Source of the DNA: Candidatus Thorarchaeota archaeon
Lineage (GTDB): Archaea > Asgardarchaeota > Heimdallarchaeia > Hodarchaeales > Hodarchaeaceae
Reading direction: 5' to 3'
Assembly: GCA_048882505.1 (NCBI GenBank)
Contig: JBHLRO010000002.1
Span: 90,001 to 122,000 of the forward strand
DNA length: 32,000 nt
Below are positions 1 through 32,000 of the stretch, piece after piece. The notes beneath the pieces are model-generated. The model made no database searches and was not told where the DNA came from. It was given only the letters and a program-made list of their open reading frames with translations. Both the position numbers and the translations under genes were made by a program. How positions within the stretch are numbered: position 1 is the first letter of the stretch; each line of letters opens with the position of its first letter.

Positions 1-275
1 AGAATCCCAGCTCCGACATTCATCTCTGTAAATGATTGATCTGTCTTTAAAATTGATTTTGTGGTTTTGTGGTAATAATGAGACCTGGCTCTTAATTCCG
101 GAGAATCAGACGAGATCGACCCAAGATATTTAAATATAAACAGCTTATGCATTTAGTAAAGAAACGTACCAGCTGAGATCGATAATAATCGTTTTCGTGT
201 TAAAGGGACGGAACATCTAACACACGAATACTATCGAGATTGACGATTTCTTGATAATGCAGAGTGCTATTACTT

Positions 276-560
276 ATGGGAAGAAAACGAAAAAGTAGGG
301 GACGATCAAAAGGGAAAAAAGGGGCATCTCAAAGGGTACAGTGCTCATCATGCGGCCAACAGGTACCTAGAGATAAAGCCAAACGGAAAACAGCTTATAA
401 ATCATTAGTCGATCCAGTTATCCGATCTGAATTAAGAAAACAAGGAACTAAGGTTCCACGGATACCTATGATACGCTATTACTGTGTTTCATGTGCTGTA
501 CACCGAGGTATAGTCCAGATAAGATCCGAAGATCATAGAAAAGGAAGACCCCGGTACTAA
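276..560 (+). CDS. rps26e: 30S ribosomal protein eS26 (S26e)
   Basis: MGRKRKSRGRSKG...VQCSSCGQQVPRDKAK...YYCVSCAVHRGIV matches the S26e zinc-binding pattern. ATG at 276 is preferred over GTG at 264. Confidence 0.95.
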   Translation: MGRKRKSRGRSKGKKGASQRVQCSSCGQQVPRDKAKRKTAYKSLVDPVIRSELRKQGTKVPRIPMIRYYCVSCAVHRGIVQIRSEDHRKGRPRY

Positions 561-715
561 TATTCTTCATACTATTTATCTGCAATATACACTAAACCGA
601 GGACTATCATGCCTTCCTTTCTTGTCTCTTCACTGCTTTTCCGATAGAGGACTGTGGCTCCCGATTACGATTTTCTATGTTATTTGTAATGCTCGCTTTA
701 AGTGCATCCGGGAAC

Positions 716-1144
716 CTAGCCCCATATCTTTATAATTCTGACTTTTAGATGCAATGTTTTTCCAGCTAGAGGATGATTTAGGTCAACAGTGAACGTTTTA
801 TCAGCTGTTTCCGTAACAATGCCCGGAATTTCAAAACCATCTGCGAAAGTAACTATTATTGACATTCCTTGGTGTAGGTTTTCTACTATCGGAACCTGAT
901 CTTTGTTTATTTTCATAACTAGGTTGGGATTACGAAATCCAAATGCGGCTTTTGGAGGAATTGAAAATTCCTTTTCTTCCCCTTCTTTCATTTCTCTTAA
1001 TTCATTCTCGATGCTGCTTAATATCGTACCTGACCCTAATTCGAACTCTAATAGGCTGCTGTGATTGTTATAATTCTCTAAAACAGTTCCATCATCTAAT
1101 GTTGTTATACATTTCATTTTCACTTTCTTTCCTTTCTTTATCAT
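716..1144 (-). CDS. FKBP-type peptidyl-prolyl cis-trans isomerase, short SlyD-like form with insert-in-flap domain and no His-rich tail
   Basis: G-x-x-V...LDDGTVLE, FELGSG, GEEKEFSIPPKAAFG and VDLNHPLAGKTL are SlyD/FkpB motifs. Confidence 0.9.
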   Translation of the reverse strand: MIKKGKKVKMKCITTLDDGTVLENYNNHSSLLEFELGSGTILSSIENELREMKEGEEKEFSIPPKAAFGFRNPNLVMKINKDQVPIVENLHQGMSIIVTFADGFEIPGIVTETADKTFTVDLNHPLAGKTLHLKVRIIKIWG

Positions 1145-1385
1145 AACACAAAACGCTCTGACATGATCTTCTATTCCCAGATCCCAATTTTGGGGATTTT
1201 TCCTGCAAATTTGTTATATATCAGCCAATCGGTCCAGTTTTTTTCCAAGTAATCCGTTTTTTCGAGAATTTTGGAACTTTTCTTATTCTAGATGCTGTGA
1301 AACCCGAACAGAAGAATGCAGAGAGGGAAGTTATAGCTACTACTACCAAAAGATTGGATTTTGGAATGAAATTTTCCCCAAGAGA

Positions 1386-1937
1386 TCAATTATTGCGGTA
1401 ATGGGACCTACCACCTGGTAAACGTTTCATTCCACAGTTAATGAGCATTCCTTTTGTATTTGAGGCTTCTCTGAATCCAAATCGACGATAAAAATCTTTC
1501 AATTCTAAAATATCTTCAGGGGTTGGTTTTTTTTCAGGACTGATAAATGGCTTGGCGTGGAGAGTCAAAACAATCCCTAATTCATCGGCAAAGGTACCTA
1601 TCTCATTGAGGAGTTTAGTTCCAAGTCCATTACCACGAAAGTCCGGTTCAATCCAAAGATTTCCAATGTAGCATTCGTTTTTTGTAGGTTCCCATGTAAG
1701 TGACACGCTCCCTATAATGTGAAATTCGCCTCCGTTTTGCACACCAATGTCTATAAGGCATTGTAACATAGTTTTTTGAGCTATTGCGCTTTTTAATGAT
1801 ATATAATCGCCTATAAAGACTTGATTTATGCTCTGAAATTTAAAACTATGGAACCCGTCGTTTATTCGAAACTCAACTTGAAAGTCCCAATAATCAAAAC
1901 TTGGAAAATTTCGTTTATTTTCTGCAACGGAAAACAT
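1386..1937 (-). CDS. GNAT-family N-acetyltransferase
   Basis: Acetyl-CoA motif A (LWIEPDFRGNGLGTKLL) and C-terminal FYRRFGF. A TATA-like CTTAAATA lies about 40 nt upstream on the minus strand. Confidence 0.85.
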   Translation of the reverse strand: MFSVAENKRNFPSFDYWDFQVEFRINDGFHSFKFQSINQVFIGDYISLKSAIAQKTMLQCLIDIGVQNGGEFHIIGSVSLTWEPTKNECYIGNLWIEPDFRGNGLGTKLLNEIGTFADELGIVLTLHAKPFISPEKKPTPEDILELKDFYRRFGFREASNTKGMLINCGMKRLPGGRSHYRNN

Positions 1938-3375
1938 GACTGTTCCCTTTGAAATAAAACAAGATAATTTTCCCCTATTTAAGATTTAGCGAAAATAATC
2001 TTAATAAAAAGCCATTCATAGCCACTAGTATCCCTAATAATAGTCTAAAAAAGTGTGGGACAAAATACTATAAGTTTTAACACCTCGTAAACTATTTTTC
2101 TCAATTTCGTGCCGAACGGTTTTGTTTGGGGGGAGCTATTAGTGATTAGATCATATTCTAAACACGTCAAATAACGTGTGAAAACAGGTTTTAAAGAATC
2201 AATTAAACTTGTTTTCAAAACAAAATGGTATGATTTACCTATTTAAGATTTTCGATAAGGTATCACCTTGGTTCTTGGGATAATAAATAGATATTCCTTC
2301 AAGAGATCTTGTAAGAGTTGAACGCTTAAACTATGATAAAAAATAGAAAATTAAGGCTCTAATGGGAGGATGAAAGTTGGTTTTCCGTTTTTCCTTATCC
2401 AGCTCTATGGAATAATCTGAGGGTTACAGAAATTTCTGGATCATAAACCCACTAATTTTTCAGTCAATCATTATTTTAGAGAAAATTGGTAATTAAATGT
2501 ATGTAAATACTCTCTTAGATCCGTTATTAATACAAATGGCAGCCGATCGTCTTGATTTTTCAGGAGATCCAGAGGAGCTAAAACGCCTAGATGCAGTCCT
2601 CTTCTCTGTAAAACATAAGTCACTTTTTGTTTTTATGCACACAATAACAAGATTGAATTATACCAGAAAATTGGGTTAAACGTTGGCATTATTGAGTTAA
2701 AACAAAAGAAGATAATTGATAATACCAGTTTGCTTCCTTGTTAAGGAATTTGGCAGGTTTATTATAGATTTCGCTTGATACAAGTGAGGTAGATAATGTA
2801 CATCAGAAATAGAAGCATCTAGAAAGGAACAGACTCATATCCATCTGGTTTCTGGGGATAAACTATTGGTTGAGTAAACCAAAGCTCTCCACACGTCTCT
2901 TTATTGCCGGCAGGGAACGAATGACAAGACAAAAACTGTATCAAAGCCTATGAGGTAGAGAGACAAAGAATTATAGAATCATAAATGTAAAATGAAATGG
3001 TTACTGTTCTGAGGTTGGAAAGAGGAGTTTGGAAGTTTTAAATTACGCTATGAATATAGAAGATCTTCAGTTAGCGGAATGATAAACATCGCATGGCAAT
3101 TCACTAAAATTCTCTCACAACGACAAGCGGAAGTTCTATGGCATTATCAGATGTGTGCCCATTGCTACCTTACTATGCGTAAGCAGGAAACAAGGTAACT
3201 TTAAACCACAGCCATTCCTTCCTCCACCTGGCCGTTAATTTGACCGTACCTGATTCTTTGGGAGGCATCTTCGGGGTATCATTGCACACATGAGGCAGAT
3301 GCCGTTGTGCTGTTCATGACATGAGAAGGTGTGAAAGTAGTGTGCATAAGGTATCTACCCAAACCCCCAATCGAG

Positions 3376-4509
3376 TTAGTTTCGGGGCATCCTTAAAACC
3401 TTTTGATATAATCGAATGGTTTTCCTGGCTACAAGCGACCAAGAAGTATCCTTAGCGAATAAGGCCAATTTTTGACTTAATTGGTTTTTCATTTCTGGAG
3501 AAGTCTGTAATACTTCAATGTGTTTCAGATAATTACCATTTTTAACATTACAAAATGGAATTCTTTCGGTTAATTCTTTGAACTTAGGAGAAGAAGAAAC
3601 CAATACAATTTTTCCCAGGCCAATAGCAAGATGTAAAATACCAGAAGCGGAGAAATAATTTTGATTATAAGGCAGTATAATACAATCCGCTTCTGTAATT
3701 AAAGCAATCAGTTCTTGATCAGTTAAAAAGCGAGGGATAATGGTCATGGTCGCATTTGCTTTCCCTCTTAATTCCGTTATATGTCGAACTAATTCGATAT
3801 CCTTTATCATTCCTGCTATAACGATTTCTAAATCCTTTTTTGTGATTATTGAGGATAGAGCTTCTTCAAATCCTTTAGTCTTCTTTAAAAAACCCACCAT
3901 CGCGATTTTAAACGATTTTCCTTCAAAGAAACACATCCTTTTTGGCTTAGATTCTGTCCTAGTAGAGCCATGTGGGATCACAAATATTTTCTCAGGATCC
4001 ATCCCCTTAGAAAGAAGAAAATCTTTAGCATTCTCCTGATGGACTATATATGCATCGGAAAGTAATAAAACGTCTCTTAGCAGCTCAAGGAAGGAGGGTT
4101 CGGTATATACTGAATGAAGGGTTATAACCGTTTTTTTCCTTGTTTGACTTCGGATCTCTCTTAATAACGCCAAAAAATTGTCTCGTGATGGAAAAATGCT
4201 TATATCATGCTGAAAATGAATAATGTCGCTTGAATCTTGGCTGATAACTTGCATTAATGGATCTTTAAACTTTTTTGGGCTTCGTAAACTCAAAATCGTT
4301 CTGGCCTGAGGTATTAATTTTCTTATATTCTCTCCTTGATCCTTTTGATGGTTAAAAAGCCAGACTGTTGTAGTTTCTATGCCTTGAGTTTTATTAAATT
4401 CTCGTGTTAGCTGTTCAGAATATGTCGCTATACCCCCGAATGCCTCTGAAATTAATAAAATTCTCAATATGCACTTCTCTTCAATATAGAAATCTGGAAA
4501 TATCCGCAT
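3376..4509 (-). CDS. GT4 glycosyltransferase (mannosyltransferase-like subfamily)
   Basis: HFQHDISIF, VITLHSV, VIPHG, GFLKKTKG, and DCIILPY...SASGILHLAIGLGK GT-B fold motifs. Confidence 0.85.
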   Translation of the reverse strand: MRIFPDFYIEEKCILRILLISEAFGGIATYSEQLTREFNKTQGIETTTVWLFNHQKDQGENIRKLIPQARTILSLRSPKKFKDPLMQVISQDSSDIIHFQHDISIFPSRDNFLALLREIRSQTRKKTVITLHSVYTEPSFLELLRDVLLLSDAYIVHQENAKDFLLSKGMDPEKIFVIPHGSTRTESKPKRMCFFEGKSFKIAMVGFLKKTKGFEEALSSIITKKDLEIVIAGMIKDIELVRHITELRGKANATMTIIPRFLTDQELIALITEADCIILPYNQNYFSASGILHLAIGLGKIVLVSSSPKFKELTERIPFCNVKNGNYLKHIEVLQTSPEMKNQLSQKLALFAKDTSWSLVARKTIRLYQKVLRMPRN

Positions 4510-4923
4510 AAATCAAATATAATTATAATCTTTATTCAGTTTCATTTTTTAAACTAGATTTGATTATAAAAATCGATTCTTGTTTATAGAGTTTTTAATG
4601 AAATGCTTTTATTCTTTTTCATTTATTTATAAGAGTGCAGTAATGTTGATCGAAAGCTTTTAAAGCGGGGCTATGAGGTTTTTAGATGAGATATGGTATC
4701 CTGGATTAATTATGCCTTGAAGTTATAGATTTCGAATTTGATTAACCCTAGGATATCCTCTTGCCCACATTAAAATAAATCTGTGCACTGAAATCGAGCA
4801 CGGTTCAAAAAGCTCCTCTCAATCTAAAATTCCTTAAGTTTTGTGAGAGCCAGCCTATTTTTTGGTCAACAGGGAAAATGTCTCAGAAAGCGGATTAACC
4901 ATATGATCCCAGGTGAAATTACA

Positions 4924-5868
4924 ATGGAAAATGTAAGAAACTACAACGTACCCTCTCGAGAAATTCTTGAATATCAACAAGACCCCCTACATATCTATAC
5001 CAATGAATATTGGAGGGCCAGAGCGAAAATTGCAGAACGGTTAATTAAAAAGGTATTATCGTGCTATTTTTCTGAAATTGAACCAATAGATACTGTCTTG
5101 GATTTAGCCTGTGGAAGAGGGTTTTTTGGACGAACTCTTGTACAATCATTTGATGTCTCTGAATTATGGTGTATTGATGTTAATCCCCGACAGCTAGATA
5201 TGGCAAACAAATTGAACTCAGAATTAACAGAAGTCAACACCTACGAAGTTCAAATAAATCTTGGAACAGACCCTATTCCTTTTTCGTCAGATTCAGTTGA
5301 TTTAGCGATGATGATCAACTCAATTTACTATTTGGAAAATGGTCAGAAGCTAAAATTATTCAAAGAAGTCTGTCGATGCATACGTCCTGGTGGTATGTTC
5401 ATATTTTCAATCGAAAACTCATTATATTGGCGGAACACGCATCCATATTTTCCTCCACTCACTTTTTTGTGGAAGTATCCTCCGAAAATAGCAAGAAAGG
5501 TTCTTTCACGAAATGGGTTTTCTAAGAAGCTGCAAAAATTCAATCTCCATCACCATGAGAGTGCTTTCACATATTTAAAGCTATTAAAGAAGGCAAATGC
5601 AAAAAAAGTAACCTCATTACTGACTAATGTCCTTGAATATGATAATAGACTAGCTGATCATTCCTCGTTTCCATTTCCTAGCGATGTTCCCATAGGCGTT
5701 ACTGTAAACTCTCCAAAGAATGAAATTATTAAGTTTTTCAACATTTTTCAACATGGATCATTTGGAGATAGGCTTTATTCGAATTTTGCAAACTTCCTGG
5801 TGCATCTTAATCTGCACAGATTGGCTTTCTTAACAGCCCCACGGATTATGTTTTTGGTTCAATTCTAG
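4924..5868 (+). CDS. Class I SAM-dependent methyltransferase
   Basis: VLDLACGRGFF (motif I), CIDVNP, PFSSDSVDLA and IRPGGMFIF. Start chosen at ATG 4924 because GGTGA (SD-like) lies just upstream; ATG 4903 is an alternative. Confidence 0.85.
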   Translation: MENVRNYNVPSREILEYQQDPLHIYTNEYWRARAKIAERLIKKVLSCYFSEIEPIDTVLDLACGRGFFGRTLVQSFDVSELWCIDVNPRQLDMANKLNSELTEVNTYEVQINLGTDPIPFSSDSVDLAMMINSIYYLENGQKLKLFKEVCRCIRPGGMFIFSIENSLYWRNTHPYFPPLTFLWKYPPKIARKVLSRNGFSKKLQKFNLHHHESAFTYLKLLKKANAKKVTSLLTNVLEYDNRLADHSSFPFPSDVPIGVTVNSPKNEIIKFFNIFQHGSFGDRLYSNFANFLVHLNLHRLAFLTAPRIMFLVQF

Positions 5869-6153
5869 TTCTATCGTTTGAATGCATCTGGGCCTTTTTT
5901 CTACCAAATATACATGATTTTTTTCAAGAATAAGGTATTTTCGTTTAAGAAATCTATCACCAAAGTTTTTTTTAAAATGGCAGTCAAATTGGGGTCGGCA
6001 CGGAAGGTTTACTAAACAATGCGAGCAAACCAAGACACAATCCATTGATTTGATCAAGACAGTAAAAGATATCAATCCCAGCCAATCAGAGCAGTCAATC
6101 TTTCGGATTCTATTTGCTATCTAACTGAAGTGTGTACGTGGAAGATCATCTGA

Positions 6154-7338
6154 ATGACAGCATTAGATAAGACTCTTGGCCATTTACCTGACGGAACCAC
6201 TATAAAAATTGGTAATGGTGAGGAGGTTTATCGATTACATTCGTATGAGAATAATCCAATTATTGGCCCAATTGACTCAGGATTGACTTGGTTAGAGAAA
6301 GGGACCTTTATTACAGGATCAATTTTCAATCCAGGTGCGACTGTTTTTGATCAAAAAGTCATTCTTAGTCCCAGAATCCATGCAAAATATCAAAAGGGTA
6401 AATTTTTCGATGACTCGCTTCGAATAGAGCGGATTGGATTTACTAATTATATCTCAAAAATTTGGATCCTTATCAGCGAGGATGGGATTAACTTCGAACG
6501 ATATCACAGGACATTACTCAAAGGTGACGGTACCACTCACAGGGATTTCTTTTATGGAATTGAAGACACAAGAATTATTGAAAGAAATGGATACTATCTC
6601 TTATTGGGATGTGGGAAAATTATCCCCCCCTTCCAAGGCCTTCCTGGAAATAAAGGCGATCGAATTGCCGTGTATTCGACAAAGGATTTTGTGGAAATTA
6701 GATACCACGGCATTATTCCTAATATCGACATGCGAAATGCCGTAATATTTCCTGAAACCGTTTCTGGTAAAAACTACATATTACTACGCCTTGGAAAAAA
6801 CATTCATATCGATGTTATGGAGGCAGGTATGAAGCAACTCCTCAATCCTTCCAAGTATAGGTCTTTATGGAAGAAAATATTTAATCGTCAGGAAAAAACC
6901 AAACTTCTCGAGGTCGGACTTTATCCTCACGAGAAAGAGAAGATTGGATCAGGGCCGCCCCCTATTCGGACAGAAAAAGGATGGTTGCTGATTTATCATG
7001 CTGTTGGCAAAATCTCTTCCTCTATTGGGCGCATTTATGGTCTTGCACCAAGGATAAATAGAAGTTATTCAATCTGTGCTGCTCTTCTAGATTTAAATGA
7101 CCCCACTAAAGTACTTTGTCGCACGAAATATCCTGTTTATATTCCCTCAAAACCATGGGAATTGTATGGCAATGAAATATATCCAGTAGATGTTCCTGCG
7201 GTTGTTTTTCCCATGGGTTTAATCGTCAAAGGAGGTAAGATGCTTCTATATGCAGGGGCCGGCGACAAATATGTAATATTATTGAGTGCGCACTTAAACT
7301 CTTTTCTTGAGTTTTTATGGCAACAATGCAGGTTATGA
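6154..7338 (+). CDS. GH130-family glycoside hydrolase/phosphorylase (PH1107-like, five-bladed beta-propeller)
   Basis: NPII, FNPGA, GIEDTRI, KIGSGPPPIRTEKGWLLIYHAV, LLDLNDPTKV, VVFPMG and YAGAGD. Confidence 0.88.
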   Translation: MTALDKTLGHLPDGTTIKIGNGEEVYRLHSYENNPIIGPIDSGLTWLEKGTFITGSIFNPGATVFDQKVILSPRIHAKYQKGKFFDDSLRIERIGFTNYISKIWILISEDGINFERYHRTLLKGDGTTHRDFFYGIEDTRIIERNGYYLLLGCGKIIPPFQGLPGNKGDRIAVYSTKDFVEIRYHGIIPNIDMRNAVIFPETVSGKNYILLRLGKNIHIDVMEAGMKQLLNPSKYRSLWKKIFNRQEKTKLLEVGLYPHEKEKIGSGPPPIRTEKGWLLIYHAVGKISSSIGRIYGLAPRINRSYSICAALLDLNDPTKVLCRTKYPVYIPSKPWELYGNEIYPVDVPAVVFPMGLIVKGGKMLLYAGAGDKYVILLSAHLNSFLEFLWQQCRL

Positions 7339-7883
7339 CACTCTAAAACGCAATCAAAAGAATTCAGATCAAGAAGAGGGTTTTTTGCAGCTAATACGCC
7401 AAAGTGGTCACCTATACTCCCTGGATTTCACACAGGATTCCAGATGAAGAACCAATAGACAGAAGAAAATCATTAAAAACCCCTCTCGCTATTTTCCTGA
7501 TTCTATTGACCGATAGAGCCTTCATGCATACTTTCGAGGGTTTGCTTACTCTTATGGGGATCAAAAAAATATCTGCAAGGAATCAGGTCTCAGTGGAATG
7601 TGATATTTGATAGAATGCAGCGTCTTATTGCCGATCTAATGATCCAATAATTTCACTGTTATGGTCGCATTGCCGCAGATATAATCAGCTGGGTACGGGG
7701 ATCCCACACCAATCGCGAAACCTAGGCAGCGAAAGAAGTGATTGATTCTAAGAGCCTAACCAAAGAAATTAAAGAGCGAACACATATTATTTGGAAGTTA
7801 TACCGATATACTTATGAATCAAAGAATTCACAATAAGTTAACGTAAGTTTACATCACGGCCATTCCTCTCTCCGGTACCATCT

Positions 7884-8020
7884 CCTCCTCATCGTGAATT
7901 TAAGGTGTAGGACTTCCTTAGAGGGGCTTTCTAGGCATATTTTGCATATTCGGAGCAGAATATCAATGCAGTTCTTATGATAACAGAAAGTATCGGAGCT
8001 CCGTATCAAAGGTTTTTGCC
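7884..8020 (+). repeat. Copy A of a diverged non-coding block of about 140 bp, upstream of cdc6
   Basis: Aligns by hand to 9511-9651 with shared CCTCCTC, ATCGTGAA, AGAGG, CTTTCTAGGC, GCAGA, CTTAT and TTT-TGCC. 76/131 positions are identical over 7891-8020 vs 9521-9651 with one gap. Confidence 0.75.
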
Positions 8021-8069
8021 CACATGCCCAGATAAACAACTTCAAAATAGATTTTGGGGTCATTACCAT

Positions 8070-9296
8070 ATGAATGAAAGAAATAGCTATGATATCATCA
8101 AAGATGCATTATTCTCCTCATCGGTTTTCAAGGAAGGAGGAGAAAAAACGCTGCATCAATCGTATGTACCAGAAGATCTCAAGTTCAGAGAAGATGACAT
8201 ACGCAGAATCACCCAGAATTTTCGTCCCCTATTTTTATCGAATAAGGGAGGGGGTGAAGGATTTTCTACTAATATTTCGCTTGTGGGGCCAGCGGGGGTA
8301 GGTAAGACCGTAACCGCAAGATATACCATTGCACGGCTACGAGATATGGCCCAGAGGTACCATCTCAAACTGTACGAGAGCTATACCAATTGTTGGACAA
8401 CCCGTACGAAGACCAGCATCCTTCGTTCATTTCTCCGAGATCGATTTAACGTAGCTAGTCGAGGATTTTCAGATGAAGAATCTACGGATATTTTAACTCG
8501 CCGATTGAACTCCGAACAAGCCTACTTGATTTTGATTCTGGATGAGGTAAGTGTACTATCCCAAAAGGATGTAAGAGGGTTCATACATCTTCCCGAAGAG
8601 TTCGGCGCAGAACACCGGATCTCCTTGATTATGATTAGCCGACCTACAGAATGGAAAGTCACCCTATCCTCAGTGGTCTCTCAACGGATTGCGGATGTCA
8701 TCCAATTTGATCCCTACTCTCTTGATGAGACGAAACGCATCTTAGAATACCGGGCTCGCTTGGCCTTGAAAAGCTCCGCTATTTCAGATGAACTGATTGA
8801 TATGGTGGCCGAAATCTCTGATCAAACAAAGAACCTCCGGCATGGTATTGAGATTTTGTACCGATCGGGGAGAGCTGCGGATCAACAACGCCTGGACGAA
8901 ATCACTCCTGAATTGATTCGGAGGGCCAAGAATGATGTGTTTCCCGAGATGCGGGCTGACATACTTGAAGGGTTGAAAATCCATGAACTAATTGCCGCGC
9001 TTGGAATCGCTAGAAGGCTACATCACAAGGGAATCACCGCAACAACCATAGAGCATTCCCTGAAGAATTATCGCATAATCTGTGAGGAATGGAATGTCCG
9101 CCCGAATGGAGAGGCGGCGTTTCGGAAATATCTCAACACCTTAGAGTCCATCGGGATCCTTGGAAAGGTCACCAAGGGGGTAAAAGGTCGTAAGGGGGTT
9201 CGTGCCCGTCTTACCATTCATGATGTGCCTGCTGCGGTTCTGATTGAAAGACTTGAAGTGTTTTTAAATCAACGATTGAGCAATAGAAAAACTTAA
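8070..9296 (+). CDS. cdc6: Orc1/Cdc6 replication initiator (AAA+ and winged helix)
   Basis: Walker A GPAGVGKT, Walker B LILILDEV, YTNCW, FDPYSLDETKRILEYR and a C-terminal wHTH. ATG 8070 (MNERNSYDII) is preferred over ATG 7977, which starts inside repeat A. Confidence 0.93.
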   Translation: MNERNSYDIIKDALFSSSVFKEGGEKTLHQSYVPEDLKFREDDIRRITQNFRPLFLSNKGGGEGFSTNISLVGPAGVGKTVTARYTIARLRDMAQRYHLKLYESYTNCWTTRTKTSILRSFLRDRFNVASRGFSDEESTDILTRRLNSEQAYLILILDEVSVLSQKDVRGFIHLPEEFGAEHRISLIMISRPTEWKVTLSSVVSQRIADVIQFDPYSLDETKRILEYRARLALKSSAISDELIDMVAEISDQTKNLRHGIEILYRSGRAADQQRLDEITPELIRRAKNDVFPEMRADILEGLKIHELIAALGIARRLHHKGITATTIEHSLKNYRIICEEWNVRPNGEAAFRKYLNTLESIGILGKVTKGVKGRKGVRARLTIHDVPAAVLIERLEVFLNQRLSNRKT

Positions 9297-9510
9297 CTGA
9301 ATTAAAGATCCGTATTACACATTAAATATGAATGGACTTAGTCTCCTATCTCAAGGTGTGAATTGGTCTGTTCTAAAAGGGGAACGTAAAGTATTTTAGG
9401 GATTCCTAGGGATTTAAGTTTGCCCAAGATCCTGGGATACCTTTTAAGACGTTGATTGAAGTGGATTATTGTCCTAGATAGTAAAATAAGCGCATGTTAT
9501 ACTGGTTTCC

Positions 9511-9651
9511 CCTCCTCAAAATCGTGAAATTAATCATCCAAGACTCGCCAAGAGGATCTTTCTAGGCGTTTCTTGTACATCCGAGGCAGACTCTTGTCAC
9601 GCTACTTATTACGTGGGAAGAATTTGAAGTAGAGCGCTCAAGATTTCTGCC
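9511..9651 (+). repeat. Copy B of the diverged non-coding block, upstream of gins23
   Basis: See copy A. It ends 32 nt before the gins start, while copy A ends 49 nt before the cdc6 start. Confidence 0.75.
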
Positions 9652-9683
9652 TGGATTCCCTGTTACTGGAGACATAGTTAAAA

Positions 9684-10247
9684 TTGAGTTTTGAGACCCC
9701 ATCCAAAACCGAACTATTGAACGAGCTGGAACGCCTCAGGTTTGAATTATTAGAAACCAAAATCCCCGTTACCTTCCGTAGAGATTTTTCTGGATTTTCA
9801 TTTGAGGGAGTTTCAGTTCCTGCTGTCTCTAGAGGTAGCCAACTCGAAATACCGTACTTTATGGCTCAGATTTTGCTTGTCGATGAAGTGATTGAAGAAT
9901 TTACGCTCGAATTTCCAGATTCTCTTCAAGAACTAACAGGAGCAGTTAGAAACGAGGTACGTTCTGGTCAATTGCAGCCATTACCTCGTTTTTTTAACCT
10001 ATTATTGAAAGATTTGGTGCTAAATGATCAAGATCCAGATTCAGATTATGGCGAGGTTGACTACAAGCGTAAACGGGCCAAATATCTCCAGCTACTACAG
10101 GCCCGAGTAACAAAAATTGTTAAGATGGCCGATGGTATGCAACGGATTCCCCGCAAGCATAATATGACTGCTGAAGAACAAGTACTGTTTAACAAACTCC
10201 AGGAAATTGTTGGCGCTTATAAACACTTACTAACCAAAATCGAGTGA
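9684..10247 (+). CDS. gins23: GINS complex subunit, Gins23 (Psf2/Psf3-like, B-A domain order)
   Basis: N-terminal beta domain (IPVTFRRDFSGFSFEG...LEIPYFMAQIL), LQPLPRFF, RVTKIVKMA and MTAEEQVLFNKL. It is followed by an mcm start, the usual archaeal gins23-mcm synteny. Confidence 0.82.
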   Translation: MSFETPSKTELLNELERLRFELLETKIPVTFRRDFSGFSFEGVSVPAVSRGSQLEIPYFMAQILLVDEVIEEFTLEFPDSLQELTGAVRNEVRSGQLQPLPRFFNLLLKDLVLNDQDPDSDYGEVDYKRKRAKYLQLLQARVTKIVKMADGMQRIPRKHNMTAEEQVLFNKLQEIVGAYKHLLTKIE

Positions 10248-10273
10248 ATCAAAAGAAAAATGGAAGGAAATTT

Positions 10274-10300
10274 ATGGGTTATTCATTTGACATCAAGGGA
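10274..10300 (+). pseudogene. Orphaned 5' end of mcm (MGYSFDIKG)
   Basis: Starts 26 nt after the gins stop and matches the intact MCM N-terminus MGLSFDIKG (12533-12559) at 8/9 aa, after which homology ends abruptly. Confidence 0.8.
10286..10300 (+). repeat. 15-bp direct repeat TTTGACATCAAGGGA, left copy (attL-like)
   Basis: Exact match to 12545-12559. Flanking bases differ on both sides. Confidence 0.9.
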
Positions 10301-10314
10301 TACTCAGATTGCGT

Positions 10315-11142
10315 TTACGGTCGCGGAAATTCGGCCATTGGGCCTATGAGAAATGTGAGTTCAATATTCTCCTCATTGGTGTGCTGGATACGCAAGAGTG
10401 TGTTGTTTCCAAACTCCAGGGGCACACGATCACCAAACAAGGTGTCTGTGATGATGAGGGTTTTCTTGACAAACTCGATAGGATAGAAATTGCGAGCCTG
10501 GTGTACTCGCCCAGACGATGTGATAGGATGATGGATCGAGTAGAGAACCCTGTAATAGAGCTTATCTCGTATTTTGAAATGGATTTCCTCGGCATTGCCC
10601 TCAAACACAACAGGGTGTAGTGGGGCGTAATAACCAGGAGGGAATACCTCGCTAGGATCCTCAGGGAATGCTTCCGCAAACATGGTCATGGTCTGAATAA
10701 AGTCATTTTTTGCAATTTCAGCGAGATACGGTGGTGTTTGTATCTGATCAATTGGATCAGGGACAATCATGCCATCGGCGATGGTCACGGGGATTGGCGA
10801 GTCACCCACCCGCATTACTGCCTCCGTCTCGCTCAATTCAAACACCACAGTTTCCCCCTCCCTCCAAAATTGCACCGCTCGTACCAACTCCTCAAGGGAA
10901 AGTTGGAATTGAAGTATGCTCATCCCTGAAGTAAATGAGTAGAAAAACGAGGCAGGAAAACGAAGTATGATATCAATGATATTTCTTTCATCCTTCGTTG
11001 AAACTTGTAAGCCCTGGTCGGACACGGAGAAGATAACTTCGTCACCGGGGATGTTTTTCAGTATCTCTATGAAGGTGTGGAAGTCCTTCAACTTGTGAGG
11101 GGCGATTTCGAAGAGTTTTTCGGAAGGTTTTGTATCTCTCAC
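10315..11142 (-). CDS. Divergent PCNA-like DNA sliding clamp
   Basis: 275 aa. FIEILKNIPGDEVIFSVSDQGLQVSTKDERNIIDIILRFPASFFYSF and FYPIEFVKK...DRVPLEFGNNTLLRIQHT...LTFLIGP follow the PCNA N- and C-terminal patterns (e.g. EA.F...GL...AMD...V.M..L.L....F..Y and Y...YL......V.L.FG...PL.......L.F.LAP). Confidence 0.72.
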   Translation of the reverse strand: MRDTKPSEKLFEIAPHKLKDFHTFIEILKNIPGDEVIFSVSDQGLQVSTKDERNIIDIILRFPASFFYSFTSGMSILQFQLSLEELVRAVQFWREGETVVFELSETEAVMRVGDSPIPVTIADGMIVPDPIDQIQTPPYLAEIAKNDFIQTMTMFAEAFPEDPSEVFPPGYYAPLHPVVFEGNAEEIHFKIRDKLYYRVLYSIHHPITSSGRVHQARNFYPIEFVKKTLIITDTLFGDRVPLEFGNNTLLRIQHTNEENIELTFLIGPMAEFPRP

Positions 11143-11212
11143 CTTGAATTACTCCACTTGAGTATGAGTGAATTCTTCTCTTTTATATGACTTGTCGTAA
11201 TAGAATCTATCC

Positions 11213-11594
11213 TCAGTATTGAGAAACCACACAATGGCCATGTGTCATGCGGTACTCCGTAAGTTTTACATTTGTCCAATGACCATATTTCACCTCGGCC
11301 TGTGCTAAGACCTTGTCCGAGGGTAATCGGGTGGCCCTTGTATAATTTCGGCCACACGCCATAATTCTGTTTCCCTCGATGTTTGAATTTTGTTATTTTG
11401 GCCGTTTCAATTTTTACCCATTCTTGGAAGTCGTTTGGATAATTCCGCGCCAACCACAATAACTCGATCTCGGAAATAAACGGACAAAGCTTACAATTGG
11501 ATGGTAAGGGTATTTGATGGCCTAGGCTTCGAATGTAGCCTTGGCATGCCTTTCGATTCATCCCTTCGTCTATCAAGGGAAAATGGAAATACAT
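11213..11594 (-). pseudogene. 5'-truncated, frameshifted C-terminal part of a phage/plasmid-type PAPS-reductase-like (PP-loop/ANH) protein
   Basis: FPLIDEGMNRKACQGYIRSLGHQIPLPSNCKLCPF resembles this family. Removing one G at 11311-11312 gives ...TLGQVLAQAEVKYGHWTNVKLTEYRMTHGHCVVSQY* (stop at 11213-11215). There is no N-terminal PP-loop. Confidence 0.62.
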
Positions 11595-11598
11595 CCCT

Positions 11599-11991
11599 GA
11601 TCCCCCCGTCGTGGTTCTCCTTGCCCCTCAAAGCGGCGAAATTTTCAGTACCAGTCCCATTACAATTCGATGGCAAGCCTCCGATCCCGACCATGACGCT
11701 CTAAAATCTTCACTGTTTTACTGGGATGGGGAGGATTGGATATCCATCGATGCGGATCTTATTGTTTCGGAATACTTGTGGGATATCCAGGGTATTCCTA
11801 GCGGGGCGTACTATCGCATTAGAGTTGTGGTTAGTGATGGGTTCCTCATCGGGATTGACCAATCAAGCAGTCCCTTTTCAATAGAAAAATCCCGAGGGAC
11901 AGGGATAGAAGTGATATGGATTTTCCTCGGTATGCTCGTAACGACTATCTCAAGAACCCTAATTTCTAAAAAGTTCCGAGACCGCGGGTAA
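11599..11991 (+). pseudogene. C-terminal fragment of a cell-surface protein (Ig-like domain, hydrophobic anchor and basic tail)
   Basis: DPPVVVLLAPQSGE...ITIRWQASDPDHDAL...YYRIRVVVSDG followed by IEVIWIFLGMLVTTISRTLISKKFRDRG. No signal peptide is present and an in-frame stop lies at 11536-11538. Confidence 0.65.
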
Positions 11992-12312
11992 TTGGGGATA
12001 TCATTCCGATGAGAGGATAAACTTATTTTCCCTGTATCCCATTTTTTTCGGCAATATAGAACGTGAATTGATCGGCTCGAAGTTTTTTAAAACCAACGCT
12101 TACGAACAAAAGTAGGCTCGTAGGCTCCATTAACCCCTCCTACTTATTCTTGCATGTTAACCTCCTCTTCACCCTTTTCAGGTGAGCATTATTTTGTTCA
12201 AAGCCGCCTTTAATCTTAAAAAGGAGGAATCTGGTAAGTAACTGCCCGCTCCCAACCTAGTTAATATCTCTTCGTGGAGGCCTCGCGTATCATATCTGGC
12301 TCTACTGATCGA

Positions 12313-12468
12313 ACCCCGCTACAAAAAGAAATCATAGCCGAGATCATCCGACTTCGATCTGACTTACTCGAAACTAAAGTCCCTGTGAAATTTCTCAAAG
12401 AATTTTCGGTATTTATGTTTGCAGACATTAAAATTCACCTCGAACCCGATTTTGATAAAATCCTCTAG
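12313..12468 (+). pseudogene. Truncated second gins23 (N-terminal fragment)
   Basis: TPLQKEIIAEIIRLRSDLLETKVPVKFLKEFSVFMF vs residues 5-40 of intact Gins, TPSKTELLNELERLRFELLETKIPVTFRRDFSGFSF: 19/36 identical. It stops at 12466-12468, 64 nt before mcm. Confidence 0.82.
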
Positions 12469-12532
12469 CTGGTTCAAATGGATAAAAAGTAACCACAGAT
12501 ACTACTACTACCAAAGAAAAGGTGTTAGACCC

Positions 12533-14614
12533 ATGGGATTAAGCTTTGACATCAAGGGAAGGTTTGAAACATTCATTACTGAATTCACAGATCGTGAGGG
12601 TCATCTATACTACCATGAACGAATTGGGGAAATGGAAAGAAAAAGTCAGAAAAGCCTATTGATTTCCTATGATGACCTACTTCATCACGATCCCAAGCTG
12701 GCCGAAGAAATGTTGATAAATCCCGAGGTCTGCCTGTTGGTCGCCTCGAGCGTCTTAGAAGAGTTCTTGAATCAAATCAGTCCAATGTATGTACAAAAGA
12801 CTGAACAATTACATGTACGGATCACTGATCTCACAGATAAGGTTAATCTGCGTGCGCTCAAAACGGAACATCTCGGGAGACTTACCTGCTTCGAGGGTAT
12901 CGTGATTGGTGTTACCGAGGCCAAACCCCTCTTGATTCGCGGGGTTTTTCGATGTGCAGCCTGCGGAACGGACAATCAGATCGCGGAGTTTCCTGAAGGG
13001 ATTTATATCCCTCCTTATCGATGTAAAGAGGATCACTGTCAAAAAACAAATTCATTGCACCTACAAATCGAAAAATCCACCTTTATAGATTGGCAGAAGG
13101 TATCGATACAAGAACGACCGGAAGAACTACCCCCTGGCCAACTACCCCAGAGTATTAGTATACATATCCTCGATGATCTTGTGGATATGGCCCGCCCAGG
13201 GGATCGAGTAGAGGTGGTAGGTATCCTCAAGGCCCGGGCATCACGCCTATTAAAACGGGGCCAATTGTCCACTTACAACAAGTTTTTCCAGGGAGTAACC
13301 ATTATCAAAGAAACCGCAGAGTACGTCGATGTGGATGTTTCAGAAGAAGAAGAAAGAGAGATTATCGATCTGTCTAAATCACCCCATATCGTTGAAAAGA
13401 TCCGAAACTCGTTAGCTCCCTCGATCTATGGCCACGATGTCGTTAAGGAAGCAATCGCCTCGTTATTGTTTGGTGGGTCTGAAAAAACCACACCCGATGG
13501 GATAAAACTTCGTGGCGAAACTAACATCCTTTTAATAGGCGATCCTGGAGTTGGAAAGAGTCAGTTACTCAAATTTATAGCTAAATTGGCTCCCAGGGCG
13601 TTATATACGACTGGTAAAGGATCTACCGCCGCAGGACTGACCGCGGCTGTGATACGCGACCAAGACACAGGGGAAATTACATTGGAGGCGGGAGCCTTGG
13701 TATTAGCTGATCGTGGCATTGCCATGGTCGATGAATTCGATAAAATGCGTACAGATGACCGAGTTGCGATCCATGAAGCCATGGAACAACATTCCATTTC
13801 AATAGCCAAGGCAGGCATCGTAGCTACATTAAATGCAAGGACAGCCATCTTGGCGGCGGCCAACCCCCGTCGAGGTCGGTGGAATCCATATAAACCGACC
13901 GCTGATAATCTGAATTTACCCCCCACCATTCTATCACGGTTTGATCTCATTTTTGTGATGGAGGATAAGCCAGATCTCAAGGAAGACCGTGATAAGGCCA
14001 CACACATTCTTAACTTGCATAAATCGAAAATCCTCTCTAAAGAGCCTCCAGTACAGCAATCTCTTCTCCGGAAGTATATTGCGTATGCACGACGTGAAAT
14101 CAAGCCAACGCTTTCCGACGAGGCTCAAGAGCGGCTGCTGGAGTATTACATGACGCTCCGGAAAGAAAGTGAGCAAGTAGATGAAAAAGGAGTCCCTCCT
14201 ATCGCAATTACTCCCCGACAGCTCGAAGCGCTAGTTAGATTGTCCGAAGCTCGTGCAAAAATGCGTCTAAGTGATGTAGTTTCGTATGATGATGCGGCAG
14301 GAGCGGTAAACCTTATGAGGGTCTCCTTAGATAAGTTAGCTCGTGATACAGAAACTGGGAAACTCGATATCGATAGATATGCCTCAGATACCGATGCCCG
14401 CTCTCGACGCAATCTCGACCGTATTGAGGCACTAATTGATCGAAAAGTGGAGGAAGCCAAAACCAAAGATGCGGAACCTGCCGCTATCAAGGATATCTTG
14501 GATCAAGCTTTCGAGGAGGGTATGGATCGGGCCCAGGTGAGAAAAGTGATTGACGAGCTGATACGGCGAGGTCATTTGTTCGAACCTCGCCCGGGACACA
14601 TCGACAAGCCTTGA
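12533..14614 (+). CDS. mcm: MCM replicative helicase (693 aa)
   Basis: Zn finger CAAC...CKEDHC, Walker A GDPGVGKSQ, VDEFDKM, arginine finger SRFDL, ITPRQLEAL and a C-terminal wHTH. ATG 12533 is supported by the homologous start at 10274. Confidence 0.97.
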   Translation: MGLSFDIKGRFETFITEFTDREGHLYYHERIGEMERKSQKSLLISYDDLLHHDPKLAEEMLINPEVCLLVASSVLEEFLNQISPMYVQKTEQLHVRITDLTDKVNLRALKTEHLGRLTCFEGIVIGVTEAKPLLIRGVFRCAACGTDNQIAEFPEGIYIPPYRCKEDHCQKTNSLHLQIEKSTFIDWQKVSIQERPEELPPGQLPQSISIHILDDLVDMARPGDRVEVVGILKARASRLLKRGQLSTYNKFFQGVTIIKETAEYVDVDVSEEEEREIIDLSKSPHIVEKIRNSLAPSIYGHDVVKEAIASLLFGGSEKTTPDGIKLRGETNILLIGDPGVGKSQLLKFIAKLAPRALYTTGKGSTAAGLTAAVIRDQDTGEITLEAGALVLADRGIAMVDEFDKMRTDDRVAIHEAMEQHSISIAKAGIVATLNARTAILAAANPRRGRWNPYKPTADNLNLPPTILSRFDLIFVMEDKPDLKEDRDKATHILNLHKSKILSKEPPVQQSLLRKYIAYARREIKPTLSDEAQERLLEYYMTLRKESEQVDEKGVPPIAITPRQLEALVRLSEARAKMRLSDVVSYDDAAGAVNLMRVSLDKLARDTETGKLDIDRYASDTDARSRRNLDRIEALIDRKVEEAKTKDAEPAAIKDILDQAFEEGMDRAQVRKVIDELIRRGHLFEPRPGHIDKP
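12545..12559 (+). repeat. 15-bp direct repeat TTTGACATCAAGGGA, right copy (attR-like), codons 5-9 of mcm
   Basis: Exact match to 10286-10300. Confidence 0.9.
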
Positions 14615-14681
14615 GTATCGATTATCATATAGTGGGGGCAGTATTGAAGGATTTCATTCATCTGGAATTGGTAGTTCTCCG

Positions 14682-15806
14682 TTACGCCTCAAACAAAGTT
14701 CTTGGAGTATTTGTAAGGACTTCTGGGCTGTTCTCACCTATTACCACTGTGTCTTCAATCCGTACTCCCCACGATCCTTTGTAGATTCCACAATTTCCGA
14801 TTGCTACTGAAATATTTTTCTCTAGCGGGGGGGGAGCTTTTTCTCCATGGAAGAAGGCATGACCAGGTGGTAAAGGAGCTTCTTCGAAATTTATTCCTAT
14901 TCCATGAATTGGAGGCCCAAAAATATTCTTTCCATATCCAGCATCACGAATCGTACCATGAAGCGTGTCTTCAAGTTCAATCATGCCGATTCCTTTCACC
15001 GCTTTCGCAATCGTTGCTTCTAGAGCATCTAAATACACACTATAAGCTTTTTTCTGCTCACTAGACACATGATCAACAGCAACCATTCGACAAACATCTG
15101 AAGAATAATTTTCTACAATCGGATGAAGATCTATCACCACCAAGTCTCCTTTTTGAATTCTTCGATTTGTAGGAATTCCGTGAGCAATGCCTGTACGGGA
15201 TCCACAGGCGACATATGACCGCCAAAATCCTTCGGCCCCCTCTTGTCTCATTGCATATTCCCCTTCTGCTGCGATCTGACTCTCAGTTAAACCTATTTTT
15301 ACAGCTTCTATTGCAGCCTTTAAACCAACATCAGCGACTTTTGCTGCGCTTCTTAGCAAGGCAATTTCTTTTGGTTCCTTTATCAGACGTAATTGCGATA
15401 AAATATTTGTACAATCCTGAACTGTAACGTTTTCAGGCTTCGCATGTGGGTGAGTCATCATTCCCATCATCGATTTCGTTAAAAAGGTATATTCTAATCC
15501 CATGACCCCGGATTCTATTTTAAATTGCTTGAAATACTCCGCGATCGAATGAATCATCCCTACTTCGTCTTCAAAGCCCGTGATATGATCAAATCGTGCT
15601 AATTGCGTGACTTCTTCAATATCGGTCTTGGGCGTGCCGATAGCAACTTGGTTATCTTTAGAAATCATTACATACGCACAAAGGCGCCCATCTCCAGTGA
15701 GATAAAGCATATTCGATGGTTTGGTGAGTAACAAGACATTAATCCCCTCTTTTGCCATTTGTTGGCTACACCTTTTTACTCGTTTCTCATAGGTAATTTT
15801 ATTCAT
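14682..15806 (-). CDS. M24-family (Xaa-Pro peptidase/creatinase fold) protein
   Basis: Creatinase-like N-domain, RLIKEPKEI, D-x10-D (DLHPIVENYSSD), HGIG and GVRIEDT. Confidence 0.88.
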   Translation of the reverse strand: MNKITYEKRVKRCSQQMAKEGINVLLLTKPSNMLYLTGDGRLCAYVMISKDNQVAIGTPKTDIEEVTQLARFDHITGFEDEVGMIHSIAEYFKQFKIESGVMGLEYTFLTKSMMGMMTHPHAKPENVTVQDCTNILSQLRLIKEPKEIALLRSAAKVADVGLKAAIEAVKIGLTESQIAAEGEYAMRQEGAEGFWRSYVACGSRTGIAHGIPTNRRIQKGDLVVIDLHPIVENYSSDVCRMVAVDHVSSEQKKAYSVYLDALEATIAKAVKGIGMIELEDTLHGTIRDAGYGKNIFGPPIHGIGINFEEAPLPPGHAFFHGEKAPPPLEKNISVAIGNCGIYKGSWGVRIEDTVVIGENSPEVLTNTPRTLFEA

Positions 15807-16103
15807 ATTTTACACCCAGGTTATTGTTTCACAAGAGCTCTATGACATATTACGGATTTCGAAATATAAATGCATTGGTTCCGTTCCCCTTCATTCTCTG
15901 GTACCATCCATAATTAACCGAAATCTCTGGCGTTATATTGTCAGATGGCTTCACAGCATGATTTTTTGCATTTTGATAAATGAAATTCTCAGTAGAACTG
16001 CGAAGATGTTTTGCAGAGGAGCGGTCGTGTAATAAATAGAGGTGAGAACGCTGTCAATAAGAATTTCCCTCGGTGTACTCCTCTCAATAGTCGATAAAAT
16101 GGA

Positions 16104-17618
16104 ATGATAGTTTTTTCAACTAATGGTTTTAGATTCTTTTACGGCGCAAAAAGGACTTCTATGGAGACGGGTCGAGTGCAGACTTCGTTCGAATCAGTAC
16201 AAAGGGAAACGGCCTCATTTTTTTCAACCATTACCTATCCCAGTGTTCTGAAAGCAGCTTTTTCTTTACAAGATATCCAAAATCGGACCCAAAACACAAA
16301 GTTTCAGCTTTTGTGGAATTTGGTTCAAAAGAAAGGGATTAATTGCTTTCAACTCGTTGGGTCACAAAAAAAAAGGCGTTGGCAAATCTTTTTTATAGAC
16401 TTAGAGACCCCTATACTATTTATCCCTACAACACATGATTCATTGGCCGTTGAAAAATTTTTATCGTTTTCGAATATCCTGAAAACAATCAAATCGAACT
16501 TACTCCAAAAATATAGTCAAGAATCAGAGGCAATGATTGTTCAGGTCAAAAATGAAGAAAAAGAAACTAGCGATTCCCCCTTTACAACATATAAGGTGGA
16601 GGATCAGGAGAGACCCGAGAAATCTGGTAGGAACTCAATAATGAGGGAGGGTCAGCAATCCTTACACACTTATCTAGGAAAAAAAGAAGAAGATCTAACT
16701 AGACTTGAAGAGGAAGAGAGAATTGATTTGAGGAAGGGGAGAAGGCGGAATCCATTTGGACAGTTTAATCCGAAAAATAGGTTAAACACACTGACTGGGA
16801 GAGAATGGATACGTTTTTCCAAATCCTGGCGCATTGAAAGGCCTCCCCCACGGAATAAGAATGAAATATTACATCCCGCGAAATTTCCAGAGACAATGGT
16901 ACGCAGTTATATCACGTTTTTTACTAAGAAAGGGCAACTTGTTCTAGACCCCTTCCTTGGGAGCGGCAGCATGCTCGTCACCGCAAAACAATGTAATCGA
17001 AATGGGGTGGGGATTGAGTTATCACAATTCTATGCTGATATTGCACAAACCCGTGTGGATGAAATCGGAGATCTTCCCTACTCCCCCCTTTACCAAACTG
17101 AGAAAAAGGGATTCTGGCGCGTTATAAAGGGGGATGCCAGGGATTTACCTGGTCTATGGAAGAAGCATAAGTTACCGCAATTGGATTTTTGCATCACATC
17201 ACCTCCCTATTGGAACCAGCTGGCTCGGAGTACTATTCGCCAGAAGGCACGAAAAAAACAGGGATTGGATACCAGATATAGCGAAAATGATCCTAACGAT
17301 TTAGGGAATATCCGCGACTATAGGCAATTTCTGAAGACCCAACAGACAATTTTCGGGCACGTGTACACCCTCCTACGAAACAAAGGATATCTAGTGGTGG
17401 TCACGAACAACGTGTTTACGCGGGGGCGGTTATTTCCCCTGGCTTACGATACTGCCACAAGTCTTGTAAGTGATGGAAACCATCCATGGGTTCTCAAGGA
17501 CGAAAAACTCTGGCTGCAAGACGATAAAGCATTATTGGCCTTAGGGGTAAACAATGCGTGGGTTGGAAATCGATGTCACCAATATTGTCTTATTTTCCGA
17601 AAAGAAGAAGATAACTGA
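16104..17618 (+). CDS. Orphan amino-type (probably N4-cytosine) DNA methyltransferase with an N-terminal extension of about 180 aa; true start uncertain (16104, 16161 or 16641)
   Basis: HPAKFP, VLDPFLGSGS (motif I) ahead of TSPPYW (motif IV). No restriction endonuclease gene is adjacent. Confidence 0.85.
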   Translation: MIVFSTNGFRFFYGAKRTSMETGRVQTSFESVQRETASFFSTITYPSVLKAAFSLQDIQNRTQNTKFQLLWNLVQKKGINCFQLVGSQKKRRWQIFFIDLETPILFIPTTHDSLAVEKFLSFSNILKTIKSNLLQKYSQESEAMIVQVKNEEKETSDSPFTTYKVEDQERPEKSGRNSIMREGQQSLHTYLGKKEEDLTRLEEEERIDLRKGRRRNPFGQFNPKNRLNTLTGREWIRFSKSWRIERPPPRNKNEILHPAKFPETMVRSYITFFTKKGQLVLDPFLGSGSMLVTAKQCNRNGVGIELSQFYADIAQTRVDEIGDLPYSPLYQTEKKGFWRVIKGDARDLPGLWKKHKLPQLDFCITSPPYWNQLARSTIRQKARKKQGLDTRYSENDPNDLGNIRDYRQFLKTQQTIFGHVYTLLRNKGYLVVVTNNVFTRGRLFPLAYDTATSLVSDGNHPWVLKDEKLWLQDDKALLALGVNNAWVGNRCHQYCLIFRKEEDN

Positions 17619-17784
17619 TTTAATAAAGTCATCAGCTGATGTTGGAGCCTATCGAAACAGCTTGTGGGATGATCGAAACAATCCCCAGAAACCCTAATAA
17701 AGAATTTTATGCTGGTAGTGAAAATTAGGTCGGCCTGAAAGGTAAAAGATAAAATAATGACGAAAGAATTTGAGGTTTATATGA

Positions 17785-19242
17785 ATGGTACAAGTATACT
17801 CAATGTATATTGATGGTGAATGGGTTAAATCCTCAAGTGGTGAGAGTTTTTATGATTATAATCCGTACGATGGGAGTCATTATGCAACTGTTCCAAAAGG
17901 CACTAAAGATGACGTAAAGAAAGCAATTGACGCAGCATACGAATCAAAAGATTCCTGGGCGGCATTATCCCTCAATGAGAGGGCTTCATACCTAGACAGG
18001 GCATATGATGCATCTGTTTCAATGAAAGACGATTTAGTGGAAGTGCTGATTAAGGAAGCAGGATCCATCTTTAAGAAAGCAGCTATTGAAGCTAAATTCT
18101 TTACTCCTCTTATAGTTCGCTCGGCTGCAGAGGAAGCCAGGCGTGTTGCTGGCGAAATACTTCCTTCTGACGAAAACCTGTTTTCATTAGTTATTAGGCA
18201 ACCTGTTGGAGTAGTAGCAGCCATAACTCCTTTTAATGTCCCCCTTGTACTCTCAATGAAGAAAGTTTTATATGCATTGGCTTTTGGGAATACAGTTGTC
18301 CTCAAACCATCCAGTGAAACTCCAGTTATAGGTTTGAAAGTTGCTGAGCTTTTTGAAAAAGCAGGACTTCCTAAAGGAGTTCTTAATGTTGTAACAGGGC
18401 CGGGTAATATTATTGGTGAGGAATTGGTAAATAATCCCAAAGTATCACATATTTCCTTTACCGGAGATACGACAACTGGTCGTAAGATAGCAGAACAGGC
18501 TGGCAAACAATTAAAAAAAGTGACGTTAGAGTTAGGGGGGAGTGATCCTTTAATTGTATTAAAAGACGCAGATTTGGATTACTCCGTGGATGCGGCGGTC
18601 TTCGGTGCTTTTTTCCATCAAGGTCAAAATTGCATATCCGCCAAAAGGCTTATTGTTGAAAAACCGCTCGTTAAGGATTTTACAGAAAAACTGGTAAAGC
18701 GAGTCTCCGTACTTAAAGTAGGTGACCCTTCTCTACTTGAAACGGACATAGGCCCTTTGATTAATAGAACACAGTTAGAAAAAGTTCACTCTCAAGTTCA
18801 AGATGCTCTTGATAAAGGAGCGAACCTCCTTTATGGGGGCAAATACGAAGGCTTGCTTTACTGGCCAACTTTGTTGAATAATGTGTCTTCGGATATGAGC
18901 ATTTTAAACGAAGAAGTTTTTGGTCCTGCACGACCCATTGTTACTGCAGAAGATGCGAACGATGCGGTACGAATTGCTAACGACACAACATATGGTTTAT
19001 CCTCAGGGATTATAAGTAATAATACAGCTTTCGCAACCGAATTGGCGAGAAAACTAGAAAATGGTATGGTTCATATTAACGACTCACCTGTTCATGACGA
19101 ACCAAACGCCCCATTTGGCGGTGTTAAAGGAAGTGGAATGGGTAGAGAAGGGGGTAAATATTCCATGTTTGAATTAACAGAAACCAAGTGGATAACGATT
19201 CAATCCCCTGGTAAAAAATTCCCGAAGTTTTTTTCTGCCTAG
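17785..19242 (+). CDS. NAD(P)-dependent aldehyde dehydrogenase
   Basis: ITPFNVP, LKPS, FTGDTTTG, LELGG, catalytic GQNCIS, EEVFGP and PFGGVKGSGMGREGG. Confidence 0.95.
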   Translation: MVQVYSMYIDGEWVKSSSGESFYDYNPYDGSHYATVPKGTKDDVKKAIDAAYESKDSWAALSLNERASYLDRAYDASVSMKDDLVEVLIKEAGSIFKKAAIEAKFFTPLIVRSAAEEARRVAGEILPSDENLFSLVIRQPVGVVAAITPFNVPLVLSMKKVLYALAFGNTVVLKPSSETPVIGLKVAELFEKAGLPKGVLNVVTGPGNIIGEELVNNPKVSHISFTGDTTTGRKIAEQAGKQLKKVTLELGGSDPLIVLKDADLDYSVDAAVFGAFFHQGQNCISAKRLIVEKPLVKDFTEKLVKRVSVLKVGDPSLLETDIGPLINRTQLEKVHSQVQDALDKGANLLYGGKYEGLLYWPTLLNNVSSDMSILNEEVFGPARPIVTAEDANDAVRIANDTTYGLSSGIISNNTAFATELARKLENGMVHINDSPVHDEPNAPFGGVKGSGMGREGGKYSMFELTETKWITIQSPGKKFPKFFSA

Positions 19243-19399
19243 AAAGCGTCTAGTACGGGGTGATCCCGTCCTACTTGGTTTCCAAGTGCATTTAAAGGAT
19301 TCGAGTTGGAGAGACCGCAGACTCATATAATTTAAACTTTCTATCCTTGATGTGCACTGATGGGTTTGGATGGCTTTTTGAAACTAATTGGTGATATGA

Positions 19400-21229
19400 A
19401 TGTCAGTAGGGACAGCGGTTTTACTCAAAAAAGAGGGGTCTCTTGATTTTGCCTATCCTCGATTTGCTTTGCGCTTAGGGGGAGCTGCAGGGGATGGCTT
19501 GCAGCTGGCTGGGCTTTTGTTTCAGAGGTTTTTAAACCGCCTTGGATATTACGTCTTTGGGTTTCCGGGAACGCAGTCAACGATCCGTGGCGGCCATGTT
19601 TGGCAGCATGTTGAATTTTCCTCAGAAGCCCTGCACAGCTTTGACCGTCCTATAGATCTGTTGGTCGCATTGACGACTGAAACACTAGAAATTCATTTAC
19701 GTGACCTCAAACAGAATGGTCTTCTCGTAGTGGACTCGGATAGGGTGAATACACAAGACTATGCCGCAGAAATCAAGACTCGGGGGATAGCTCTATTTGA
19801 AATCCCACTCAAATCATTAGCTCGAAGCATCGATCGAAAAACCCCCGTGTTAGCCAATTCAGTTGCAGCAGGAGCAATAATCCAATTACTGGGATTGGAA
19901 AGGTCTGAATATGAAATGACCTTAGAAAAGCACTTTTCTGGCCGAACACGAGTTATTCAGCTGAATTTGGATGCTTTGGACGCGGGAAGCCATTTCTTTA
20001 ATGAAAACTACCAGGTCTCGTTAAACCTGACAGTACCTAGTCTGCCCCCTATGCGACGTTTTGTAATTAGCGGAAATCATATGGTTGCATTGGGTGCAGT
20101 CGCAGCGGGATTGAAATTTCTCGCCCAATATCCGATCACGCCGGCCTCTTCTATCTTGACTTATCTAGCTCAGAATGCCAGACGCTTTGGGGTGGTGGTA
20201 AGACAAGCTGAGGATGAGTTGGCAGCTATACCTATGTGTATTGGCGCTTCATTTGCGGGAGCACGCGCGATGACCGCCAGTTCGGGGCCCGGATTGTCTT
20301 TGATGTCTGAAGCCTTCGGATATGCGGCCATGACCGAAACTCCTCTCGTTGTAATCAATTCAATGCGCGCAGGACCCTCCACAGGAATACCAACCAAGAT
20401 GGAACAAGGAGATCTGGCCTCTGCAATATACATGTCCCACGGGGAGGCACCTCGCGCGATTTTTGCTCCACGGACAGTCAAGGAATGTTTTGAGATCACT
20501 ACACGAGCATTCAACCTAGCGGATCGTTTTCAGCTCCCCGTTATAGTTTTGTCAGATTTCAGCCTCTCAGAGCGGACGACCAACCTTGAACCTTTCGATC
20601 TGGATGATGTGGAACGCGATCGGGGCAAGATATGGAATCAACCCACCTCTGAGTTTCCTGAGTTCGCTCGTTACCGTTTTACTGAAGACGGGGTTTCTCC
20701 GCGCGCTTTCCCTCCTACAGAGGAGGCCATGTATATACTGGTAGGAGCGGAACACGATGAGAGTTCGCATTCTCTTTCGGGGAACCGGTGTGGACATCCC
20801 TCTTCCTGGGAGCTGCGAACCAAAATGTTTGGAAAACGTTTCAAAAAATTGGAGCTTTTACGCCAAGAAATGCGGCCTCCTGATCTCTATGGTTCTCCCG
20901 ATACTGACCATACTATCATTTGTTGGGGTAGCATTACAGGAGCCGTCCGCGAGGCAGTTGACTTGCTAAATGCTGAAAATCGAGAAAGCTGGAATGTACT
21001 TTCATTTGTCGATCTGTTTCCACTTCCCTATAAGAAAATCAAGCCCTTCCTCGCCAATATTCACCACGCGGTGCTTTATGAAGTGAACTATACGGGCCAG
21101 CTGGAAAACCTTATTCACCAGTATTTGGACTGGCGCCCGGACGAACGGGTTCATCCACTGTCGGGTGAAACTCCCACGCCGTCAGGTATTTTTCAGGAGA
21201 TCCGAGAGCTTATTGATTCCCATCATTGA
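19400..21229 (+). CDS. korA: 2-oxoacid:ferredoxin oxidoreductase alpha subunit (gamma-alpha fusion)
   Basis: GGAAGDG, STIRGG, YPITPAS, QAEDELAA, TASSGPG and RAGPSTGIPT. Confidence 0.92.
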   Translation: MSVGTAVLLKKEGSLDFAYPRFALRLGGAAGDGLQLAGLLFQRFLNRLGYYVFGFPGTQSTIRGGHVWQHVEFSSEALHSFDRPIDLLVALTTETLEIHLRDLKQNGLLVVDSDRVNTQDYAAEIKTRGIALFEIPLKSLARSIDRKTPVLANSVAAGAIIQLLGLERSEYEMTLEKHFSGRTRVIQLNLDALDAGSHFFNENYQVSLNLTVPSLPPMRRFVISGNHMVALGAVAAGLKFLAQYPITPASSILTYLAQNARRFGVVVRQAEDELAAIPMCIGASFAGARAMTASSGPGLSLMSEAFGYAAMTETPLVVINSMRAGPSTGIPTKMEQGDLASAIYMSHGEAPRAIFAPRTVKECFEITTRAFNLADRFQLPVIVLSDFSLSERTTNLEPFDLDDVERDRGKIWNQPTSEFPEFARYRFTEDGVSPRAFPPTEEAMYILVGAEHDESSHSLSGNRCGHPSSWELRTKMFGKRFKKLELLRQEMRPPDLYGSPDTDHTIICWGSITGAVREAVDLLNAENRESWNVLSFVDLFPLPYKKIKPFLANIHHAVLYEVNYTGQLENLIHQYLDWRPDERVHPLSGETPTPSGIFQEIRELIDSHH

Positions 21230-21245
21230 GAAATAGTGAGATACT

Positions 21246-22136
21246 ATGACGATAGATACTAATGAAGACTACGATAAACGGTTGTTTGTAGGGGAAGTAC
21301 GCCCGAACTGGTGCGGTGGCTGCGGTGATTATGGGTTGTTATCGGTAACGACCCGAGCTCTCGCACATCTTGGATATCTACCTAATGAAGTGGTCATCGT
21401 CTCTGGCATTGGTTGTTCGAGCTCGTTTCCTCACTGGACTACTGCATACGGCATTCACATGCTCCACGGACGCGCGCTTCCAGCCGGTCTTGGAGTAAAG
21501 ATGGTAAACCCTGACTTGAAGGTAATTGTGGTTGGGGGCGATGGCGATGGATTAGGTATTGGGGTGGGACATTTCGTTCACACCTGTCGTCGTAATCTTG
21601 ACATCACCTATATGATCATGAATAACCAAATTTATGGGTTAACAATGGGCCAAACTAGCCCATCCTCTCAGATAGGGCATCAGACAATTACTGATCCCGG
21701 AGGCGTAATTGAAAGTCCAGTGAATGCAGTAGCTCTCGCCCTCGGTGCTGGAGCCCCTTTTGTTGCGCGAGGATTTACAGGTCAAACTAACCATCTTCAG
21801 GTTCTTGTTGAACAGGCTCTTTCTTACAAGGGTTTTGCATTCATCGATGTGATAAGTCCATGTGTCACATACAACAAATTAAATACTTATTCATGGTTCA
21901 ATGACCGGATTTACACCCTCGAAGACACTACTCATGACCCTACTGATGTTACAGCAGGATTTAGCAAGTCCCAAGAATGGGGAGACAAAATCCCGATTGG
22001 GTTGTTCTATCGTACAGAGCGATCACCATTACACGAACTCGATCCTGTCACGCGGGATAGGAATCCCGTAAAAGAACCACTTGGATTTAAAGCACAAGGC
22101 ATTGATTCTGAAATGATTTTCAATGAATTCCGATGA
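21246..22136 (+). CDS. korB: 2-oxoacid:ferredoxin oxidoreductase beta subunit
   Basis: WCGGCGD, SGIGCS, LHGR, GGDGD (TPP binding), NNQIYGLT and SPCVT. Confidence 0.93.
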   Translation: MTIDTNEDYDKRLFVGEVRPNWCGGCGDYGLLSVTTRALAHLGYLPNEVVIVSGIGCSSSFPHWTTAYGIHMLHGRALPAGLGVKMVNPDLKVIVVGGDGDGLGIGVGHFVHTCRRNLDITYMIMNNQIYGLTMGQTSPSSQIGHQTITDPGGVIESPVNAVALALGAGAPFVARGFTGQTNHLQVLVEQALSYKGFAFIDVISPCVTYNKLNTYSWFNDRIYTLEDTTHDPTDVTAGFSKSQEWGDKIPIGLFYRTERSPLHELDPVTRDRNPVKEPLGFKAQGIDSEMIFNEFR

Positions 22137-22285
22137 TATCTGAAGAGCGGTAAATTATGTTTTTTCCTGTTTTTACTTCTTATATTGCTAAAATAATAGA
22201 AACCTAAAAGAATCGAAGTAATGCTCCTGCTACAGAACTCGGTAGTCGGAGATATCCGTCCCCACACCTGGAAAATCATCTATAT

Positions 22286-23083
22286 GTGGAGTTCATCTAT
22301 CAGGAGAATATAAAATTGTTCAAAAATCTCACACTAGAGACCAACGAAAATGGAATTACAACAATAACGTTCATTAGAGAAAAGGCCCTAAATGCATTCA
22401 ATAACGAGACAGTTCAAGAGCTAATAGCAGCCCTGTCTCAATTAACCTCATCCACGCGCGTACTGGTTTTTAAAGGCAAAGGAAAGGCCTTCGTTGCGGG
22501 CGCTGACATCACTGAGTTTAAAGACCGTACCATTACCAAAGCTAAAGCCCTTTCCCTTAGGCTTCAAGGTGTATTTAATACGATAGAAACCCTCTCCATT
22601 CCAACTATCGCTGCTATCAATGGATACTGTCTTGGTGGAGGTAATGAGCTCGCCATGGCATGTGACTTCCGTATTGCCTCAGATAAAGCCATATTTGGCC
22701 AGCCTGAGATCAATTTAGGAATTATACCCGGCGCTGGAGGCACTCAACGCCTACCTCGGCTGGTTGGAAAAACCATTGCTAAGGAAATGATTCTCCTCGG
22801 GGATCATATTTCTGCTCAGCGTGCGTACGATATCGGGCTTATAAATAAGGTCGTTTCTGTTGAGGAATTTGAGCCAACCGTAGATAAATGGGCTACTCGT
22901 TTGGCCCGTGGTCCACTTTTTGCTCTCGCTCAAGCCAAAGAAGCAATCGATCGGGGAACCGAAATGGCCTGGTTAGATGGGATTCAGATGGAATCTAACC
23001 TATTTGCACTCTGCTTTACACACCCCGATGTAATTGAAGGGGTTGAGGCTTTCCTTTCCAAACGGAAGGCCCAGTTCAAATAA
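22286..23083 (+). CDS. Enoyl-CoA hydratase/crotonase
   Basis: FVAGADI, GYCLGGGNELAMACDFR and FGQPEINLGIIPGAGGTQRL; both catalytic Glu residues are present. Confidence 0.93.
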   Translation: MEFIYQENIKLFKNLTLETNENGITTITFIREKALNAFNNETVQELIAALSQLTSSTRVLVFKGKGKAFVAGADITEFKDRTITKAKALSLRLQGVFNTIETLSIPTIAAINGYCLGGGNELAMACDFRIASDKAIFGQPEINLGIIPGAGGTQRLPRLVGKTIAKEMILLGDHISAQRAYDIGLINKVVSVEEFEPTVDKWATRLARGPLFALAQAKEAIDRGTEMAWLDGIQMESNLFALCFTHPDVIEGVEAFLSKRKAQFK

Positions 23084-23239
23084 TCATGAATGCCCTTACG
23101 ACTTCTTTTCTGGGGAGGCCCCATCCTTCAATGCATTGGGTGGCATGGTAATGTTACCCTTTGAGATCAGAGATGCCCTAGGGAGATCACATTGACCGAT
23201 ACTAATGTGAGGAGACCATAGTAAGCGGAAGCAAAAGTG

Positions 23240-23259
23240 ATTTCAAAATAATTTGAAAT
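23240..23259. promoter_or_regulatory. Palindromic operator candidate upstream of tusA
   Basis: ATTTCAAA-ATAA-TTTGAAAT, about 11 nt before a TATA-like TTTTTAAA. Confidence 0.4.
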
Positions 23260-23345
23260 GATTTTTCCAGATTTTTAAAGGGAGGAGCCAGCATGCCAAA
23301 CGGCGGATAAGAAGTCCCATCCGCATGAACTGAACCAGCAAGGAG

Positions 23346-23609
23346 ATGATTTGCTTGCAAAAAACAGAAGAAAAAATAGACTTGCGATTAGATGTAAGAA
23401 ATTTAATGTGTCCCCGGCCAGTACTAAGGGCCTATAAGACACTAAAAAAAATGGAACCTGGGAATGTATTGGAAATCATTGCAACTGCCAGATTAACCCA
23501 GTATAACATTCCATATATGGTTCGCATGTCGGGTAATGAATTATTGGCTCAGGAAAAAACTGACGCGAAAGAATTCCGATTTTTGGTTAAAAAAGTGAAC
23601 CCCAATTAG
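23346..23609 (+). CDS. tusA: TusA/SirA-family sulfur carrier
   Basis: LDVRNLMCPRPVL (CPxP motif) and GNVLEIIAT; 87 aa. Confidence 0.85.
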   Translation: MICLQKTEEKIDLRLDVRNLMCPRPVLRAYKTLKKMEPGNVLEIIATARLTQYNIPYMVRMSGNELLAQEKTDAKEFRFLVKKVNPN

Positions 23610-23636
23610 TGTAAAGACCCGTTTTAAAAATCCGTT

Positions 23637-24032
23637 TTACAGGTTTTCAGGTCGAATCGGCATTTGTTCTAACCATTTTAGCACGGTTTTCCCGAATTTC
23701 GTCCGATAATAGTACACATTCCCCGCACTATATTTGTCCTTAATGAGGAGGAATCGAGCCAAGTATGCAAGGTGATAAGATACTGCCGAATTACTAATCC
23801 CCAATTTATTCACTAATTCACAGACGCAATTTGGTTTCATATGCAGATACCATAATATCTTTAGGCGGATTGGATGGGAAAGGGCCTTCAACATGATCTC
23901 CTGATCTGCGGTCGTCTCTCCGTATTGGGTGACAATATGGTCGCGCTGTCGTTGCAAACGCGCTAGCCATTCGTTCCTGCGTTCGGGATCAATAGGACAA
24001 CAAAAATCCTCATGTTCCGTTTCTGCATCCAT
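23637..24032 (-). CDS. ArsR/SmtB-family transcriptional regulator
   Basis: LKALSHPIRLKIL, NCVCEL (alpha3 metal site) and SAVSYHL, with an extra N-terminal CCP. Confidence 0.88.
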   Translation of the reverse strand: MDAETEHEDFCCPIDPERRNEWLARLQRQRDHIVTQYGETTADQEIMLKALSHPIRLKILWYLHMKPNCVCELVNKLGISNSAVSYHLAYLARFLLIKDKYSAGNVYYYRTKFGKTVLKWLEQMPIRPENL

Positions 24033-24056
24033 TAGATTACTCTCCTTGTAATAGAT

Positions 24057-25013
24057 TCAATTACAACCCTCAGTAAATTCCGCAGAACTACAATTACAAT
24101 CAAAAAGATCGCATTCTACGTCATCCACATTCTCAAGGATTGTAGTAGGCGTTGAGGGGAATGCTGTGGACAACAAACTTTGCATGGTTTGTAAGCCATA
24201 ACGTTCACTGGCGTAGTGGTTAATATCAATTAAAGTGATACCTAGCTCACGGGCAATCGTTTCCACAACCCAGTTATGATCTGAGGAGACTAATATTCCA
24301 ACCCCGTATTCAGCCATCTCCATGATCATCTGATCAGTAAACCCCCCTCCTGGGATATAACCTATTGTGGGATTTCTACATTGAGGATTCACAATTACAG
24401 ATGGCTCCACATTTAAAGCATGGAGTTTGGTTACAAGTTCACCAATATCGTATTCCTTTTTCACAATTGCCCCCAAGTTTCGGATCCTATGTTCTTTGTA
24501 CGTTAGATCAACCTTTGTGAAATCTGCTCTTGTGAGGCCCACATGGTATAAAAACGAGTCCCCAATCCCACTTTCCATGACATCCCAAGCCAAATGGAAA
24601 TTGAAGATATTGAACTGATTATCTTCAGCTTGTTTTAACATCCCTCGGTAGATAGGGTTGTCATAACAACTGATCTTATGGTGACTGATCACCAGGCTGT
24701 TGGAGGGAACCTCCGCAAGATTGCGTGGATCCGGGTTAATCATCAAATAAATGGCATTTATTTCATCAATAGATTTGATTTCATACCCGAGAGACATTTT
24801 TGATCCTTCCCTGGAGATGTGGGTATACTCAAAATCATAGATGGGGGACCTGCTTTCCAAAAAATTGACCACATTATCGCTTAGCAGAGTTTTGCCAGGG
24901 ATAATCGGGACGTATCTTTTTATGCTCATTCTGACGGGAGAGGTAATTTGTCGAAAGGGAATTGCAGGTTCAATGTTGAGTTTCTCTAATGAATCTGCTG
25001 TCATTTGAAGCAC
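24057..25013 (-). CDS. Nif3/DUF34-family dinuclear metal protein with Cys-rich tail
   Basis: ISHH, FHLAWD, PGGG and HYASE metal-ligand motifs; tail CDLFDCNCSSAEFTEGCN. The start may be ATG 25004. Confidence 0.8.
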   Translation of the reverse strand: MLQMTADSLEKLNIEPAIPFRQITSPVRMSIKRYVPIIPGKTLLSDNVVNFLESRSPIYDFEYTHISREGSKMSLGYEIKSIDEINAIYLMINPDPRNLAEVPSNSLVISHHKISCYDNPIYRGMLKQAEDNQFNIFNFHLAWDVMESGIGDSFLYHVGLTRADFTKVDLTYKEHRIRNLGAIVKKEYDIGELVTKLHALNVEPSVIVNPQCRNPTIGYIPGGGFTDQMIMEMAEYGVGILVSSDHNWVVETIARELGITLIDINHYASERYGLQTMQSLLSTAFPSTPTTILENVDDVECDLFDCNCSSAEFTEGCN

Positions 25014-25072
25014 ACCGGGCTGGGCTTATAATCGAGTATTAATCGTTTTCGGTTCCTTAGGAGTGTTTTTTT

Positions 25073-25384
25073 CTAACAACACGTTTTGGCTGGATCTGAG
25101 TCATCAGGATCCTGGGAGGGTTGCGATGGACAGAGACTTTGCCCCGTCAAAATTGTGTCTAAAGCACCAAGGTTATGTTCATCTGCCTTCCGACGCACAA
25201 TATTGGCGTAACGGGCAATCTTCAGGATTTCATCATTCGTTAGACCGATTGCAAGACCCTGCTGCTGATGATAATCGAGGCAGGGAATGCAGCCCGCAGC
25301 CACGCTGGCGGCAATGAATGCAATTTCTCGCTCTCTTGTTCGTTGTGAATTGTCCTCTATGTCTTTGTTTTGCGTGAGTTCCAT
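25073..25384 (-). CDS. Carboxymuconolactone decarboxylase/AhpD-like protein with CxxC and a terminal CC
   Basis: REIAFIAASVAAGCIPCLDYH...GLTNDEI is the CMD/AhpD core; the protein ends KTCC. Confidence 0.8.
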   Translation of the reverse strand: MELTQNKDIEDNSQRTREREIAFIAASVAAGCIPCLDYHQQQGLAIGLTNDEILKIARYANIVRRKADEHNLGALDTILTGQSLCPSQPSQDPDDSDPAKTCC

Positions 25385-25798
25385 TTCGGGTAATCTGACT
25401 TTGAGAGGTATTTAAGGATGGAAACATGGTTTCAGGTCGATTAGAAATGCAAGGTGGATTTTTCTAATTTGCGTTCTATGATTGTAAAATCTAGCAAAAC
25501 CAATCCTAAAAAGGTTTTATTGAATTTAAAGATCCTTGAGAAATAAAATATCGTAGTTATCGGATCTATTAATAAGTTACATTGAATAATCCTATCTCAT
25601 TGAACTGTTTGATATTTTGGTTGAGTTCCTGTGGCTGATCAGAATGATAGCAAGATATGGAGGGATTGTATTTTGATATTACCCCTCTAGAGCGTTAAAA
25701 AGGAGAAAAAGTCCGATTACCATGCTCGCATTTATTAAGTTTAATCATTGATCTTCCGCTTGATTCCACCCATTTGAATATGGCAGTAGGAACCTGTT

Positions 25799-28036
25799 AT
25801 GCTAGTTAAGTCTCTGGCTATTGATGAAGATGCCAAAAAGTTCATCATCGAGCAGGATGGAATAAAGGAATTATATCCTCCTCAGAGTAAAGCTATAGGT
25901 CAGGGTCTGTTAGATAACCAGAACCTTGTGATTGCCATACCTACTGCCTCGGGAAAGACCCTGCTGGCAGAACTAGCGGCCCTCAAACATGTTCTAGAAA
26001 AAACGGGCAAAGTACTATATTTATGCCCACTGCGTGCATTGGCGGCCGAGAAATTCCATGCTATGAAACGTTTTGAAAACCTTGGATTACGGGTTGGCAT
26101 TACCTCTGGGGACTATGATTCTAAAGATCGGTACCTTCCCCGTTATGACATTATTGTCTCTACGAACGAGAAAATTGACGCACTCCTGCGACACGGAACA
26201 TCCTGGATTTTAAACCAGGTTAGTTTAGTGATTATTGACGAATTTCATCTCCTGGATGATCAACACCGTGGCCCCACTCTTGAAACTCTTTTGGCTCGCT
26301 TAAGATACGAAAACTCACAGGCCCAGCTATTGGCACTAAGCGCTACCGTAGGAAATGCCGATGAATTAGCGGAATGGCTTGATGCTAAGCTCGTCATAAG
26401 TGATTGGAGACCAGTTCCACTCAAGGAAGGTGTTTATTATGATAACTATATTACATATGCCGATTTTTCTACTCGCGAAGTGCCTTTTCGGAGAAAAGAT
26501 CAACTAATCAACATTGCTCTCGATTCAGTTCATAACGACGACCAGGTTCTTGTTTTCGCATCTTCGCGTCGTTCAGCCGAGTCAGCAGCCGAACGGATTG
26601 GCAAATTGATAGTTCCTTTGGTGACACCTCGGGATCTGAAACACTTGAGCGAAGTTGCGGGGGAGGCGGCGATAAATCTGACGGATCCGCTCTCAACCAA
26701 GCTAAGTGAAACGCTCAAGCGGGGTGTAACTTTTCATCATGCTGGGCTCAATTCCCAGCAGCGTGAACTGGTGGAGCAGGCTTTCAAGAAAGGGTATATC
26801 AAGATCCTCTGTTCCACTCCTACGCTGGCCTCCGGAATAAATCTACCGGCCAAGCGGGTGGTGATCGCCAGTGTGTATCGATATTCTGTCGAAGAAGGAT
26901 CTCATCCTATCAAGACCCTAGAGTATAAACAGATGTGCGGAAGAGCTGGCCGACCACAGTTTGACACAGAGGGGGAATCTCTTCTCCTAGCTAAAAAGGA
27001 GGGGACAGCTGGATGGTTATTGGATCGATATATTCGAAGTGGCCCCGAAACAATCTATTCCAAACTTGCAGCCAAACCTGCACTGCGGCGTAATATCCTA
27101 GGATTAATTGCATCAAAAGTCGTCGATAACCTCCCAGAATTAGGTGAATTCTTCGAAAAAACCTTCTATGGATTCCAGTTCGAAGTTAGTCTTCTTGTAG
27201 ATAAAATCAGGGATGTGGTTGACAATCTAATTGTTTGGGAGATGATAGAACCATTGGATGCAAATCAATCCTTGAGGGCTACCGTATTTGGCCGAAGAAT
27301 CAGTCAACTGTACCTGGATCCCGATACGGCAGCCACAATCGCAGCTGGCCTCGCCCTGACTACTAAGAAGGCCGCCCACCGCCTTCATGTCATCGCTCTT
27401 TTAGATCTCATCGTAGGTACCCCTGATATGCTTGAACTTTCATTTCGGAAGCAGGACTGGAAAAAAACTGAGGATCGTTTGTTAAAGCTTGAATCCAAGC
27501 TTGTTCTGGAAGTCCCCAATTCTTTAGATATCGACTATGAAATTCGACTTCGGGATTTCAAAACTGTTCTCTTCCTCTGGGATTGGATTCGAGAAGTTTC
27601 GATCGAGCGGCTTTTGCTCCGATATGGGATTGGATCGGGTGATGTGAGACGGATAATCGACACAGCTACCTGGCTTATAACAGCTATGAGTGAGATTGCC
27701 AAGTTAAAGGTTCATCAAGACAAAAACTACGCTCATCTTGCCAAACGTGCCAATGAACTCAGTGAACGTGTAACATATGGGATCAAACGGGATGCCGTCA
27801 GTCTGACCCGTATCCGCGGGATTGGCCGTAAGCGTGCTCGTGTTCTACTTGAACATGGGATTAAAGATGTAATCAAACTCGGATCTATGAATGTTACCGA
27901 GCTAACTAGAATTCCTGGGTTTGGAAAGGAACTAGCTAAGAGTGTTTTGGACGCTGCAAAGTCGTATGACATTCCAAAGGACGAGGAATCTCGGACTGAA
28001 TTTGTTAATGGCGATATTAGTGATTATTTATCTTAA
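25799..28036 (+). CDS. hel308: Hel308/Hjm (Ski2-like SF2) DNA helicase
   Basis: PTASGKT, IDEFH, LSAT, FHHAGL, TPTLASGINLPA, QMCGRAGRP and a C-terminal HhH (IRGIGRKRA). Confidence 0.95.
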   Translation: MLVKSLAIDEDAKKFIIEQDGIKELYPPQSKAIGQGLLDNQNLVIAIPTASGKTLLAELAALKHVLEKTGKVLYLCPLRALAAEKFHAMKRFENLGLRVGITSGDYDSKDRYLPRYDIIVSTNEKIDALLRHGTSWILNQVSLVIIDEFHLLDDQHRGPTLETLLARLRYENSQAQLLALSATVGNADELAEWLDAKLVISDWRPVPLKEGVYYDNYITYADFSTREVPFRRKDQLINIALDSVHNDDQVLVFASSRRSAESAAERIGKLIVPLVTPRDLKHLSEVAGEAAINLTDPLSTKLSETLKRGVTFHHAGLNSQQRELVEQAFKKGYIKILCSTPTLASGINLPAKRVVIASVYRYSVEEGSHPIKTLEYKQMCGRAGRPQFDTEGESLLLAKKEGTAGWLLDRYIRSGPETIYSKLAAKPALRRNILGLIASKVVDNLPELGEFFEKTFYGFQFEVSLLVDKIRDVVDNLIVWEMIEPLDANQSLRATVFGRRISQLYLDPDTAATIAAGLALTTKKAAHRLHVIALLDLIVGTPDMLELSFRKQDWKKTEDRLLKLESKLVLEVPNSLDIDYEIRLRDFKTVLFLWDWIREVSIERLLLRYGIGSGDVRRIIDTATWLITAMSEIAKLKVHQDKNYAHLAKRANELSERVTYGIKRDAVSLTRIRGIGRKRARVLLEHGIKDVIKLGSMNVTELTRIPGFGKELAKSVLDAAKSYDIPKDEESRTEFVNGDISDYLS
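27968..28036 (+). repeat. hel308 3' end, left copy of a 69-bp diverged direct repeat
   Basis: 58/69 nt identical to 29864-29932, with a 17-bp exact core AGGACGAGGAATCTCGG at 27978-27994. Confidence 0.92.
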
Positions 28037-28230
28037 AATGAAAGTATCATTGAGAATTAGGTAGTTGAGAAGATCTCTAAAGAATTCAGGTGAAGAATAT
28101 GAAGCCAAATTAGGAGGATAACAACTCCAATCTTCAAAAGTCGGATGGGTTATTCTACTAATCAGCGATATTGGGGAGGGATCATCTTTCTCTAATCTCT
28201 CACTAGTCTCGCATTTGTTGATCATTTGGA

Positions 28231-29709
28231 TTAGCTTAAAGAAAATAAGTTTATACTAGTGCTAATTCCGCTTTTAACAAATAATAACGGTAGAGATTCA
28301 TTTTTGGCAACATCAAGCAAAGTATTTAGACCCAAAATCACGATATAGTTGCTAGTACCATTTGTATTTGGTAATGCTGAATTGTTACCATGATAAATCC
28401 AAGTATACTTGTACTCAGCAACGCCCATCAGATATGGAAGTTGTGTTTGGAGAGTAAAAGTGGTAAAAATCGTAGAATTGGAGGGAACGTTGATTTGAAT
28501 AAATTCTGCAGTTGATTCTATTAATTCAGTCATATTTGGATCTGTGTACTCATATCTTTCTCCAACTACTCCAAATATTATCATATTACCAAATATAGTA
28601 CCTATCATCAGAAATAATAGCACTCGTCGATTATTAATAAGAAATAAAAATCCACCAAGAATTATTGAATAATTATAGAAGTACCTTGCTTGAACTGTCC
28701 AAATTACAATGAGAGAAGTATTAATTATTGACCAAGCTAACAAAACCATATGGATTGCTTTTATGGATCCTAAAACCGACTTCGAATCATCCCTTAATTG
28801 CGTGATAAAATAATACGATATACACAAAAAAACAAAGCCAATGAATGCTAAAGCATACCCAGCACTCAAAATAATCTTAATAATATTATTTCCTCCAAAT
28901 GGGTTAACGATAAGGCCTGTACCTGTAATTTGAGAGCTGGATACACTTTGGGCTACCATTGCAACTTGGGGTTCAGTGAATCCCACTATCATTAAGCGGG
29001 GCACATATAGAAGAAGGCCACCCATCACGTAAGACATAATATTTCTCAGTTGTGTCGTAACCAGTAACTTAGAGCTGTGATCTGGCTCAATTCGGACCTG
29101 ATGTGATATACCATACCCTAGAATAAATACTCCGATAGCTAAGGCGCATGAGATTACATCTTCTTTGCATAGATAACCAGCACCAATTGAAATCCCAGTT
29201 AACCATAACCAATACCATTTTTCGGGCGATAATGTCCATTTGTTTAACGTAATTAATGAAATAACAATAAATAATGCAGAAAAGGGCTCGAATAAATTCC
29301 AAGAACCAAGCATCAATGTTATTGGAGCAAATAAGTACATGGTTAACGCCCCCAATCCATAATCGCGACCGTGGAGACTTCTAATAAGAAGAAACCAAGC
29401 TAGTCCCCCAACGATTACAATGGGAATGGTACTTAATCTTAATATGCTAATATCTGTACCGAAGAATAATATAATGATGGCATAATACAGTATTGGAATG
29501 ATTCTACCTGCAAACCACTTGTTTTGATTACTATTGGTGATTAAATACTCCCCTTTATAAACCAGGGTCTTGGCTTGATATAAATATCCACCTTCATCAC
29601 TGATAAAACTCTTATGAAAGAAAAGAATCACATAAGAGATATATACAACGATTACGGCTGATAGGACCAAATACTCAAATCTGAGACGGGAATTCTTTAA
29701 TTGATGCAA
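28231..29709 (-). CDS. GT-C fold membrane glycosyltransferase (PMT_2/ArnT-like)
   Basis: Multiple hydrophobic segments, SDEGGY in the first external loop and LCKED. The region is visibly more AT-rich than the flanking genes. Confidence 0.72.
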   Translation of the reverse strand: MHQLKNSRLRFEYLVLSAVIVVYISYVILFFHKSFISDEGGYLYQAKTLVYKGEYLITNSNQNKWFAGRIIPILYYAIIILFFGTDISILRLSTIPIVIVGGLAWFLLIRSLHGRDYGLGALTMYLFAPITLMLGSWNLFEPFSALFIVISLITLNKWTLSPEKWYWLWLTGISIGAGYLCKEDVISCALAIGVFILGYGISHQVRIEPDHSSKLLVTTQLRNIMSYVMGGLLLYVPRLMIVGFTEPQVAMVAQSVSSSQITGTGLIVNPFGGNNIIKIILSAGYALAFIGFVFLCISYYFITQLRDDSKSVLGSIKAIHMVLLAWSIINTSLIVIWTVQARYFYNYSIILGGFLFLINNRRVLLFLMIGTIFGNMIIFGVVGERYEYTDPNMTELIESTAEFIQINVPSNSTIFTTFTLQTQLPYLMGVAEYKYTWIYHGNNSALPNTNGTSNYIVILGLNTLLDVAKNESLPLLFVKSGISTSINLFSLS

Positions 29710-29863
29710 TTATTATTTCCTCTTAAAGCGGAAGACATACATGGAAGATAGTTGCTATTGATATAATGATAGTTTAAATAATTCTTTTGATCCACCAGAT
29801 TCTATACAAATACACTTCTTTGATATATCTGCTCCACCCATTGAATGAAGGGACTCACTCCCA

Positions 29864-29932
29864 GACCTTCCAGAGGACGAGGAATCTCGGGCTGAGCTTG
29901 TTAATGGCGATGTTAGTGATTATCTTACGTGA
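29864..29932 (+). pseudogene. Orphaned second copy of the hel308 3' end (DLPEDEESRAELVNGDVSDYLT*)
   Basis: Codon-aligned with DIPKDEESRTEFVNGDISDYLS*, including the stop position; lies 60 nt before rpiA. Confidence 0.9.
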
Positions 29933-29943
29933 AGACACTATTT

Positions 29944-29969
29944 GTGATGGGAACCCTTATAACCATCAC
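29944..29969. promoter_or_regulatory. rpiA promoter: TATA box enclosed by a 7-bp inverted repeat
   Basis: GTGATGG-gaaccCTTATAA-CCATCAC, with the TATA-like core about 30 nt upstream of ATG 29993. Confidence 0.5.
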
Positions 29970-29992
29970 TCTCGGCAAAAGGTCACACACTA

Positions 29993-30700
29993 ATGTCAAA
30001 TGAACTCATTGAACAGGGTAAAAGGGCAGCAGCCATCCAGGCGGTCGAAAACCATATTGAGCCCGGGATGGTGATCGGCATAGGCAGTGGTTCGACCGTT
30101 GTTCATGTTGTTAAACAGCTGGCTGCTTTGAACCAAACGAAGGATTTGGCTCTAAAATGTGTTCCAACCTCATATCAAACTGAAGATCTTATTATTGAAC
30201 ATGGTTTACGATTGGCATCCTTGGATGAGTTTCCAACTATTGATATCGCTATCGATGGTGCAGATGAGATTGATCAACATTTGAATGCGATCAAAGGGGG
30301 TGGTGGATGTTTGGTTCGAGAAAAAATTGTCGCAGCAAGCGCAAACAAGTTCATTTTGGTAGTTGATTATCGTAAACACTCGCAGGCTCTTGGGGAGAAG
30401 TGGAAAAAAGGGGTTCCTATCGAAATCATTCCATTTGCACGGAGCCCCCTAATCGAAAGGTTGCGTGGGCTAGGAGGAAAACCAACACTTCGACAGGCAC
30501 AAGTTAAAATGGGCCCACTTGTTACTGACAATGGAAATTTTATCATTGACGTGGATTTTGGGATCATTAACAATCCCAGCGAACTGCATCAATCCTTACT
30601 TGCTCTTCCAGGCGTAGTGGATGTCGGTCTCTTTATTGGGATGGCCTCGGCCGCCTACATTGGCCAACAGGATGGAACGATTCTGGTACTCTGTAAATAA
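29993..30700 (+). CDS. rpiA: Ribose-5-phosphate isomerase A
   Basis: GIGSGST, DGADE, KGGGG, REK and VTDNGNFIID. Confidence 0.96.
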   Translation: MSNELIEQGKRAAAIQAVENHIEPGMVIGIGSGSTVVHVVKQLAALNQTKDLALKCVPTSYQTEDLIIEHGLRLASLDEFPTIDIAIDGADEIDQHLNAIKGGGGCLVREKIVAASANKFILVVDYRKHSQALGEKWKKGVPIEIIPFARSPLIERLRGLGGKPTLRQAQVKMGPLVTDNGNFIIDVDFGIINNPSELHQSLLALPGVVDVGLFIGMASAAYIGQQDGTILVLCK

Positions 30701-30716
30701 CGTAACCTCTGATAAT

Positions 30717-31193
30717 TCACGGCCCCATCATTGTAAACCTAGACCCAAATACATAGAATAGGATGTAAACCATTATAAGAATGCCAGATATTGCCATTAT
30801 GATGTACATGGGATTTTTCATGAAGAATTGAGGTCCTGACATGCCCATACCCATCCTTCTCCTCCTCCTTTCTACTCTCCTATAAGAGGGCCGATATGAA
30901 TTAGGTTCGAAGGTGGAGATAGGTTCGGATTCAATAGTCCGCGTAGTGGAGGCTGTCCTAGTAATTGCGGGTGTCTCAGTATTGACTTCTCCTCTTAATA
31001 CTCTCTTGAAAGAAATCGGAATTTCGGGAAACCATTCGAATGGTGTATCGCAATAGGGACATTTATTTACCCCAGCTTGGAAAGATTGCCTGATTGAGTC
31101 CAAACAATATTTTCTTCCACATTCGGGGCAAGACGCACCCTCTATCTGTTCATGATGGCTTGTTTCACACAATCCACAATAATATTTAGCCAC
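30717..31193 (-). CDS. RING-like zinc-finger protein with C-terminal transmembrane anchor
   Basis: C-x2-C-x12-C-x2-C-x4-C-x2-S-x11-C-x2-C, then a S/T/R-rich linker, RRRRR and a hydrophobic helix (YIIMAISGILIMVYILFYVF). Confidence 0.65.
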   Translation of the reverse strand: MAKYYCGLCETSHHEQIEGASCPECGRKYCLDSIRQSFQAGVNKCPYCDTPFEWFPEIPISFKRVLRGEVNTETPAITRTASTTRTIESEPISTFEPNSYRPSYRRVERRRRRMGMGMSGPQFFMKNPMYIIMAISGILIMVYILFYVFGSRFTMMGP

Positions 31194-31542
31194 CTTTACT
31201 TCCCTCGGATCTAAAAAGTACTCTATATGCCTCCAATGTAATATGCTCCTTAGTACTGGCAGCTAACGCTTTAATGTAGAGTTGGTGGCACCTCGATTAT
31301 AAATACATTATGGTGACAAACAATACTCAATATCAATGAGGTACATTCCTTCTTTAAAAATACGTTATTAAATCGCAACGAATGCAAGTTCAAAGAATAA
31401 TCGGCTAGTTTCTCTTTCTGAGGATATTCGTGTTTACCTGCTTGAGGAAATATCAAATTTTCTAAAAAACGGTATTCTGAATGCAAGTCTGTATTCTCGA
31501 ATTATTTCGAGGACTGTTATGAATGGGAAAAATTGTACCTAA

Positions 31543-31746
31543 TTGTTGCAGTCTCATCAGCCCACACAACGAAATTGGGCTCTATTTACGATAATAGCGG
31601 AACTACTTCGTTTTTTGCCGTATTTGCCATTGATTTTTGGTTTGCATCAAAAACCTGAAGCTCTTATTGGTTTAGCGTTTCCTTTTGCCTTGATTTTTTG
31701 GTTGGGTTGGGCTGCTTTGGTCTCCTTTAAAATAAGAACCAGTTAA
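31543..31746 (+). CDS. Small hydrophobic ORF (two possible TM helices), possibly a fragment
   Basis: 67 aa with two hydrophobic stretches, TTG start, no recognised motif. Confidence 0.3.
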   Translation: MLQSHQPTQRNWALFTIIAELLRFLPYLPLIFGLHQKPEALIGLAFPFALIFWLGWAALVSFKIRTS

Positions 31747-31807
31747 GTCTTAAGGATGCCCCGAAAAGCGGCGAGTTCGGCGCTTGAACAAAAACCTTAG
31801 CAGATAG

Positions 31808-31999
31808 CTATTGGCTTGTCTTCATATAGTACTGATATACGTCATTCCAGTCCGAAATGTCGTCTACATCCATATCTTCTCTAATATACAAAAATCGAGC
31901 ATTTCGTAAAGAAAATTTATCCTCTCGTCTCACAATGCCTAAACTATCAATGGTGATAACGATTTGAGGGTCTACGGCAAACCCCCAGCTTTCTTTTAG
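31808..31999 (-). CDS. 3' end of an unidentified gene running off the window
   Basis: Open frame from the window edge: LKESWGFAVDPQIVITIDSLGIVRREDKFSLRNARFLYIREDMDVDDISDWNDVYQYYMKTSQ*. Confidence 0.6.
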   Translation of the reverse strand, partial: LKESWGFAVDPQIVITIDSLGIVRREDKFSLRNARFLYIREDMDVDDISDWNDVYQYYMKTSQ

Positions 32000-32000
32000 C

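Follow-up and report, generated by a model that had tools for sequence, protein, structure and literature searches.

A 2.26-kb insertion at a 15-bp repeat within the mcm gene of a Hodarchaeales-type Asgard archaeon

A gene cassette of 2.26 kb lies within the first codons of mcm, the gene for the essential replicative helicase, in an Asgard archaeon (Hodarchaeales-type), and provides mcm with a new start. The locus lies in a 32,000-nt stretch of DNA (the window), and the question it raises is how such a gene comes to begin within sequence that parts it from its operon partner, gins.

The gins-mcm locus, its empty site and a second occupied lineage

The region opens with orc1/cdc6 (nt 7977–9296, plus strand; Pfam Cdc6_lid, AAA_22 and Cdc6_C), the native upstream neighbour, which shows 77–83% identity to the cdc6 genes located upstream of gins-mcm in 14 congeners. 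It is followed by gins-A (nt 9684–10247, plus strand), a native and intact gins23-like gene recognised by its synteny in the 14 congeners and by a match to NCBIfam Gins23 (E = 2e-11, 153/159 positions aligned, with a score under the equivalog cut-off); matches to Pfam PSF3_N and Sld5 are weak. A G016-type orthologue of gins-A (~93%) was found in sequencing run X2. Direct reading of the sequence then gives a displaced native mcm start (nt 10274–10300, plus strand), a stub of nine codons (MGYSFDIKG) from the ATG at nt 10274, after which the frame enters antisense cargo. The functional mcm (nt 12533–14614, plus strand; Pfam MCM_N, MCM_OB, MCM and MCM_lid; NCBIfam MCM, 841 bits) has its ATG at nt 12533 and starts MGLSFDIKG. 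Inteins occur in the mcm genes of many congeners, which shows this gene to be habitually targeted by selfish elements.

The two mcm starts share a 15-mer, TTTGACATCAAGGGA, of which a whole-genome search found just two copies in the 4.3-Mb assembly, a left (attL-like) copy at nt 10286–10300 and a right (attR-like) copy at nt 12545–12559, both on the plus strand. Their spacing is exactly 2,259 bp, and the insert separates gins23 from mcm. The insert proper, made up of cargo, spacer and replacement arm, occupies nt 10301–12544 (2,259 bp with one core copy) and ends in a leader for mcm with its four opening codons, MGLS (nt 12469–12544, plus strand, read directly from the sequence), in frame with the full-length gene. 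The first 12 nt of the functional mcm are therefore insert-derived, and the gene is native after the 15-bp core. The intact gins23, the nine-codon stub, the 2259-bp spacing and the full mcm with its altered start had been described in a sequence-only reading of this DNA, and each is present. A near-palindrome singled out in that reading (TTGA-CA-TCAA) comprises 4 + 4 nt only and is given no weight here. The exact 15-mer occurs at the homologous codons in none of the 14 congeners, and agreement over the 12 nt on its left is limited to 8 positions, so the identity of the repeats exceeds what conservation would lead one to expect.

In all 14 congeners examined, cdc6, gins and mcm are contiguous, with 10–40 nt between gins and mcm; the empty site to be sought in relatives is thus present in each of them. 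The precise empty site was recovered in a contig from an unrelated metagenome of a different study (X4; depth 3, shorter side 57 nt), which joins nt 10285 to nt 12545. It omits 2,259 nt, 15 nt at the joint can be assigned to either side, and the contig equals an exact deletion between the 15-mer repeats.

The same mcm site is occupied by a near-identical copy in a different lineage, represented by a single Logan contig of 1,770 nt from another sample (SRR30758834_11345, run X2) that spans both junctions. Over 185 nt of mcm it shows no difference from G016, and its gins-A end is ~84% identical to the window. Its flanks are G016-type and differ from the window at 23/271 positions, whereas the inserts differ at only 10/1,470 (99.3% identical; Fisher p = 2e-12); the near-identity of the two lineages includes the leader and MGLS stretch. 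The switch in divergence falls within both 15-mers: differences begin at nt 10285 and 10297 on the left and at nt 12553 on the right, the ninth position of the right core copy. In the X2 haplotype the mcm stub is shorter by another 4 nt, and the Ig-like gene described below is deleted, with the adjoining spacer (nt 11992–12273) kept with one difference. From the core onward, the mcm of the window is 92–96% identical to G016 (96/100 over the first 100 nt) and is free of any foreign tract, which places the exchange point at the core. One unit, ending at the repeats, is thus found in differing host backgrounds, which suggests that the cassette moved recently as a discrete unit. The proposal of an element sitting at a 15-bp site within mcm and carrying a replacement start is borne out by the empty site, in the 14 congeners and the X4 contig, and by this second lineage; its description as a relic is not obvious, since the element appears to have moved recently.

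Contents of the insert

The left part of the insert is taken up by an intact cargo gene on the minus strand (nt 10315–11142) that probably specifies a divergent PCNA-like sliding clamp. A profile built from its two copies matches archaeal PCNA chains in the PDB over their full length (E = 5e-5), and the two-domain PCNA fold extends over the whole protein. The ESM Atlas model (pTM 0.76) gives TM-scores of 0.74–0.81 against archaeal PCNA clusters, and the nearest clusters by sequence features are mostly viral PCNA. NCBIfam sliding-clamp matches (E = 1e-8 to 1e-12) lie under their cut-offs, while a paralogue clears that of Pfam PCNA_N (23.7 bits, cut-off 20.3). Apart from the two copies that this genome carries, two large searches covering 15 billion proteins returned only the identical gene of X2 (Logan) and one weak match, and the sequence is essentially an orphan. 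Clamps of this type are carried by viruses of Asgard and other archaea (Opia, Nidhogg, Skoll; PMC11529989). The clamp of the mcm insert likewise places a PCNA fold on an Asgard mobile element, but differs in its essentially orphan sequence and in being carried by a 2-kb cassette rather than a virus genome.

Next is the C-terminal part of a frameshifted, PAPS-reductase-like pseudogene (nt 11213–11594, minus strand), identified by alignment to a paralogue of 260 aa, itself a match to phrog_424, on G000:C56; the frame of the pseudogene is broken into ORFs at nt 11139–11594 and 11213–11362. A gene on the plus strand (nt 11611–11991) encodes an Ig-like protein with a C-terminal membrane helix, which gives a weak match to Pfam Big_7 and resembles repeats of a 1,763-aa surface protein on contig C20. 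The insert cargo looks virus-derived. A second, diverged copy of the PCNA/Ig cargo splits ribK in the same way (dS 0.55–0.71), and comparison with it gives dN/dS values of 0.28 for the PCNA-like gene and 0.32 for the Ig-like gene. Both genes are thus still under purifying selection, and the PAPS-reductase-like gene is dead. The non-coding spacer that follows (nt 11992–12273) shows no notable ORF and no Rfam match.

The spacer leads to gins-B (nt 12274–12468, plus strand), recognised by alignment to gins proteins of the genus as what is left of a second gins, of foreign origin, after an internal deletion. It derives from a once complete gene, because both the N-terminal ~55 residues and the C-terminal FDKIL are kept. 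It had been described as truncated, and is indeed incomplete, but the loss is internal. The identity between the two gins copies, given earlier as 19/36 aa, is 19/44 on re-alignment; gins-B shows 11–20/44 to the congeners and is equally far from each. As for a replication module of its own, also proposed for the element, the insert holds the divergent clamp and the decayed gins but nothing further.

Mode of entry and alternative explanations

These features are probably best explained by a discrete integrative cassette of small size (2,259 bp) that lacks a recombinase of its own and entered by one reciprocal recombination at the 15-bp site in mcm. A single reciprocal exchange at this sequence, which covers codons 5–9 of mcm, would suffice, and the simplest source would be a circular form. 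The right end of the cassette would be a foreign copy of the target locus, once comprising a complete gins followed by the leader and codons 1–4 of mcm. Once integrated, the cassette would supply the sequence from which mcm is read, leaving the native nine-codon start stranded behind gins; with the gins-mcm operon split, transcription of mcm would have to start within the insert, presumably from a new promoter there. A circular intermediate is likewise presumed.

No ORF of the mcm insert contains a recombinase domain, and the insert holds no mobility genes of any kind. The assembly as a whole carries one XerA-type tyrosine recombinase, situated among housekeeping genes, and no serine recombinase; neither an integrase of a resident element nor an autonomous parent element with a cognate integrase was found in it (94.5% complete, with repeated sequence at contig ends). 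The backward joint of an excised circle (attP) is absent from the contigs, which do not show rare forms, and pattern scans of two public collections gave no match to such a junction. The catalyst was, slightly more likely than not, a recombinase acting in trans, either the host XerA or the integrase of a helper element. Host short-homology recombination at the sole identical stretch is a somewhat less probable candidate. The mcm and ribK cassettes bear on the integration reading in two ways. In each, the arm plus core has the 3' end of the Ig gene on one side and that of the PCNA gene on the other, which is what one circular layout would give. Their cores and target genes are unrelated, however, which is awkward for a single sequence-specific recombinase. 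It also means that the element, thought earlier to target mcm, is integrated there but has cargo not tied to that gene. At ribK, the displaced fragment is 98.3% G016-like and the functional arm ~84% (arms dN/dS 0.04), and the site is empty in G016. At this and the roadblock site the foreign tract seems to extend 30–90 nt beyond the end of the duplication, as would be more readily expected from homologous repair than from a precise exchange by a site-specific enzyme.

Ordinary homologous recombination, with a relative already carrying the cassette as donor and crossovers in the flanking gins and mcm, is an unlikely alternative. Host recombination is the simplest route for an element without a recombinase, and the overrunning tracts at ribK and roadblock are in its favour. 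At mcm, the near-identity ends within the 15-mers on both sides, so that no donor flank was co-transferred, and the gene is G016-like directly after the core; the donor flank sequence expected of such an import, which had been raised as a possibility in the sequence-only reading, is not seen. The first origin of the duplicated structure would also be left unexplained. Similarly unlikely is homing, in which the 5' region of the native mcm is cleaved by an endonuclease (encoded elsewhere or since lost), and the cassette, with a diverged, cleavage-resistant start, is copied in during repair. A sister cassette in this genome (C2:361746–363524) does carry a LAGLIDADG endonuclease, which is intact and has several HTH domains; the divergence of the replacement gene end in this cassette is highest right at the junction, and the G016 site is empty; the mcm inteins of many congeners point the same way. 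The mcm insert, unlike a free-standing homing-endonuclease cassette, contains no endonuclease gene or nuclease domain, its junction is an exact 15-nt identity where a diverged, resistant site is expected, and the flank co-conversion normal for a repair-based route is not seen at mcm.

The presence of two gins copies and two mcm starts in direct orientation would agree with an ancient duplication in tandem, in which the two gins-mcm copies decayed reciprocally and cargo was later inserted between them. This explanation, offered earlier as the alternative to integration, fits poorly and is very improbable: no such duplication is seen in any of the 14 congeners, gins-B is as far from gins-A as from the gins of other species, the same cargo has a different foreign arm in ribK, flanks that differ by 4–16% enclose inserts of 99.3% identity in the two lineages, and a pseudogene-rich insert cannot be 6–12 times less diverged than the essential genes around it. 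An assembly artefact, in which two strain variants were fused via the short repeat, is the least probable of all; the genome is metagenome-assembled and the G016 contig C52 stops exactly at the right copy of the 15-mer, but the insert is found independently in Logan contigs of three samples, the 1,770-nt contig crosses both junctions, and the Logan index samples words of 31 letters, longer than the 15-nt repeat. Near-identical inserts in diverged flanks, with the switch inside both 15-mers, count against duplication, misassembly and import by flanking homology alike. A transposon or casposon was considered and rejected, as the only terminal inverted repeat is a weak 14-nt match and the insert has no transposase domain; a target-site duplication would also leave the adjacent foreign gins and mcm arm unexplained.

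Comparison with known elements

Integrative elements that supply a replacement gene end include prophage e14 and phage 21, both at icd of E. coli. The mcm cassette resembles gene-targeting elements of this kind in its short flanking repeats, the supply of the displaced end, the intact target and the empty site in relatives. Known elements encode their own integrase, by definition, and mostly span 5–100 kb, whereas the cassette is 2.26 kb and has no recombinase. In archaea, integrated elements occupy 3'-distal gene regions (Krupovic et al. 2019, PMC6563490); those of Thaumarchaeota have direct repeats of 8–25 bp, and all 14 thaumarchaeal cases in protein-coding genes lie at 3' ends (PMC6563490). 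With the mcm cassette, in contrast, it is the 5' end of an essential replication gene that is exchanged, presumably together with its promoter.

Integrase-less, cis-mobilizable elements are known from streptococci (CIMEs). Another very small example is mini-Yucahu-i of Atabeyarchaeia (2,644 bp), observed as a circle in an Asgard archaeon, which sits within a parent plasmid that encodes an integrase and shares an 11-bp motif with it (PMC11529989). The mcm cassette shares with both the very small size, att-like repeats at the ends and lack of an integrase, but no parent or integrase was found for it, and the two related cassettes use unrelated sites. Insertions with long target duplication (Nobusato et al. 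2000; Furuta et al. 2010, PMC2853133) also lack a mobility gene, duplicate the target, often over a translation start or stop, and have an empty site in a relative. Their repeats are longer than 30 bp and near-identical (e.g., 44–47 of 46–47 bp), whereas the homologous blocks at mcm are the gins N-terminus plus 27 nt of mcm, with ~46% protein identity and 15 nt exact, one allele being foreign and diverged. The mcm cassette differs further in being a unit whose limits coincide exactly with the repeat and which is found in two host backgrounds.

At least three more cassettes of ~2 kb with duplicated gene ends are present in this genome, one of them with a LAGLIDADG endonuclease, and the nearest relative is without them. 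It may be, tentatively, that Hodarchaeales-type Asgard archaea host a family of ~2-kb circularizable cassettes that lack a recombinase, use a foreign 5' or 3' end of a host gene as attachment arm and are moved by host XerA or short-homology recombination rather than by an element integrase. If so, such cassettes could explain much of the strain-specific gene gain in these archaea and could rewire the promoters of core genes, that of the replicative helicase included.

The interrupted gins‒mcm locus and its cargo

The orc1/cdc6 gene (nt 7977–9296) is followed by a gins23-like gene (gins-A, nt 9684–10247) and then by a displaced mcm start, or stub (MGYSFDIKG, ATG at nt 10274), whose frame runs into unrelated sequence. 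The full mcm gene lies further on (nt 12533–14614) and starts MGLSFDIKG. The 15-mer TTTGACATCAAGGGA occurs at nt 10286–10300 and 12545–12559, a spacing of 2,259 bp, and has only these two copies in the whole 4.3-Mb assembly. The split gins23‒mcm operon, the stub, the 15-bp direct repeat and the replacement start described in the sequence-only reading are all confirmed. The 12 nt to the left of each 15-mer copy agree at just 8 of 12 positions, and the exact 15-mer is absent from the homologous mcm codons of 14 same-genus genomes (congeners), so its exact identity goes beyond what conservation alone would give.

The insert carries a 275-aa ORF (nt 10315–11142, minus strand), a frameshifted C-terminal fragment of a PAPS-reductase-like gene (nt 11213–11594, minus strand), a gene for an Ig-like protein of 126 aa with a C-terminal membrane helix (nt 11611–11991), 282 nt of non-coding DNA, a 64-codon gins remnant (gins-B, nt 12274–12468) and, at its right end before the right core, an mcm leader with the first four codons. 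Similarity was not found between the non-coding spacer and the cdc6‒gins intergenic region, so there is no sign of an insert-carried origin; Rfam returned zero RNA families for nt 9200–12700. Two similar blocks of ~80 nt, in direct orientation (nt 7882–7959 and 9512–9590), lie ~20–90 nt upstream of the cdc6 and gins-A starts and may represent a promoter or origin-recognition element common to both genes. Upstream of gins-B or mcm, the insert is without such a block. A gene for an N6/N4 DNA methyltransferase is found at nt 16,104–17,618.

The 275-aa protein is predicted, from profile and model comparisons, to be a PCNA-type clamp. A profile of the two PCNA-like copies in the assembly aligned over its full length with archaeal PCNA chains (E 5e-5), the ESM Atlas model (pTM 0.76) matched archaeal PCNA clusters at TM 0.74–0.81, and the paralogue scores above the Pfam PCNA_N cut-off. 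An AlphaFold2 model from a two-sequence alignment was discarded (mean pLDDT 32), and the fold evidence comes from the Atlas model and the PDB profile search. The protein is a near-orphan: two large searches returned the two copies of this assembly, an identical gene on a Logan contig and one weak match, and a copy was not found in 21 congeners, the locus being unassembled in G016, the closest species in the genome library. By sequence features, the clusters nearest to the protein are for the most part viral PCNA ones, the PAPS-reductase-like fragment belongs to phrog_424, a family typical of viruses, with virus-like neighbourhoods, and PCNA-like genes occur in Asgard viruses (PMC11529989); on these grounds the cargo looks virus-derived. 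The neighbourhoods of the closest PAPS-reductase-like relatives look viral and did not reveal a parent element. More PAPS-reductase-like fragments and Ig-gene starts are present in the assembly, mostly at contig ends (C56:278–1060, C64:288–410, C79:1–116 and C2:216384–216524), and mark a repeated, decaying element family that breaks assembly.

Empty sites and apparent recent movement of the insert

The empty gins‒mcm site sought in relatives was found in all 14 congeners with an assembled locus, where cdc6, gins and mcm are contiguous and the gins‒mcm gap is 10–40 nt. Public contigs on nt 7900–14,700 show that the region is covered by the source run, and the insert also by two more samples from the source study. 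A contig from X4, a public run of a different study, joins nt 10285 to 12545 and skips exactly 2,259 nt, with 15 nt at the joint assignable to either side. This contig is thin (depth 3; shorter side 57 nt) and represents the predicted empty site with an MGYS-type start, so the precise deletion between the repeats proposed from the sequence exists as a natural allele. A circle junction was not among these public contigs, which by their nature do not reveal one. Exact-pattern scans for the four possible junctions gave no matches in the metagenome_contigs and genome_contigs collections, from which records of this genome may be missing, and a word-based search for the empty-site allele with the first 120 MCM residues recovered nothing. 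The G016 assembly ends exactly at the 15-mer and again mid-cdc6, which fits a polymorphic region. The gap between its contig ends (C119 and C52) spans mid-cdc6 to the first 15-mer base, so that gins and any insert are absent from the G016 record. In many congeners (L008–L020) the match to mcm is broken into two or three segments within open frames of 830–1,756 aa, a pattern that looks like inteins; the mcm described here (693 aa) and that of G016 appear to be intein-free.

The native and foreign copies can be told apart. Gins-A lies beside cdc6, as in all relatives, and a G016-type orthologue (~93%) is present in X2, another public run. The X4 empty-site contig has the left-hand, A-type sequence, and mcm from the core onward agrees with G016 in 96 of the first 100 nt and contains no foreign tract. 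The cdc6 neighbourhood, the A-type empty site and the G016-like mcm indicate that gins-A, the stub and the post-core mcm are native, and so the insert brought gins-B and the MGLS start. The alignment of gins-B with the gins proteins of the genus covers their first ~55 residues and the C-terminal FDKIL motif, and gins-B is equally distant from gins-A (19/44) and the congeners (11–20/44). By these alignments, it was formerly a complete gins of another lineage and later lost its middle. It is not simply truncated, as first described, since both ends are kept. A donor search for gins-B gave one spurious planctomycete match only.

The PCNA-like protein was found on one further contig in the protein database, Logan contig SRR30758834_11345 (1,770 nt), which represents the X2 haplotype. 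Its mcm part equals G016 exactly over 185 nt, and its gins-A end shows 16 differences from the window over 101 positions, among them a deletion of 4 nt within the stub. Compared with the window, the insert shows 10 differences in 1,470 nt and the flanks 23 in 271 (Fisher p = 2e-12); against the right flank alone (7/170) the value is p = 9e-4. At the left boundary, differences continue up to nt 10285, one falls within the core (nt 10297) and the next only at nt 10495, while at the right boundary the last insert difference is at nt 12480 and the next at nt 12553, core position 9. A pseudogene-filled stretch cannot evolve 6–12 times slower than mcm, and the arrival of the insert in one of the two lineages, or in both, must therefore be recent. 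Had two inserts of long residence recombined with each other, the crossovers should be scattered at random within the insert and not sit at its two ends, and transfer via flanking homology should have brought donor flank sequence, none of which is present. The positions of the differences place the exchange points inside the 15-mers on both sides, and the insert apparently moved recently as a discrete unit bounded by them. Integration at the 15-bp site with a replacement mcm start, as first proposed, is supported by both the empty sites and this second lineage. The X2-type haplotype lacks nt 11218–11991, with GGT in place, a loss that deprives it of the Ig-like gene as well as some of the pseudogene. 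The PCNA-like gene is intact, indicating that the cassette is decaying while this gene is kept.

Related cassettes elsewhere in the genome

A sister PCNA cassette (G000:C11:117274–119485; L021 9275–11486) occupies the 5' part of a ribK-like gene, which specifies a CTP-dependent riboflavin kinase with an HTH domain. At the end of this contig, the same three cargo genes separate the complete ribK-like gene from a second, truncated ribK N-terminus, within which the contig stops. The PAPS-like remnant is shorter still (a C-terminal stub), the homology boundary is an identical 14-mer, and the site is empty in G016. The truncated ribK fragment is 98.3% identical to G016 and the N-terminal part of the functional gene only ~84%, the switch occurring near the 14-mer. 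The two arms (copies of the target gene end) give a dN/dS of 0.04 and a dS of 1.1 against each other, so both evolved as working genes in separate lineages. Between the mcm-site and ribK-site cargo, dS is 0.55–0.71 and dN/dS is 0.28 (PCNA-like) and 0.32 (Ig-like); by this measure the two copies are old relatives, neither being a recent copy of the other. The junction between the truncated pseudogene and the Ig gene is common to both cassettes, hence the 2-kb form is older than their split. In both, arm and core are enclosed by the 3' ends of the Ig gene and the PCNA gene, in opposite orientation, a placement that a single circular layout with an exchangeable arm would give. The PCNA gene end has a third context in X4.

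Self-comparison of the assembly revealed numerous gene ends present as short, diverged direct repeats, in several cases 1.6–2.9 kb apart. Three were checked against G016 (a helicase 3' end in the window, an aldehyde dehydrogenase 3' end and a roadblock 5' end), and in each case G016 lacks the insert and has one arm copy. The cargo is varied and includes a glycosyltransferase-like membrane protein, a beta-helix protein, an NhaA antiporter and an intact LAGLIDADG endonuclease. The helicase cassette (nt 27,968–29,923; cargo nt 28,028–29,868) follows a Hel308-type helicase gene (nt 25,799–28,036), whose last 20 codons recur at nt 29,864–29,923 with 90% identity, and carries a 492-aa membrane protein (nt 28,231–29,709, minus strand) with a weak PMT_2 match below the cut-off. 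G016 is without nt 28,028–29,868 and has a single helicase arm; both arm copies in the window are too diverged for the native one to be assigned by this comparison. The aldehyde dehydrogenase cassette (G000:C2:361639–363646; L058 2140–4147), with its duplicated 3' end, encodes a 550-aa protein with several HTH domains and the LAGLIDADG endonuclease domain. Divergence of the functional gene end peaks right at the junction, the displaced copy is G016-like and the G016 site is empty; the cassette looks like a free-standing homing endonuclease carrying a resistant replacement gene end. At the roadblock cassette (G000:C15:78500–80651; L062), the promoter, leader and first 8 codons are duplicated around ~1.9 kb of cargo with a 358-aa ORF that matches no family. 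Of the two copies, the displaced one is 95% G016-like and the functional one foreign; the site is empty in G016. Additional short, diverged direct repeats, 1.6–2.9 kb apart and bracketing single cargo genes, occur at C3:32144/33720, C6:96793/98827, C6:129970/132099, C17:82035/84201 and C37:2594/5449, with a beta-helix protein, an NhaA antiporter, a TPR protein and an FG-GAP propeller protein among the cargo.

Mechanism and comparison with known systems

Recombinase, nuclease and transposase domains are all absent from the insert ORFs, and the insert has no terminal inverted repeats. The assembly (94.5% complete) encodes no serine recombinase; its single tyrosine recombinase satisfies the archaeal XerA model and lies among housekeeping genes. 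The data require that the chromosome and a unit with one core copy, most simply a circle, recombined reciprocally at the core. A trans-acting recombinase is one candidate catalyst and is consistent with the sharp boundaries; the other, short-homology host recombination, is consistent with the missing integrases and the unrelated cores of the sister cassettes. At ribK and roadblock the foreign tract apparently extends 30–90 nt past the duplication, which hints at repair-type events at those loci.

Elements that integrate into protein-coding genes and bring a replacement end are known, but these carry an integrase, and all 14 thaumarchaeal integrations in protein-coding genes use 3' ends (PMC6563490). 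Integrase-less mini-elements exist in Asgard archaea, inside an integrase-encoding parent element (PMC11529989), and recombinase-free inserts that have duplicated gene ends and an unknown mechanism are described as 'Insertion with long target duplication' (PMC2853133). The mcm insert merges traits of all three, namely a replacement end, a small integrase-less unit and duplicated gene ends, but differs from the thaumarchaeal cases in using the 5' end of an essential helicase gene, and additionally provides direct evidence for a discrete, recently mobile unit. The aloposons of Heimdallarchaeum, with giant genes and tRNA-site insertion, are unrelated.

Both mcm and gins belong to the core replisome of the group of archaea nearest to eukaryotes, and an element that is apparently mobile at present here interrupts their operon. 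For its start and control sequences, the helicase is presumably now dependent on the insert, beside a virus-type PCNA clamp. The locus gives a clean example of integration that is site-precise although the element encodes no recombinase, and as empty, occupied and partly deleted alleles are all found in public runs, which enzyme moves such cassettes is a testable question. The 15-bp site might act as a docking site for genetics in these organisms. The mechanism, if general, would help to account for gene gain in Asgard genomes.

Follow-up and report, generated by a model that had tools for sequence, protein, structure and literature searches.

The window, a 32,000-nt stretch of contig JBHLRO010000002.1 of Candidatus Thorarchaeota archaeon (Hodarchaeales; assembly GCA_048882505.1), carries an insert of 2,259 bp between gins and mcm, flanked by an exact 15-bp repeat, TTTGACATCAAGGGA (Table 1). 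Within it lies a PCNA-like gene whose product, P0001, is encoded antisense to both gins and mcm. All 275 codons are open, and the TAA stop is separated from the left repeat by 14 nt (10301-10314); the intact frame, the spacing and the orientation had been described in an earlier note made from the sequence alone, and the coordinates bear them out. The gene has a GC content of 46.5%, resembling mcm and orc1. Its upstream region is about 90% identical to that of a paralogue on contig C11 of the same genome (protein P0003), and is predicted to act as a promoter.

Table 1. Coordinates of the features in and around the insert between gins and mcm.
Feature	Position	Strand	Details
Resident gins	9684..10247	+	Left flank of the insert
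Left 15-bp direct repeat	10286..10300	+	TTTGACATCAAGGGA; mcm codons 5-9, in an mcm 5' relic (ATG..GGA) at 10274-10300
PCNA-like gene	10315..11142	-	275 aa; GTG start; TAA stop at 10315-10317; protein P0001; basis: ORF, PCNA homology, clamp fold, dN/dS
Pro-rich insertion	10612..10668	-	FPEDPSEVFPPGYYAPLHP; codons 159-177, between alphaA2 and betaB2
Conserved region upstream of the clamp gene	11143..11217	-	TATA-like CATATAAAAG and GGAG, lying 37 and 11 nt before the start, respectively
PAPS-reductase-like 3' remnant, phage-type	11213..11590	-	Frameshifted; listed ORF 11139-11594
Surface-protein 3' fragment	11591..11991	+	Ig-like domain and C-terminal membrane anchor; residual ORF 11611-11991, 126 aa
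Non-coding part of the insert	11992..12273		No ORF; present in the sister strain
gins-like N-terminal fragment	12274..12468	+	Similarity to resident GINS
mcm	12533..14614	+	Right flank; Pfam MCM E 1e-97; the genome's only mcm
Right 15-bp direct repeat	12545..12559	+	Within the working mcm gene, whose ATG lies at 12533

The remainder of the insert consists of gene remnants and non-coding DNA. The PAPS-reductase-like remnant shares 76% amino acid identity with a fuller copy on contig C56, with homology ending at 11212 and 11590, and this fuller copy matches phrog_424 (E 1.2e-22); the protein also matches SspD (E 1e-10) and BrxP (E 1e-4). At both clamp loci the two genes share a strand, and the clamp gene starts about 70 nt beyond the point where the PAPS-like gene originally ended. 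The surface-protein fragment, which has a weak Big_7 match, shares 95% identity along 116 nt with the end of an ORF of at least 932 aa on contig C79, and comparison with its copy on C11 gives a dN/dS of 0.32. The gins-like fragment is 46% identical at the amino acid level to residues 5-45 of the resident GINS and 42-48% identical to the GINS proteins of congeners, and the non-coding segment shows no similarity to the regions upstream of gins and cdc6. The first four codons of mcm, together with its upstream region, derive from the insert. The description of the clamp gene as the only intact cargo gene is nearly right: the other genes of the insert are fragments, but the surface-protein fragment does keep an ORF of 126 aa. 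The C11 paralogue was not known to the earlier note.

The insert varies between closely related genomes. Of the 19 congeners that gave a gins match, 18 have gins and mcm 15-40 nt apart, without the insert, and the nineteenth locus showed no mcm. A metagenome contig of near-identical sequence joins 10285 directly to 12545, this empty site being represented by one 269-nt contig at depth 3. The same sample contains a third clamp variant (88-90% identity) with a different 3' flank. In a sister strain the PAPS-like gene is wholly absent, a deletion of 771-774 nt beginning at 11218-11221, and the clamp gene and 75 nt upstream of it are kept despite the deleted neighbours. Four synonymous changes and one non-synonymous change separate the clamp gene of that strain from the window copy (P of at least 4 synonymous of 5 = 0.010).

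Judged by sequence comparison, P0001 is a true PCNA homologue across both domains, and the PCNA likeness claimed earlier exceeds chance in four separate searches. A phmmer search of the PDB returned PCNAs exclusively (best E 1e-3), and a profile of the two paralogues reached E 5e-5 against the same database, with top matches that were all PCNA, some covering positions 12-271. The NCBIfam archaeal sliding-clamp models gave E 1.5e-8 for P0001 and 1.7e-12 for P0003. In the profile-profile comparison that the earlier note had proposed, hhalign against 23 canonical PCNAs yielded E 3.6e-9 at 96% probability, with 232 columns aligned (columns 20-271). The sequence is nevertheless far from the family norm: P0001 had no match to PF00705 or PF02747 at E up to 1, and its best NCBIfam score, 34 bits, lies below the curated cut-off of 293. 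P0003 passes Pfam PCNA_N only (23.7 bits vs a gathering score of 20.3).

Structural models support a two-domain clamp fold with an interdomain connecting loop, so that absence of the fold, which would have counted against the clamp assignment, did not occur. The ESM Atlas single-sequence model of exactly P0001 (pTM 0.76) aligns with archaeal PCNA clusters at TM 0.74-0.76 over residues 9-273. An alignment-guided AlphaFold2 model (pLDDT 80.5) shows a beta-alpha-beta pattern repeated twice and aligns with PCNAs by VIA-align over 231-242 residues (Z 21-22, rmsd 2.5-4 Å); because its guiding alignment consisted mostly of PCNAs, this model lends no independent weight to the claim of homology. The best 50 Foldseek matches of the P0001 model were all PCNA. 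AlphaFold2 with an alignment of the two paralogues alone gave a model too poor to read (pLDDT 35, pTM 0.24), and the complex prediction for three P0001 copies, run without controls, scored 0.00, which bears neither way on ring formation.

The models of the 9-1-1 clamp subunits Rad9, Rad1 and Hus1 did not place P0001 in that group at their cut-offs. Rad1 matched at E 0.072 (12.6 bits vs a cut-off of 24) and Rad9 at E 0.085, below its cut-off of 25; such weak matches are expected as cross-matches within the clamp clan. Rad9, Rad1 and Hus1 entries were also absent among the 50 best structural matches, which does not exclude that fold family.

Alignment to 41 canonical PCNAs confirmed the atypical Pro-rich insertion reported for the second domain. 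It adds 19 residues after the first helix of that domain, where model pLDDT is 59-69, and 17 of these 19 residues are identical between P0001 and P0003, as against 69% over the whole protein. Identity between the paralogues is lowest at betaC2/betaD2 (4/13), the interdomain loop (7/17) and the C-terminus (4/9), and betaD2, the subunit-interface strand, is their least conserved element. The interdomain loop of P0001 is similar in length to that of canonical PCNA and shares its PDP motif. The C-terminal LIGPM resembles the canonical LLAPM in sequence. Interdomain loop, C-terminal domain and tail would together make up a putative PIP-box pocket. The four inner helices predicted to face DNA carry 8 Lys/Arg (K17, K19, K29, R88, R94, K145, K226, K227), and the equivalent helices in the genome's canonical PCNA likewise carry 8, as counted by eye on the helices of the model.

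Three PCNA-family genes are present in the genome: the window copy, the C11 copy and a canonical gene on contig C67. The last has orthologues of 50-56% identity labelled Hodarchaeales, Heimdallarchaeota or other Asgard names, and is the canonical, vertically inherited clamp; P0001, about 20% identical to it, is additional. The possibility that P0001 might be the genome's sole PCNA is thereby removed. P0003 is 69% identical to P0001 and has the same truncated neighbours. The C11 block is adjoined by a ribK fragment whose differences from ribK are nearly all synonymous (omega 0.04 at dS 1.15). In-situ tandem duplication was rejected as a source of this fragment, whose low omega at such a dS indicates that it derived from a diverged working gene; the gins-like fragment of the window insert may or may not have arisen by such duplication.

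Comparison of the two clamp copies gave a dN/dS of 0.28 at dS 0.71, and neither copy contains a stop or a frameshift. At the level of sequence divergence, this shows both copies to be under purifying selection. The earlier note had described a gene that stayed intact while all its neighbours decayed, and this picture is reinforced both by the dN/dS and by the sister strain, which lost the neighbours and kept the clamp gene. With its longer branch (0.43 vs 0.12) and its failure at the Pfam cut-off, the window copy may be less constrained than the one on C11.

The family was found in no other genome searched, with 0 of 21 congeneric genomes and 0 of 40 relatives positive. A search of 400 Asgard genomes likewise returned no member, the weak matches being six canonical PCNAs and one other divergent PCNA-like ORF. 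No relative of P0001 was found among about 15 billion proteins in all. A 5.8-billion-cluster protein database, covering near and shorter lengths, gave no match, and the sole other match among 1.84 billion representatives was P0004, a 427-aa internally duplicated PCNA (E 2e-4). No clamp relative was detected in IMG/VR viral contigs, JGI metagenome contigs or GTDB genome contigs. A tblastn search of phage and archaeal-virus records gave no relative and one chance match at E 2, and PHROGs and PADLOC gave no match to the clamp.

In the phylogeny that had been called for, the divergent pair does not cluster inside the canonical Hodarchaeales PCNA clade. It falls outside, weakly placed (77/72) beside the canonical Hodarchaeales PCNAs, on a stem branch of 2.87 substitutions per site. 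Since viral, euryarchaeal and eukaryotic clamps were left out of this tree, it gives no verdict on whether the ancestor belonged to a host or to a virus. Given this weak placement beside the canonical PCNAs, the pair may instead descend from an old duplication in the host, with later acceleration.

Taken as a whole, the gene is probably a fast-evolving, mobile-element-derived 'shell' PCNA homologue, additional to the canonical PCNA, and the best reading of the selection on its sequence is that it is still functional. The choice posed at the outset, between an element-encoded clamp and a domesticated extra clamp, is supported in that form, and the element-borne option is favoured by the patchy distribution, by the insert missing in relatives and in one contig, and by the phage-type neighbour. 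A close parallel is PCNA2 (TK0582) of Thermococcus kodakarensis, which the integrated element TKV3 encodes and which counts as a 'shell' replication gene as defined by Raymann et al. 2014 (PMC3914693); in that organism the core PCNA copy is the one required for viability (PMC3914693). Like TK0582, P0001 accompanies a conserved core PCNA as a second copy and is patchily distributed, and it probably lies in integrated foreign DNA as well; here the core copy on C67 is the one with orthologues in relatives, whereas the T. kodakarensis core copy is the one needed for viability. The marks of a shell gene found here are thus a copy additional to the core one, patchy distribution and fast evolution. 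Placement within an integrated element is a possible further mark: the 15-bp repeats, the absence from relatives and from one contig, and the phage-type neighbour speak for it, but neither an integrase nor another hallmark element gene is present. The two cases also differ: TK0582 passes family models as a recognisable PCNA and sits in a large element with other viral genes, whereas P0001 fails curated cut-offs at its low identity to the host PCNA, has the 19-residue insertion and shortened loops, and lies in a 2.26-kb insert without an integrase, with its family present twice in the genome.

Asgard mobile elements offer a second comparison. The element 10H_0 and the 7H_42-like mobile elements encode PCNA, and 10H_0 also encodes a PAPS reductase (10.1101/2021.07.29.453957); PCNA homologues are further known from the Opia, Nidhogg and Skoll viruses (PMC11529989). 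As in 10H_0, the ancestral neighbourhood here would have paired a clamp with a PAPS reductase, a likeness taken from descriptions of these elements and not from sequence comparison. Unlike the window insert, the Asgard viruses and mobile elements are large and carry replication and structural genes, and no viral contig related to P0001 appeared in the searches.

We infer that the clamp gene once followed a phage-type PAPS-reductase-like gene in a virus or plasmid-like element of Asgard archaea. Neither clamp copy is accompanied by an integrase, a replication initiator or a structural gene, so this origin is drawn from content and distribution only, and the GC content, close to that of mcm and orc1, counts against it. 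The present inserts would be eroded, non-autonomous leftovers of the element. Recombination would have brought them into the chromosome by way of a segment captured from the target gene: the gins'-mcm' start in the window and the ribK fragment on C11. P0001 would assemble into a ring of the PCNA type, closed around DNA and holding PIP-box partners to it. The conserved Pro-rich insertion, expected from PCNA topology to lie on the front face, would alter the partner-binding face, and the interdomain loop, C-terminal tail and betaD2 set the two copies apart. Such a clamp could offer an alternative platform for recruiting partners, used either in replicating the element or by the host as an accessory clamp.

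A domesticated subunit, in which the two paralogues and the canonical PCNA would form a heteromeric or alternative ring for host repair or checkpoint, would account for the presence of three PCNA-family genes, for the concentration of paralogue divergence at subunit and partner contacts, for the purifying selection on both copies and for the position of the window copy within the orc1-gins-mcm cluster. The Sulfolobales PCNA1-2-3 and Rad9-Hus1-Rad1 sets likewise comprise several diverged PCNA-fold paralogues per genome, with divergence at interface or partner elements. Those paralogues, however, are lineage-conserved core machinery, as a core heteromeric clamp is expected to be, whereas P0001 and P0003 are restricted to a single species, within variable DNA. 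The divergent paralogues were found in no other genome of the genus, class or phylum searched, the 21 congeneric and about 400 Asgard genomes included, and the insert is missing in one near-identical contig. The Rad1 and Rad9 profile matches are far under cut-off (E 0.07-0.09), and a recent Asgard replisome survey places PCNA among mostly single-copy genes (PMC12680538). On this balance we consider a domesticated subunit unlikely.

A more far-reaching proposal makes the clamp gene the selected core of an undescribed, integrase-less Hodarchaeales cassette, spread among related genomes by Campbell-type or homology-facilitated recombination via captured host 5' fragments (gins-mcm, ribK). Its product would be a specialised clamp, possibly a mixed paralogue ring with or without host PCNA, whose Pro-rich insertion would redirect the recruitment of replication or repair partners. 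This proposal is speculative, and we hold it rather improbable.

That the ORF is a decaying leftover, open by chance and with no present function, would fit an insert whose other genes are all fragments and a window copy with a longer branch and a failed Pfam cut-off. It is hard to reconcile with the dN/dS of the two copies and their freedom from stops and frameshifts, with the predominantly synonymous changes in the sister strain, with the conserved upstream region and its TATA-like box, and with the near-identity of the Pro-rich insertion between the paralogues, and has little to recommend it.

Least probable is a modification or defence module in which the clamp would be dedicated to the adjacent PAPS-reductase-like enzyme (related to SspD, DndC and BrxP) and tether its DNA-modification activity: the close same-strand spacing at both loci and the SspD and BrxP matches suit it, but the clamp gene is still selected although the PAPS-like gene is truncated at both loci and missing altogether from the sister strain, no clamp gene follows the fuller copy on C56 in the 277 nt downstream to the contig end, and the clamp has no PADLOC match.

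Read as a shell PCNA of mobile origin, the gene joins other replication genes that arrived with mobile DNA and does not represent a novel type of system. Of the archaea known, Hodarchaeales rank among those most closely related to eukaryotes. An Asgard genome can hold extra, very fast-evolving clamps brought in this way, and replisome gene counts and clamp phylogenies need such clamps to be recognised and set aside. At this locus, a population-variable insertion splits the gins-mcm pair and replaces the start of mcm and its upstream region. It also offers a clean natural experiment, in which the same clamp gene is retained under selection amid eroding surroundings. Should the protein prove to form a ring whose partner face is modified, it could illustrate how clamps come to diversify the clients they serve.

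P0001, a divergent PCNA homologue, would most likely serve as an alternative clamp of the PCNA type whose partner specificity is altered. As a single sequence it matched only sliding clamps among PDB chains in a phmmer search, and weakly (best E 1e-3). A profile built from P0001 and P0003, its divergent paralogue, reached E 5e-5, with some matches covering positions 12-271. The NCBIfam archaeal sliding-clamp models matched both proteins (E 1.5e-8 for P0001, 1.7e-12 for P0003), far under their curated cut-offs. P0003 also reached the Pfam PCNA_N cut-off (23.7 vs 20.3 bits); P0001 did not, and its sole Pfam match was to Rad1, below threshold. Profile-profile comparison with 23 canonical PCNAs gave a probability of 96% and E 3.6e-9 over 232 columns spanning both domains.

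Structural models were also compared with known folds. The ESM Atlas single-sequence model of the exact P0001 sequence (pTM 0.76) has archaeal and eukaryotic PCNAs as its closest structural clusters (TM 0.74-0.76, residues 9-273). An AF2 model (pLDDT 80.5, pTM 0.79) displays the clamp strand-helix pattern in each half and matches PCNAs with Foldseek E values of 1e-15 to 1e-13, Z of 21-22 and rmsd of 2.5-4 A; viral PCNAs are matched as well. This second model depends on the homology claim, because its input alignment (the two paralogues and 41 canonical PCNAs) consists mostly of PCNAs.

Relative to canonical PCNAs, P0001 is extended at the N-terminus by nine conserved residues, its betaH1-betaI1 turn is six residues shorter and its betaD2-betaE2 loop eight residues shorter, and a Pro-rich stretch of 19 residues (159-177) is inserted between alphaA2 and betaB2. 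In PCNA topology, the alphaA-betaB loops share a face with the centre loop, the interdomain loop and the C-terminus, and this is the face that polymerases and the clamp loader use. The Pro-rich insertion would accordingly lie on the presumed partner face, on the same side as these three elements. Conservation between P0001 and P0003 (69% identity overall) is uneven along the protein: the insertion (17/19) and the N-terminus (12/13) are nearly invariant, with far fewer identities in the interdomain loop (7/17), the betaC2/betaD2 hairpin that holds the subunit-interface strand (4/13) and the C-terminal tail (4/9). Counted by eye, there are eight Lys/Arg on the four inner helices predicted for P0001, as many as the canonical PCNA of the genome has, and the protein is acidic overall (pI 4.9).

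The source genome also encodes a canonical PCNA on contig C67 (290 aa, acidic tail, both Pfam domains passed), which has orthologues at 50-56% identity in many related assemblies. The names attached to relatives of this PCNA point to Hodarchaeales or a near Heimdall-group lineage for the source genome. The C67 protein (L008:3745-4617, + strand) and its Hodarchaeales orthologues bear a tail of ~30 residues rich in Asp/Glu after the usual LAPM motif. The second divergent clamp, P0003 (280 aa), is encoded on contig C11. In a maximum-likelihood tree, P0001 and P0003 group together on a stem 2.87 substitutions per site long. Their clade falls outside that of the canonical Hodarchaeales PCNAs (94/96) and is placed next to it with weak support (77/72); the terminal branch of P0001 is the longer (0.43 vs 0.12). 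The clamps in the tree are all from Asgard archaea save one Desulfurococcus sequence, so it favours neither a host nor a viral ancestry.

No relative of the pair was found in 40 related genomes, 21 congeneric species among them, in a 5.8-billion-cluster protein database, in 1.84 billion representatives searched exhaustively, or in IMG/VR, JGI metagenome contigs, GTDB genome contigs and phage records. Across 400 Asgard genomes, the few weak matches were canonical PCNAs and one divergent PCNA-like ORF. That ORF, in a genome of a different family (G387:C141, L044:1456-2220, + strand; PF00705 E 6e-8), has no phmmer match to the source genome's canonical PCNA and has an FYSF-type motif in common with P0001 (28% identity over 58 aa). 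The only distant match in the exhaustive search, P0004 (427 aa), is a PCNA duplicated internally in tandem: residues ~1-175 recur at 176-350.

A gins match was obtained in 19 congeners. In 18 of them the orc1-gins-mcm genes are contiguous, with a gins-mcm gap of 15-40 nt; the remaining locus has no mcm match. In the source genome, this gap is filled by 2,259 bp, flanked by direct repeats. The earlier note had described an intact 275-aa ORF antisense to gins-mcm, which the open frame bears out. It had also put the stop codon 14 nt from the left repeat; this is correct, as the TAA occupies 10315-10317 and the repeat ends at 10300.

Features of the clamp insert and of the ribK copies on contig C11
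Feature	Position	Strand	Details
Resident gins	9684-10247		Clamp gene antisense to gins and mcm
mcm relic, 27 nt	10274-10300		ATG GGT TAT TCA + repeat; left repeat copy is its end
Exact 15-bp direct repeat	10286-10300 and 12545-12559		TTTGACATCAAGGGA; mcm codons 5-9
PCNA-like clamp gene (P0001); insert item 1, leftmost	10315-11142	-	275 codons open; GTG start; TAA stop at 10315-10317
PAPS-reductase-like gene; insert item 2			3' remnant
Large surface-protein gene; insert item 3			3' fragment; 95% identical to end of an ORF on contig C79 (932 aa or longer)
Non-coding DNA; insert item 4			282 nt
gins-like N-terminal fragment; insert item 5			46% identical to resident GINS
First four mcm codons; insert item 6, rightmost			
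Working mcm	starts 12533		ATG GGA TTA AGC; right repeat copy inside
ribK (CTP-dependent riboflavin kinase) copies	C11:119310-119478 vs C11:117274-117442 (locus L007)		Contig end inside partial copy

A fuller copy of the PAPS-reductase-like gene on contig C56 matches the phage family phrog_424 (E 1.2e-22) and SspD (E 1e-10). There the gene is near full-length, and its divergent partner is a surface-protein gene of 1,440 aa (C56:278-5395). Short 3' remnants of it occur in four other places in the source genome and in one place in a single congener (G016:C135, L035:1495-1887). In the source genome the repeats concerned lie at C56:278-5395, C79:1-2798, C64:303-416 and C2:216393-216530, and they coincide with contig ends.

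A 269-nt contig (depth 3) in another study's metagenome follows 10074-10285 with a single mismatch and then goes straight on at 12545, omitting exactly 2,259 nt; the 15 nt suits both sides. It is an empty site, seen on one thin contig. That metagenome run also has contigs of the clamp gene at 88-90% identity to the window copy, with other sequence past the 3' end. They are a third variant, in yet another context.

On C11 the clamp gene, together with its PAPS remnant and surface-protein fragment, forms a block that is colinear with window positions 10325 to 11954 at 77-83% identity, with one extra 186-nt deletion. Given this colinearity, the truncation of both neighbour genes would most simply be older than the split of the two clamp copies. 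Past the block, C11 runs out within a further, incomplete copy of ribK, 84% identical in nucleotide sequence to the ribK gene that flanks the block on its opposite side. Across 59 codons the two differ almost entirely by synonymous changes (dS 1.15, dN 0.046, omega 0.04), so the fragment diverged when it still belonged to a working gene; this points to a related genome as its likely origin. The layout of the ribK fragment matches that of the gins'-mcm' fragment of the window insert. Thus, at both loci the block adjoins xenologous DNA from the 5' region of the gene targeted. This shared layout fits either of two routes through captured host DNA: a circular molecule could have entered by Campbell-type integration, or a linear one by homology-facilitated illegitimate recombination. 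No integrase is present at the clamp inserts.

Codon comparisons show that the divergent clamp gene is under selection. The P0001 and P0003 genes differ at dS 0.71 and dN 0.20 (dN/dS 0.28), and neither has a stop or frameshift. The same locus from a sister strain is carried by a 1,770-nt contig, found in a different run of the study; it shows five third-codon differences in the 828-nt coding region, four synonymous and one changing N146 to K (P of at least 4 synonymous of 5 = 0.010, given ~22% synonymous sites). This strain lacks window 11218/11221-11991, the whole PAPS-like remnant and surface-protein fragment, and despite the deletion retains the clamp gene and 75 nt upstream. The upstream stretch is ~90% identical between the window and C11 copies. 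Two elements stand in it ahead of the start codon: CATATAAAAG at 37 nt, plausibly an archaeal promoter, and GGAG at 11 nt, plausibly a ribosome-binding site.

On the sister-strain contig (L041), the two 15-bp repeats are unlike each other (G10297A, C12553T). Window 10201-10297, which takes in the mcm relic and the final 50 nt of gins, differs there at 13 substituted positions and by a gap of 4 nt within ~100 nt, and the adjacent clamp gene at only 5/828 positions.

PCNA is among the mostly single-copy genes in a survey of Asgard replisomes (PMC12680538). Extra 'shell' PCNA copies in integrated elements are on record; one is PCNA2 of Thermococcus kodakarensis, encoded by TKV3, and in that species PCNA1 alone is needed for viability (PMC3914693). 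PCNA homologues have also been reported in Asgard viruses and CRISPR-targeted elements (10.1101/2021.07.29.453957; PMC11529989), one of which, 10H_0, encodes a PAPS reductase as well (10.1101/2021.07.29.453957). The present gene therefore falls in a known kind. Four features set it apart: extreme divergence with no detectable relatives, a conserved insertion at what is presumably the partner face, two diverged copies and minimal, integrase-less inserts. Of the origins proposed in the earlier note, an element-encoded clamp or a domesticated extra subunit, the evidence supports the pair and favours the element-borne one: the clamp would have been inherited from a mobile element and is still kept by selection. 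Not a new kind of system, it offers a neat, well-delimited case in a lineage relevant to eukaryogenesis.

Follow-up and report, generated by a model that had tools for sequence, protein, structure and literature searches.

In the genome of a Candidatus Thorarchaeota archaeon (order Hodarchaeales), the 3′ end of the helicase gene hel308 has been entered by a short segment of DNA of foreign composition that carries one credible gene, encoding a predicted membrane glycosyltransferase, while the original end of hel308 lies displaced downstream, before rpiA. The locus occupies part of a window of 32,000 nucleotides (the whole stretch of contig JBHLRO010000002.1 that was analysed, to which the positions given here refer unless another contig is named). 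It is probably accounted for by the insertion of foreign DNA that brought its own hel308 tail and was joined to the resident gene by recombination within that tail, after the split of this genome (G000, a MAG of 4.3 Mb, 94.5% complete) from its sister species (G016, represented as well by contig L046). Insertion is favoured by empty sites in G016 and in a second relative, which have one tail copy each, by the foreign composition of the glycosyltransferase gene and the failure to find it in 40 relatives, and by the genome-wide and directional occurrence of orphan gene tails. The hel308 island is a clean single-cassette case of a known phenomenon, of which G000 contains about 14 instances.

The target gene (25799..28036, + strand) is intact and encodes a Ski2-like helicase of 745 aa with the traits of the Hel308/Hjm class, namely the two-RecA core, the archaeal domain 4 and a C-terminal helix-hairpin-helix (Pfam DEAD, Helicase_C, Helicase_dom4_arc and HHH_5); orthologues in relatives have 741-745 aa. 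Repeat alignment identifies its last 22 codons and stop as the first of two tail copies (the active, attL-like copy; 27968..28036, + strand). This copy encodes an acidic tail that lies beyond the final folded domain (HHH_5, which extends to residue 721), and the active variant ends in …TEFVNGDISDYLS. The second, orphan copy (attR-like; 29864..29932, + strand) is placed outside any gene by repeat alignment and comparison with empty sites, and has its own stop. Read to the stops (TAA at 28034-36 in the active copy, TGA at 29930-32 in the orphan), the copies are identical at 58/69 nt with a spacing of 1896 nt, while the repeat search alone aligned 27968-28027 with 29864-29923 (54/60 nt). They share a 17-nt exact core, AGGACGAGGAATCTCGG, at 27978..27994 (+ strand), with the same letters at 29874-29890. 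Similarity ends sharply, at the stop codons on one side and at 27968/29864 on the other. Across the whole 4.3-Mb genome, BLAST detects the second copy at E=6.8e-17, and there are two copies in total and no third. In both, the hel308 reading frame is preserved and the stop codons coincide in position; upstream of the orphan copy this frame is open for only 5 codons and has no start. None of the 10 coding differences falls at a second codon position. The orphan copy was also considered as a piece of a 68-codon ORF (29787-29993), which lacks a Pfam match and is read in a different frame, and this assignment was rejected.

The inserted segment between the copies (28037..29863; 1827 nt, GC 0.347) is absent from empty sites. 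GC between the tail copies is 0.30-0.40, against 0.42-0.50 in the flanks, and the non-coding part of the island amounts to 348 nt. No terminal inverted repeats were found at the ends of 28037-29863, ORF and Pfam analysis of this segment gave no recombinase, transposase domain or endonuclease gene, and scans of the island for RNA families, promoters and terminators yielded nothing above chance level. A 65-codon ORF on the − strand (28028..28225), which overlaps the hel308 stop and has neither a Pfam match nor a second copy in the genome, is probably not a real gene. Downstream of the orphan copy, the native hel308-rpiA spacer (29933..29992, + strand) is colinear with the G016 spacer and was left untouched by the insertion, with a gap of 60 nt from the orphan stop to the rpiA start; it contains a TATA-like TTATAA (29957-29962) that may be a promoter element of rpiA. 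The latter gene (29993..30700, + strand; ribose-5-phosphate isomerase A, Pfam Rib_5-P_isom_A, E=1.5e-66) is the original 3′ neighbour of hel308. An assembly artefact is ruled out by independent contigs that span both junctions: near-identical contigs from an independent study (X2) cross 28036/28037 (record 4, 27889-28894) and 29863/29864 (record 7, 29826-30326), and the left junction is also present in a strain about 1.5% divergent (X4, record 21, 27344-28556). Among near-identical strains, the contigs of four runs, a form of data that drops rare variants, contained no joint skipping 27968-29863, no circular form and no polymorphic empty site.

The cargo gene (28231..29709, − strand) starts with TTG, has GAGG ahead of the start and encodes 492 aa. 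Profile and model predict a polytopic membrane glycosyltransferase of GT-C fold (ArnT/PMT_2-like): the Pfam match to PMT_2 (E=1e-4) is below the cut-off, a profile match to ArnT (5ezm) reaches E=4e-31, the AF2 model contains about 13 helices, and all 24 of the best Foldseek matches are GT-C enzymes (TM 0.41-0.50). As modelled, the protein combines the polytopic N-terminal membrane domain, the acidic motif of the first outer loop and the fold of the GT-C superfamily, the members of which transfer sugars from polyprenyl-phosphate donors; residue D38 is nearly invariant (alignment A2). Comparison with the host agrees with the AT-richness noted in the initial annotation, since GC and GC3 of the gene lie within the lowest 1-3% of genome ORFs, and its composition is also foreign when set against hydrophobic ORFs alone. 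Among 1.84 billion representatives there is one real homologue (49% identical), which sits in a glycan-synthesis cluster elsewhere, and none was found in the 40 relatives at E<=1e-5. Cell-surface glycan genes are among those most often exchanged, a pattern that this near-unique cargo fits.

The polarity of the event comes from the nearest relatives, in which three empty sites with the order hel308, about 60 nt, rpiA are found. In the sister species (G016/L046) and in the second relative (P0004 contigs from two samples), hel308 and rpiA are separated by 59-66 nt and each site carries a single tail copy, not both; in 12 genus relatives, no hel308-tail repeats were found within 4-6.5 kb downstream. 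The initial annotation had proposed that the ancestral order was hel308-rpiA and that an island had entered the 3′ end of hel308 with a replacement C-terminus, and both proposals agree with the comparison: because the orphan copy and the spacer are colinear with the empty sites, the orphan is the displaced original end of the gene, and at least the 3′ part of the active copy appears to have come in with the island. The orphan copy has the TGA stop, GTT(Val) and CTT(Leu) in common with G016. As to which C-terminal variant matches the empty-site alleles, it is the orphan that is closer to G016, although on few sites (shared states at 6 sites, versus 4 for the active copy); in a parallel case at an aldehyde dehydrogenase gene, the corresponding numbers are 9 and 5. 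Left of the 17-nt core, the active copy has the ancestral state at a K/E site; right of it, the orphan has the ancestral state at the V/I, Leu-codon and stop sites. Placement of the crossover from these G016-shared states was given up, 6 versus 4 sites being too few to decide. An att-like pattern (26 nt, two degenerate positions) had no match in metagenome_contigs or genome_contigs, where neither a donor nor an attP was found; the best non-self hel308 C-terminal regions among 5.8 billion proteins are 80% and 75% identical, which suggests that the donor lineage of the tail lies outside the searched data.

A census of G000 places the hel308 island in a wider set. At 14 genes an orphan copy of the gene tail lies downstream in the same orientation; a single gene has one upstream, and none has a copy on the other strand. 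The target genes include hel308, SMC, TFB, two aldehyde dehydrogenases, RibD_C, Pirin, an FMN dehydrogenase, an AhpC-like gene and riboflavin kinase, and the cargo is mixed, with a LAGLIDADG nuclease, a methyltransferase, ArsR/ArsP and PCNA-like proteins. Such targets and cargo lend no support to the earlier idea of elements directed at DNA-metabolism genes with cell-surface cargo; a shared architecture of mcm and hel308 is not supported either, the mcm repeat being an exact 15-nt one at the 5′ end of the gene. The repeat ends exactly at the stop codon at hel308 and in every other case inspected, and its left edge is constant within the smc and tfb arrays. At smc, G000 and G016 have different proximal cassettes but a common distal flank. 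The smc and aldehyde dehydrogenase (Aldedh) tail copies differ almost only synonymously (pN/pS 0.05-0.11), which indicates that those tails derive from working genes; at hel308, where pN/pS is 0.64, the argument for import from a working gene is weak and leans on these sister cases. A twin of the hel308 site (C2:361754-363406) has the tail of an aldehyde dehydrogenase repeated 1904 nt downstream, with a LAGLIDADG/HTH endonuclease-like gene on the opposite strand (GC 0.345) as sole cargo, and is empty in G016. LAGLIDADG domains occur at two places in the genome, the second inside an 823-aa frame. One pair from the genome-wide repeat scan (C6:96793/98827) was taken for a repeated element between genes and not for the copy of a gene tail, and was discarded.

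Enzymes that could serve these sites are scarce. The inspected cassettes contain no recombinase, and no nuclease was seen in those at smc or RibD_C. In G000 (94.5% complete), PF00589 has one match, an Xer-like tyrosine recombinase on another contig, PF16795 and PF00239 have none, and serine recombinases are absent; G016 likewise has one Xer-like tyrosine recombinase alone. The Xer-like enzyme of this clade contains an insert of 92 aa. No integrase-bearing element was found in G000 or G016, or adjoining the hel308 island. No common motif was noticed among the target tails, and the tail copies form no hairpins, their predicted folding being on a par with that of shuffled sequences (z -1.3 to +0.3). 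The lack of a shared tail motif or hairpin, together with the Xer-like recombinase as sole candidate, disfavours many dedicated integrases. The weight of this absence is tempered by the incompleteness of the MAG and by the fact that integrase-carrying mobile elements often fail to bin.

Insertion at the 3′ end of a gene with a replacement end is well known, both from integrase-bearing elements and from mitochondrial endonuclease ORFs. Phage 21 and e14 bring to E. coli icd an alternative 3′ end with scattered base changes, and the gene stays functional; both are prophages with their own integrase, in contrast to the hel308 island. Paquin et al. reportedly described in 1994, in Allomyces atp6, a mobile endonuclease ORF with a C-terminal duplication. 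In fungal mitochondria, mobile endonuclease ORFs likewise leave a working gene with a replacement C-terminus and the original one stranded downstream (PMC6279837), an arrangement that the Aldedh::LAGLIDADG site matches closely, whereas the cargo of the hel308 island is a glycosyltransferase gene, with no endonuclease gene. Archaeal integrative elements (2019, PMC6563490) are inserted in the last codons of protein genes, supply a new stop and displace the original one, have flanking direct repeats and an empty site in related species, and form tandem arrays at one site, as in G000. The hel308 island shares with them target-derived direct repeats at both ends and an empty site in relatives; it differs in that no integrase gene lies within or next to it, G000 showing Xer only. 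Streptococcal CIMEs, found at the 3′ ends of fda, rpsI, rpmG and rplL with older units farther from the target gene, are deletion derivatives of ICEs or IMEs mobilised by accretion (PMC7563491). They resemble the hel308 island as small, att-bounded, cargo-only units at a gene 3′ end, devoid of recombination and transfer genes, but the latter has an Asgard archaeon as host and no ICE, IME or integrase partner was seen at hel308. Integron cassettes are a poorer match (no attC-type hairpin; the sole PF00589 match is Xer-like, with no IntI), as are transposons, IS and casposons (no inverted repeats, no transposase; a repeat of 69 nt that is 16% diverged).

The proposed course of events is as follows. 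After the split between G000 and its sister species, foreign DNA consisting of one GT-C gene and a copy of the hel308 tail from a related lineage would have entered the last 23 codons of hel308. The two molecules would have been joined by recombination inside the tail, most likely at or close to the identical 17-nt core, so that hel308 would now end in the imported tail and stop with the helicase whole, and the original tail would be stranded 1896 nt downstream before rpiA, the flanking genes and the rpiA promoter region remaining intact. Of this course, the insertion with its polarity and the displaced tail are documented by the comparisons above, as are the foreign composition and the lack of a recombinase in the island, and the circular intermediate, the crossover position and the enzyme are inferred. 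The tail copy would act as an ‘address’ through which the host homologous recombination machinery integrates a circular or one-end-anchored fragment (Campbell-type integration). This mechanism is preferred, if tentatively, and may fall somewhat short of an even chance. It is weakened by the longest exact match of only 17 nt, short for the process, and the constant left edges at smc and tfb are more readily explained by cutting at a specific site than by unconstrained homologous recombination, unless all the cassettes go back to one founding event. An integrase provided in trans, or since lost, is a more doubtful source of the joining activity.

The fuller form of the latter idea, which is that of the initial annotation and is rather unlikely on present evidence, is a decayed integrative element that once held an integrase and an attP mimicking the hel308 tail, and that deletions have reduced to the GT-C gene with attL and attR, as an archaeal counterpart of CIMEs. 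It would explain the att-like anatomy (a short imperfect left arm, the 17-nt identical core and a gene-end mimic running through the stop) as well as the constant left edges in the smc and tfb arrays; archaeal elements do integrate 3′-distally in protein genes with a new stop and tandem arrays (PMC6563490), and CIMEs of 1.2-13 kb with glycosyltransferase cargo are common at streptococcal gene 3′ ends (PMC7563491). However, the 348 nt of non-coding island DNA hold no integrase remnant, the 14 unrelated target tails would need many specificities, and the lack of recombinases in the inspected cassettes and the lone Xer-like enzyme in each of G000 and G016 also count against it. A fixed cut site would account for the left edges if a nuclease had cut the empty hel308 tail and repair had copied in a replacement tail with the cargo, stranding the original. 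The Aldedh::LAGLIDADG twin has this architecture in the same genome, and C-terminal duplications flanked by endonuclease ORFs are found at cob and atp6 in fungal mitochondria (PMC6279837). Nuclease-triggered copying is nevertheless unlikely at hel308, as a nuclease gene is missing from the island, which could not accommodate one either, LAGLIDADG domains are confined to two places (one within the 823-aa frame) and the smc and RibD_C cassettes show no nuclease.

Two further readings are far less credible. A local event, in which 69 nt of target were duplicated on insertion (by replication slippage or as a long target-site duplication) and the copies have since diverged in place, would agree with the closer likeness of the copies to each other (84-90%) than of either to the sister species' tail (about 65-70%), and the hel308 pN/pS value would also fit a pair in which one copy is under constraint and the other decays. 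On this reading, however, the end of the duplicated stretch must coincide with the stop codon, as in every other case in the genome, the low pN/pS of the parallel cases excludes decay in place there, the orphan keeps its frame and stop with conservative changes alone, and there is neither a transposase nor inverted repeats; such an event is thus very improbable. Just as improbable is an ancestral island that relatives lost precisely by recombination between the tail copies. Direct repeats of 69 nt permit precise deletion, and the branching order of the G000, G016 and P0004 lineages is not settled by these comparisons. Yet at least two independent precise losses would be needed, the GT-C gene is foreign by composition, was not found in the 40 relatives and has next to no counterpart in public data, and the smc locus, with differing proximal cassettes and a shared distal flank, points to gain beside the gene and not to loss.

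What distinguishes the hel308 site from earlier examples is a tiny unit made of cargo alone in a genome with no evident integrase. With one cassette, an empty site in two relatives and junctions present in an independent sample, it is a clean test case. A broader proposal, hesitantly made and somewhat improbable as it stands, is that Hodarchaeales-type Asgard archaea trade accessory genes independently of recombinases, with the last 20-60 codons of a conserved gene as the integration address. If true, cassettes would enter at the working end of a gene, push older ones downstream and pass between lineages, in other words as a homology-addressed functional analogue of integrons of which hel308::GT-C would be the simplest, single-cassette case. 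With about 14 sites in one genome, such a route, possibly driven purely by homology, may supply much of the accessory genome of the archaeal group closest to eukaryotes.

A foreign cassette (28037-29863) lies inside the tail of the Hel308/Hjm-type helicase gene (hel308, 25799-28036, plus strand; domains DEAD, Helicase_C, Helicase_dom4_arc and HHH_5), so that the tail of the working gene abuts foreign DNA and the original tail is displaced, lying just before rpiA (29993-30700, plus strand; E=1.5e-66), both neighbouring genes being intact. The duplication of the hel308 tail reported in the initial annotation is real. The direct repeat formed by 27968-28027 and 29864-29923 (54/60 identical, 1896 nt apart) is the longest of the 32-kb window and, extended to the stop codons (TAA at 28034-28036 in the active copy, TGA at 29930-29932 in the orphan), matches at 58/69 nt, with an exact core of 17 nt (27978-27994 and 29874-29890). 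Across the 4.3-Mb assembly there are two copies in total, the second found at E=6.8e-17. Similarity sets in sharply at 27968/29864 and ends precisely at the stop codons. Both copies keep the hel308 frame and a stop at the same position, with the translations DIPKDEESRTEFVNGDISDYLS and DLPEDEESRAELVNGDVSDYLT, each followed by its stop; the orphan frame has no start and is shut five codons upstream.

Judging from the names borne by Hel308 homologues, the genome belongs to the Hodarchaeales (Heimdall-group Asgard archaea). Relatives display the empty site, bearing out the proposed ancestral order hel308-rpiA. In the sister species G016, the closest species representative (Hel308 88% identical), 66 nt separate hel308 from rpiA, and next comes the same 158-aa neighbour; this locus has neither the GT-C gene carried by the island nor a second tail copy, and L046, an independent contig from this species, has an equal layout. 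A further relative (P0004) has hel308 and rpiA 59 nt apart in two contigs. The orphan copy and the next 60 nt align colinearly with tail and spacer in G016, which supports entry of the island at the hel308 3′ end with a replacement C-terminus. Orphan and G016 have in common the TGA stop, a Val codon GTT and a Leu codon CTT, while left of the core it is the active copy that retains a Lys present in both relatives. A single reciprocal exchange close to the core would leave this pattern, but with 6 sites shared with G016 by the orphan against 4 by the active copy there are too few to prove it. Active and orphan tails are much more alike than either is to the G016 tail, which suggests that the imported tail came from a lineage closer to the host genome than its sister species is.

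The region upstream of hel308 also varies. The window has a three-gene block (CMD, Nif3 and ArsR-like, 23346-25384, minus strand), of which CMD and the next gene are likewise found upstream of hel308 in L046; in the P0004 contigs an enoyl-CoA hydratase gene directly precedes hel308 and the block is missing, so it may represent another insertion or deletion beside hel308.

The hel308 repeat and island are not an assembly artefact. Both junctions are bridged by near-identical contigs from a run in another study, and a strain diverged by about 1.5% also has the left one. One sample additionally contains a G016-like contig with the empty site; no contig examined skips the island, rare variants being invisible in contigs.

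The cargo (28231-29709, minus strand) is predicted to be a GT-C-fold membrane glycosyltransferase, as the initial annotation had named it, because a profile built with its few relatives matches ArnT (5ezm) at E=4e-31 and because the best structural matches of its AlphaFold model (pLDDT 67, pTM 0.75) are all GT-C enzymes (STT3/AglB/PglB, ALG9/12, ArnT and PMT); the only Pfam match, PMT_2, is sub-threshold. The protein is nearly unique: it has no match among 40 relatives, and searches of 5.8 billion library proteins and 1.84 billion representatives gave a single real homologue (49% identical), set in an ordinary glycan-synthesis cluster (GT4 enzymes, epimerase, acetyltransferase and methyltransferase). 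Its GC (0.348) and GC3 (0.309) rank among the lowest 1-3% for long ORFs of the genome, a rank that persists against hydrophobic proteins alone, and the low GC is therefore not merely a membrane-protein effect.

Same-strand comparison of the genome with itself revealed the hel308 architecture elsewhere. The last 108 nt of an aldehyde dehydrogenase gene are repeated 1904 nt downstream, the sole intervening gene being on the opposite strand (GC 0.345) and encoding a multi-HTH, LAGLIDADG endonuclease-like product; this site is empty in G016. Downstream of smc, its last 27 codons recur in at least three extra copies (four by protein census), all with a stop, bounding cassettes whose genes encode a methyltransferase, membrane proteins and a NosD-like protein. 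In G016, the proximal smc cassettes differ and the distal flank is common; no extra smc tail copy was found in the 15 other genus members checked. A RibD_C-type gene has a hel308-like layout with ArsR/ArsP cargo. Differences between the aldehyde dehydrogenase and smc tail copies are nearly all synonymous (pN/pS 0.05-0.11), so these orphan tails diverged while parts of working genes; the hel308 value (0.64, with zero second-position changes) tells nothing either way, as rapid evolution is normal for this acidic tail.

The final 32 residues of each of 3235 gene-like ORFs were searched at the protein level for orphan copies within 40 kb. This census returned 14 genes with a same-strand copy downstream (5 of them viewed by eye, the others passed by the automated filter alone), one with a same-strand copy upstream and none with a copy on the opposite strand. 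Targets include Hel308, SMC, TFB, two aldehyde dehydrogenases, RibD_C, Pirin, an FMN dehydrogenase, an AhpC-like protein and an HTH regulator. Census genes on the window's contig also include two that lie 21-28 kb before the window start and encode an FMN-dependent dehydrogenase (C2:61654-62814) and an unknown 484-aa protein (C2:67709-69163), both with an orphan tail copy 4.8 kb downstream by census flag only. A 60-nt intergenic element (C6:96793-96852 and 98827-98886; 90% identical, 2034 nt apart) containing the short palindrome AAAGATC...GATCTTT was rejected as a gene-tail pair; its downstream copy immediately precedes an ATG, the intervening gene resembles the NosD-like cassette protein, and it appears to be a shared upstream region.

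The broader generalization, that the mcm insert of the window has the same architecture and that such elements target DNA-metabolism genes and deliver cell-surface cargo, is not supported. The mcm case differs in kind, with an exact 15-nt repeat near the 5′ end of the gene. Its three cargo genes (PCNA-like and two small ORFs) have a paralogous set, 65-75% identical, at C11:117274-119478 (locus L079), at the 5′ portion of a gene for a CTP-dependent riboflavin kinase and flanked by a 169-nt direct repeat of 84% identity. Together with the census cases (aldehyde dehydrogenases, RibD_C and Pirin among them), this extends the targets beyond DNA metabolism, and the LAGLIDADG-type, methyltransferase, ArsR/ArsP and PCNA-like genes extend the cargo beyond the cell surface.

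LAGLIDADG domains also occur in another context. The second match in the genome (C28:18860-19336, within an 823-aa open frame) is probably an intein. In several same-genus genomes (loci L016, L018, L019, L021, L031 and L032), hel308 frames reach 960-1270 aa, their match to the window's Hel308 is broken at about residue 344 or residue 380, and database homologues bear intein/LAGLIDADG Pfam domains, which points to two distinct intein sites; no intein interrupts the window's hel308.

No recombinase, terminal inverted repeat or RNA family was found in the island, whose non-coding DNA totals 348 nt. The genome (94.5% complete) encodes one PF00589 protein, Xer-like (SAM_1 and catalytic domain; C5:210883-212124, L050:1883-3124), and no archaeal-phage-type integrase or serine recombinase; in G016 the Xer orthologue (L093:794-2050) is likewise the only such recombinase. 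In both Xer proteins about 92 inserted residues separate the core-binding from the catalytic domain; the insert, missing from the G009, G014 and G007 orthologues, opens by repeating the RDxxILYLL motif. Tail-copy cassettes were seen in the same two genomes.

How the cassette entered can be proposed tentatively. The incoming DNA probably brought a hel308-tail copy and recombined through it. Host homologous recombination is the preferred route, given somewhat less than an even chance. No dedicated enzyme is needed, and this route, if taken, would account for the use of 14 unrelated tails in a Xer-only genome and for tails resembling real gene ends of related lineages. It is weakened by a longest identity of only 17 nt and by the left repeat edge, whose constancy within the smc and tfb arrays would call for descent from a single founding event at each site. 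Somewhat less likely is an integrase, either acting in trans or, as the initial annotation proposed, since lost: none is in sight, although the site has att-like anatomy and there are precedents in archaea, where elements insert 3′-distally into protein genes, supplying a stop of their own and building tandem arrays (PMC6563490), and in bacterial CIMEs (PMC7563491), which carry cargo only, as the island does. The island resembles the archaeal cases in gene-end insertion and new stop but lacks their integrase. Copy-in triggered by a nuclease, on the model of endonuclease ORFs in fungal mitochondria (PMC6279837), with which the C-terminal duplication is shared, suits the aldehyde dehydrogenase twin with its LAGLIDADG-like cargo; it is improbable here, since the hel308 island has no nuclease gene and the genome has LAGLIDADG domains at just two places. 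The tails do not fold, which leaves an integron-like mechanism unsupported, and a long target-site duplication is unlikely since every repeat inspected stops exactly at the stop codon.

In this Hodarchaeales genome, cassettes that displace a gene tail and carry no recombinase form a recurrent class, and the hel308 island is a clean example of it. Their architecture is already known from other systems; what is unusual is the apparent absence of any mobilising enzyme, together with the frequency of such cassettes within an Asgard genome.
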